Shown piece by piece: positions 1-64,000 of a DNA stretch of 64,000 bases (positions within the stretch are counted from its first letter, which is position 1; each line of letters starts with the position of its first letter). Under the pieces are notes generated by a model. That model searched no databases. It worked only from the letters and a program-made list of their open reading frames with translations, and had not been told where the DNA came from. The position numbers and the translations under genes were made by a program. The stretch covers positions 768,001-832,000 of the forward strand of contig CM000432.1 of assembly GCA_000165345.1 (NCBI GenBank). Direction: 5' to 3'.

Positions 1-1570
1 GTAGAGGCGGAGGAACCTTCTTACCATTTCTATATCTTGGGCGGTTTCTATCATACTTCATATAGCATGCATTACAGCAAATTTGTTTTTCAACATATGT
101 AGTGGGTGGAATATTACTTGATGGACTTGTTTCAGGTGTAGACGAGATCTGATCTGACTGAGTGTTGAACGCATGGTTAGATTCTTGTTTTAGAGATATC
201 GAATGTTCATCTTTATTGCTTGAATATAGTTCTCCCAAATTAAGAAATCTCCACTGTGAAGTTTGAGTAGTTCCGCAAACAATACAAATAGCAGAGCTCT
301 TGTCAATTTTTCTTCTTCCTCCAATATTTGATTTAATGGATTTTCTAGGCTTTTCAGCCTTTCTACTTTCTTGTCTGAGACCTATTTTAGATACCCAATC
401 CCCTAGTGTGTTGGAGATCTCGAATCCTCCATCAAAATTATTGAGTGACTTTCTAGAATTTGAAGATTGTGATTTACTAATAGGCGAAAGAATTGAGGGA
501 ATTGTCTGGGAAGAGTGAATTGGGGAGCTATTCACTGAAATACTACTGCTGCTCACTCCACCCGTAAAATTGACAGATGGTATATTTAATCGGCTTTCTG
601 AGCCTCCAATAAAATTGGCTGTAGGAGTCAAATTAGCACCTACAGCCCCCCCATTACACGGAATTTGAGATAGCGATGCCAATGATACCATATTTGGAGC
701 CTGAGATCCTCCATTTTGTAACTCAAATAGGTTAAAAGGCATAACTGTGGATCCAGTTCCAGATCCAGTTACAGTTACAGTTCCAGCCCCAGCCCCAGTC
801 CCAGTCCCAGATCCAGATCCAGTTCCAGTTCCAATTCCAATTCCAATTCCAGTTCCAGATCCCGGCCTAGATCCCTGTCCAGTTAATGCATTATTATTAC
901 CTTGCCAACCAAGATACATTTGTCTAAGTAATGGATTAAAACATCCTGCTGTTGTACCTGCTATTCCGTATCCACCAGCTAAAATTGGAGAATACATAGC
1001 CATGGCCATTTGATTGTATAATGCTAACTGTTGATAATAAGCATTCATAGTGTTATTCCACTCTATCTGAGATCCAGGATAAGGAAATAAGCTATTTGAC
1101 GAATCTACTTTCGATTTTAAACTCCCTTCATCTACACTGAATGAATTGAAACTATTCGAGTTATTACTCTGAGAGTTATTGACTAAGCTTGGAGGAAGCA
1201 GTTGAGCACCTGTTGCTGGGCTACATGAAGAAAATCCAGCTCCTAATCCTGTATTATTAGAAGTTGATCCTCCATTTGGGAAGTAACTATTTGAAGCCAT
1301 TTCTTTATTCTTCATCTCAGTAATTTTTGAAAATATTGAATAAAAGTTACTCAGGTTTGAATATGCGTCATCTCTTTCATTTACTATATTGCATCCTGGT
1401 GACGAATTCGCACTAATAAACATAGTAGGAGGACTATCAGGAACATTCTGAGATGCCAGCTTGCCAGTTGTTGAGTAGATAAGCATAGGATCTTGCGCCA
1501 AATCTGAAGCTTTGACATTACTCATCTCGGGAATTGCCTCTTTGGATATTAGATTTGTGCTGAATGACAT
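1..1570 (-). CDS. GATA-type zinc-finger protein with a Gly-X dipeptide repeat. The 5' end is complete with ATG at 1570 preceded by an in-frame TAG. The 3' end runs off the window.
   Basis: Manual reverse-complement translation is open from 1570 to position 1. It reads MSFSTNLISKEAIPEM...GSGTGIGIGIGTGTGSGSGTGTGAGAGTVTVTGSGTGS...CIVCGTTQTSQWR...(~55 aa)...CCNACYMKYDRNRPRYRNGKK. CxxCGTTxTxxWR and CNAC-Y match the GATA finger signature. The track misses this gene because it has no stop inside the window. Confidence 0.6.
   Translation of the reverse strand, partial: MSFSTNLISKEAIPEMSNVKASDLAQDPMLIYSTTGKLASQNVPDSPPTMFISANSSPGCNIVNERDDAYSNLSNFYSIFSKITEMKNKEMASNSYFPNGGSTSNNTGLGAGFSSCSPATGAQLLPPSLVNNSQSNNSNSFNSFSVDEGSLKSKVDSSNSLFPYPGSQIEWNNTMNAYYQQLALYNQMAMAMYSPILAGGYGIAGTTAGCFNPLLRQMYLGWQGNNNALTGQGSRPGSGTGIGIGIGTGTGSGSGTGTGAGAGTVTVTGSGTGSTVMPFNLFELQNGGSQAPNMVSLASLSQIPCNGGAVGANLTPTANFIGGSESRLNIPSVNFTGGVSSSSISVNSSPIHSSQTIPSILSPISKSQSSNSRKSLNNFDGGFEISNTLGDWVSKIGLRQESRKAEKPRKSIKSNIGGRRKIDKSSAICIVCGTTQTSQWRFLNLGELYSSNKDEHSISLKQESNHAFNTQSDQISSTPETSPSSNIPPTTYVEKQICCNACYMKYDRNRPRYRNGKKVPPPL
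745..872 (-). repeat. (CCAGWY)n hexanucleotide repeat on the plus strand. It encodes a ~38-residue (Gly-Ser/Thr/Ile) dipeptide repeat in the minus-strand GATA gene.
   Basis: The plus strand reads ccagttccagatccagttacagttacagttccagccccagccccagtcccagtccc... The 88-aa plus-strand ORF at 747..1013 (PVPVPDPDP...) is the antisense artefact of this repeat. Confidence 0.8.
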
Positions 1571-3348
1571 TTGGATTAATTCTTTTAAAGTTTTGAATAA
1601 CTAATATACTCTATTAAATAACTGATAGTTAATTGGCCAAAGCCAAATTATTTTTATTAATTTCTGATATGCACTGCTTTATTTTATATATTCCTTAGTT
1701 TCCCCGTCTAATTATCAGTGCATTTTACTTTCATTCGTGACCTTTCTTTTTTTTTGTTGCTACTGACTGAAAAAGAAGCCCTTAGAAACAACTTCCTCAC
1801 TCCAACCAGATACCAGAAATCTGCTCAACTCACCTTATCAATTTGCTAAAACCTTGACTCACTTTTTCGATACTTTTTTTCTATTCTGTTACCTTGATCT
1901 TTATAACTTTTGCATCACAAAGATTTAATTATAGTACTTAACCACTTTATACTCACTAAAGCCTTGAATTTTACCTCTTCATATAATGATATATTTGCAG
2001 GCTAATTATCATTACAATCTCCCTTGATAATCTTTTTCTACTTTTTTCTAATGATCTGTAATCTAAAATTATACCGTTACTTGCAATTAATGATTTTAAC
2101 GTCTTGCCTCTTGTCGAGAAGCTAAGGCGCCAACACTGCTCGATATGATGTTTGTATGGGATTTCGCGATGGGTAAAAAATTATACAATTTTTTTTTAGT
2201 TAATTTTCCTCTAAAAAGTACATTTTAGAGCCGATTATAGTGGATTATGATAGCTTTAGTTTCTAGTTCTTGCATTTTCTTCATAAAGAATTCATTTTTT
2301 TTTTTAAGATATTAATTATAAGCATACAAGTTATTAAAGACAACTCGACAATATTTTTTTGTGACTTATTAGTAAACTTATAAATAGTTAATCCTATTTC
2401 GGATTTGGTCTTTTATAATGAATTACTCCATCTTACTAATGATAATTATTATTCGCATGCATTATATGTGTGAGCCAATCATTTAAATCATTAACCAAAG
2501 ACTATAGTAAAAGTGACTTAAAAAAAATTAGGAATATTTTTGGTGCTTACAGCTATACATGATCTTTTGTTTATCTGTTGTTCTTTACATTATTAAATCA
2601 TCTTCAAGCCTGCTCAAAATTATAAAATTTGATTAATAGTAAATACTACAGAATATGTATAGAAGCTCAGTTGGATACGCATACAAACGAGTTATGTGCA
2701 TTATTTAGAAAATAAATAAAAGTTACTTTATTAATGTGTAGAGTAGAATAAACCGAGAGAAAAAAAACTTTTAGTTTAAAATTAACCTTTCAAATTATTA
2801 AACTATTAACATCAAAACTTTCCTCCTACTGATAGTTTGGTCTACTATTCTTTTCTACTCTTATTTCTTCCCACCATGAAGGCTGTGCAACTTCAACCGG
2901 AGGATCCTAAAATTTTTTTATTCATTAGTAATAGATCCTTGAATATCAACTACCCAACTATTTTGGAAGTTCTACTTAACTTACCCTACAACAACCGAGT
3001 ATCTTAAATAAAAACAAAGGATCAAAGTTCATTCTCTTCAAGCTGTTTTACTGCAATTAATTCACTTGTTGAACTCTGTGGGGTTCTCACAATGTTTGAT
3101 TAATTTTCAGAGGTAAATTGATTTGGCGGCACGTCCAAAGTAAGTTTAGTTTTTTTTTAGTACCTATTTTAACGTAGAATTGATAATGCAACAATTATTA
3201 AAAATTACGTATTGAACTTAATAGAAAGTTTTGATAACGAAATACTGAAATGGTAACAGAAACTTTAAATAACGAGTCAAAACATGCAAATAGATCTTAG
3301 TAGAATTCTAGAAATAAGTGAAAAACCTAAACTTTAGATTAAAGGTAG

Positions 3349-3375
3349 TATTATGTATTCCGGGAATACATAATA
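3349..3375. repeat. Perfect 27-nt palindrome (tattatgtattcc-g-ggaatacataata) that could form a hairpin, in an intergenic region.
   Basis: Direct reading shows 13-nt arms that are exact reverse complements around a central g. Confidence 0.6.
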
Positions 3376-3860
3376 AATAAAAGGTCATCCATCCTCTCTT
3401 TTCCCTTCCTGCAATATCTCTTGCCAAATTTTCCTTGTATCTTAAGAATTGCCTTTCCCGTAAATTAGAAATCCTTTTTTGATTTTTTCATTATACTTTT
3501 CATTCTTAAGTTGAAAAAAATAATATAATAGTAATAATACCTTCCTTATAAGATGGTGAGAAAAATTTTATCGTTTCTTAATATAATTACAATAGAATAG
3601 TAATAACAGCACCACTATAGTGAGATCAATATTGCATTTGTGCATACAATGTAAATTCAGATATTCTTATCTTGCGAATATTAAGCACTACTTCGACAGC
3701 TTGGTCTCTTTCTATCCCTTCTATTTTTCCTCTCTACTCATTAAAATGAGATTAGTAAACATTCTAATATAAACAAAGAAAGTCAAAAGCATCGTGTAAT
3801 AAAGATTCTCTACTATTCATGAGGTTTAATAATTGAGGCAAGGAATCTCATTGTAATGCT

Positions 3861-5408
3861 TTATTGTTCCAAACTTTCAGAATTTACCTCTTCCTTTGGA
3901 TTCTCACTTGCATTGCAGCACATTGAAGTTATTGAGAAACCATCGTGATGCGATGCTTCAATAGCCTCAGGCTTTATTGGAATAATATCCTTCGGCATGC
4001 TTAGAGGAGCAGCGCCTAAGACTGCCATTGGAATACATTGTTGAACTGGATAAGTGACAATAGGTGTTTGATCCATTGGACCTAATGTGTCAACATTGAC
4101 GACTTCTTTAGATTCAAGTCCTCTAATTAGATTCTGAGCTCCAGAAGGAAGTGAATCAATATCAACAACTCCAGCAGCAGCTTCACATCCACATAATGAG
4201 ATCTGGTGTGGTGCTAAGTTAACCTGCTGAGGTGCACCGGTTACCAAATTATATACAGCCTGTTGTTGTAACATAAAGAATTCTTGAGTATACATTTCTT
4301 GAGTTTGAATAGTAGGTGTAAGAATCCATTGGTTTTGTAAATATGTCATCATTAATGGATTTCCTGGAGACATTGGTAAAGGATCCCACAATTGTCTTTG
4401 CAAGTTCATTTGTCTCTCGAAGCTCTGCATACGTTCTAGGCTTGGTTCCTGGTTGGAGTCAATACCATCCATTGCCTCACGGTATGGTGTAATCATCCTA
4501 TCAATTTCCATCTCGCCAACTAAAACTCTTCTTTCTTCTAATAAATCTGCATTAACCCTCATCCACATTGCATGGAAGTCAGCCTGTGATAATTCTGCGG
4601 GATTCATCAAGTGAACATCCATCTCTCTCTCTCTCTTTCCAAATTCAACATCAACAGGTACTGGTTTGATAATATCTTCATACACAAAATAGGGAACTTC
4701 TCTTACACATTCCACCTCGTATACTTCCTCAGTCATCTTAAACTTTGGAACTACTCGCTTTCTTACTGGAATTGGAACAAAATGATCACGGAATTCCAAA
4801 ACTGGAACATGGACTGGAACAACAAAGGGCTTTGGGACCATGTATGGCACGGGAAGCTCAATCAAAGATGGAACAGCGTCTCCTACTGCAACTCTTGTGA
4901 TGCTAACAACAGTGTTTTCATCGATCTCAATAGGGTTTGGTGGGAAAATTGGGAGTGATTCAGGGGCGTTAATAAAAGGTTTTTCTGGTTCCTCTACATA
5001 TGTCACCTTTTCTACAATCTTCTCAACTGTTTTATACTCGACAACAGGTTTGGTTACAACCTTCTCAACAATCTCCTCTTTTGGAACGTATTTAACGTTA
5101 TACCTCACAACGGGATCCTCGATAATTTTTTCCACTGTCTTAATTACTGGAACCTCCACAACTTTCTCTCTATATTCAGGAACTATACGTGGAACTGTTC
5201 TCACTACTTCCTTAACTTCAACATCTGGTACTACAGTTTCTACCAACTTAACTAAAGGTATTCCTCCCTCAGCTACGCCACTTGTCGAGCTTTCTTCCGG
5301 GATTTGGAGCGATGGAACCACATATCGCTGCTCCTGAACTTCATCTTCAGCAAAGCGAGCATGGTGCTCACGTCCCGAGGTCTGACCTGAACGCTCACTA
5401 TTACTCAT
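3861..5408 (-). CDS. Alveolin-repeat inner membrane complex (IMC) protein.
   Basis: A 515-aa ORF with ATG at 5408. Its core is rich in Val/Pro/Glu/Lys iterations (EKVVEVPVIKTVEKIIEDPVV, EKIVEKVTYVEEPEKP, KPFVVPVHVPV), typical of alveolin domains. Confidence 0.7.
   Translation of the reverse strand: MSNSERSGQTSGREHHARFAEDEVQEQRYVVPSLQIPEESSTSGVAEGGIPLVKLVETVVPDVEVKEVVRTVPRIVPEYREKVVEVPVIKTVEKIIEDPVVRYNVKYVPKEEIVEKVVTKPVVEYKTVEKIVEKVTYVEEPEKPFINAPESLPIFPPNPIEIDENTVVSITRVAVGDAVPSLIELPVPYMVPKPFVVPVHVPVLEFRDHFVPIPVRKRVVPKFKMTEEVYEVECVREVPYFVYEDIIKPVPVDVEFGKREREMDVHLMNPAELSQADFHAMWMRVNADLLEERRVLVGEMEIDRMITPYREAMDGIDSNQEPSLERMQSFERQMNLQRQLWDPLPMSPGNPLMMTYLQNQWILTPTIQTQEMYTQEFFMLQQQAVYNLVTGAPQQVNLAPHQISLCGCEAAAGVVDIDSLPSGAQNLIRGLESKEVVNVDTLGPMDQTPIVTYPVQQCIPMAVLGAAPLSMPKDIIPIKPEAIEASHHDGFSITSMCCNASENPKEEVNSESLEQ
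4621..4636. repeat. (CT)8 microsatellite inside the alveolin CDS, encoding RERE on the minus strand.
   Basis: Bases ctctctctctctctct at 4621-4636. The protein contains GKREREMD at this position. Confidence 0.7.
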
Positions 5409-6610
5409 CTTAATTCTATTTTTCCCTTGTCCTCTTATATCTCTTATTCTCTCCTGCTATTTTTTTAATACATGTATTAGACATAGACATAATGAATTTC
5501 CATATAGCACACAAACTCTACGTCATGCTTTATTAAATTTTTGATCCCAATTATCTCACAATTAAATAAAGAGCACTTTACCGCCATGTCTTGTATATGA
5601 TCTTTAAAATTATTTCGGAAATAGCTAAAATTGTTATTGGAGTTTAATAATAAACACTTGTTACCTGATTCATTAGTTATTCTTAGAATTGTTGTGTCAA
5701 ATGTAATGTTTAGTATTTTCTTTATCCTTCTGAATTTTTTTTTCCTATTATTGCAACTTTGATTCCCTGTTTCTAGACAACATTATGACAGAGGATTATA
5801 CAAGAATAGCATAATTCGAAATTCTAAAAATATAGATATTCTTTCAGCGAGATAAATCTGCAAATCCTATACGAGAGTGCCATCAGTTATGGCCACTTCC
5901 TCTTGCTTCTAAACCTAACGTTTCTTAATCATGCACCTGTAACATAGAGCTAAAAACGTATCAAAGAGCTATATTATTAATAATATTAACTATTCAATTC
6001 AATATTAACAACACTCAAACGGAGAATCAAATTTTCTCTATTGCATGCAAGAGTTGTCCATGCAAAAATGTTGCATGTGGGATGGCGCTATTTTAAATAA
6101 TCTGCCTGCTTTAATGATATATTAAACATTTAGAAATAAATAAGAAGGAGAATTATTGTGTTAGGAATTAATTCATTTCTCAAACTAATAGCTGTAATAA
6201 TCTAACAATAACTTTTTTTACACTCAATGTTGCACTTTATTTTGATCCATCACTTATATTTCAATAATTATTGAAAAATATAAATTTACTTTGTTGTAGA
6301 CGAGACGTGAAGAACTGTGATAGCATGTGCGTACGTATATATTATAAAGTAATATATGATGTATGATAATGTAAGTAATATTATATATATAATCAATTGA
6401 ATAGTATAATAAATGCGATAATCTGATTAATAGAAAATCAGAAAATATTAGCGGTATTTGAGTAGGAGAAAAGCAAAACAATAAGTTTTAAGGCTTGAAT
6501 TAAAGATCGTGTGCGAAGAAAAAAATAATTAGGGGGAAAATTCCAACTTTATATTGAATTAGGTAATTATTATATATTTAGAAAATAATAATTGATAATA
6601 GAAATTAAAG

Positions 6611-7405
6611 ATGCCAGCAAAGAAGAATAATGGTGGACAAACCGATAGAGATTCAGAATCAGGATTAACTGATCGTCAATCTAATAAAGTTGAAAGTAAC
6701 ATAGTTGAAGTGCCAGAATTGCATTTCCATGAAAAATATTCAGCTGTGAATATCCCTGTGGTACAGGAGAAGATTAGATATGAAACAAAGGAGGTGATTC
6801 AAGAAAGAGAGGTACATGTAGTGAAGCCAGTCGTTAAGGAGAAAATTGTTGAAGTTCCAAAATATAAAGTTGTTGAGAAAGTTGTTGAAGTTCCCCAAGT
6901 TGTTGTGCAGGAAAAGCTGATCGAGGTTGAGAGAGTGGAGGTCACTTCAAGAAGCAGAAATCAATCAAGACCAATAAGTCCGGTGGAAAAGAAACAATTA
7001 GATATTGTTACGCAATATCGTCAAGTCCCAAAGCCAGTAGAAGTTCCTATTGCATTTTACTCTGCTATTCCTGTTCCTATTTTGATAGATAGAGCAGTTC
7101 CTGTTCCAATGGAATTGCAAATTATTCAAGATATATTATGTCCAAAGATTGAGGCGATCTATAAAGACATTCCAATTCCAATTCCAGTTAAGAGAACAAT
7201 TGAAAAACCTGTGCCAATTGGTCTATATGATCAGCCAGAACTTCTCCAAAAATACCTTCACGACCCTAATGAGCCATTACCAAATCCAGTCGCAGCTTTA
7301 GAGCAAATGGCTCAACAAGCATCCATGGCTGCTGCATTAAACCAACAAAATATGATGCAAATGATGCAACAGCAGGGCAGTGTACAACAAGAGCCTCAAG
7401 AGTAA
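6611..7405 (+). CDS. Alveolin-repeat IMC-like protein with a Gln/Met-rich C-terminus.
   Basis: A 264-aa ORF with ATG at 6611. It carries the repeats EKIVEVPKYKVVEKVVEVPQVVVQEKLIEVERVEV and later PIPIPVKRTIEKPVPI. It is arranged head-to-head with the 3861..5408 gene. Confidence 0.65.
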   Translation: MPAKKNNGGQTDRDSESGLTDRQSNKVESNIVEVPELHFHEKYSAVNIPVVQEKIRYETKEVIQEREVHVVKPVVKEKIVEVPKYKVVEKVVEVPQVVVQEKLIEVERVEVTSRSRNQSRPISPVEKKQLDIVTQYRQVPKPVEVPIAFYSAIPVPILIDRAVPVPMELQIIQDILCPKIEAIYKDIPIPIPVKRTIEKPVPIGLYDQPELLQKYLHDPNEPLPNPVAALEQMAQQASMAAALNQQNMMQMMQQQGSVQQEPQE

Positions 7406-7566
7406 ACGGAATTTGTTGTGTTTCTACTCTGACTACCGAAATTAAGACAAATAAAAAAAAATAATAAAAGAATAGATTGTCAAAACTTGTTGTATTTAAT
7501 ATTTAGTTAATTATTATTTATATGTTAATATAAATACTTTTTTTTCGGAGGCTTATATATAATAAT

Positions 7567-9498
7567 TTAATCTTTAGAAAAGTACTTGATGAGTAGATCC
7601 TTGATAAATCCCATAATATCTTTTGCTCTTTCTAATGTTGGTGATTCTACATATACCCTTGCAACTTCCTCAGTGCCTGATGGTCTTATAAATGCTCTGG
7701 AGTAATTATCGTTCAAATTTGAGATATAATTATCAATGCTTTCCTGTATTGCTTTTGGTTCAACTAGAAATTTTTCTGTTTCTTTATCACATATTAGAGT
7801 CTCGAGGTCGCATCTATTTAAATAGACTTTATCTTGAATGACATTAAGATCGTCATAAAGGCGCATAGAAAATTTGCAGCCAAATCTGGTTTGTATAAAT
7901 TTTCTTGCAACTTCAAATGCAAGCATATCAGAGATTGCATCTCCAATTACAGGATTAAACAAGTTCAGGAAATAAGTTAATAATCTGCATGAATTATTAT
8001 TTATCCCAAATTTTGACATCTCTTCAACCCATGATTTTAACTTGTCTTCTTTGTGAATTACAGTTCCATGGCCATTTGCCTCGAAATATACTGCAATGTC
8101 ATATTCTTCTGCTTTTCTGTGGAGATGCTTAACTCCAGTTGGGACACAGTTAATAGAAAATCTGAAATATTTTGGATTTAATGCACTAAGTAAATCATTT
8201 AGATACTTGGTACTAGCTCCATTAGCATATGCTGTTTGGATTACACCTAAACACAAAGTGGGAATTGTGTCTGTTTCAACTGTTATCTCTCTTATGGATT
8301 GACTTAATAGGGTAGCAACCACAAGAACATAGCATGCTGAAATTCTATCTCCATCAATCAAAAAAATTTCAGAATTATCATTTTTATGAAAATGATTAGG
8401 TACAAAGTATATCAATCTGTCAGCATCCCCATCAAAAGCCGCAACATAGTCAACTTTATCTGAATCATAATCTTGGTAAGAATAGAACCCAACAGGAGGG
8501 AGGGTATTTTTTTGAATATGTTCTGCTCCGCAGCCATCATTAAGTTTTTCAGGATTATCGCAGTTAATCATTTTTAGACTCAAACCAGCATAAGATAGTA
8601 TCTTTGAAACCCTATCAGCGTGGTATTTTCCCACGCCATTCGCCACATCTACCAACAAGATCCCATTTTCATTTATCTTGTAATTTTCAATTTTGTTGGG
8701 TTTTGCCTTAAAAAAAAGATGGCTATTTTGAGTAAAAAGGAATGAGTGATCATCATTTTGTATCAAATTCACTAACTGTTTAAAGTAATATTCATGATAG
8801 GCAAAGTAAACCTCAAAGAACGATGAGACCATTTCACTCTTATTTTGGTTGCTACATTTCTCCAAGTCTTTAATAAGATTTTCGAACATTACAGTTTTTT
8901 TAATATCAATTGGAACTCTGTCGATGATCAATCCATTTGCAAATGCTACCATGAAATGCAACTGCGGAGTAGTCGTAAATCCAAAGTTTAAAAATCTCGA
9001 GATTCCGAATTCTGATATAAATCTCTCAATAGACTCTAGAATATATTTTGATGATGGTCTGGTATCGAAACCTACTATTAGTTTTGCTTTTGAAAGCTCT
9101 ATTTTGTTTAGCTCATCATCGCCTAATGCCAACTTCTCCTTGAAATAATGCATCAATACTCTCACTGGATTGCTCGCATCCTCATGGTTTACAGCATTAA
9201 AGCAAATTTGCTCAAAATCTTTGTTCAGCATACTTCCTGTAACATCCACAATCTTCACTCCATTATCTTGAATTGGGTTATGCGATGCTGTTATTACAAC
9301 CCCGACCCACTTTTGTTCCAGAATACTTCTTAGGCAAGCAATTATTGTGCAAATCATAGCCACTTGTTCTACTCTATGTGGATTCTCCTCATAATTCATT
9401 CTGAATCCAGCTGTTCCATATATTAATGGCCTTAAACTTTGTAACTTTCCACATTTTTCTATTAGAACTTTTGTCACTCTTTCTTCAAATTCGCTCAT
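7567..9498 (-). CDS. Phosphoacetylglucosamine mutase (AGM1/PGM3-type phosphohexomutase).
   Basis: The ORF is 643 aa. It contains the active-site Ser loop VVITASHNPIQDNGVKIVD (the TASHNP..DNGVK pattern of PAGM), the metal-binding motif FDGDADR and the C-terminal RPSGTEEVARVY. It starts MSEF...YGTAGFR as AGM1 proteins do. Confidence 0.85.
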   Translation of the reverse strand: MSEFEERVTKVLIEKCGKLQSLRPLIYGTAGFRMNYEENPHRVEQVAMICTIIACLRSILEQKWVGVVITASHNPIQDNGVKIVDVTGSMLNKDFEQICFNAVNHEDASNPVRVLMHYFKEKLALGDDELNKIELSKAKLIVGFDTRPSSKYILESIERFISEFGISRFLNFGFTTTPQLHFMVAFANGLIIDRVPIDIKKTVMFENLIKDLEKCSNQNKSEMVSSFFEVYFAYHEYYFKQLVNLIQNDDHSFLFTQNSHLFFKAKPNKIENYKINENGILLVDVANGVGKYHADRVSKILSYAGLSLKMINCDNPEKLNDGCGAEHIQKNTLPPVGFYSYQDYDSDKVDYVAAFDGDADRLIYFVPNHFHKNDNSEIFLIDGDRISACYVLVVATLLSQSIREITVETDTIPTLCLGVIQTAYANGASTKYLNDLLSALNPKYFRFSINCVPTGVKHLHRKAEEYDIAVYFEANGHGTVIHKEDKLKSWVEEMSKFGINNNSCRLLTYFLNLFNPVIGDAISDMLAFEVARKFIQTRFGCKFSMRLYDDLNVIQDKVYLNRCDLETLICDKETEKFLVEPKAIQESIDNYISNLNDNYSRAFIRPSGTEEVARVYVESPTLERAKDIMGFIKDLLIKYFSKD

Positions 9499-9947
9499 TT
9501 AAAATTAACAATTATTTTTCAATGGCCTTTCAAGTTTTGTATGCAAATTTTATGCTCTTTCCATTTCTGTCTAATTTCTTTTTATTTTTATAATGCAATG
9601 ACGTGTTATTTAAAATGACTCCTAGCCCCTCCCTTCCCCTCCCCGCCCCCCAACGCGCATGTAAATACCGGTATAAACGCAATGAAAAACGCATGCAAAA
9701 TCTTTGTGGACATAATTACGTGTATGCGTTAAAAGGAAGCTGAGGAAGAGATACTGTTAATATTGCGAGTCGAAGTATAGTTGAAATTGAAAGCATTCAA
9801 ATTTATTCTATTAATGAGCTTGTAAAACAATCTGAAATTAATCAATTACTGAGAATATCATCCACATTATTTTTGGGTGAACCTAAAAATCTTCTTTTTT
9901 CTAATCATAGAATCATTTAGATTTGTTCAAAGTAGCAATCAAAAATA

Positions 9948-10469
9948 ATGGAAGATCAGCCAATACAGCAAGAAATAAATGAGGAGCTCGAGGATAAAAC
10001 CAGTGAATTCAAGGGTATGCAAGAAGTTAGTAATTTAGAACTGAATGAAAACAATGAAGAGAGCATTGAGTATTTTCAGAATGAGCGAAAGTCAAATGAA
10101 CTATTAGACTCCAAACCTTCAATTCAGGAAAGCAAAATTTCAAATATAATTGAAGCAAATACAAGCAATGAAAAACTATATGTTAACATCAGAAATGAAA
10201 ATGTAAGTTTAAGAATATTATTCTAGGGAAATACATCGATAAATTGCCCCTTGAACCAATAACGAAAAACATTTAATAAAACGAAATTTTAGGGAATCTA
10301 TAAAGAAAAGATTGACCCAAACAATTTTTATGAAATGTTGAGTTACGAGCTATACAGATCAAATGGGATAGAAAGGGACTATCCAATTGATTTATGTTTA
10401 GATATTCAGGAAGATATTGATAATATATTACCATTTCTACAAAAGTCAATAATTAATAGAAAGAAATAA
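9948..10469 (+). CDS. Hypothetical small acidic protein, spliced. Exon 1 is 9948..10202, the intron is 10203..10292 (GTAAGT...TTTTAG) and exon 2 is 10293..10469.
   Basis: The track ORF 9948..10226 ends in TAG inside a GTAAGT-initiated stretch. Splicing at the first downstream AG that restores frame gives 58 further stop-free codons (GIYKEKIDPNNFYEMLSYELYRSNGIERDYPIDLCLDIQEDIDNILPFLQKSIINRKK) in AT-rich DNA. The product is about 143 aa. Confidence 0.35.
10203..10292 (+). other. Candidate 90-nt spliceosomal intron (GTAAGT..AG, phase 0).
   Basis: The donor is the canonical GTAAGT at 10203. The acceptor is ttttag ending at 10292. The downstream frame stays open for 58 codons. Confidence 0.35.
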
Positions 10470-10504
10470 ACTAGATAAATTATTATAATTAAGCAGAAAC
10501 TGAT

Positions 10505-12592
10505 TTACATATTAACTAGTTTCAAAATATAATATAATGGCTTGAGCTCTTCAATCGCACTTTTTGAGGGCTCATCATCGCCAGCAGGGAAGGTTTCTTT
10601 TCTACCAAAATATCTCCTTATTGAAATAACCGCATTTTTTCGAACAGTATTATCAGCAGATTCAGATAAAAGCATATTGCAACCCAATTTAAGTGTTGCG
10701 TTTGAATTATTATTCTCTATTATTTCGTTAAAAATGTAATATAAAGAGACTTCTTGGTATTTCCATGCAGATAATATACAATTTGCATCAATTGGGAAGT
10801 CATTACATGGAATGCCTTCTGGATCTAAAAGAACTCTAAGCTTCGGAAATTTGATAATTATTTGACCGCAAAGCTTAATTAAGAAAATACTCGAATCAAC
10901 TTCACCAGATTTGCACAATACGAGTGAAATTTCTGCGATAACAATTATGAGACGGTAAAGATAGCTCGAATTAGAACTTGAAAAAATGCTTGTATTAAGA
11001 ATGACTGTTGGTAGCTCTTTATCCTGAAGGGAAATACTCATCTCTTTCAAGTAATTAGAATCAGCTTTTTTAGGAGAATTGAGAATATTCTTCATTTTTA
11101 AATGTTCTTTCTCAAGTCTTAAAACAAGATATCTCAAAATCCAAGAATTATCTTCAAGTTGTTGCTCATTAAGTTGGTTTCCTCTTTGAAGTAAAGAAAA
11201 GCAACATTTAAGTACCATTACAAAACTTTTCCATTTTAGATTATCACTCTTATAGAGCTTTCCTTTTATAATTTCAATTAACTCAGATCTTATCTTCAAG
11301 CTTATCCTATTACTATACTGAGATATTCCTAGATAAACATGTTCAAGTTCATCCAAATCCAAAAGTAAAACTTTCGAGTAAAACGTGAAAAGGTGCTTTA
11401 AAATTTGTTCCTCTCTTTCTATAAGTATCTCAACCTTTACTCTAGTTGTACTTGTCTGTTGTATCTCATCAATAATTTCCTTGCTAATGGTGTTGGTGTT
11501 TGGACCAAAAATCCTCCTAAATTCACTCCTTGACTCTTCTATTCTATGCCAAGGAGCGTATTTAGTGAATGGTATAAGGATCCATTTTGAAAGTGTGAAC
11601 ATATTTGCGGCATTCTTCTTACTCTTTCTGTTAAATAAAGTCTCATGTATCATATTCACTGCTTCAACTCCTGTTTCAAGAGATGCATCGTTGGCTAACA
11701 TGTTTGTTAATCCTTCACAACAGTAAGAAAGGCAAGATCTCGTCTGAAGATCTTCTTCATTTCCTGACATTAAAAATAATATGATCATTCTAAGTAATAT
11801 AGTATGGTGATTGAAGTGATATGTCGCATCAAGTAAATCCATCGTTGACCTTAAAATGGCAGATTTGTTTTTAGTGATGGTTGTATTATTTTTAACACCA
11901 AACCCAAGTATTTTCTTTAGTAGAAGGCATGTTCTCTTATAAATATTGAGAATTTTCCTCTCAAAAGAGTGTATTTTTTGAGTTTCTTTTCTGAGACTTA
12001 CTTTATCATTTGAAGCATCAGAACCTGCGCCTTCTAAACCAATTATTTGACTTGAAATCTTATATCCAGGAACAAGATCTTTCACAACTATCAAAAGAGA
12101 AATAATGCAAAGCTCAATCGGGAAATTCACAGTACTCTTATTTAAATTACTTGAATTCCAATTTTTTTCGCAATACTCTAAAAGTACTGTGAGCAATTCA
12201 ATATTATTTTCTGGGTCAGCCATTACCAAATCACAAATTTTTGCAACATCTTTTGGTCTTTTTATTGAAACAATTTCATTATTAAAGTTATCGTCATTGT
12301 CATTAACTTTATTCTGTTTAACTTTCTTTAACTTAGCAGCTTCCTTCTTTTTTAGATCTTTTAAACGTCTCAACTCAGTTTTTGAAAGAATTTGCATATT
12401 TTCTTGACTTTTCCCCGTATTATCCCCTTCCAGATCTTGTTTTGCCTTCTTATTTACATTGTTTGTAGGAATATGCCACCCTTTTCTCTTGTTATCTAAA
12501 ATAGGTAACCCTGTTAGAGTATCCGCATTATCCGACCATTTTGCAAACTGAGTGGCTCTTCTTGCTCTTTCGTACTTTTCTTCAATTTCCAT
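10505..12592 (-). CDS. NOC3: Nucleolar complex-associated protein 3 (NOC3/NOC3L, ribosome biogenesis and replication initiation).
   Basis: The ORF is 695 aa. Several blocks align with NOC3L from memory: ADPENNIELLTVLLEY ~ SDPENNIKKLKELRSM, VVKDLVPGYKI ~ LFKDITPSYKI, LRKETQKIHSFE ~ TRKETQKLREFE and ATYHFNHHTILL ~ ALPHFNFHNNII. Confidence 0.7.
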   Translation of the reverse strand: MEIEEKYERARRATQFAKWSDNADTLTGLPILDNKRKGWHIPTNNVNKKAKQDLEGDNTGKSQENMQILSKTELRRLKDLKKKEAAKLKKVKQNKVNDNDDNFNNEIVSIKRPKDVAKICDLVMADPENNIELLTVLLEYCEKNWNSSNLNKSTVNFPIELCIISLLIVVKDLVPGYKISSQIIGLEGAGSDASNDKVSLRKETQKIHSFERKILNIYKRTCLLLKKILGFGVKNNTTITKNKSAILRSTMDLLDATYHFNHHTILLRMIILFLMSGNEEDLQTRSCLSYCCEGLTNMLANDASLETGVEAVNMIHETLFNRKSKKNAANMFTLSKWILIPFTKYAPWHRIEESRSEFRRIFGPNTNTISKEIIDEIQQTSTTRVKVEILIEREEQILKHLFTFYSKVLLLDLDELEHVYLGISQYSNRISLKIRSELIEIIKGKLYKSDNLKWKSFVMVLKCCFSLLQRGNQLNEQQLEDNSWILRYLVLRLEKEHLKMKNILNSPKKADSNYLKEMSISLQDKELPTVILNTSIFSSSNSSYLYRLIIVIAEISLVLCKSGEVDSSIFLIKLCGQIIIKFPKLRVLLDPEGIPCNDFPIDANCILSAWKYQEVSLYYIFNEIIENNNSNATLKLGCNMLLSESADNTVRKNAVISIRRYFGRKETFPAGDDEPSKSAIEELKPLYYILKLVNM

Positions 12593-12902
12593 GCTTTCCT
12601 AGTAAAGTAATAATTCCAATATTACCATAAAAAAAAGATTATTAAAGTTTTATATACTCTCGTTAGTTCACTTGATAATCCCGCAGCTATCAGCCATGTG
12701 CTTATTCAATGAGGCTACCAGAACATAAAACCGCAAGAAGTCTAACTCTCCACTTACAAATCTATAGCTACGATTCTTATATTAAACTTTTAATACACTT
12801 TTTCCTATTTTAAATTCAGACTTGTCAGCCTTTACAATTTTTATATACAAAAGGGCGCTCCAACTCAGAGAGTAGTAATATTACAAAATTCCTATAAACT
12901 TA

Positions 12903-12913
12903 TGGCGCCAAAA
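12903..12913. promoter_or_regulatory. E2F-like palindromic motif TGGCGCCAAAA, about 310 bp upstream of NOC3.
   Basis: Direct reading. It matches the GGCGGGAA/TGGCGCCA class described upstream of Cryptosporidium genes. Confidence 0.4.
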
Positions 12914-13160
12914 TTTTATTATTTTTTTACAATTCACATTAGGCAATTCAATGCAAAATTCAGGTCTTTGAGAGACAAAGGGAAAATCATATTTCATAAT
13001 TTGTCAATCCTATAATTGTCATTTTGAATAATTGTTCTGAATAGAAAAGGCAATAAAACTTCTCATAGTTATGTCCGCCTTTTTGATATTAAATTTGTTT
13101 TTTGATGTTTAAGAAAGATTTTCGAATAGAATTGAAAAATTATTGAGCTCCTAAAATACA

Positions 13161-13190
13161 TGCATTCATACTTGCATGCATGCACACACA
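13161..13190. promoter_or_regulatory. TGCATGCATGCA cluster (GCATGC-type motif) in the NOC3 upstream region.
   Basis: Bases tgcattcatacttgcatgcatgcacacaca. Confidence 0.35.
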
Positions 13191-13534
13191 ATATTTAGTA
13201 TCTAGCTCCTTATTTAGATTTTTGATGAAAATGAGATTACAAGTTTTGAATCAATAGGACACAAGCTTAATATGAACTTACTCTTTAAGTTAAGGAGCCA
13301 AGAATTAAGAATGTTCGAAGGTATTACATAATATTTTTATAAATTTCAAATTCTCTCTTCTTTCCCTTCTTCATTCCGCAATACTCTAAGAATTGATTAA
13401 TAAGTAGATATTGATATTCCAATCGTATTTAAAGAAATAACAAATACTTATACTTTTGCTAAAAGCGCCTATAATCTAAACGTTTTTTTTACAAACAAAC
13501 AAGAAAGATCATTTAGAGGTAAACTGGTAAATTC

Positions 13535-15403
13535 TTAGTTAATCATGTAATCCAAAAATTCGTTCCAGTCCACAACTCCATCGCCATTTGTATCAGCAGC
13601 CTTAATAATACTATCCCAATCTTTGTGAACAAGGAGCTTTTGGTCACCACTACAAAGTACCTTCTCAAACTCATTCACTGATAGCTTTCCATCGCCGTCA
13701 ATGTCCATTTTATTGAAAGCTGCCCTTATAACACCAAGTTCGCTGTCCCTCCATTCATAGCATGCTGCCAAAAATTCGGTATAGCTAATAAATCCTGTAT
13801 CATCTACGTCCATTGACTGAACAATTCGATTAATATCCCATTGTGGAACTCCAGCCGATTGTAGTCCTGAAATAAGCTCCTCTGGAGTAAGAACGCCATT
13901 TCCATCCTGATCTAGTGACTTAAATGCCTTGGTTATCTGCTTAATCTGGGGTCCAGTTACGTTTAATTGGTGTGCCATCATATTTACTAACGCATGTTTG
14001 AGCTGATTTTGCTTCATATAATTCTTCAAATTATGAAGCAGCCTATTATTGATGCAAATCGGTTCATTGTTAGATTTTGAATACCTGAACCAAGGATGTG
14101 AAAGTACCTCTCTAGCTGTTGGTCTACAAGCTGGATCTTTTTGAAGCATTAATTGTAGTAAATCTATTCCTTCTGGAGTAATATGTACGCAATCCTCTTC
14201 ATACTTTGGCTCTGTATTCAAAACACTGTTTCGTACTTCCTTTATACTTCTTCCTGTGAATGGAAGTGTTCCTGCTAAAAGAAAGTACATTACAACTCCT
14301 GCACTCCAAACATCACATTCCGTCGTAATATCACGCAAAAATACTTCTGGCGCCATATATAGCACAGTACCAGCCGCATGATTACTATGGTCATCCACAG
14401 ATTTAAAGATTTCTGCCAATCCAAAATCAATAATTTTTATTGAAGAGTGGTGTGATTTCTCTTGCATCAAGATATTTTCTGGCTTTAAGTCTTTGTGTAC
14501 TATATTTCTAGAGTGAAAATAGGCTAATGCTGCCATTATTTGTCTCATTATGTGTGCTACATATCTTTCACTTAGTCTGAAACCTTTAGATACTGCCTCA
14601 TGTATACGTTCAAAGAGTTCCCCTCCTCCACAATTTTCCATAATAATGTACATGTGTTCTTTGTCTTCGTATACCTCGAAGATTTTAATAATGTTTGGAT
14701 GGTCTAAACTTTTCAAAACTGCAACTTCTGCTTCTATTTGTTCTAAACTCATATTCGACAAAGATCTGTCAATTATCTTGCATACTCTTGTTAATCCACT
14801 ACATCTCTCTCTGACTAAGAAAACCTTTCCGAATGAACCCTCTCCAATTTTCTTATCAAAACTAAATATGCTTTCAATATCATCAGCTTTCTTTAAAGAA
14901 GTTCTACGTACAAATTGGTCGCGGGTAACCAAAATCGACTTTTCTGGGTAGTACTTTTCTCTTATACTATTCAATAAGTGCCAAAAGAATTTTGCAAATT
15001 GCTCGAAATTTAAAAAGCCTGTTTTTCCAACATCATACTTTGCAAATATTACTTTAAGCATTTTATCATCTATTGGAGGGAGCTCCAAGTTTATTGCTAA
15101 CCTCTCAAGCAAGCGTTTAGTTTCCGTATAATTTAATTTACCTCTTTTCTCTTCGTCAAACTGAGAAAATGAAGATTTTGCACTTTGAAGAAAAGAACTC
15201 TTACTTGACAAAGCCATTGCCAAACGAGTCCGGATTGCCTCTAAATTACTTTGCTCCTGCTCTTGGTACTGATCCTGGTCATCCACACCATAATCATAGT
15301 ACTGCTCTTGGTTTGAGTCTTCCAACTGCCCTACATTTGCGTAGTCTATATATTTATCGTATTCATTTTCCACAAATCCGTCGTCAGTATATTCACTACT
15401 CAT
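13535..15403 (-). CDS. Calcium-dependent protein kinase (CDPK) with an N-terminal extension.
   Basis: The ORF is 622 aa. It has the Ser/Thr kinase motifs GEGSFGKV, HKDLKPENIL and DFGLAE, then four EF-hand loops (DQDGNGVLTPEE, DVDDTGFISYTE, DIDGDGKLSVNE, DTNGDGVVDWNE). An extension of about 180 aa sits at the N-terminus and contains a degenerate EF-like loop, YDVGKTGFLNFEQF. Confidence 0.9.
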   Translation of the reverse strand: MSSEYTDDGFVENEYDKYIDYANVGQLEDSNQEQYYDYGVDDQDQYQEQEQSNLEAIRTRLAMALSSKSSFLQSAKSSFSQFDEEKRGKLNYTETKRLLERLAINLELPPIDDKMLKVIFAKYDVGKTGFLNFEQFAKFFWHLLNSIREKYYPEKSILVTRDQFVRRTSLKKADDIESIFSFDKKIGEGSFGKVFLVRERCSGLTRVCKIIDRSLSNMSLEQIEAEVAVLKSLDHPNIIKIFEVYEDKEHMYIIMENCGGGELFERIHEAVSKGFRLSERYVAHIMRQIMAALAYFHSRNIVHKDLKPENILMQEKSHHSSIKIIDFGLAEIFKSVDDHSNHAAGTVLYMAPEVFLRDITTECDVWSAGVVMYFLLAGTLPFTGRSIKEVRNSVLNTEPKYEEDCVHITPEGIDLLQLMLQKDPACRPTAREVLSHPWFRYSKSNNEPICINNRLLHNLKNYMKQNQLKHALVNMMAHQLNVTGPQIKQITKAFKSLDQDGNGVLTPEELISGLQSAGVPQWDINRIVQSMDVDDTGFISYTEFLAACYEWRDSELGVIRAAFNKMDIDGDGKLSVNEFEKVLCSGDQKLLVHKDWDSIIKAADTNGDGVVDWNEFLDYMIN

Positions 15404-16922
15404 TTTTTAGGCTTATTTTAACTGCTTATAGCTGATTATAGTATTTTCTATGGGAATTTTTTTTAAAAAAATACCTTCACAAAAAACTGACTTAATTTGA
15501 ATTTTTCTTAATCTGCCTCTAACCCAAGCTTTTTTTTATTCAAATACAAAAACTTTCCCTCCTTATTTAAATAACTAATTAATAAGATATTTATCTTCCT
15601 ATTTTTAGCAATTAAACTGAACTAATTCTTGTAATTTGTGGTGTTATTCAAGCCTTTTGAGTTATTTTTTAAGTAGCATGAGCTAAATCTAAAAGTACGC
15701 GTATGACGTTTTCTATTTGCTCATAAAACCATCAAAAACTCCTCAAAAGCTTTAACAGTGGGTACATATATGCTTGTATTTAACTTCGACCTTTTTATTA
15801 TTCAATTTATATGTTTTTTCACAGTCTATTTTTTACTTATTCTTTTTTTCTGTATTCATTACATGCAATTTTTATGTTCCTTAATTCCCGCCTAACTATG
15901 CCAGACCTTTGAAGTTAGTATGTTACCGCTTAAAATTAAAAGAGTAAAAGTAAAAGGGGGGAGCGAGAGATATAGTAAAATGCAGTTTATTTTGAAAATT
16001 TTTGTGAAGGATTTAAACATTCCCCATTGATTTCATAAGTCTATCTAAGCTCGTTAGTTATATTCAATAGAGGATATGTTTGGTGAATGGGTTAACTCTA
16101 CTTCAATTTATCAAGACTGGATTTCTCTAATTTAAGCTTGGTGGCTTTAATATGTATCTTCATTTGCCATTTTGAGGTAACTTTACTGCATTAACAAAAT
16201 TTGAGTTTCCAGAGACTTATACTCGAAAATTTTTTTTTGCATATTCGTGGATTTTGAGTTTACAAATTGAACAAAATTCCCAAATTAAAAGCCTGTATCG
16301 TCGAAAGATTTTTGAAGTACAGGTCGGTATGCAATAGAAGAGATAGGGGAAAGAGGATAGTTATTTAGAAAGACACTTGCGTTTAAGAACGGATGTTGCT
16401 CCTCGAAAATATTGGTTTCCGTTTTTAGTGATTTATGTCCTTAACCTATATTGAAACTCTAGACTTGTAATAGTTTGTTCTAATAAAATAATAAAGATAA
16501 TAAAACTAGGAGGAACTTAAGTGGGGAAGTTAACCACAAAACAAGGAAAAGTATAATTGAGTTTAAGCTTAGTGACGAGTTCTCCCAGTTAAAACTAAAA
16601 TGACAACTTCCTTCTTGAGCTCGAAGATGTGTCAAATATGAATTTGTATGCATTCATTTGTTTAGGTTCATCTCATACATCTAGAATCGTATATTTTTGA
16701 TTTACAATTCAAAATATTTACAAATATAAAAAGGAAAAATTCCGCCTACGTATAAAATCAATACGTTAATTTACTGCATAGTATTAAATGCTTTACTTAC
16801 AAGAATTACAAATATTTTAAAAAAAAAAAATCCCTCCATTTTATCTTATAAACTGCTAATTAATGTTATATAAATTTACACATTCTGCTATTTAATTTTT
16901 TTTAAAGTATTCGACGTGGAAA

Positions 16923-16941
16923 TGGCGCCATGTGTGGCGCC
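16923..16941. promoter_or_regulatory. Tandem E2F-like pair TGGCGCCATGTGTGGCGCC in the divergent CDPK/PH-protein intergenic region.
   Basis: Direct reading. It lies about 320 bp upstream of the PH-protein ATG at 17258. Confidence 0.45.
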
Positions 16942-17257
16942 TGGATGCAGAATAGAGGAAATTCCAAGTCAGTGAAATAGAAATCGAAGAATTTGAAAGA
17001 ATATTAACGTAAAATTTGGAGATAGATTTTCTCTATTTATCCGCTAAAACAGGCTCCCGTCCGCCTTATAACACGGCAAAGTCTAAGCTTAATGAGCATA
17101 AAGCCTGTCGAGAAAAGGAGTTTTTGAGACGTGGAGTTAAAAGGTTAGAAAGCATTCAACAAATATTTATCTGTTCAATTAGTTTCCGATCCAAGAATAT
17201 AAAGTCAAAGTATATGCATATATAGTAAGCCTTCCCAGCTCCTTGATCTATTTCAAG

Positions 17258-19486
17258 ATGGGCGACTTAAGTCATTCGTCAAATTTAAAGACGGATTATC
17301 TGGAGAGATCGGCTTCAATGGTTCAGGAATTAATTGAGCATGAATACGTTTCTGGATATCTTAAGAAATGGAGTCCAGTAATAGGTAGAGGTTGGCAGAG
17401 TAGGTATTTTGCTCTTCTAGAACAGGACAGAACATTGGTGTATTGGGCAAAGAAACCCAGTTTTAGAGATGAGCAACCTCGTGGATCAATTAATCTTAAG
17501 ATCGTAGAAAATGTATTTGCTGATGGCCCGCTTGGAATAACCCTAAGCACGCCGCATAGAGACTATCAACTTAGAGCGTCGACCCCAACTGAAAAGGACA
17601 AGTGGATGGATGCCATCATACTTTGGACCCTAAAGAGCAGAAAATACCGGTCGAAAGCTGAAGACTCAAAAAATTTCCGATTTAGCAATATGCTAATAGA
17701 AGCAACTCAGTCATGTCTGCATTATATAGTGGAGAGTTTTCTGAAGCCATTCAAGAAATCTGCGACAAGAGCCATAGAGGTTGGTCCTGAAACACTATCT
17801 AACTCGAATAAAAAAAAGTTCCTAAAGGATCGTGGATTATACAATGTGATATGTAAGGCTTGGATGGTTTCTAGAGAATTAAAGGGAAATAGAGCCAGTT
17901 CAAAGAGAAAAGGAAACTTGAATTATCTTAGAGACGGACTTGAAACGAGAGCTGTCTCTGCTCTGTCAATTGATAAGGAGTATCAATTTAATGAGATATT
18001 AATGCAAAAGGAACTCGATGATTGTCGTTGTCGCGAATCCAATCAGAATCAGCAGTTGTGTGAGGATACTCCTTTTGGGAATATGACTCATCAGAGCCAC
18101 CCCAGGTTTGGGGTGACTTCTCCCACTTTGAGCATGGAGAGCTCGGAAAATAGTCAAGATTCCGAGGTATTTTGTTCTCTTACTGAGATTGAAGACGTTT
18201 CAATGGGATGCGAAGCTGATGAAATTTTGATACCTTTTGATAGTGCTTTGTGTATATATGATCATAACTGTCCTCCTACGATAGAGGAAGATGAGGAGTA
18301 TGTTAGACTTAAGCAGCATAAGTATAGCCTGCAATTATCAGAACTCATGCTTAATCAGCTTTCAAATCTTTCAAATGAGGCATTTCTGGATAATTGTATC
18401 TTTGGGCTTGTTTATATTAAAAGAAGTAATCCAATAATACCTTCTTTACAAAGTAACAATATATTTTGGGCATTAATGATCAGTTCTAGATCACTCTCTG
18501 ATTCTCATCAAATTTACCCATCTCCACTATTAAGTGAGAAGACTATTTTAGGTGATTGCCTTAGTTTATATAGGGAGGTCAGAATTTCCTCTTCTAAAAA
18601 TAGCGTCACATCCAGCTCCAAGTACAGCTATAATCATAGTCGAACTCAAAGCCAAAGTAATAGAGATTCTATCCCTGTGCTTGGGGTTATTAAAAAATCT
18701 CATATATCAAAGTCCTCGATGGATGGAATTATGAATGCGAATGAATCTGGACTCAAGACTGAAGTCAAATACGTTGATCATAAGACCCAAATTGATAATA
18801 CCTTATTCTCTCCATTGGGAAATAATTTCCTGAACAACTTAAATGTCGACATTGGTAATGGTAGCGTGCATATTGGAATTAATAACCAGACTATGGACCC
18901 ATATGGATTCCTTCTTGATACATTATATCTCTATTATCCAAGGAATGAATCAAAGAACCCTGTCCATATGCTTGATCCTGGACTTATTATTTCTGTTGGA
19001 ACCATCTCTGAGAGTGTTAATGGTTTTAGCTTTTCAGTCTCATATCTTGGCTCATCTGTCATTGAGGATTATATTGCTTCTGATTTAGAGTTCAACGATG
19101 ACTCACCGTCCAATATACCATTCTCAAATGGCACAAATTTTGCTCCATCTATCGAAAAAGAGCCAATTACTCTTGAGTTTTGTACTAGGTCTTGGAGAGA
19201 TGCCAAAGCCTGGAGATATTCGCTTTTGGTTGCTAGAAAATCCAAAATGGCCGATAACTCTTATGAAGAAGCCGCCACAAAAAATTGTCAGTATGAAAAT
19301 AGAAATTCATGTGGAAGAGGAAAATGCGTGCATACTGATGACCACCATGCCAAGGGCCAAAATTACCATTGTTTTGATTCCTGTCCAACATTAACAACTA
19401 CAGCTAGTAGCAGTGCCAGAACCAGTCATGGTTATTATTTGACCAATTATAGGAGGAATATATCAAACTTTGCTCTACATAGATGA
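17258..19486 (+). CDS. PH-domain-containing protein with a long Ser/Asn-rich low-complexity C-terminal region.
   Basis: The track ORF starts at a TTG at 17243. The first ATG is at 17258, giving MGDLSHSS. The PH-like segment is VSGYLKKWSPVIGRGWQSRYFALLEQDRTLVYWAKK...GSINLKIV...REKDKWMDAI. The product is 742 aa. Confidence 0.7.
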   Translation: MGDLSHSSNLKTDYLERSASMVQELIEHEYVSGYLKKWSPVIGRGWQSRYFALLEQDRTLVYWAKKPSFRDEQPRGSINLKIVENVFADGPLGITLSTPHRDYQLRASTPTEKDKWMDAIILWTLKSRKYRSKAEDSKNFRFSNMLIEATQSCLHYIVESFLKPFKKSATRAIEVGPETLSNSNKKKFLKDRGLYNVICKAWMVSRELKGNRASSKRKGNLNYLRDGLETRAVSALSIDKEYQFNEILMQKELDDCRCRESNQNQQLCEDTPFGNMTHQSHPRFGVTSPTLSMESSENSQDSEVFCSLTEIEDVSMGCEADEILIPFDSALCIYDHNCPPTIEEDEEYVRLKQHKYSLQLSELMLNQLSNLSNEAFLDNCIFGLVYIKRSNPIIPSLQSNNIFWALMISSRSLSDSHQIYPSPLLSEKTILGDCLSLYREVRISSSKNSVTSSSKYSYNHSRTQSQSNRDSIPVLGVIKKSHISKSSMDGIMNANESGLKTEVKYVDHKTQIDNTLFSPLGNNFLNNLNVDIGNGSVHIGINNQTMDPYGFLLDTLYLYYPRNESKNPVHMLDPGLIISVGTISESVNGFSFSVSYLGSSVIEDYIASDLEFNDDSPSNIPFSNGTNFAPSIEKEPITLEFCTRSWRDAKAWRYSLLVARKSKMADNSYEEAATKNCQYENRNSCGRGKCVHTDDHHAKGQNYHCFDSCPTLTTTASSSARTSHGYYLTNYRRNISNFALHR

Positions 19487-20620
19487 TTTAAGGTCATTTG
19501 GTAGTATAAAATTTACTCAAGTGGATTTGTTAAATACACATCTATTGGAATTTCTTTGCATGAGGTACAGCAGAGGGGGGAAATGAGCAAAAAGAGGGTT
19601 TGAATAGGAAGTATTTTTTAAAAGGCAAGTACTTATTTTTTGCTCCAATGGAATTTATAGAGTTAAGTTTTAATGCTATACTTCTTTCCATCGTACGGGA
19701 GAATATATAATAAGCTGTTTGCTTACTGAGGTTTTTAATTTGGATTTAAGCTCTATTCAAGATATGGAAGGAAAATGCAAATCAAGATTAATGTTTTTTA
19801 CCTAAACAATTACATTGTTATTCTATAAAGCTCGAACTACTTTGACAAGAGAACTGGACAATAATATTCAAATAGGGATATTCATTAGTTGGGGTTCAGT
19901 ATTTGTGTTTATTAGGGGTTTTTAAAGGTAATAATGAAATTAGTAAAGTATCATTTAATCAGATTCTTAGTTGCAAAATTATAATTAGTAGCTGTTAAAG
20001 GTATAATCAGCAGAATTATCTTCTGGTTTTAAGTTTTAATTAAAAATGTTTAAATTTGTGTGTAATCTGTCAATATTTTATAGTATCGAAAAAAAAGAAT
20101 GAAATATAGCAAAATTTTAAAATATATATATTGATATATTAGATTTCCCTCAAATAATCAATTTTATGCCTTGATTCTGAATATGAATTGAGTCTTAATG
20201 TAAATAACGAGAAAAACTAAAGTAATGTTAACAAAGTAATTTTTTTTAATATCAAGTCTTGATATAATTTTTTTTATGAATGTAAATTTGTTGACTTTAG
20301 TTTAATACTAGGAAAGTCTGGTGATTTAATTTTATATTATTTATACAAATATATGTATTTGGAATAAGTGGTAAGAAGTGTATATGCCCTCTAACTTGCT
20401 GAAGTAATTAAGTTTTGCCTTATTAATCTTCTTGTAAGTTATTCACAGAATTATCAATAGACTCTCGCAGTATAAATATGATTCAAATAAGAGTTCTAAT
20501 ACCTTAGAAGACTTTCTTATAACCATAAAATTCCAAATTCTTGGAAATATACTGGCGTGAATTTAATGCAATTAAAATGGAAGCAGATAGGCTGGATAAA
20601 TATCATCTTTTTCCATTATA

Positions 20621-21905
20621 TTAAAGGTTTTCTGAAGTAGCTTTTGGAGTTAAGAAGCCACTAATAAACAATTTACCATCTTTCTTCTTTCTCTTTGTAC
20701 ATAGAATCAACTTTTTTGCCAGCTCTGTCCAGGGATAAGTTTTGATCTTTCTAGAATGAATAGAATTATCTTTCTTATCAGCACGAGATTTGCTTGTAGT
20801 AATTAACATACTATCGCTGCATGTGGACTGAACTCTTCCAACATTTTGAGTCTTAGAAATATCTTGTGGATAAGATGAAATATTGGCTTTGATGGATTTT
20901 GTAATAGTAGAGTCTTCTCCAGAGTTAGGAATAGTGTGTGAAATTTCAATTCTATCTTCAGAAATGGGTGAATCAGCAGTTAAACTGTTGGTTGAAGGGA
21001 TATGAGTATCAGGGGAACTAATATCGGCTTTAACTAGAACTGAATTTACTTGAGTCTTTTGGCATTCTTGATTAGAATCCTTTTCTTGGATTCTATTCGC
21101 AAGGATGACCGAATTTTGTCCAAAATTCAGGCCTTCTTCCATAATATGATTAGCTAACTCTTCCAAAGGTTTGAGTTCATTACACTCCAACAAGTTATTA
21201 AGCATAACTGTATATACAAAATGCTTAAGGCAATAATTAACATGAGCTGTTGCTGTAATTGATTCTACATGCGTCCAATGATGGCAGTAAATATGACTAT
21301 AAACTCTGAATAATCTTCTTAATATGTTTTTAACAATTAATTGAAAATCGTCAGTAAAAGGCACCCCTAAAGATAGAGGGATAAATAAAAATTAATTTCC
21401 CAAATTTGGCTTAAACTTACCAGGCTTTAAAGGAAAGATTCTGGTATCTGAAATCTGGGAATCCACCCATAAAAACAGAGACTTGATATAAACAGTTGCA
21501 GGTAAAGGCAGTGCAGCCTTCTTTGGATCTTCTTGCCATTTAAATACCATGAAATGAGCTCTCATAAGTGGGCAATGGCAGACATTGCTAACAAATCCCC
21601 ATGCCATCTGAGCATCTTTGAACAGATCCATAACTGGGAATCAAAAAATGAGTAAAAGATGTACAAGAATAATGAAACAAAGATATTATAAAAAGAGTGG
21701 GAATATTTCTCTTTTTTGTTTTATCTTTCTTTGCTTCATTTTTTTCAAACTCACCTTTATGTGCTGCCCATTCATCTCTATTTATGCCTTCTGGATTCTT
21801 AACTGCTTCATAAAGTATGGATGTATCAAAAGTTTGGCTTAGAACATCACAAGAAATTGGTGCTTTCATTACTGTATCCATTGGTTGTTTATTATTCGTA
21901 GCCAT
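20621..21905 (-). CDS. MOB1: MOB kinase activator (MOB1 family) with a ~165-aa low-complexity C-terminal extension. It has three exons: 21905..21755, 21633..21421 and 21366..20621.
   Basis: Three track ORFs (109, 79 and 247 aa) join through GTGAGT..CCCAG and GTAAGT..CTTTAG introns. The joined protein aligns continuously with MOB1: EWAAHK|VMDLFKDAQMAWG ~ EWIAVNTVDFFNQINMLYG, CPLMRAHFMVFKWQED ~ CPVMSAGPRYEYHWAD and FPLKPG|VPFTDDFQLIVKNILRRLFRVYSHIY ~ [32 protein letters not shown]. The total is 1110 nt, or 369 aa. The ATG is at 21905, while the track's start at 21917 is a TTG. Confidence 0.75.
21367..21420 (-). other. MOB1 intron 2 (54 nt, GTAAGT..TTTAG, phase 1).
   Basis: The donor is GTAAGT, the reverse complement of acttac at 21415-21420. 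The acceptor AG is at 21368/21367. The junction reproduces the conserved PxKxG-VPFP motif. Confidence 0.7.
21634..21754 (-). other. MOB1 intron 1 (121 nt, GTGAGT..AG, phase 1).
   Basis: The donor is GTGAGT, the reverse complement of actcac at 21749-21754. The acceptor is cccAG at 21635/21634. The alignment to MOB1 is gap-free across the junction. Confidence 0.7.
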
Positions 21906-22218
21906 TTTTGTTTGCAAATCGACTATTATTCAATGGCTAAACAATGTTTCTTCATAATAATTATTTTAAAAAGAGTTAATTTCTATTTAATATCAGCTTC
22001 AGTCATTTCAACCAGTTATTAATATTTTAATTTATATATAAATATATATATAAATATATATTTATATTTGCATTCTTAAATATCCTTGTTTAGTTCATTT
22101 TTAAATTTATTAATTTTTTTTTTCTTTATAAAATTTCCCTTAAAATTCAATTTCTCTAAATCTCATACCTTTTGTTTACCTGTGATATAATTCCGTATTA
22201 TATACAATTTATTACTCC

Positions 22219-22249
22219 GCATGTACTAATGCATGCATGCATTGCATCC
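22219..22249. promoter_or_regulatory. GCATG/TGCATGCATGCA cluster in the divergent MOB1/GRWD1 intergenic region.
   Basis: Bases gcatgtactaatgcatgcatgcattgcatcc. Confidence 0.4.
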
Positions 22250-22467
22250 ACATTATAAACTTGCAAATAAAAATTTGTTAATAGACAGTGGGGGTGATAG
22301 AGATATAATTAAATGAAAGTAAAGAATGTAAAAATAAGGTTTACTAGATTTTTATATTTTATGTACTATTTTGCTTAATTTAAGGTAACTCTTCATTCTG
22401 ATAGAAAAGCTTGAGAAATTTTTTTTCAAGGTTAAAAATTTTAATAAAAAGCAAAATAAATAATTGA

Positions 22468-22475
22468 TGGCGCCA
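22468..22475. promoter_or_regulatory. E2F-like TGGCGCCA, with a second GTGGCGGAAA site at about 22546-22555, upstream of GRWD1.
   Basis: Direct reading. The sites lie 180 bp and 95 bp upstream of the ATG at 22648. Confidence 0.45.
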
Positions 22476-22647
22476 CGATGTCTGTCAGCGAGCTACCTTT
22501 ACAGGGAAATATTTGGTTTGACATTTCCTTAAAAAAATTAACAAAGTGGCGGAAATTGACTGGTTTAACTTTTTTACATTTTTGGATCATTTGCCAAAAA
22601 AAAATAGAATACTAAGATATTTGAAGTTAGAAGTATTAAGAGAAAAA

Positions 22648-24307
22648 ATGGCGACTAAGTCCAAGGTAAGTTGATTCAATTGTCCTCTAACTAATGAAAT
22701 GATGAATTTCATAATTAATAATTTGAAAAAAAAAAAATGATTTTTTGATTCAAAAATATATTTATATAACACCTTAACTAACTATTAACTTTTTGAAATT
22801 ATAGGGTAGAAAGCATCTTGAAGTGGAGGAAGACGAGCTTCCTAGTAAGTTTACTCCTAGCAAACCTAAATCTGAGATGTATGAGAAACAAGAAGCAATG
22901 ATGAATGTCGAGGGAGAATTTGCAGAAGAGATGGACGATGAAATAGAAAGCGAAGAAGAAGTAATCAGGGAAGAAACTGAAGATGGGTCTGAAATTGTTG
23001 AGGGAGCTGATGAGGATGTTGAAATTGAAGAACATTATTGGCTTCCAGGTCAGGGTGACGAAAATCAAGAATTAGTATATGAGCCAAAAGCATATAAAAT
23101 GTACCATAAATGCTTGGTTGAATGGAGTTGCCTAACACTAGATATTTTACCAGATAAGCTTGGAGACAACAGAACCCAGTTTCCGCATACATGTTATGTT
23201 GTTGCAGGAACACAAGCAAATATGGAGGATAATAATCATATACTTTTAATGAAATGGTCAAGAATGCACAAAACCAAAAGAGATAGAGACGAAAATGATA
23301 ATAGTGATTCTGATTTAAGTGATTCTGATGACTCTGATGATGACAACTTTGCTGATGAAGACCCTATTGTAAATGTGGCAGCAATTCCTCATAAAGGAAC
23401 TATTAATCGTATTCGGGTTTGCCCTCAACTTCCAAATTTGGTATCAACATGGTCAGAGCTTGGAAAAGTTTGCATGTGGGATATAACAGAATCGATTAAT
23501 AACTTAAATACTGACCATTTGAACTCAAAAACATTGAAACCATCAAACCTTGCAAAGAAATCCACAACTAAGCCAAAGTTTTCTTATGATGGACATCTGG
23601 ATGAAGGGTTTTCAATGGATTGGAATCCCAACCAAATTGCTCAATTTGCTTCTGGAGATAGAAAGGGAAATATATGTTTTTGGCAGCCTATTCAAGGAGG
23701 GTCTTGGAGTGTAAATCCAGTCCATGGAAACTTCCAATCCAGTGTTGAAGCTATACAATGGAAGCGTGATAGCAATAGTAGTAGTATCTTTGCAGCTGGT
23801 CTTGTTAATTCTAATATTTGCATTGTAGATATTAGAAGTGAGTCTGATCAACTGACTATTGAAAACTCTCATAATGGCGATGTCAATTGTATTTCATGGA
23901 ATCCATTTTCCGAAAACCTTTTGCTTAGTGGAAGTGATGATGCAACTATTAAATTATGGGATATTCGTTCAACTAAAGATCCCCTTGAAACATTCATCTT
24001 CCACAGAGAACCTATTCTATCTGTTGACTGGCATCACCAAGACCAAGATGTTTTCCTTGCAGCTTCTTTAGATAACTCCATTAGTTTCTGGGATATTGCA
24101 ATTGATGATGAAGTTATTGATGAAGACAATTCTGACTCAAAGACTGATGCCACCCTAAGTGGCACTCCAAACATCCCAAAGAAGCTTTTATTCTTACATA
24201 TGGGCCAGGAACACATTGCTGAGGCTAAATGGCACAAGCAAATCCCAAGTTTAACCATTTCAACTGCTCAAGATTCATTCAACGTATTTATTCCAAGCAA
24301 TTTATAA
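22648..24307 (+). CDS. GRWD1: Glutamate-rich WD-repeat protein (GRWD1/Rrb1 ribosome-assembly chaperone). Exon 1 is 22648..22665, the intron is 22666..22804 and exon 2 is 22805..24307.
   Basis: A 6-codon first exon ATGGCGACTAAGTCCAAG (MATKSK) ends at a GTAAGT donor. The acceptor aattatAG leads in frame into the 494-aa track ORF, whose 'M' at 22823 is GTG. The body matches GRWD1: an acidic N-terminus, then EHYWLPGQGDE..YKMYHKCLVEWSCLTLDILPDKLGDNRTQFPHTCYVVAGTQ and WD repeats (WD..D). Confidence 0.8.
22666..22804 (+). other. GRWD1 5' intron (139 nt, GTAAGT..TATAG, phase 0).
   Basis: The donor is GTAAGT at 22666. The acceptor AG is at 22803-22804. An in-frame TAG at 22802-22804 explains why the track ORF starts just downstream. 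Confidence 0.6.
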
Positions 24308-24474
24308 CTACAATATACTAATTTTCCCTCAATAGAGCCCTTTATTTTTATTTGCCACTCATTCCTTCCTTTTCTTCTCTTTTACTTCATTGTTTTTCAA
24401 TCTAAATATTTTCTCACTAAAAAACTGTATTTCCCCCCTTTGTATTAAATAGTCTTAAAGTGACGCAAATTAAA

Positions 24475-24487
24475 TTTTGGCGGGAGC
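24475..24487. promoter_or_regulatory. E2F-like TTTTGGCGGGAGC upstream of the 24611 ORF.
   Basis: Direct reading, about 125 bp upstream of the ATG at 24611. Confidence 0.4.
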
Positions 24488-24610
24488 ATTTTATGTAATA
24501 TTTGTTTGGAATCAAAACTTGAGGTATATATTGAGAATAGAAAAGGACCATTAGGGCAGCTAAATTTAATAAATATTTGCATTAAAGAAGTGCTTGAACT
24601 CTTGTTAGAT

Positions 24611-25210
24611 ATGGTTTCAGATGGTTCGTCATATTATTCTGAGGATTCAGAGAGAAGTTTGACATCTGAGGAGGAGAATTTCTCAGAAGGTAGTTGGGAA
24701 GATGAAGAAGACGCAGAGTATATATTTAATTCAAGAGAAGTTTTTGGCTTAAAACTAATAGCGGATGACAAAAAAACAATTAAACCTTTAGACAATGGAG
24801 AATTTCATGTTGATGGATCTGATGGAGTATCACGATGGATAAGGGTCATGATTGACAGTAGTATTCAAACTGAGCATAAAAAAGTAATAGAAGAAATTTT
24901 GAACAATGTATTTCAAGGATTTGGAGTTTCTAAAGATTCATCCAAAATAGAATTCCCTGCAAAAATCAAAATTAAAAACAAAAAGACTGGTATTGAGGAA
25001 TGTTTAATTCTTGACTTCCAACTTCCAAGAGGAGATGAAATTTTATTGGCAGAAACCCCTTCGGAAAGTAAGCCAGTAGTAAACTCACTAATGTCTCACT
25101 TGTATATCTACAAGTATAATGAGGATGGACTCAAATTCAAAAATTATCATAAAGACCAAAAGGTTGATGATGGATTTGGTTTCAAAACGTGGCATAAGTA
25201 CAGCCATTAA
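24611..25210 (+). CDS. Hypothetical protein with an acidic N-terminus and no recognisable domain.
   Basis: The track ORF begins at a TTG at 24506. The first ATG is at 24611, giving MVSDGSSYYSEDSE and 199 aa. The 5' exon structure is uncertain, because a tttcag lies immediately before the ATG. Confidence 0.4.
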   Translation: MVSDGSSYYSEDSERSLTSEEENFSEGSWEDEEDAEYIFNSREVFGLKLIADDKKTIKPLDNGEFHVDGSDGVSRWIRVMIDSSIQTEHKKVIEEILNNVFQGFGVSKDSSKIEFPAKIKIKNKKTGIEECLILDFQLPRGDEILLAETPSESKPVVNSLMSHLYIYKYNEDGLKFKNYHKDQKVDDGFGFKTWHKYSH

Positions 25211-25421
25211 TAATATGTACCAGTCACTTATTAGCTAAAATAAATATTTATAGTTTAACTTTAAACTCAAATGTATAAGTATATATATTTAAAAATTAAA
25301 ACTTAATCTTTCTAAACTCTAAATGTATCCTATATAATCGAAATTAAAAACCAGGTTCTCTATTTACGAAATTTAAAGCTCCCCTCCTCTTTTCATATTA
25401 ATGTTTAGTATTTCTCACTCT

Positions 25422-26168
25422 TCAATAATGAAGTTGAGCTACTACACTTTCTTTAGGAGGACTCCCTTGATACGCATTCTGATTGTTTTGAGAATAGCTT
25501 TCATTCAATCCATTTACATCGATTGCTTCCAAACTTGGCTTCAATGCCTCATCTATATCAACATAGTCTGGGTATGGATTAACTCTTTCCGAGATTGAAT
25601 ATCCTTTCATTCCTTCTTTATAAACTATATGAGAAATACGGATGCACTTTCTATTACCGCAAGACATCTGAAAAGGTTCATTAACTCTAATTGTGGACAT
25701 CTTGAGAAAACTACTTGGGGAGTCACATCCAGGGATTTTTCCAAATAAATATGCTAGTACATTGGAGGTATATGTTATCCAAGGTTCATAGGTATTTGGT
25801 AAATGTACTTTAACTGCAGGGCAATAGTTAAACTTATTAATAGGTCCCAGCCATTCACAGCAATCATTAAAAGCTCCTCCGTACTTTGAAGGGTCCATCA
25901 TAAATTGAAGCTTAAAGTGGGATGCATCTTCTAGAGGGCTGTCATTTCTCGGAACATCCTTGCAAATTGAAAATAGTAATTGCTCCTGAAGCTCATTTGT
26001 CGGCCAAAAATACCTAAGTCTACTTACAAGCTCGTGATCTAGGAATATCCTCTCTTTTAGTGCTATTACAAGCTCCCTCACTTCGGTGTCTGTTCTTCTT
26101 AAACTGGAATCTGGAACTGTAATCTTCACTGATCTACTATTAACATTATCTCTGATTTTGTTGTTCAT
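25422..26168 (-). CDS. Hypothetical conserved-looking globular protein of 248 aa with no family assigned.
   Basis: The ORF is clean with ATG at 26168 and has non-repetitive composition (W/C/P/Y-containing). It shares a 390-bp divergent promoter with the BEACH gene. Confidence 0.45.
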   Translation of the reverse strand: MNNKIRDNVNSRSVKITVPDSSLRRTDTEVRELVIALKERIFLDHELVSRLRYFWPTNELQEQLLFSICKDVPRNDSPLEDASHFKLQFMMDPSKYGGAFNDCCEWLGPINKFNYCPAVKVHLPNTYEPWITYTSNVLAYLFGKIPGCDSPSSFLKMSTIRVNEPFQMSCGNRKCIRISHIVYKEGMKGYSISERVNPYPDYVDIDEALKPSLEAIDVNGLNESYSQNNQNAYQGSPPKESVVAQLHY

Positions 26169-26293
26169 CTCTACAGACTTAACAATTATATTACATTAAC
26201 TAATTAACTTTCTCCAACTCAAAATTAATATACGTCTTGTTTGACCGTTCTAAACTTACCATTATCTTTCATGCAATAATACATTTTACACAT

Positions 26294-26376
26294 TTGCCGC
26301 CAAAACTGGGTGTACTGTGCAAATCATACTACACACAGTTACCTTTTTTAGTCCATTAATGATTTTGGCGGGAACT
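26294..26376. promoter_or_regulatory. Two E2F-like sites, TTTGCCGCCAAAA at 26294-26306 and TTTTGGCGGGAAC at 26364-26376, in a 390-bp bidirectional promoter.
   Basis: Direct reading. The region lies between the minus-strand gene starting at 26168 and the plus-strand gene starting at 26561. Confidence 0.45.
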
Positions 26377-26560
26377 TTCTGTAAGGTGGGAAAGTTCACT
26401 AGGATGGATAAGTAATGAACTGGAGTTGATCATCCAATTTTTTGAATATTTGGGGTGAAGAGCATCATTCATAAGTTATTAAAGTGAGAGTAATTGGAGG
26501 GTAGAGGAGGAAATAAAGGTTAGAGTGAAAACTCGTAAGACCATATAGGGCTTATTGAAA

Positions 26561-29500
26561 ATGGCACTAAAAGGAGTGAGGCAGTTTTCGCATTTAACAT
26601 TGGAAGAGAATGAGGAGTATGTTGCTGATGTATCATGTGTCTGTAAAGCCACAGGAATTCAAATAAAAACATTTGGCAGTGTATTAAAAGGAAGAATCAG
26701 GATTGGGAGTAAAAGCATAATCATAGAACCTGATGACTCAACAATTACTATGATCAAGATTCTCTTTAGTCAAATTACAGATATGAAGCTAGATTTTTCT
26801 AATTCAAAGATGATTATATTTACAAAAGTCGTTCGACTTGTAGATGTGCAGGTAATTGATGGTAAATCAAGAAGTGTTACTCCCAACCAAGTTTTATCTT
26901 CTAAAGATTGTCGAGGCCTTGAATCTAATCGAGACTCTTTCGAGCTTGAAATCACTATTACAAGTGAAATAGCGCAGCACCTAATGAATCTTTCTAGTGA
27001 ACTTTGGATGGAACACTCTAAAAAGCACGGTTCTTCTAATAAACTCGAAGATTTAGTGGGAAAATGGATTAGTTTTCTATACAATAAAGAAATATTGAAT
27101 GTTGAATACGAGTTTCTTTTGGACCACAGAGATCAATTTCTCATTTCAAAGCCTCTAATTGTGAATCGAATCAAACCCTTTACAAAGCATAGAGGGATTC
27201 TACATATTGTTTCTTCAGGAATATGCTTTAAGCCTCTTCCAAACTTCTCAAATAAGCCTTACAAAAGAATTCCGTTGAAAAATATTTGGTTTATATTCAA
27301 AAGAATTTACTCAATGAAGCCTAACTCTGTAGAAATTATATATGGAAAAGAACTTAAGCCTCATATTATGACATGCAAAGGGCGAACAAACTGGAGAAGC
27401 CTTTTTCTAGAATTTCAGTCCACCCAAGATAGAGAGCATATTGTGGCTTTCCTTCAGTCGTACTTAATGAGCTTGAATAGCAAAGGATTTCAGTGGAGCA
27501 GTCATGTACCTCAATATGCATCATGCTTATGCTCATCTCATAATACCTCATCTTGTTTGCCTATGCTTTTTGTAGATCCATTATATGCCAGTCAAAGCCC
27601 ATGCTTTAAGAATCATATCCAAAATCTTTGGATACATGGCTCAATATCTACATATCATTATTTAGATTACTTAAATAGCATTAGTGGAAGATCAAAAGGA
27701 GATTTAACGCAATATCCCATTTTTCCATGGACTATCGTAAGCTTTAATTCAGTATTGAATTCAAGGCACGATCTTTCTCAGTCTTTCAATTACAGAGATT
27801 TATCTAAGCCTTTGGGTTCTATTAATATAAATAACCTAGAGATGCTTAAAAGCAGGATGAAGGACCTCCCAGCCTCGGAACAATTTTTATATGGGTCTCA
27901 TTATTCTACCCCAGGATATATTTCTTATTATCTTGTTAGACAGTTCCCAGAGTACCAACTCAAGTTACACGGAGGAGATTTTGATGTATGGAACAGAATG
28001 TTCCACTCTATGAATGACACTTGGAGAACCATTCTTGAAGGCAAAACTACTTATATGGAATTAATACCTCAATTCTATGAGCAAAATCCCGACTTCTTAT
28101 TAAACAATAAACTTAATATCCGAACCAACTCTGGGTCTTTACTTAATGTTCAAATCCCAAACTGGGAGCTTGAAACTGGCCAAAACCAGTTTAACGCAAG
28201 TACACTGAATACGGCTAATCTGAGTCAGGCTGAGACATTTCTAAGGACAATGAGATATGCACTTGAGGGACAAGTGGTGAGTCAACATATTCACGAATGG
28301 ATTGATTTAATTTTTGGGTTCAAACAAAGAGGGCCTCAAGCTTATAGTTCTGATAACCTTTTTCATCCAATTACATATATTAACTCTTCAATAGCTATGA
28401 TGAATGATAAATCACCTGTATACGCAGTTCAGGAATATAATAATGAGGGAATCAGCAATATCCAACAGGAAATATATACAAGGAGAACAATTGATGAGAA
28501 TGAGGATATTGCCTTGAAAGCTCAAGTTGAAGAGTTTGGACAAGTGCCTATAATGCTTTTTAATGAGCCACATCCTAAAAGAGGTATAACTTCATTTGAA
28601 GAATCAACCATCATGCAACACTTAAATCACGAATGCGCTAATATGCCTTGGTTCGTCCTATTTAAAAGTAATCCCCAACTTTTGGAAGCAAAATATGACT
28701 TTAATCAGAAATTAGACCAGCAAAAACACGAAGAGAGCTACTTAGAGAAGGGTATTGTTTCTAGTTCATTGCTTGATTTACAAAGCCACCTCAAGCCAGT
28801 TAAGGCTTTGAATAGCGAATTTTCTAATACTACAAATAGAATGGATGCGCTTAAGAGAGACATAGTTTCTCAGGAGAATATATTAAGATCAAACTACAAA
28901 CTAGGAAAAGATGAATTTGATAATAGTAAGGAGAAGTTTACTTTGGATGAGAATAATGGGTTTATGTTGTTATTTACAGAAGACTATTGTAATTTCAAGG
29001 GTGGCTTTCAAAAACTGGATTTATCAAAGATTATTCAATTACAAGAAAGTGCTAATAGTAAGACTCAATTCACTTTTCTGACATCAATTTATGAGAGGCC
29101 CGGGGAGTTCGTACTTTTGGCATTACTAGATCAGTTTGAGGAGAGGTTGTTGTTTTACATTTCAGTGTATGGGTTTGAAGAACTTGGATTCAAGTGCATA
29201 TATTCAAGCAAACAAGATCTTTTCGAGAACAAGGCAATATGTATTGATTTGTTGGTATGTAACGAAGGATCAGCCTATGTAACAATTGGAACTTTGTCAG
29301 GAGATTTGATTTACCTGAGGTTTAAACTTTCTAACAAGGCTTCAACATATAACTTGACAAACTCAGAACATGGCTTTAATAACATTTTTGTAATGGCTCA
29401 AAAAGAGAAAGTCCTAAAACAATTCAATATGGGAAATGTAAGTCTATTATTCAGTATTGAATTCCATCAAAGCGATTGCTATATTGTGGCAGTTTCACAA

Positions 29501-30541
29501 GGAGGTATTATGTTGGTAAGTAAACATTCAATTGATAACCGACAGGATTTCCGTAAATCGATTTGGTTTCCCATTGTGGATATTCCACTTAGATATGAAA
29601 AAGTTTCTTCCATAATTCAAATGGATCTAGTAAATCCTGAATTACAAAGTTTGCACATGGATAGTCCAGAGAACCACAAGAATCATAGAAGCCCGGATAG
29701 AAGCACTTCCAGATTTGGAAAAATTACAAAAGATATTGACTCAAGTGGTTTTTGTTTCTCATGCATATTATCTGACTTAGGTGGTAAGAAGCAAAGACTT
29801 TGGAGCTTCGGTGGACAAGACAAGCTACTTTCTTTGGACTTAATTGGAATGTTGAATAGTGTTTTCTCAGTTCAAGGGAATAGTCGGAAAGAAAATGGAG
29901 GAAATATAAATAACAACCTTAGCAATGATGTCATTACTATTGAGAGTGGCTCTGGAAATCCTCAAAGCTTTGGATTGAAAGATATCGAAGAATCCCAAAA
30001 AGTGGAGTGGATATTTCTTAAAGAAAAGAACCTCGTTCTTTACGTTGGATTTAATAGTCCTGGTAATCTGACAATATTAGTCTTTTGGGACATTCAAAAA
30101 AAAGTAGACGCCAAAGTTCACAAGGTCATCTTCATTCCTAGTTTATTTACAGAGTCAGTTTGCTGGGATAAGTACAGAAAAGGACTTTTAATTCTAGGGC
30201 GTCAAATATCGAATGCAGACACAAAGTCTCAATTGCAAACAGAGGATAAAACTGGGTCAAGTCAAAGTATCAATAACGAGGAAGGAAACATATACTTTCT
30301 CCAAGAGAGACATTGGACCTCCAAGAACAATAATGCTTTGCAAATACTAACACTTAAAAGTTCATTTGAGCTACTGTTAAATATGAACATAAGGAGAACA
30401 TTCTCTCTTGACCACAATTCGCCAGATTTTAAACGTTCTACTATAAAATGCACGGAAAAACTCATAATACTGAATTCATATTTAGCATTCCTTGTTTTTA
30501 AAATCTCCAAAAAAAACCAAACAACCGAGAACCTCGGATGA
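26561..30541 (+). CDS. BEACH-domain protein (FAN/neurobeachin-like family) with a GRAM/PH-like N-terminus.
   Basis: The ORF has its first ATG at 26561, while the track starts at a TTG at 26555. It carries BEACH signature blocks: ISTYHYLDYLNSISGRSKGDLTQYPIFPWTI, YGSHYSTPGYISYYLVRQFPEY and HEWIDLIFGFKQRG. The product is 1326 aa. Confidence 0.85.
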   Translation: MALKGVRQFSHLTLEENEEYVADVSCVCKATGIQIKTFGSVLKGRIRIGSKSIIIEPDDSTITMIKILFSQITDMKLDFSNSKMIIFTKVVRLVDVQVIDGKSRSVTPNQVLSSKDCRGLESNRDSFELEITITSEIAQHLMNLSSELWMEHSKKHGSSNKLEDLVGKWISFLYNKEILNVEYEFLLDHRDQFLISKPLIVNRIKPFTKHRGILHIVSSGICFKPLPNFSNKPYKRIPLKNIWFIFKRIYSMKPNSVEIIYGKELKPHIMTCKGRTNWRSLFLEFQSTQDREHIVAFLQSYLMSLNSKGFQWSSHVPQYASCLCSSHNTSSCLPMLFVDPLYASQSPCFKNHIQNLWIHGSISTYHYLDYLNSISGRSKGDLTQYPIFPWTIVSFNSVLNSRHDLSQSFNYRDLSKPLGSININNLEMLKSRMKDLPASEQFLYGSHYSTPGYISYYLVRQFPEYQLKLHGGDFDVWNRMFHSMNDTWRTILEGKTTYMELIPQFYEQNPDFLLNNKLNIRTNSGSLLNVQIPNWELETGQNQFNASTLNTANLSQAETFLRTMRYALEGQVVSQHIHEWIDLIFGFKQRGPQAYSSDNLFHPITYINSSIAMMNDKSPVYAVQEYNNEGISNIQQEIYTRRTIDENEDIALKAQVEEFGQVPIMLFNEPHPKRGITSFEESTIMQHLNHECANMPWFVLFKSNPQLLEAKYDFNQKLDQQKHEESYLEKGIVSSSLLDLQSHLKPVKALNSEFSNTTNRMDALKRDIVSQENILRSNYKLGKDEFDNSKEKFTLDENNGFMLLFTEDYCNFKGGFQKLDLSKIIQLQESANSKTQFTFLTSIYERPGEFVLLALLDQFEERLLFYISVYGFEELGFKCIYSSKQDLFENKAICIDLLVCNEGSAYVTIGTLSGDLIYLRFKLSNKASTYNLTNSEHGFNNIFVMAQKEKVLKQFNMGNVSLLFSIEFHQSDCYIVAVSQGGIMLVSKHSIDNRQDFRKSIWFPIVDIPLRYEKVSSIIQMDLVNPELQSLHMDSPENHKNHRSPDRSTSRFGKITKDIDSSGFCFSCILSDLGGKKQRLWSFGGQDKLLSLDLIGMLNSVFSVQGNSRKENGGNINNNLSNDVITIESGSGNPQSFGLKDIEESQKVEWIFLKEKNLVLYVGFNSPGNLTILVFWDIQKKVDAKVHKVIFIPSLFTESVCWDKYRKGLLILGRQISNADTKSQLQTEDKTGSSQSINNEEGNIYFLQERHWTSKNNNALQILTLKSSFELLLNMNIRRTFSLDHNSPDFKRSTIKCTEKLIILNSYLAFLVFKISKKNQTTENLG

Positions 30542-30952
30542 GCTACTCAAAGCAATACTTTGAATAGTAGAAATAAGCCTAGTATAACTTTTACTCTACT
30601 CTCGCACACCACTTGTTTGTCTATTTACTAATTCATAGCAAAAATGCATTTACCGCCCCCACTTCGTAATTGCATGCAAAAATCACATCATCCACATGTA
30701 ATCTCCTTCGAGTGCTTTACACCAGCAATATAGGCGGGAGGGGAAAAAAGAATGATACCCATTCGGAATAGATGACCAAGGATTGACCAACTGAGTATAG
30801 AAAAGTTAAAAGTTATTGATTTGAGAATAGCTTTTTCTGGAAAAGGAAATGAACTGGAGGAAATATTACTAGTAATAAATCAAAAAAAGCAAAGGGATCT
30901 CACACAGAAAGAACTTCAAGGGGGGTAAGCTTAAAGAGAAGAATTCTCTCAT

Positions 30953-33253
30953 TTATAGCTTATTTCCTAATTTGTTGTTGATTATTACATAAAGCTTCTC
31001 GACTTTGTCCAAGTATACCTTGTTTGCCTTGTGTCTCATAAGCTTGTTTGTTGGGGTTAATAGGCCATTTTCAACTGTGAACCCATCACATTCAAGATAA
31101 AAATCATTGACCTTCTTGAATCCCTTTATTCCTTGCTGGTCTTCCACATGTTTAAGAGAAGCAATAATTTCTTCACGGAGAGGAGTATTGGTGTTTTCTT
31201 CAAAGTATTTTGTGTTTGCTTCAGTACATATCTGTTTAAATTGAGCTTGCCAATCTGAGGAAATAATTACCCCATTTTTTTTTGACCAATCTTTAACGAA
31301 CTCGGAATCTGGAACAATTACTGCAACAATCACAGACTCTGTAGTTTTAGCGGTGATGAACATTTGTCCAACTATTTGAGAATGAGCAATATAAATATTT
31401 TCAAGAGTCTCTGGTGAGATATACTCACCTTGAGAAAGCTTGAATAAGTGTTTTCTTCTGTCAATAATTCTAATTGCACCGCTGTCAGTCAATTCGGCAA
31501 TATCTCCAGTATGTAACCACCCATCCTTGTCAATAGCCTCGGCTGTTTCCTTTGGCTGTTTAAGGTATCCTTTAAAAATAGTAGTACCTCTAATCAAAAG
31601 CTCACCCCTTATTGGATAGCTTTTGGCATCATAGTCCATTTCTGGAATACTCAAAAATCTAAATTCTATGCATGGAATTGGTCCTCCAACATTGTTCACG
31701 CTCAAGTCTGTGAATTCTGGACAAAACGCAGCTAGAGCCTCTGTTGTACCATACCCCTGTACTACATGAGTTCTCAGTAAAGCCCTCATATCTCTCTGAG
31801 TATGCTCATCCAATGGAGCTGCTCCACTTAATGTAAACTTAATCTTCCCTCCAAGAACGTTGCTAATCTTCTTAAATGATAAAGAATCATATAGCCAGTG
31901 CTTGACTGGATGATTACTATGAACCTTTCTTCTTAAAATCTTGAAGAAAAACTTCTGTACGCCATCACTCTTCTTCCTTACTTCTTGTAGTACTTTCCCT
32001 TTATAGATTCGTGTAAACAATCTTGGGACAGCTATAAAGACCGTTGGTCTTGCAGCCTTCATATCATCTCCAATCTTCAAAATATCTCCTCCATAGAAAC
32101 AAATTGTGCCTCCTGAATAAATTAATATATGGTTCACCTCGCGTTCAAAAATGTGAGCTAATGGTAAGAAACTTAGATACCTGTCTTTTGGTCCAAGAGT
32201 GCAGTCTGATCTATTCAAAAATGATCTAAGAGAAGCAGATGCTCCTGCAATCCAATTCCCGTTTGTATGAATTGCACCCTTTGGAACTCCTGTTGTACCT
32301 GATGTGAAATAAATTGAATTAACATCATCATAACCTGAGGGAGTTGGTTCCTTCAAATTCAATTCACCAAGCCTCATCACTGCTTCAAATGTTACAAAAT
32401 TTACGTGACTCGGAATCTCATACTTTGAAAGTGAAACCTGGACACCATAAGCTTTGAGGGTATCCTTTGATAATTCCACTTTATCTAACGGATATTCTAC
32501 ATCGCCTCCATCTTCTGGCCTTAGTAAAACAATATATCTGATCCCTGGGAGCCTTGGAAGTACATTCAAAATAGTGCTCAAAGCTTCCATTGAAACTACC
32601 ACTGTTGAAGAGCCTACCAAATTAATACTATGTGCTACTCCGTCTGGGCCTAAAGCATCATACATTGGACTTAATACCATTCCGTAAGTAGAACAAGCAA
32701 TTTCTGTCAAACTCCATTCCAGTCTGTTCTTAGACAAAATAGATACTGTTCTTATCGGTTTCTTAATATCTGGTGAATGGTCCACAAAAGGAGCTGAATC
32801 CTTTAATGATAACAACCCTGAACCAAATTCAGCAGCCAATTTCAAAACCGACGAGTATCTAAACCATTCCATTAAAGGAATTCCCTTTTTCTTCTTTTTT
32901 TTTGCTATCTTTGCATCATCACTCTCTGCCAATTTCGAAATTGGGTCATAGTCCAATGTCTTTTTCACTTGTCTTCTACCATACATATATCCATCCATAC
33001 TTGTTACCATACCACGTTTTATTAAATCTATCAAATTTGTTATTGATTCTTCAAAGTTGGCGATCAATTCAGCCTTGTGTTCTCTATGTCTGTAAATTGC
33101 ACTCATTAATGGATGATCATCAGTGCCTTCAACTGCCACGGAATGGATTGCATTCTTCCATCTTCCAAGGTAGTATTTACTCTTCATACTTCCTATTAAG
33201 TTTATCGACATCATAAACGCAAATACTAACAATGCTAATCTTAGAATCTTCAT
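30953..33253 (-). CDS. Long-chain fatty-acid-CoA ligase (acyl-CoA synthetase) with an N-terminal signal/anchor sequence.
   Basis: The ORF is 766 aa. It has the AMP-binding motifs YFTSGTTGVPKGAIHTN, GYGTTE and TGDIAE. Hydrophobic N-terminus: MKILRLALLVFAFMMSINLIGS. Confidence 0.9.
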   Translation of the reverse strand: MKILRLALLVFAFMMSINLIGSMKSKYYLGRWKNAIHSVAVEGTDDHPLMSAIYRHREHKAELIANFEESITNLIDLIKRGMVTSMDGYMYGRRQVKKTLDYDPISKLAESDDAKIAKKKKKKGIPLMEWFRYSSVLKLAAEFGSGLLSLKDSAPFVDHSPDIKKPIRTVSILSKNRLEWSLTEIACSTYGMVLSPMYDALGPDGVAHSINLVGSSTVVVSMEALSTILNVLPRLPGIRYIVLLRPEDGGDVEYPLDKVELSKDTLKAYGVQVSLSKYEIPSHVNFVTFEAVMRLGELNLKEPTPSGYDDVNSIYFTSGTTGVPKGAIHTNGNWIAGASASLRSFLNRSDCTLGPKDRYLSFLPLAHIFEREVNHILIYSGGTICFYGGDILKIGDDMKAARPTVFIAVPRLFTRIYKGKVLQEVRKKSDGVQKFFFKILRRKVHSNHPVKHWLYDSLSFKKISNVLGGKIKFTLSGAAPLDEHTQRDMRALLRTHVVQGYGTTEALAAFCPEFTDLSVNNVGGPIPCIEFRFLSIPEMDYDAKSYPIRGELLIRGTTIFKGYLKQPKETAEAIDKDGWLHTGDIAELTDSGAIRIIDRRKHLFKLSQGEYISPETLENIYIAHSQIVGQMFITAKTTESVIVAVIVPDSEFVKDWSKKNGVIISSDWQAQFKQICTEANTKYFEENTNTPLREEIIASLKHVEDQQGIKGFKKVNDFYLECDGFTVENGLLTPTNKLMRHKANKVYLDKVEKLYVIINNKLGNKL

Positions 33254-33752
33254 ATCTATTCTTTATTGATATTTGTTCTCTTAATATCACTGTAATTAAA
33301 TAATCTCTAATTGGCTTTACAAATAGTTAAAACGCTGCTTCTTAATTAAATTTTACAATTAATTTGGCTTTATTTCCTTAACTAAGAATAAAAGTTAATA
33401 TTTAGAGACTATAAAATATGCTTTTAAAGCATTAAACAACTTTTCTTAATCCCTTAGTTTCAATTCAAGTGTGTAAACTGGTTTACCACTTATAAATTGT
33501 TACTATTCCACAAAAATAATATATCTTTGTAGTTTAAATTAAATATAACTTAATTATTGTCTAATTAAAATTATTACTAATTTGTATACTACGCACTATT
33601 TCTAATTATTTTGTTAAAAGGGATAACATGAGTTCCTATTTTGCCTACTAAAATCCATTATTAATTAATTTATACGCTATGTTTTACTATTAATATTTAT
33701 ATTTAAATACTTGTACGCTATACCGGTAGACCTATAGACCTACTTTCTATAA

Positions 33753-33767
33753 ATGCCGCCAAAAAAA
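33753..33767. promoter_or_regulatory. E2F-like ATGCCGCCAAAAAAA about 500 bp upstream of the acyl-CoA synthetase gene.
   Basis: Direct reading. Confidence 0.35.
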
Positions 33768-34483
33768 TGCACTGCCCAATTTACAAATTGAGTTAACTGA
33801 TTCGAGATTCTTGCCATTTAATATGACTATCCTTCTAGTTCAATAAAATAATAAGTCAAGCTAGGTATAAATTCCAGTTAAGTCCTACTATCCCTTATCT
33901 TTAGATACCGTTCAGATTTTGTAATTCAAGTCTAAAAATTCTAGATTAAAACTGTTTATTTTTTTTTCATGCATCTGCGTACAATTCTATATTTGAATTC
34001 GTATGCTTTGAAGTATATAGTAAATATTATTGTTGCTATTCATACTAAACTAACAAATTATATAAATCATAGTATTTCCCTCCTCCCCCCCACTCCACTC
34101 CTTTTTTTTACCATCAAATTTCATTGCTATTTTATTCTCCCAAGGCAGATTGAACAAAAAAAAGAAAAACCCCACGCACACACAAACTTTCTAGAAATAT
34201 ATTTACTATTGAAATACTATATTTAATATTAAACTTTATACTAAGCTAGACTGGCTCGAATAAAACCCAAAAAAAATAATTTTCATATTAATGCTCATAT
34301 TTACAAGTAGCACAAAATATTTAAATCTAACGTATAATCTTATTTAAACTCGACAAAGAATAGCTATACATATACTATAGGACCTTAATTATATTATTAT
34401 TCATTTATACTATCAAACATCTTTTAATGACTAATAGCCCGCACAGACTGGACATAACTTTCATAAGACTTCTAAGTTTAGCA

Positions 34484-34695
34484 AGGCGGGAATAAATTTT
34501 TATACATAATATTACATTTATTACAATTTCTTCAAACTGTACTTTTTTTCTTATGATAATCTATAAATTATTTACTCAGATTACTTAATTTACCCTATTT
34601 ATTTTCTATATATTATTATTAATAAGATTAGGAGCTACTACGCACACGTCTACAGCAGGCGGTGATCTGTGCATGTTGTCTATTTCGCGGGAAAC
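34484..34695. promoter_or_regulatory. E2F-like sites AAGGCGGGAATAAA (34484-34497) and TTTCGCGGGAAAC (34683-34695) inside a locally GC-rich island in the 2.3-kb divergent intergenic region.
   Basis: Direct reading. The segment 34630-34710 (ggagctactacgcacacgtctacagcaggcggtgatctgtgcatg...) is much less AT-rich than its surroundings. Confidence 0.35.
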
Positions 34696-34980
34696 TGGGT
34701 ATCGCGAATATTATTAAAAAAATAATAGAGAAGAAAAAAGAGTAAAAAAGCAGATAAGAAATAAATGGTAAAAGGAGAAATAAATAGATTAATAAATAGA
34801 TATTTTGGCAGATTTATGAATTTGGATTAAAAAAAAAGTTGACCAAGATTAACAAGAAATCAGCGGGATAGTTTTTTCATATGGTTTAAATTTTTTCTTT
34901 TTTATGATAAATATATAATATTCAAGCTTTTACCTTCGTTAATATAAGGTCTAGTCTTTAATTACTAAAAAAAAATAATT

Positions 34981-35060
34981 ATAATATTAATATAATAATA
35001 AAATAATATAATAATAATAATAATATAATAATATTAATAATATAAAAGTAATCAAAATAG
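34981..35060. repeat. AT-only (AAT/ATA)n microsatellite-like tract.
   Basis: Bases ataatattaatataataataaaataatataataataataataatataataatattaataatat. Confidence 0.7.
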
Positions 35061-35535
35061 GGAGCGGCTAAGTATTATTAAAAAAACATATAAATAAAAA
35101 ATAAAAAAAATAGAAAGGACTAGCTATATAAGAGCTTATAATACTTAGAAAAAAAAGGGGAATAGGCTAGAATAGAATAGCTCAGGAAACTCTAAAGGTT
35201 GTAATAGAGTGGGCCTGTTCCTTTAGAAATAGAAAAAAAACGAAATAGGCGTGGATCTGGGAAAGTAGATCTTTTAAGGTTAGGAGGTACTTCGTACTCT
35301 GAGTAACGGGGTAATATAGGAAGTTCCAGATTGACCGCTGAAAAAGCGTCTGCTTTTATTTGGGACATAAGCTCAAACTCTAAGTAAGATGTTCCTTGAA
35401 GATTAGAACAGGGAAAGAGATTATAGAGAATAGCTGCCATAACAGAGCATATTACGGACAAGAAGAATCGGCCACTTTCCCGAAGAGAGTATAACAACTT
35501 TTCTCGGATCTCATTACTGAAAAGAACAGGAAAAG

Positions 35536-38256
35536 ATGGAATACAAATTAAGTCCGGATAGTGAATCTGGGGTTAGGCCAGAATTAGAGAATTTAACAGT
35601 TAAGGAGATTAATCTAGAACGCCAAGGGGAGGAGGAGGAAGATGATGACGAGGAAGATGATGAGGAAGCATCCAAGCATATTAATGAGCAGAGGTCTGAG
35701 GGGCCAATGTGTCTAAGCGGACTTAAGTCTCAGGTAGCTCGTGACTTTGTCTCGGAAAGGCAAGATCAGATGAAAGAGAAAAATAATGGTGGTTCTAAGA
35801 GTAATAGTAAATCAACTAGAAATAAGCCTAGTAGAAATAAAGCTAATAATCATAGAAATGAAGATAGCTACCAGCGTCATATTGAAGAAGATAGAAAGTG
35901 CTGCAAGAAGAATGACTTAAATGACGATTGTTCATATTACAATAGGTCATCACTTGGTTCGGCGAATGATGACTTGGAGCTGCCTAAATCTGCCTGCAAC
36001 TCTAACAAAACCGTTAATCAGGCTAATTATCAATTCGAATTTCATCATCAAGATCTCCGCCACTACCATGTTTCAGAAGGCTTTGAGAGGGAAGACCAAA
36101 GGCATAAATTCTTTGAAAATGCAAAGAATCGGGGAGATGAGCCATCATCACTACTAAAGGGAAGTGCTGACAGCTCAGTACTGGTTGACCGCGGGTCTTT
36201 AAATAGCTCAAAAATCTCTCATGAAGGGTCAGGACGCAGTATCATTCAAGACAATAACTCAAATACGATCAAAGGAATTGCCCGAGTATCCGAGTCTGAT
36301 CGACTTGACCACCGCTTCTGCAGTGATGGAAGCGCTACATCCCACACTGGAAGTAATTCTAATGTTGATCCAATCGTTTTTTGTACTCCACATAATTTTG
36401 GAGCGGGTTACTTTACTGTTCCTAACGCTTATCCTGCCCCTAATGTCGAGATAAAGCTGTTTGTGGGTAGGGTTCCAAGGAATATTGAAGAAGATGATCT
36501 CCGTGATTTATTTAAGTTGTATGGTCGAGTTGTGAATGTGTCCGTGATCCGGGAAAAGAGTACTGGAATCCATAGAGGAGCAGCTTTGGTTACCATGGAA
36601 TCTGTTGCGCAAGCAGATTTTGCTCTTAGAGAGCTAAATTCTATTAAGGTATTGGACGAACTTAGAGGGCCTCTTAAGGTCCAATACTCTACGGGGGAGC
36701 CTGAAAGACTGGGTTTTGAGAGTGAATCTTGCATTCCAGGAGTTGATCAAGTCAAGCTCTTTGTTGGAGCTCTCCCTAGAAATATCATAGAAGACGAGAT
36801 TAGGGAGTTATTTTCTCCATATGGGCAAATCAATGAAATATTCATTATGAGGGAGCCTCATTCTGGAGTGGGTAAAGGTTGTGCTTTTGTTAAATATGCT
36901 TTTAAAGAACAAGGGCTTTTCGCTATCAAGTCTTTACATGGAGCTTTGACCCTTGCAGATGTCAACAGACCAATTGAAGTCCGTTTCGCATCCAAGAACC
37001 ACCAGTCATCTACTAGCAGCTCCTTAATAGCTCAAGGAGCGCATTTAACTTTTGGAACACCTGCAGCTCTTAACTTTAACGGGCACTTCAACTTTGGCCA
37101 TCATTCAATTCAAAAACTCCATTCCCCCAGAATTGTTGGAGCCAGTAATAACGTTAACAATATTTTGTGTAATGCTAGCACATTAACTTCTTCGACCTCG
37201 CCAATGTCTCAACAAGCCCCTGGCAGCTCAAAGTCTTCAGTTGGAATTGGGGGAACAGCTTACCAATTCCACAACCATCAATCAGGACAACATTTTATTG
37301 GATGCAATTCTAAAGGTTTATCGCAAAGTTCAAGCCATCATTCTTTAACCGAACAGCTGCAAATTGGTCCATTTACTGGGGTTAGTGCAACTGGAGCCAA
37401 TGCTGTACAAGCTGGTCATCATCCCCCATGTGGAAGAGCTATCACGCTATTTGATCACAATGGAATGGCTGTAGCCACAACCACTTCCACGGCTGCGATG
37501 TTCTCTCGTTCTCGTGCAGTTGGTCTTCCCATTCCAGCATCCACAAGTGCTACAGCTGCAGCTGCAATTACTGCTAATTTGATGCCAAGGTGTATTGGCA
37601 TGTGGAAGGAATACTTCACTTCTGATGGTAAGCCATATTACCATAATGAATTAACGCAGGTAACGCAATGGGAGGTTCCTCCAGAATTTTTAAGTTTCCG
37701 TCCAAACTTTTCAAGAGAAGTTGTTGGTCCACCTGGAGCAAATATCTTCATTTTCAACGTTCCGTATGAATGGGATAAGAAGAGTCTTGTTGGACTCTTT
37801 TGTCGTTTTGGAAATATCCTATCTGCTCATCTTATGGTTGATAAGACTAGTGGCCGAAATAAGGGAGTAGCCTTTGTCTCATATGATAATATCCACTCTG
37901 CAGCTGAGGCCGTTAACCATATGAATGGGTTCATCACGGAGCAAGGAAGAAAACTTAAAGTTTCCATCAAGCAAGGTCAAGAACACTTCGTCCAGCATTT
38001 ATTGAAGAATAATTTGCCTCAGGGAGGATGCAGCCAAACGGGCTATATGGAGAACTCTCAAAATAATATTCAGAGTGATTCGATTTCTATCGCCATTTCC
38101 CAGAATTCTAATGATAATGTTAATGGTAATAATGAAAGTAATACTGATGATAATAGTAATAATAATAATGATGTAAATGTTAATATTAATAACAATAATA
38201 GTAATAATAGTTGCAATAATAACAACCACAACTTCAGTTCTGGACCGTCCTCATAA
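35536..38256 (+). CDS. RNA-binding protein with three RRMs (CELF/Bruno-like 2+1 arrangement) plus a WW domain and an Asn-rich tail.
   Basis: The ORF is 906 aa. RRM1 is KLFVGRVPRNIEEDDLRDLF..GAALVTM. RRM2 is KLFVGALPRNIIEDEIRELF..KGCAFVKY. RRM3 is NIFIFNVPYEWDKKSLVGLF..KGVAFVSY. The WW domain is WKEYFTSDGKPYYHNELTQVTQWEVP. The region 35170-35535 upstream is unusually non-AT-rich and is probably 5'UTR. Confidence 0.85.
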   Translation: MEYKLSPDSESGVRPELENLTVKEINLERQGEEEEDDDEEDDEEASKHINEQRSEGPMCLSGLKSQVARDFVSERQDQMKEKNNGGSKSNSKSTRNKPSRNKANNHRNEDSYQRHIEEDRKCCKKNDLNDDCSYYNRSSLGSANDDLELPKSACNSNKTVNQANYQFEFHHQDLRHYHVSEGFEREDQRHKFFENAKNRGDEPSSLLKGSADSSVLVDRGSLNSSKISHEGSGRSIIQDNNSNTIKGIARVSESDRLDHRFCSDGSATSHTGSNSNVDPIVFCTPHNFGAGYFTVPNAYPAPNVEIKLFVGRVPRNIEEDDLRDLFKLYGRVVNVSVIREKSTGIHRGAALVTMESVAQADFALRELNSIKVLDELRGPLKVQYSTGEPERLGFESESCIPGVDQVKLFVGALPRNIIEDEIRELFSPYGQINEIFIMREPHSGVGKGCAFVKYAFKEQGLFAIKSLHGALTLADVNRPIEVRFASKNHQSSTSSSLIAQGAHLTFGTPAALNFNGHFNFGHHSIQKLHSPRIVGASNNVNNILCNASTLTSSTSPMSQQAPGSSKSSVGIGGTAYQFHNHQSGQHFIGCNSKGLSQSSSHHSLTEQLQIGPFTGVSATGANAVQAGHHPPCGRAITLFDHNGMAVATTTSTAAMFSRSRAVGLPIPASTSATAAAAITANLMPRCIGMWKEYFTSDGKPYYHNELTQVTQWEVPPEFLSFRPNFSREVVGPPGANIFIFNVPYEWDKKSLVGLFCRFGNILSAHLMVDKTSGRNKGVAFVSYDNIHSAAEAVNHMNGFITEQGRKLKVSIKQGQEHFVQHLLKNNLPQGGCSQTGYMENSQNNIQSDSISIAISQNSNDNVNGNNESNTDDNSNNNNDVNVNINNNNSNNSCNNNNHNFSSGPSS

Positions 38257-39428
38257 AGAAATGCCTCCCTAACTGATTGTTCTGTAAATGATTCATATAG
38301 AAGCAAGAACAGACAGAAACCCCAAGCGAAAGTAAGACTTGATCCTGATTCCATAAAACTCTAATTTTTATAAAAATAAAAATGACTGCCAGATCTTAAC
38401 ACTGTGATGTTAATGATGTAAGATGATAAAGTCTCGACCTGATCTTCCTTCAGTTGTGAATATTGTATTTATATTATATTCTACGCCACCCTTCTTTGTA
38501 TAGGACTTACATTTTTTCTCTGTTTTTTTTTTTTTTGAGAGAAGCAATATATTAATCTCTTTGGAAATTACCCACTTCTTTCTGATAATGCATTTAGAGG
38601 ACCAGTGGAACGTTTACTTTATTCTGGGAAATTATTATTAACGAATATTCTGAGATAAAACAAACCGCTCAGATGGAATGGTCAAGGTATAAAATTATTT
38701 GGAGTCTTCAATTGGGAATATCATGGGAAGCCCACGTCACTAATAGATGACTGCATGCAATACATGCAATTGAATCCAGAAATGGTAACAAATTTAGGCG
38801 GGTTCCCATATTATTTTTGCTTGAATTATATATTGCCTCTATCTCCATAATTTGTGTTCGTTTCCTCTTCAAAACATTAGCAATATATAATATTTGTAAT
38901 TGCCAGAGAAAGAAAGAACATTTTAATTGGTCGATGTCTCAAATTATTATAGTACATAGTTTGGTTTACCTTGATTACTACGAAACTTATAGAGGAGTAT
39001 TATTTTGACTGTTCCAGCTTATTCCAGACTTTATTTTCCAATAATCCAAGCGCCTTATAATAATTCCAGTTTTACTTAGACAATTTAAGGTTTATTGGGC
39101 CTCTTCCACTAGAAGCTTTCATAATTTTCCGAAATTATGTATCCAAATCTCATTGAATAGAATTTGAAATTTGTATTTAATAACCACTAATATTCCCATT
39201 TAAGTTAACTGAACATACTCTAACACTATAGAAATCCACTCGATCTAAATTGATTTCTATTTGTCTCATCATTGAAGAAGTGCCGAATGAAATAAAATGG
39301 AAAGTTTTTTGTTGGAAGTGTACAAGATGCAAATGTTTGCAATATTTATTTATTTTTTGTTTATTGAATTTGATGATAATTAATGTTATATTGGTTTTAA
39401 GTTTTTATTGTTTTTGACTTTTTCTTGA

Positions 39429-42299
39429 TTATGTTGGTCGAAGTTGTTGGTGTTGGCCGGTGTTATTTCCAAGTCTTAGAGCCAGGTTTATATGGAAGGC
39501 TGAGAGTTCATCTCTTTCAGGCTCGATTTCAAGATTTCTGTACAGCTGTGTCGTAAAATGTTGTATGGAAGTCTGGTCAAGCTGAGAATCATTCATTTGA
39601 GCCGCTTTTTTTTGTGCAATACGAAGAAAGACGATACTTTTGCTCATAATGACTTTTACATTATTAACATATGCCCTAGGAACGTACATCGCTGGAAAGT
39701 ATGACGGAAGTTCCAGAAAGAGAGAGGATAGCTTCTGTTGCTCATTGACCACCACCTCTAGTGTGCCATAGTGTAGTGGACCTTTGAGAGATACCACAAA
39801 TTTCCAGTTATTTCTCAGACTGTGCATCATGACCTGGCTTATTATACTGTATTTGTAAATGGTTGGCATGTACTGAGAGTATTGGACATATTGTTTTACC
39901 AAAGATTCGCCCAAAACCTGAGCCAAACTCGAAATGCCGCCCGTAAAGCTATTACCTAAAGTCGGCAGCTCAGACTCCAAAATACCTTTCACCATCATCA
40001 TCTCGTTGAGCTTTTGTGTTTTTTTTGTGTACCATTCTGACATGCTCAGTGTTAATGGTCGTGATAGTTCTTTGACTACACAGCCTAAAATTTTTCGTTT
40101 CGAGACCCACATGTAATTACTAAACATGACGTTTTGGCCTCTAGGCCTTAAATCTCGACTTCTAGCATCCGCATTAACCTCAATAAATTCTAAGGTATCG
40201 TTGATTCGGCTTCCTTTAGTCATATACTCCAATCTTGCATGTATCCATTCAAGGTAATCTATAGAGCCAAGAGTTGCAGCTAGCCTTCGAGCATTGTATT
40301 TTAACTCAGAGTTTATGTGATCATGGGAAACTGAAGTGAAAAGAATTCCTCCTGTAGTTGCAGCAACTTTACTGGTTTGAGTGGAGACTGTTGTAACCAC
40401 AGCTTCGACAATATTTTCAAATGAAGACCCTCCTGAATAGATGTTATTATTTGTAATTTTGTCTAGTGCTCTTTGTATGTTACATGAAATAATTTTTTGG
40501 TCTATATATGTTTGTACTATTTGTAAAACTAAAGCATTGAATTGTAGATATATATCGTCATAATCAATTAGATGTTCAATTTGTTGGAATACTGTATTAA
40601 TAAGCTGAGAAAGATTTTTAGAGGAGGTCCATATGAGAGGAATAGTTTCGTACTGCCCAAGGATGTCTGTCTCACGTCTTATTTGTATATTTTCTGTCAT
40701 TTTCTCATCAGGAGCCAGTTCTTTAGTTACTTTCTTTAGTAGAAATTCTTTCTCAAGTTCCAAAAATGATGCTAAGTATGGAACAAAACATTCAGTCAGC
40801 AACCTTTTAGTTTGGGGATATCTTATTTTCCCAGAATCAAGTGAGAAGGTATACTCTAGCATTTCTTGTTTAAGTTTATTTTTAGAGGATCCCAAATTGG
40901 AGTTTTTAGAAGTATTCAAATGTGAGATATTTCCGTATTCTGTTTTAAATTTCTTACAAAACTCTCTGATGACTTTATTATTGATTTTAGTATTTAGAAC
41001 TTCTTGAAGATTTTCCTTCTCTAGTTCTGCAAATAGTATTTTTTGATCATATAGCTGGGCAAATTTTGAAGATATATATTCCTCGAATTGATTACATTTC
41101 AAGCTGTATTCAAAAATGGTTTGATTATCCAATAGATATCCAATATATCCCAATGTTTGTAGTAAATCTTTCCTAGTATATGTGAAGAATTTTTCAGTTA
41201 ATATTGTTTGGAGTTCCCATTTTGTGAGAAAAATCTCTCCAAATTGTTGTTCATATTCTTTCATACACCTTCTATACCACCCAAACCTTCTTTCAATGAA
41301 TTCTACTCCAGTAGCTGATAACGTGACTTTTTCTTTGTTTTGTCCAATCATTTTGTTTTGAGTACCAAAGAAATTTTCTGTTTGACTATAACTAAATAAC
41401 CTACAATAAGGTTCAAGCAATTTTGTAGTGAACATGTCCACTATTTCGGCACGGAAATCATCCCCAATTAATTCCACGCAATAACAACATGATTTCATTT
41501 GTTTTCTGAACTCTTCTGGTGCCTCCAAGTGCTGAGGGGGAGTGATTTGAGAATTCATATTGTCTTGATGATCTATTCCTCCTAGGAATAAAATATATGG
41601 ATCTATTAGCGCTAGGAAATCTTCGGTAATTTGCTGTTTAAGTAAGCCAAAGAGCTTTTCCATTTCAGATAAGCTATTTTGAATTTCTTGATAAACCTTA
41701 TCCTGTTTGCTTTGATTAAAAATTTCTATCATAGCTTTGTTATTTTCTTTCTGGCTTCCCAAAAAAGTTGATAAGTCATAGGCCAAAATGAGTATTGGAA
41801 CCAATTCACTATATGCTCTGGAGCTCATAAGACTTTTAATCTCGGCTCTGATAATATTACCAATACTCAAACTTTCCAATAAATTCACAATATTAGTTAA
41901 ATTATTATGAACTTGATCTAATTCACAAATATTTCCCAAAATAAACTCAACATCTTTCTTAAATTGTTCATGCTGTACTTCTTTCTCTTTAATCATTGGA
42001 ATAAGTTCATTTTCAAATATTTTCAAGTTCTTCTCAAAACCATCAATTAAATTACTTGAGGCTATATTTCTTAATTCCTTACCAATTTCTAAATCTATTT
42101 CTTCTAAGATCTTAGTAGTTTCTTCAATTTTTTCAGGTAAACAGGACAAACTCTGTTCATTAGGAAAACTCTCATTGATGTAGCCATCCAAAGTAAAATC
42201 TTCAGATTCTAACTTATCTAACTTGTTTCCAAATAGCGCAAAAATGAGTTCTTCATCACCAGTTTCGCTCGCTTGTTCGCACATTTGCAAAACCTTCAT
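39429..42299 (-). CDS. VPS53: VPS53-like subunit of the GARP/CATCHR tethering complex.
   Basis: The ORF is 956 aa. Its N-terminal block DFTLDGYINESFPNEQSLSCLPEKIEETTKILEEIDLEI aligns with VPS53 [39 protein letters not shown]. The overall length and helical composition fit the CATCHR family. Confidence 0.6.
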   Translation of the reverse strand: MKVLQMCEQASETGDEELIFALFGNKLDKLESEDFTLDGYINESFPNEQSLSCLPEKIEETTKILEEIDLEIGKELRNIASSNLIDGFEKNLKIFENELIPMIKEKEVQHEQFKKDVEFILGNICELDQVHNNLTNIVNLLESLSIGNIIRAEIKSLMSSRAYSELVPILILAYDLSTFLGSQKENNKAMIEIFNQSKQDKVYQEIQNSLSEMEKLFGLLKQQITEDFLALIDPYILFLGGIDHQDNMNSQITPPQHLEAPEEFRKQMKSCCYCVELIGDDFRAEIVDMFTTKLLEPYCRLFSYSQTENFFGTQNKMIGQNKEKVTLSATGVEFIERRFGWYRRCMKEYEQQFGEIFLTKWELQTILTEKFFTYTRKDLLQTLGYIGYLLDNQTIFEYSLKCNQFEEYISSKFAQLYDQKILFAELEKENLQEVLNTKINNKVIREFCKKFKTEYGNISHLNTSKNSNLGSSKNKLKQEMLEYTFSLDSGKIRYPQTKRLLTECFVPYLASFLELEKEFLLKKVTKELAPDEKMTENIQIRRETDILGQYETIPLIWTSSKNLSQLINTVFQQIEHLIDYDDIYLQFNALVLQIVQTYIDQKIISCNIQRALDKITNNNIYSGGSSFENIVEAVVTTVSTQTSKVAATTGGILFTSVSHDHINSELKYNARRLAATLGSIDYLEWIHARLEYMTKGSRINDTLEFIEVNADARSRDLRPRGQNVMFSNYMWVSKRKILGCVVKELSRPLTLSMSEWYTKKTQKLNEMMMVKGILESELPTLGNSFTGGISSLAQVLGESLVKQYVQYSQYMPTIYKYSIISQVMMHSLRNNWKFVVSLKGPLHYGTLEVVVNEQQKLSSLFLELPSYFPAMYVPRAYVNNVKVIMSKSIVFLRIAQKKAAQMNDSQLDQTSIQHFTTQLYRNLEIEPERDELSAFHINLALRLGNNTGQHQQLRPT

Positions 42300-42432
42300 T
42301 TATCAATATTTGGCACGAAATTAACCCAATACTCATTTACCCCACACCGTCTTTTTAAAAATTCTTTTCTATAACTAATTAATTTTCCATATTTATGCTT
42401 ACTATCCTTTTTCGTAATTTTTTTTTTTAGCT

Positions 42433-42535
42433 TGCCCGCCATGATTTGTTACACCGGTACTTGAATTACCACATGCACAATTTTTTATTGTTGCAGATTG
42501 CATGTGGATGCATTTTTATTGTATTTACATGCACA
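42433..42535. promoter_or_regulatory. E2F-like TTGCCCGCCATGA (42433-42445) followed by a dense GCATG/TGCA cluster (42470-42535). The region is a divergent promoter between VPS53 and the 2128-aa gene.
   Basis: Bases cttgcccgccatgatttg...ccacatgcacaattttttattgttgcagattgcatgtggatgcatttttattgtatttacatgcacatc. Confidence 0.4.
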
Positions 42536-43152
42536 TCAGAGCTCACACTGCATCTAAGAACAGATAAGTTTTGGTATTCTGAGTAAATCACTCCAGTAAA
42601 TAAAAATTGGGAAATTAAATAAAAAATTAGGATGTGTGCATTTGGGCAGAATATGAGAAAAAAAAACACAGAAATTGATTTAAACTCAAAATTTCAGGTG
42701 GAAAAGATTTAAAAATCAAACACAAATAGAAAATAATTATTAGTTCATGGATTTGTATATATTTTCATTATTGCCTTGTCATAAATCAAAAATTTATCAA
42801 TTTTTATAAATTATATTTCTGTATGGTCTACATAATTTAGAGGCTAATTTTGACGTATATATAAGGCTGGCGTCATGTCGTGCAGAATGATGGAATTAGA
42901 GTCATTACTTAACGATACTATATATATTGTAAATACATATATTACCAAATAAGTAAAAGAAGTTAATATTATCAATTGAAAATAAAATTAACAGATCAAT
43001 TAGAAAGAATTAACTCAAGCTATAGATTTGGGATGAATTAAGAAAATTGACTTGGGAGAAAAAATAAAAAATAATAAATTTAAGCCTCAAATACTTGAAA
43101 GAAAGGTCGAACGCAAAATCGATTAGGATTGTGGGAAAATCTTTCCTAAGTA

Positions 43153-46100
43153 ATGAAGAAGATTGGATTTATTTCTTTAATTTGTATTTTAATATATCTA
43201 AATATCCAAGTTACTTTGGGCGGAGATGCTCAGACTACCCTTATTGAGCAGGAAAAGCTGTATAAAATAGGAATCGAGGAAAATGAATATGATAAAGCGC
43301 TTGAAGATGATTGGATTAAATTCACTCCCGAGAAGAGATGCCAGCTAATAATAGATAAGTTAGAAAATGATGTAAAAAAATCGATTTCAAGTGCAAAAGA
43401 AAACTTAATAGTCTATACAATACTTAGACCAATTCCTGTTGATGATTCTGGGGCATGCTTTAAAAGGATCATATTATGGCATTATGAAAAAGTTGAATTA
43501 ATCAAGAACGATAGGAGCATTGTTAATTATGAGGATATAATTCCGGTAAGGTTGTTACTGTTGGGTATGTCTCCAAAACAAATTGAAAAAGAGCCAAAAG
43601 ACCTGGCAGAAATTCCAGAATTTCTTGATATAGCTTGCAAGCAATTACTTTCTCAGAAGCCAAGAATGAGATGGCCATTGTCAGGTGCAAGATATCATCC
43701 ATATATTTCGAATATTTTAGGTTTTCAAAAAGTCTGGATTTATCGTGTGAGTGAATTATTATCAGCCTGCGCTCAACATACATATCAATCTTCAAATGGA
43801 TACATTATAATGCTTCTTGTTTCAACAGAACAAATGGTGAATGATAGTATTTTTGGAGATTACCAGAATGCTTGGAAGGGTAGGCACGGACAAAAGGATA
43901 AGAAAGAAATCATATTTGATATGGATTATGACGTTAAGAAATCAAAAAAATCGAGTCCTACTGTGAATGAAGGTGAAAAAACACAAGAACGTAAAGTTAT
44001 TGATTTTGATATTCCAAAAGATGCAGAAAAAATAAATACAAATTCTTTTTCTCGTTACCCACAAAATAATGTGGTTGATATTGAGGTGATTAAACCTCCA
44101 AGTCATAATGGAGAGGAATATTATTCAGGAAAATTTCCAGTTTATGAGATTCCAAATTCTGTTACCTCAGAAATATGTCAAGAAGTTGGGACAAAAGAGA
44201 TTCCAGGCCAATCTAAGTATAAGCAATTTCCAATGTCAAGTTCAAAAAACTATGGATTTTCCTCATTTATTGTTCCTCCAAATAGAATTGTGGAAAGGCC
44301 AAAATACACAGCAATACTACCAGATGATAGAGTAAATATCAATTTGCATGAGTATAGGAATTTCTGGAAAAGGCCAAACTATGTGAATAAATATAGAAAT
44401 ATTGATTCTCTTTATGATTATTTGGTTGAAAAAGCAAATTTAAATTGGCCAGAAACTTCAAATGATTATTTGAAATTTGAAAATGAAAATTTGGTTAAGC
44501 CTTATATTATAAATAAGTCTGAATATTTCAAAGTTGATTCAGATCCACAACTTGTGATTTATCCAAGGCAAGGAGGAAATTTGGAAAGCCGGTATATTGG
44601 AGGAGAAGAACCATTAATTCAGCCGTTTCAGAGCTCAGAACTTGTAGATTCATATGAGTATGGATCATCTGAAAATGATCCACAGATTCAGAGGCTTGCA
44701 TATTTTGATAACAATGAATTACCTGAATATGAGAGGACTATGATAGATGATGTTCCAGATAAATTCTTTCCATTTCCTGTTCAAAAACAAGGAGTTACTC
44801 TACTGAATTATAAGGACCCTCTATTAAAAGTAGATTTCCAAGGAATGACGGGAAGGAAAGTCAATAAACAGCCATTTTTAAATTTTGAAGAAGATGAATC
44901 ATTTCAAGAAAGAGATATTTCTCAGGAAGATGATGATTCAATTCCATATTCTAAATTTAGAGACACTGCAAGGAATGCAATTGTCAAATGGTATATTGAT
45001 GATGATAATGAAGGAGATACCCGTTTAACAGGCAAGGATAGAAGAATAATAAAAAAGTTATTTTCACTTATTGAACATGTTGATCCAGATCATTATAATG
45101 AGTTAATGAACAGGGGGGATGATTATATTGTTAGACAAATAATAAGGATTGGTAGATCTAAGGATAAAAACTTTGAGAATATTTTAACAGCAAGAAAGAA
45201 TAGATCAGGAGTAGATGATAATTATTATGGTGTCTATAAGGAAAAGAAGACACCAACAAAAATATTAAAATATAAAAGTAAAAAAGGTAGGAGTAGAGGA
45301 AAAAATAAAAGAAATCGTGGAAGTAAGTCAAAAAAAAGAAGTGGAAAGAATGGAGGAAAGAAAGGGGGAGGATCGTCAAAAAAGAAGCAAGAATTTGCCA
45401 GTAATAGCAGTGAGACAGAGTCAGAATCATCAGAGGAAATTACAAAAATCCCCAAAGATATATTCATCCAGGATTTATTGAATGAAAAGTATGATTTCCA
45501 AAATATACTGAAAAAGGAAAGATTGAAAAGATTCCAAAAGCTATTAAAGGATTCACTGGCAGCAAGGGTGAATGAGATTGAGAAAAAAGAAAAAATGACT
45601 ATTCCAATAAAGAATGTTGAAATCTTGAAATCTTCTGTAAAAAATGAACAAAAGAATAGGGATCAATTAGAAAAGGAATATAAGAAAAATCTGGAAGAAC
45701 ATGCAAAAATACTCGATCTTCTCAAGAAGAACCAAGAAAAGCTACGTGAAAAAATGGAGGAAGAGCATAAGAAAAAGCAGGAGGAGTTAAAGAAAGAGAT
45801 GAAAGATTCAGTCAATCAGCTTGAAGCAGCATTAGATACTGCATCAGGAACTATAGGAGAAATTGAAAAGGAAAAAAGATTTTTAGATGAAAGATTGAAA
45901 AACTTAGAAGGAGATAATCAACATATTCGAACATTAATCAGTATGAAAGATAATTATATAAAGAAGATGGAAAAAAGTAGAATTGAGTTGGAGACAAAAC
46001 AGGAAATTGAATTGAAGGAAATGAAGAAGAATTATGAGAAACAATTGAATGAGTTAAGGAAAAATTTGAGTAAAGATGATACAATTTCTGGATTGAGTAG

Positions 46101-64000: not shown

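Follow-up and report, generated by a model that had tools for sequence, protein, structure and literature searches.

A divergent GATA-type zinc finger with an unusually long loop in cgd4_3280, a candidate DNA-binding protein of Cryptosporidium parvum

At the left end of the window, by which we mean the whole 64,000-nucleotide stretch of DNA analysed, the two halves of a GATA-type zinc finger motif are encoded far apart. The question raised by this locus is whether the sequence between them is an unusually long translated loop or an intron missed by annotation, and what kind of protein results. Cryptosporidium has few recognisable sequence-specific transcription factors, and work on the subject centres on ApiAP2, Myb and E2F proteins. 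A sequence-only reading of the DNA had supposed a lineage in which specific factors are scarce, and the organism is indeed this apicomplexan.

The gene and its interrupted finger motif

A 523-codon ORF started from an ATG at window position 1570 and remained open on the minus strand up to the left window edge. Its product was identical to the first 523 residues of a 558-aa C. parvum protein (EAK87789.1 / CPATCC_001714 / CPHLJ_4g3280), and the window DNA was identical to the locus of EAK87789.1; therefore, the final 35 codons and the stop codon of the gene, cgd4_3280, are absent from the window and lie beyond its left edge. Four C. parvum annotations, made independently, contain the same 558-aa protein. 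Primers published for qPCR of cgd4_3280 matched the window at 541-562 and at about 663. The minus-strand orientation and the continuation past the window edge had gone unmentioned in the earlier reading.

The adjoining gene, cgd4_3290, is annotated as 'articulin, adjacent paralogous gene', which fits two IMCp ORFs at 3861-5408 and 6611-7405, and the gene order IMCp - cgd4_3280 - HSP70 was kept in C. parvum, C. bovis and C. serpentis. By domain content, further ORFs of the window corresponded to cgd4_3320 through cgd4_3420. Two plus-strand ORFs (300-518 and 747-1013) were rejected as antisense artefacts of the conserved minus-strand gene. Rfam and tRNA scans found no RNA genes in the window, and neither WGATAR nor E2F motifs were enriched in the 2.3-kb region upstream of cgd4_3280. 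The gene was divided as follows (window coordinates; aa, residues of the protein).

2..1570, minus strand: coding sequence of cgd4_3280 (C. parvum), aa 1-523 of 558; single exon with its ATG at 1570, by translation.
287..316, minus strand: basic N-terminal flank RRKIDKSSAI, aa 419-428; nearly invariant in the genus, with dN about 0.
239..286, minus strand: N-terminal half-finger CIVCGTTQTSQWRFLN, aa 429-444; Pfam GATA positions 1-13 and a predicted strand.
92..238, minus strand: translated 49-residue insertion, aa 445-493, source of peptide QESNHAFNTQSDQISSTPETSPSSNIPPTTYVEK; open frame, codon-position bias, dN/dS and pLDDT below 50.
65..91, minus strand: putative return strand and second zinc knuckle EKQICCNAC, aa 494-502; invariant in the genus alignment.
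2..64, minus strand: putative recognition helix and basic tail YMKYDRNRPRYRNGKKVPPPL, aa 503-523; invariant across the genus.

Both half-motifs that had been quoted from the DNA were found in one minus-strand frame: CIVCGTTQTSQWR begins at aa 429, with the codons of CIVC (aa 429-432) at window 286..275, and CCNACYMKYDRNRPRYRNG carries CNAC (aa 499-502) at window 76..65. The gap from CIVC to CNAC was 66 residues in C. parvum, so the unusual spacing held while the earlier figure of about 70 was slightly too high. When the bounds of the insert were set by the conserved flanks WRFLN and [DE]KQIC, it measured 49 residues (147 nt), in frame as had been proposed but shorter than the suggested 55 or so; it lies mostly below the range 200-420 recommended for a splicing check. 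The loop lengths published for GATA fingers are 17, 18 and 20 residues (PMC4401516), and the native loops were longer, with 66 residues in C. parvum and 44-68 in the orthologues. Removal of the 49 residues left exactly the canonical 17-residue loop, CX2C-X17-CX2C.

The other elements of a GATA finger were present. CIVCGTTQTSQWRFLN contains the putative first zinc knuckle (C429/C432), the GATA signature T-x-T-x-x-W-R and the strand WRFLN. EKQICCNAC supplies C499 and C502, plus an extra Cys498, and aligned without gaps to GATA fingers once the insert was removed. Both CxxC pairs were invariant in the orthologues, and GTTQTSQWR and CNAC matched GATA1/3, MED-1 and AtGATA18 column for column. The helix is followed by the basic tail RNRPRYRNGKK, whose conserved NRP aligns with the NRP (QNRP/VNRP) of the GATA1/3 tails; beyond YMKYDRNRPRYRNGKKVPPPL, the protein continues off the window as PPYLYSQNQ... 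The regions flanking the finger were strongly basic, with net charges of +4 and +6. The occurrence of both conserved motif halves in this arrangement is far beyond chance.

Orthologues and the coding status of the insert

Insert-bearing orthologues, with the insert between invariant or near-invariant half-fingers, occurred in 11 Cryptosporidium species or genotypes: C. parvum, C. hominis, C. tyzzeri, chipmunk genotype I, C. canis, C. felis, C. bovis, C. ryanae, C. serpentis, C. muris and C. andersoni. The last is counted because it clusters at 90% identity with the C. muris protein, its own sequence not having been retrieved. The half-fingers were invariant in C. parvum, C. hominis, chipmunk genotype I, C. 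canis, C. felis, C. bovis, C. ryanae, C. serpentis and C. muris, and the C. tyzzeri sequence had the same finger halves. All orthologue sequences retrieved shared two invariant or near-invariant blocks, RRKIDKSSAxCxVCGTTxTSQWRFLN before the insert and [DE]KQICCNACYMKYDxNRPRYRxGKKxPPPLPxYxY after it. Between these blocks the insert varied in both sequence and length (27-51 aa).

49 aa: C. parvum, C. hominis, C. tyzzeri, chipmunk genotype I, C. canis and C. bovis.
50 aa: C. felis.
51 aa: C. ryanae.
27 aa: C. serpentis and C. muris.

In every species the residues flanking the insert between the Cys pairs numbered 12 + 5 = 17, which is the spacing of animal and fungal GATA fingers. The loop predates the split of the gastric and intestinal Cryptosporidium clades and was present in their common ancestor. 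Beyond Cryptosporidium, no relatives came up when 1.84 billion representative proteins were searched exhaustively with an HMM; the search returned Cryptosporidium proteins and one spurious repeat protein only. No orthologue with a standard-length loop was found in that search, so the 17-residue-loop relatives that we had been advised to look for did not turn up. A word-index homology search with the insert-removed alignment gave no matches.

The C. parvum insert contained 33% Ser+Thr, four Asn and four Pro residues, and had a net charge of -4. Ser+Thr made up 24-39% of the insert in every tabulated species or genotype except C. felis, where the insert was Pro-rich with 12% Ser+Thr, and the insert was net acidic (-2 to -8) in all tabulated orthologues. 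It began with a conserved five-residue pattern, [LMT]-[GS]-[ED]-[LI]-[YHF] (LGELY in C. parvum), and its last two or three residues were mostly hydrophobic (TYV in C. parvum), a pattern that was also conserved. Therefore, the truly variable part shrinks to about 40 residues in the intestinal species and to about 19 in the gastric ones.

The alternative to a translated loop is a cryptic, unannotated intron of roughly 150 nt between the half-fingers, whose splicing would give a mature loop of the normal 17-18 residues. Such an intron would fit the restoration of CX2C-X17-CX2C and the rise of every GATA score on removal of the 49 codons, and the removed length is divisible by three. However, WRFLN is not followed by a GT where the donor would have to lie, nor is [DE]KQIC preceded by an AG. 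Enumeration of all in-frame GT..AG pairs yielded no usable splice pair, in agreement with the earlier remark that no intron signature could be seen; those downstream of WRFLN spanned 33-54 nt and would leave loops of 48-55 residues. A genuine intron of the same window, the 54-nt Mob1 intron at 21367-21420, looks different: it has the form GTAAGT...TTTAG and contains in-frame stops. In addition, the four C. parvum annotations agree independently on the 558-aa protein.

Comparison among species also spoke against an intron. The gene was a single uninterrupted ORF in all eight orthologues examined as DNA. Despite heavy divergence, the insert had no in-frame stop in any of the eight species, whereas its other two frames had 1-10 stops each, with the exception of frame 3 of the GC-rich C. 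felis insert (no stops); length differences between species were always multiples of three. Substitutions in the insert were concentrated at third codon positions, with counts by position of 5/8/17 between C. parvum and chipmunk genotype I and 9/11/22 between C. bovis and C. ryanae. Its dN/dS was 0.11-0.16, similar to that of the disordered N-terminal region (0.14-0.18); these biases imply selection on the encoded peptide. In the finger halves, dN was about 0 and reached no more than 0.05 in the most distant of the pairs analysed, with dS at or near saturation. In each species the GC content of the insert was close to that of the remainder of its own gene. This evidence, which is evolutionary in kind, showed that the insert is to all appearances translated and under moderate purifying selection. 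We therefore reject the intron that had been offered as the alternative, the probability of which we consider negligible.

Family assignment and predicted fold

The Pfam GATA model (PF00320) has a gathering cutoff of 26.8 bits. The native C. parvum sequence scored 9.1 bits as the full protein and 15.7 bits as a domain, and the match covered the first 13 model positions, in the N-terminal half only. With the insert removed, C. parvum scored 25.1 bits, just below the cutoff, and the other five orthologue variants scored 26.0, 28.2, 27.9, 26.6 and 27.1 bits; three of the six passed overall. The proposed Pfam check with and without the insert thus had a split outcome: the native form failed, and half of the insert-removed forms passed. 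The long insertion explains why the domain is missed by such standard models.

Profile methods gave a similar picture. The native domain had no matches among PDB sequences. Once the insert was removed, a profile search against solved structures listed only GATA1/2/3/4 or MED-1 among its best 11 matches (E 2e-6), and the alignments were gap-free across the 17-residue loop. Against a small GATA alignment, hhalign gave 82% over 20 columns for the native sequence, in the N-terminal half only, and 97% over 46 columns after insert removal. These results supported a divergent, genus-specific GATA-type finger with an apparently translated and unusually long loop, the first of the two alternatives offered in the earlier reading. 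Databases already annotate the protein as GATA-type; therefore, the domain call is not new, and what is new is the loop anatomy.

AlphaFold was run twice, once for the finger domain of C. parvum and once for that of C. serpentis, which has the short insert. Only one of the five models was confident in each run. In the confident models of both orthologues, the WRFLN strand paired with the KQICC strand and the helix began at NAC. This helix was followed by a small hairpin (RYR / KKV) and a short helix over PxYLY; for these three elements together, block-mean pLDDT ranged over about 79-89 in the first model and was lower, about 66-83, in the second. Over most of the insert, pLDDT was below 50, and the insert is predicted to be disordered and to sit at the tip of the second beta-hairpin. 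A Foldseek search of the PDB with the first model gave no significant match (E 2). When AtGATA18 (PDB 8j48) was superposed on that model, 35 of 38 residues fitted at 1.4 A. The predicted fold is thus compatible with a GATA finger, though not decisive, and the assignment to the family rests on sequence.

A different reading is that the two CxxC pairs do not share a metal site, the N-terminal half being a degenerate GATA relic and the C-terminal half working separately. It would account for the four models of five in each run that lacked a confident domain fold, and for the alignment of one half only by HMM and profile tools when the insert is present. However, both halves are invariant across the gastric and intestinal clades at a dN of about 0 and saturated dS, and a relic would not be so preserved. 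The constant total of 17 residues on either side of the insert, together with the pairing of WRFLN with KQICC in the confident models of two orthologues, also argues for one finger. We consider a relic very unlikely.

Harder to dismiss is a GATA-like treble-clef module without sequence-specific DNA binding, which would contact protein or RNA instead, with the loop as an interaction surface. The native domain fails the Pfam threshold, and the alignments showed substitutions at canonical hydrophobic DNA-contact residues; moreover, some GATA-type fingers are mainly protein binders, such as the GATA-1 N-finger with FOG. However, the best sequence matches were all DNA-binding GATA fingers, and the Asn of CNAC, T-x-T-x-x-W-R and the NRP basic tail are retained. 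The basic flanks are also invariant, as expected of a nucleic-acid-binding surface. We regard this alternative as unlikely, although clearly more plausible than a relic. From the retained motifs, we infer that cgd4_3280 is an uncharacterised candidate DNA-binding protein, and a role as a DNA-binding transcription factor may reasonably be supposed.

Expression, possible function and comparison with known GATA fingers

Transcript data for cgd4_3280 were taken from published sources. In supplement 4 of PMC6877471 (Tandel et al., 2019), its mean log2 CPM rises from 7.40 for asexual stages sorted in vitro to 9.17 for in vitro females and 11.26 for in vivo females, a difference of about 14-fold between the first and the last of these samples. 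A second table from PMC6877471 gives triplicates of about 10.8, 5.3 and 7.6, which, judging from the captions, are probably sporozoites, 24 h and 48 h. The transcript was also detected by qPCR in Mauzy (2012), where, of the time points from 2 to 36 h, the level was highest at 12 h. Therefore, the gene is expressed, with enrichment in the sexual or transmission stages. The rise of the transcript in females suggests a role in sexual or post-fertilisation development. Another gene, cgd1_1700 (labelled GATA/AT-hook), was likewise higher in females (PMC6877471).

The searchable literature text contained no mention of cgd4_3280 or cpbgf_4003280, and the literature searched held no description of a long loop of this kind. 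In a text search, Oberstaller (2013) counted '3 GATA DNA-binding' proteins; at least one gene so labelled is the ArfGAP cgd2_1760, and cgd4_3280 is listed there as 'hypothetical protein'. GATA-type factors go unmentioned in a 2025 review of gene regulation in Cryptosporidium.

The explanation that we favour, and consider probable, is that cgd4_3280 is a Cryptosporidium-only single-exon gene encoding a class-IV GATA-type finger with a translated, disordered loop at the hairpin tip, and that its product is a candidate DNA binder. The protein would consist of a long disordered N-terminal region and, at the C-terminus, one class-IV zinc finger (GATA-type, treble-clef). Its zinc ligands would be C429, C432, C499 and C502, WRFLN would pair with KQICC, and the helix would start at CNAC. 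Removal of the loop restores CX2C-X17-CX2C since the loop is, in this model, inserted exactly at the hairpin tip. By homology, DNA contacts would be made by the helix, the T-x-T-x-x-W-R loop and the basic NRP tail. In GATA-1/DNA structures, the turn between strands 3 and 4 is not the main DNA-contact surface and lies near the cofactor-binding face; from this position, we infer that the inserted loop points away from DNA. The loop may serve as a regulatory segment, through phosphorylation or through electrostatic autoinhibition in which it competes with DNA, or alternatively as a partner-binding segment, and the N-terminal region may provide short conserved motifs for cofactors.

More speculative is a Cryptosporidium-restricted 'split' GATA subclass, with cgd4_3280 as its founding member, in which the acidic, Ser/Thr-rich disordered loop within the DNA-binding domain either works as a switch, through phosphorylation or autoinhibition, or offers a docking site; cgd4_3280 would then be a sequence-specific regulator of female or post-fertilisation development, and its specificity would be other than WGATAR. 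We put this forward tentatively and doubt that it holds in full. A genus-specific gene with a finger under extreme purifying selection and a transcript that is high in females may reasonably be seen as a candidate for regulating the sexual or transmission phase.

Two other genes of the same genome, cgd1_1700 and cgd2_1760, share the GATA label with cgd4_3280; the annotation of cgd2_1760 as an ArfGAP is not that of a transcription factor. Compared with GATA-1/2/3/4 and AreA (class IV, PF00320), the finger of cgd4_3280 has the same four Cys in two CxxC pairs, T-x-T-x-x-W-R, the C-N-A-C helix start and the NRP basic tail, and its spacing is 17 once the insert is removed. Unlike these proteins, it has a loop of 66 residues (44-68 in the genus) instead of 17, falls under the Pfam threshold in its native form, and is a single finger at the extreme C-terminus with a conserved PPPLPxYxY after the tail. 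Its helix is three residues shorter, and TSQW replaces TPLW and CYMK replaces CGLY, changes which we take to affect two hydrophobic DNA-contact positions of canonical GATA fingers; with these positions changed and the helix shortened, WGATAR binding cannot be assumed.

The best single-domain sequence match was C. elegans MED-1 (PDB 2kae), at 27.4 bits with the insert removed. Like cgd4_3280, MED-1 has just one GATA-type finger, which is divergent and in which CNAC is followed by an aromatic or aliphatic residue (CNACF in MED-1, CNACY in cgd4_3280); unlike cgd4_3280, it has a loop of 18 residues without an insertion. MED-1 recognises a non-GATA site, an example of how divergent fingers can switch specificity, which says nothing directly about cgd4_3280.

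Low-complexity or disordered insertions within domains are common in apicomplexans. In plant GATA factors (CX2C-X18-CX2C and CX2C-X20-CX2C; AtGATA18), the same loop position tolerates a change of length, but the extension is 1-3 residues, compared with 27-51 in Cryptosporidium. For zinc-finger biology, cgd4_3280 indicates that a class IV finger can carry a predicted disordered insertion of that size at the tip of its hairpin through the whole history of a genus.

Repeat array and conserved motifs in the N-terminal region of cgd4_3280

The GATA-type finger gene cgd4_3280 encodes a 418-residue N-terminal region that is of low complexity apart from short motifs. These motifs, IPDSPPTMF.SANSSP, LLPPSL.N and YYQ(Q)(L/M)..YN, were kept from C. 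parvum through to C. serpentis and C. muris, and they may act as cofactor-binding linear motifs. The same region contains a hexanucleotide array.

Window about 317-1570, minus strand: N-terminal region of cgd4_3280
Window 752-862: array of 18.5 copies, TCCAGT on the plus strand, minus-strand codons of aa 237-274

The array encodes a run of Gly-Thr/Ser/Ile/Ala dipeptides. Its length varied between C. parvum isolates and sister species (variants of 558, 558, 562, 560 and 540 aa), and it was absent from the orthologue of chipmunk genotype I. This length-variable array could be used as a subtyping marker. Another C. parvum gene labelled GATA/AT-hook, cgd1_1700, lies outside the window and is listed in the supplement of PMC6877471.

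Upstream gap and neighbouring ORFs

The longest gap of the window lies upstream of cgd4_3280.

Window 1571-3860: gene-free stretch, 2,290 bp, 28% GC
Window 3861-5408, minus strand: IMCp ORF
Window 6611-7405, plus strand: IMCp ORF
Window 43153-49539, plus strand: large ORF, 2128 aa
Window 49710-52097, minus strand: large ORF, 795 aa
Window 53305-62094, minus strand: large ORF, 2929 aa

A gap of similar size was found in C. bovis, and the corresponding gap in C. serpentis was about 1.2 kb. An Rfam scan of the 2,290-bp gap returned no match, and WGATAR and E2F motifs were not enriched in it. A Pfam search of the three large ORFs returned nothing at E <= 1e-5; around the 2128-aa ORF, the plus strand showed a strong G + A excess, with GC skew up to 0.41 and AT skew of 0.24.

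A genuine intron in the Mob1 gene

Window about 20621-21631, minus strand: Mob1/phocein gene cgd4_3350, identified by Pfam match
Window 21367-21420, minus strand: Mob1 intron, 54 nt, GTAAGT...TTTAG, with in-frame stops

The Pfam Mob1/phocein match of the larger cgd4_3350 ORF was limited to positions 105-170, and the ORF at 21392-21631 represents the upstream exon, the two parts being divided by the 54-nt intron. We used this intron as an internal example of a genuine C. parvum intron, against which the insert in the finger loop of cgd4_3280 was compared.

Follow-up and report, generated by a model that had tools for sequence, protein, structure and literature searches.

Two alveolin genes, cgd4_3290 and cgd4_3300, are encoded head-to-head in the Cryptosporidium parvum DNA analysed here, a stretch of 64,000 nucleotides (the window; contig CM000432.1 of assembly GCA_000165345.1, positions 768,001 to 832,000). 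They likely form an ancient divergent pair, consisting of IMC1/IMC1a and IMC4/IMC1e orthologues, in which each gene has a separate proximal promoter, a central cluster of AP2_1 sites is possibly shared and both genes belong to a merozoite regulon. The pair is real, ordinary and largely known. Both genes were already annotated in the C. parvum genome of 2004, and the gene catalogue therefore gains nothing; the pan-apicomplexan conservation of the pair is the sole mildly new point. The two ORFs occur exactly at the coordinates and on the strands given in the first-pass annotation of this DNA, and an exact look-up matched their products, without any difference, to C. parvum Iowa II proteins. The gene identifiers were taken from the supplement of PMC3542205 and from primer mapping, whereby the Mauzy 2012 primer for cgd4_3290 maps at 4637 and the primers for cgd4_3300 map at 6919 and 7022. 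The coding features are:

3861..5408, minus strand: cgd4_3290 (EAK87794.1), 515 aa, from the ORF list and exact-sequence look-up.
5004..5219, minus strand: alveolin repeat core of cgd4_3290, aa 64-135, EKVVEVP-type repeats, PF12314 match.
4509..4901, minus strand: second conserved domain of cgd4_3290, aa ~170-300, PVPYMVPKP..VPVLEFRDHFVPIPVRKRVVP..
6611..7405, plus strand: cgd4_3300 (EAK87793.1), 264 aa, from the ORF list and exact-sequence look-up.
6788..7006, plus strand: alveolin repeat core of cgd4_3300, aa 60-132, EKIVEVP and EKVVEVP, PF12314 match.
7013..7216, plus strand: post-repeat block of cgd4_3300, IMC4/IMC1e-specific, QYRQVPKPVEVP..DRAVPVPMELQIIQDILCPKIEAIYKDIPIPIPVKRTIEKPVP.
7292..7402, plus strand: C-terminal tail of cgd4_3300, Q/M-rich and low-complexity, aa ~228-264, from the translation.

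Alveolins are filament proteins of the subpellicular network, and both products carry the same EKIVEVP-type Val/Pro/Glu/Lys repeats as this family (IMCp; PF12314; Gould et al. 2008). The family is annotated as 'articulin family' in C. parvum, and a pan-alveolin antibody, which is not gene-specific, stains the C. parvum IMC (PMC13236581). The alveolin repeats claimed for both genes can be read in the translations, as EKVVEVP, VEKIIEDP and VEKIVEKV in cgd4_3290 and as EKIVEVP, EKVVEVP and EKLIEVE in cgd4_3300. Against a Pfam gathering score of 21.1 bits for IMCp, cgd4_3290 scores 51.4 bits (E 1.4e-13, aa 64-135) and cgd4_3300 scores 32.5 bits (E 1.1e-7, aa 60-132), and the second gene thus has a significant alveolin score of its own.

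The best matches of cgd4_3290 outside Cryptosporidium are named IMC1 or IMC1a, with IMC1 of Besnoitia, Neospora, Hammondia and Eimeria and IMC1a of Plasmodium matched at E values of 1e-50 to 1e-76. Judged by its sequence, this protein is the Cryptosporidium orthologue of the alveolin TgIMC1/Plasmodium IMC1a. It combines the repeat core, the second domain and the conserved C-terminal region of the IMC1/IMC1a orthogroup, the last of which is marked by the signatures AELSQADxHAMWMRVNADL and LMTYLQNxW. The IMC1/IMC1a alignment contains 72 invariant columns over 13 sequences, Plasmodium and coccidia among them, and such columns are densely packed at V179-P251 of cgd4_3290, while aa 170-400 gave tblastn matches in Cardiosporidium, Besnoitia, Eimeria and P. 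berghei. The second domain is probably equivalent to the domain described as the 'type 2' alveolin domain of PbIMC1a (PMC4303705). The protein begins with MSNSERSGQ and is without the cysteine (palmitoylation) motif MFxxCSDCC of the family consensus, while C-terminal CGC and CC motifs are present.

The neighbouring cgd4_3300 matches proteins named IMC4 in C. felis and Cardiosporidium, as well as the PbIMC1e locus (tblastn E 6e-35), and is on this evidence assigned as the Cryptosporidium orthologue of the alveolin TgIMC4/Plasmodium IMC1e. The post-repeat signature of the IMC4/IMC1e orthogroup (QYRxxPKPVEVP..DRxVPVPVELQIIQ..LCPKIE..R.IE.P.P) is present, invariant columns at Y150-P202 in the family alignment are common to PbIMC1e and Cardiosporidium IMC4, and the gene is located head-to-head beside an IMC1/IMC1a orthologue, as is characteristic of this orthogroup. 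It is the shortest member seen among the aligned orthologues and, unlike the fuller members of the family, a minimal one, with a single short block of repeats and without Cys motifs at its termini. The Q/M-rich tail attributed to it is indeed present, and varies between the aligned orthologues.

The divergent IMC1/IMC4 arrangement is ancient and conserved across apicomplexan parasites. Head-to-head pairs were found in five other Cryptosporidium species, where the spacer measures 1126-1462 bp, and in Cardiosporidium, P. berghei, Besnoitia and Eimeria. In the Cardiosporidium locus (L001), IMC4 is located at 7314-9484 on the minus strand and IMC1 at 10001-12248 on the plus strand, while in P. berghei (L003) IMC1e occupies 6027-7565 (minus) and IMC1a 10001-12804 (plus). 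The divergent gene upstream of IMC1 in Besnoitia (L002) and Eimeria (L004) matches the cgd4_3300 protein with E values of 5e-27 and 4e-29, respectively. The flanking genes are different in each lineage (Cryptosporidium, coccidia, Plasmodium and Cardiosporidium). The IMC1-like gene of a metagenomic eukaryote (L011) has no IMC4-like neighbour, and the pairing is therefore not universal. A metagenome scan with the IMC1 alignment gave no matches, while that with the IMC4 alignment gave 43 contigs, mostly of 1-4 kb and too short for gene order; the contig of P0011 ends 886 nt upstream of the gene. In the literature searched, no statement on phylum-wide conservation of the IMC1/IMC4 pair was found, only the Plasmodium pair having been remarked on, and searches by the cgd4_3290/3300, cpbgf_ and CPATCC_ identifiers returned nothing relevant in main texts.

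The first-pass annotation had read the pair as a diverged inverted duplication, the second gene having kept about 60 aa of repeats and gained its tail. If the gene had recently been duplicated in inverted orientation in the Cryptosporidium lineage alone, and the second copy had then been truncated, this would account for the common repeat type and for the wording 'adjacent paralogous' that the C. parvum annotators used for the two genes. Direct BLASTP comparison of cgd4_3290 and cgd4_3300, however, revealed no significant similarity (E = 0.3), hhalign of the two families was significant only in an 89-column repeat core, and the inverted DNA matches between the genes are only 14-30 nt long and fall at repeat codons, the longest good match being 20 nt that encode EKVVEVP. 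Because the BLASTP result is not significant and the profile similarity is confined to the core, there is no demonstrable paralogy beyond the compositionally biased repeats. Furthermore, distant apicomplexans hold separate orthologues of each gene in the same head-to-head layout, so that any duplication would be older than the apicomplexan radiation. The duplication claim is thus replaced by one of ancient, separate orthologues, and a recent event, rejected on the orthologue and arrangement data and on the shortness of the inverted DNA matches, is extremely improbable.

The strands of the two genes agree with divergent transcription from 5409-6610, as previously proposed. The features of this spacer are:

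5409..6610, no strand: divergent intergenic region, 1202 bp, no credible ORF and no Rfam family.
5409..5620, minus strand: conserved block adjoining cgd4_3290, GCACAC at 5507-5512, putative 5'UTR and core promoter.
6041..6090, no strand: central cluster of candidate ApiAP2 (AP2_1) sites, three (T)TGCATG(C/T) units ~15 bp apart, namely TGCATGCA at 6042-6049, CATGCA at 6059-6064 and TGCATG at 6072-6077, then GGCGC at 6084-6088.
6297..6348, plus strand: conserved block TAGACGAGACGTGAAGAACTGTGATAGCATGTGCGTACGTATAT, 263-314 bp upstream of the cgd4_3300 ATG, putative promoter/transcription start region.
6485..6519, plus strand: conserved block upstream of cgd4_3300, GTGTGC at 6509-6514, -102..-97 from the ATG.

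No RNA family was detected by Rfam in the spacer (permissive E-value) or in the whole window (gathering scores), and ARAGORN found no tRNA. The only ORF in the spacer, an AT-rich one of 75 aa with a TTG start, was taken as spurious. Footprinting, in which a 20-nt window counted as conserved when it matched each of the five other species at 70% identity or more, delimited two gene-proximal zones, 5409-5620 and 6297-6519, with ~680 bp of poorly conserved DNA between them. The GCACAC motif at 5507-5512 reads as GTGTGC, an AP2_2 motif, in the sense of cgd4_3290 (-99..-104), and is mirrored by the GTGTGC upstream of cgd4_3300, each element lying ~100 bp from its ATG. This layout suggests two promoters rather than one.

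The AP2_1 (TGCATGCA) and AP2_2 (GCACAC) motifs of C. parvum upstream regions (Oberstaller et al. 2013/2014, reviewed in PMC12246861, Tables 3 and 4 of which provide the motif names and AP2 factor assignments) have exact matches, taken as candidate sites, at conserved intergenic positions in the spacer. AP2_1 is represented by the exact TGCATGCA in the central cluster and by two half-matches nearby, and the cluster is detected by TRF as a repeat of period 15 with 2.5 copies. TGCATG/CATGCA occurs five times in the spacer vs 0.54 expected from dinucleotide shuffles (P ~0.001), four of the five sites falling inside 60 bp (P ~0.0015), while TGCATGCA occurs eight times in the window vs 0.67 expected, in each case in intergenic DNA. 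The distances of the cluster from the two ATGs are 630-680 bp and 520-570 bp. TGCATG-type sites are found 592-666 nt from the ATG of the first gene in C. parvum, the chipmunk genotype, C. canis and C. felis, while in C. bovis the cluster shows weak conservation and in C. andersoni hardly any trace of it is present. The three motifs singled out in the first-pass annotation were all located, TGCATGCAA at 6042-6050, TTGCATGTGG at 6071-6080 and GGCGC at 6084-6088, but the last of these is not enriched, its single occurrence (vs 0.19 expected, P = 0.17) being at chance level. Its context, TGGCGCTA, has a T at position 7 and fails the E2F consensus [A/T][C/G]GCGC[G/C][A/T], and the motif is missing at its position in C. 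felis, C. bovis and C. andersoni. An E2F/DP site was rejected on the basis of this mismatch and the lack of enrichment and conservation.

Expression was taken from the Mauzy 2012 supplement, a qRT-PCR time course of 72 h with seven time points. The log-profiles of the two genes are correlated with r = 0.97 (r = 0.92 over 28 samples). Both transcripts are barely present at 2-6 h and show sharp maxima at 12 h and 36 h, when merozoites are assembled. It had been proposed that both genes are driven from a single bidirectional promoter, the 1.2-kb spacer, which ensures stoichiometric co-expression of two cortical proteins. The timing bears out the co-expression, but not the stoichiometry, as the cgd4_3290 transcript is ~85-370 times as abundant as that of cgd4_3300 at five of the seven time points (a qRT-PCR ratio uncorrected for primer efficiency), the ratios at 2 h (145x) and 6 h (12x) being those of transcripts near the detection limit. 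Furthermore, eight of 20 neighbouring genes, which lack this spacer, have the same 12 h/36 h profile (r >= 0.9), and co-expression therefore says nothing specific about the spacer; many unlinked genes likewise follow this time profile. Divergent orientation, correlated timing and the enriched TGCATGCA-type cluster near the middle of the spacer are what a shared promoter would predict, whereas the strongest conservation lies in the two gene-proximal zones and not in the centre, which argues against a single core promoter without settling the question. The ATG-to-ATG distance of 1202 bp is also long for the compact C. parvum genome, while a conventional bidirectional promoter has divergent start sites less than 1 kb apart that are controlled by one common regulatory region.

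The same idea was put forward for the orthologous Plasmodium pair, imc1a/imc1e (PBANKA_040260/040270; PF3D7_0304000/0304100), which has the same head-to-head orientation as the C. parvum pair and for which Tremp et al. 2014 (PMC4200347) pointed out the opposite orientation and suggested common promoter elements. The P. berghei proteins are, however, not co-expressed, with IMC1a restricted to sporozoites and IMC1e present in each of the three types of zoite (PMC4303705, Table 1), while the C. parvum transcripts follow one common time profile. The spacer is also longer in P. berghei (2.4 kb vs 1.2 kb), as are the Plasmodium proteins (784 and 512 aa vs 515 and 264 aa), which carry N-terminal cysteine motifs. 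With the two conserved zones, the profile common among neighbours and the discordant P. berghei proteins, the proposal of one shared promoter is considered unlikely.

Alternatively, the two genes could be neighbours only because an ancient tandem or inverted duplication left them so, a neutral adjacency without regulatory coupling, their independent promoters falling in the same merozoite-assembly regulon. The separate proximal blocks and the GTGTGC box found in each are compatible with this explanation, as are the widespread expression profile, the differential expression of the P. berghei pair and the solitary IMC1-like gene of L011. However, in Cryptosporidium, Cardiosporidium, Plasmodium, Besnoitia and Eimeria the pair has stayed head-to-head, whereas the flanking genes differ in every case. 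As these lineages otherwise share little gene order, such retention would be difficult to account for if there were no constraint. Among the intestinal Cryptosporidium species, moreover, the central TGCATG cluster keeps its position, and a purely neutral origin of the adjacency appears rather improbable.

Under the preferred reading, an ancient pair with separate proximal promoters, each gene would be transcribed from its own promoter and 5'UTR, located on the basis of conservation at 5409-5620 and 6297-6519, and each would be served by one sense-oriented GTGTGC (AP2_2-type) box. The central triplet of TGCATGCA-type sites (6041-6090) may regulate the two genes jointly. Both would be switched on by late-merogony ApiAP2 factors as members of a large regulon for merozoite assembly, though with very different transcript levels; published binding data name cgd1_3520 (AP2_1) and cgd8_3130 or cgd4_600 (AP2_2) as candidates. 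For Toxoplasma, PMC13175489 describes concurrent recruitment of TgIMC1 and TgIMC4 to daughter buds and their direct interaction, and by analogy the C. parvum proteins probably assemble together in the pellicle of merozoites and sporozoites. The Toxoplasma orthologues, IMC1 (TgGT1_231640) and IMC4 (TgGT1_231630), have consecutive gene identifiers, and the head-to-head layout was confirmed in the close relative Besnoitia. Compared to the C. parvum pair, the Toxoplasma genes contain introns and code for larger proteins, and the Besnoitia spacer, unlike that of C. parvum, is without a TGCATG site.

More tentatively, the IMC1/IMC4 pair could represent a rare gene-order unit that has been under selection throughout the apicomplexan radiation, from Cryptosporidium to coccidia, haemosporidians and Nephromyces-like lineages; its products would then be direct partners in the subpellicular network that need a shared regulatory neighbourhood, of which the central AP2 cluster would be the Cryptosporidium version. 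The pair is among the few gene neighbourhoods common to Cryptosporidium, Toxoplasma-like coccidia and Plasmodium, and it joins two filament proteins whose direct binding has now been demonstrated for Toxoplasma. To our knowledge, almost no promoter has been dissected in Cryptosporidium. The 1.2-kb spacer, with its delimited conserved blocks and known ApiAP2 motifs, would represent a compact, well-defined test case for late-merogony gene activation in this genus, and could supply merozoite-stage promoters for transgenes.

The two open reading frames claimed in the first-pass annotation appear in the ORF listing at exactly its coordinates, and both translations carry the alveolin-type Val-Pro-Glu-Lys repeats it described (EKVVEVP, VEKIIEDP and VEKIVEKV in the 515-aa protein; EKIVEVP, EKVVEVP and EKLIEVE in the 264-aa protein). 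The sole Pfam-A family matched by either protein is the IMCp alveolin repeat (PF12314), with scores of 51.4 bits (E 1.4e-13, aa 64-135) for the longer and 32.5 bits (E 1.1e-7, aa 60-132) for the shorter, which also lies above the curated cut-off of 21.1 bits. Exact-sequence look-up identified the products as EAK87794.1 (515 aa) and EAK87793.1 (264 aa) of C. parvum Iowa II, and the long intron-free ORFs and ~32% G+C content of the window fit the expectation for this species. The qRT-PCR primers of Mauzy et al. (2012), mapped onto the window, correspond to cgd4_3290 (515 aa) and cgd4_3300 (264 aa), gene identifiers drawn from the supplement of PMC3542205. Both the observation and the assignment to the alveolin family are correct, and the locus was previously annotated: the public annotation has carried the pair, and its label of 'adjacent paralogues', ever since the genome was published.

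Features of the locus
3861..5408, minus strand: cgd4_3290, IMC1/IMC1a orthologue
5409-6610: divergent intergenic spacer, 1202 bp
6611..7405, plus strand: cgd4_3300, IMC4/IMC1e orthologue
7567..9498, minus strand: cgd4_3310, downstream phosphoacetylglucosamine mutase (primer mapping; Pfam AMG1 and PGM domains)

A further intergenic stretch of 2.3 kb (1571-3860), of unusual length for the compact C. parvum genome, separates cgd4_3280 (minus strand, ending at 1570) from the 3' end of cgd4_3290 and contains no ORF of at least 60 aa, Rfam family or tRNA. The corresponding gap measures ~2.2 kb in C. canis and the chipmunk genotype and a shorter ~1.2 kb in C. andersoni.

The pair had been attributed to an inverted duplication that has since diverged. 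A recent event of this kind is rejected, since BLASTP between the two proteins returned nothing significant (best E = 0.3), inverted DNA matches between the genes span only 14-30 nt, the best being 20 nt coding for EKVVEVP, and each gene has its own orthologues. Profile-profile similarity between the family alignments (E 2.3e-15) is confined to 89 columns of the repeat core. Outside Cryptosporidium, cgd4_3290 matches proteins named IMC1 in Besnoitia, Neospora, Hammondia, Cystoisospora and Eimeria and IMC1a in many Plasmodium species (E 1e-50 to 1e-76), with 72 invariant columns in common, including a second conserved domain (aa ~170-300) and the C-terminal motifs; Plasmodium IMC1a is named in the literature as the orthologue of TgIMC1 (PMC5223771). 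The matches of cgd4_3300 are named IMC4 in C. felis and Cardiosporidium, and it shares the distinctive post-repeat block QYRQVPKPVEVP...DRAVPVPMELQIIQDILCPKIE...KRTIEKPVP with P. berghei IMC1e.

The family-consensus N-terminal cysteine motif MFxxCSDCC is absent from cgd4_3290, while its C-terminal CGC and CC motifs are kept. The shortest family member seen is cgd4_3300, which, relative to PbIMC1e and Cardiosporidium IMC4, is without the Cys-containing N-terminus, an internal repeat stretch and most of the C-terminal extension, and its Q/M-rich tail falls where all orthologues vary. 'Trimmed IMC4/IMC1e orthologue' suits it better as a description than 'decayed copy of cgd4_3290'. Across the IMC4/IMC1e family alignment, the Cryptosporidium proteins (261-286 aa) are far shorter than their Plasmodium (512 aa) and Cardiosporidium (413 aa) counterparts and have no N-terminal cysteine-containing segment. 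This segment is a palmitoylation site in other alveolins.

These two alveolin genes, separated long ago, have been kept head-to-head. Gene order was checked on contigs encoding orthologues.

Gene order around the pair
Cryptosporidium: flanking gene phosphoacetylglucosamine mutase
Cardiosporidium cionae: IMC4 at 7314-9484, minus strand; IMC1 at 10001-12248, plus strand; 516 bp apart; flanking genes (Cardiosporidium) NifU and trehalase
P. berghei: IMC1e at 6027-7565, minus strand; IMC1a at 10001-12804, plus strand; 2435 bp apart; flanking genes (Plasmodium) dynamin-like and PBP
Besnoitia: flanking genes Macro-domain and tubulin

The same layout occurs in each of the five additional Cryptosporidium species compared (chipmunk genotype I, canis, felis, bovis and andersoni; spacers of 1126-1462 bp). 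In Besnoitia besnoiti and Eimeria intestinalis a minus-strand gene with no Pfam hit on record lies just upstream of IMC1, and this gene matches cgd4_3300 by tblastn (E 5e-27 and 4e-29, respectively) and Cardiosporidium IMC4 (E 3e-82 and 1e-105). The Toxoplasma genes are TgGT1_231640 (IMC1) and TgGT1_231630 (IMC4). Only the pair itself is kept, with neighbours changing from lineage to lineage, and the head-to-head arrangement is ancient. Not every IMC1-bearing organism has the pair: an IMC1-like gene of a 32%-GC eukaryote on a JGI metagenomic contig (L011:6899-8765) has no IMC4-like gene within 7-8 kb on either side.

Both genes are transcribed in the 12 h and 36 h merogony waves. In the supplement of Mauzy et al. 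(2012), which covers 2, 6, 12, 24, 36, 48 and 72 h with four replicates each, their transcripts are almost absent at 2-6 h and show two peaks, a sharp one at 12 h and another at 36 h, with a dip at 24 h between them, and the predicted co-expression is borne out by correlations of 0.97 (log mean profiles) and 0.92 (all 28 samples). Stoichiometric expression is not supported: the cgd4_3290 to cgd4_3300 transcript ratio is ~85-370 where signal is real (qPCR values without efficiency correction), far from 1:1. Among 20 other chromosome-4 genes listed in that section of the supplement, eight also correlate with cgd4_3290 at r of at least 0.9 (immediate neighbour cgd4_3310, r = 0.50), so that the co-expression reflects a large merozoite-assembly regulon and needs no shared promoter. 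The 12 h peak, mostly with the second at 36 h, is seen in cgd4_3280 (1-1570), 3330 (13535-15403), 3380, 3440, 3450, 3470, 3520 and 3540; cgd4_3460 has a similar profile with its maximum at 36 h, and cgd4_3310 and cgd4_3320 have no such profile. In contrast to the correlated C. parvum transcripts, the orthologous P. berghei proteins are not co-expressed, IMC1a being confined to sporozoites and IMC1e present in these and also in merozoites and ookinetes (PMC4303705, Table 1).

Searches of the spacer for Rfam families, tRNAs and credible ORFs were negative. It holds enriched ApiAP2-type motifs and, in a six-species alignment scored in 20-nt windows, shows conserved blocks.

Conserved zones and published C. 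parvum ApiAP2-type motifs
5409-5620: cgd4_3290-proximal zone, identity of at least 70% with each of the five other species, even the distant C. bovis and C. andersoni
5507-5512: AP2_2 motif (GCACAC/GTGTGC), GTGTGC in cgd4_3290 sense, -99..-104 from its ATG
6297-6348, 6432-6456, 6485-6519: blocks of the cgd4_3300-proximal zone
6509-6514: AP2_2 motif, GTGTGC in cgd4_3300 sense, -102..-97 from its ATG
13173-13184, 22230-22241, 30671, 38752, 62707: TGCATGCA sites outside the spacer, all intergenic

The ~680 bp separating the proximal zones align poorly. Each zone has one GTGTGC box, in mirror symmetry (two observed against 0.11 expected, P = 0.005), and both lie inside blocks conserved among Cryptosporidium species. 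A single bidirectional promoter is disfavoured by these two separate zones and by the profile common to eight of 20 other genes; promoter sharing as such had been suggested before for the Plasmodium orthologues.

The motifs quoted in the first-pass annotation are present (TGCATGCAA at 6042, TTGCATGTGG at 6071, GGCGC at 6084) and fall in the poorly aligned middle, where Tandem Repeats Finder reports 2.5 copies of a 15-bp unit, TTGCATGCAAAAATG (6041-6077). TGCATG/CATGCA occurs five times in the spacer (0.54 expected, P ~0.001), four of them within 60 bp (P ~0.0015); the cluster stays 592-666 nt from the cgd4_3290 ATG in parvum, the chipmunk genotype, canis and felis, is shifted in bovis and is reduced to a single site in andersoni. 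The known C. parvum AP2_1 motif TGCATGCA (PMC12246861, Table 3) occurs eight times in the window against 0.67 expected, and all eight sites are intergenic. Two of those outside the spacer are overlapping doublets (TGCATGCATGCA), and those at 30671 and 38752 fall between the 3' ends of convergent ORFs, not in promoters. The proposed GGCGC element did not hold up: it is not enriched in the spacer (P = 0.17), is conserved in the three closest species only and is rejected as an E2F site, its context TGGCGCTA mismatching the E2F consensus at position 7.

Separate proximal promoters and 5'UTRs, each containing an AP2_2-type box, would serve the two genes, and the central AP2_1 triplet may act for both. 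Candidate factors, drawn from the binding-motif and single-cell cluster table in the review PMC12246861, are cgd1_3520 (AP2_1-like, cluster 7) and cgd8_3130 or cgd4_600 (AP2_2-like, clusters 6-7).

The literature search found no paper stating phylum-wide conservation of the pair. This head-to-head conservation of genes whose Toxoplasma products bind directly is modestly new, and is the only new element here. PMC13175489 reports that Toxoplasma IMC1 and IMC4 load onto daughter buds together and bind directly in yeast two-hybrid, and that IMC4 is mislocalised when IMC1 is missing. By analogy, the two Cryptosporidium products probably assemble together in the pellicle while merozoites form.
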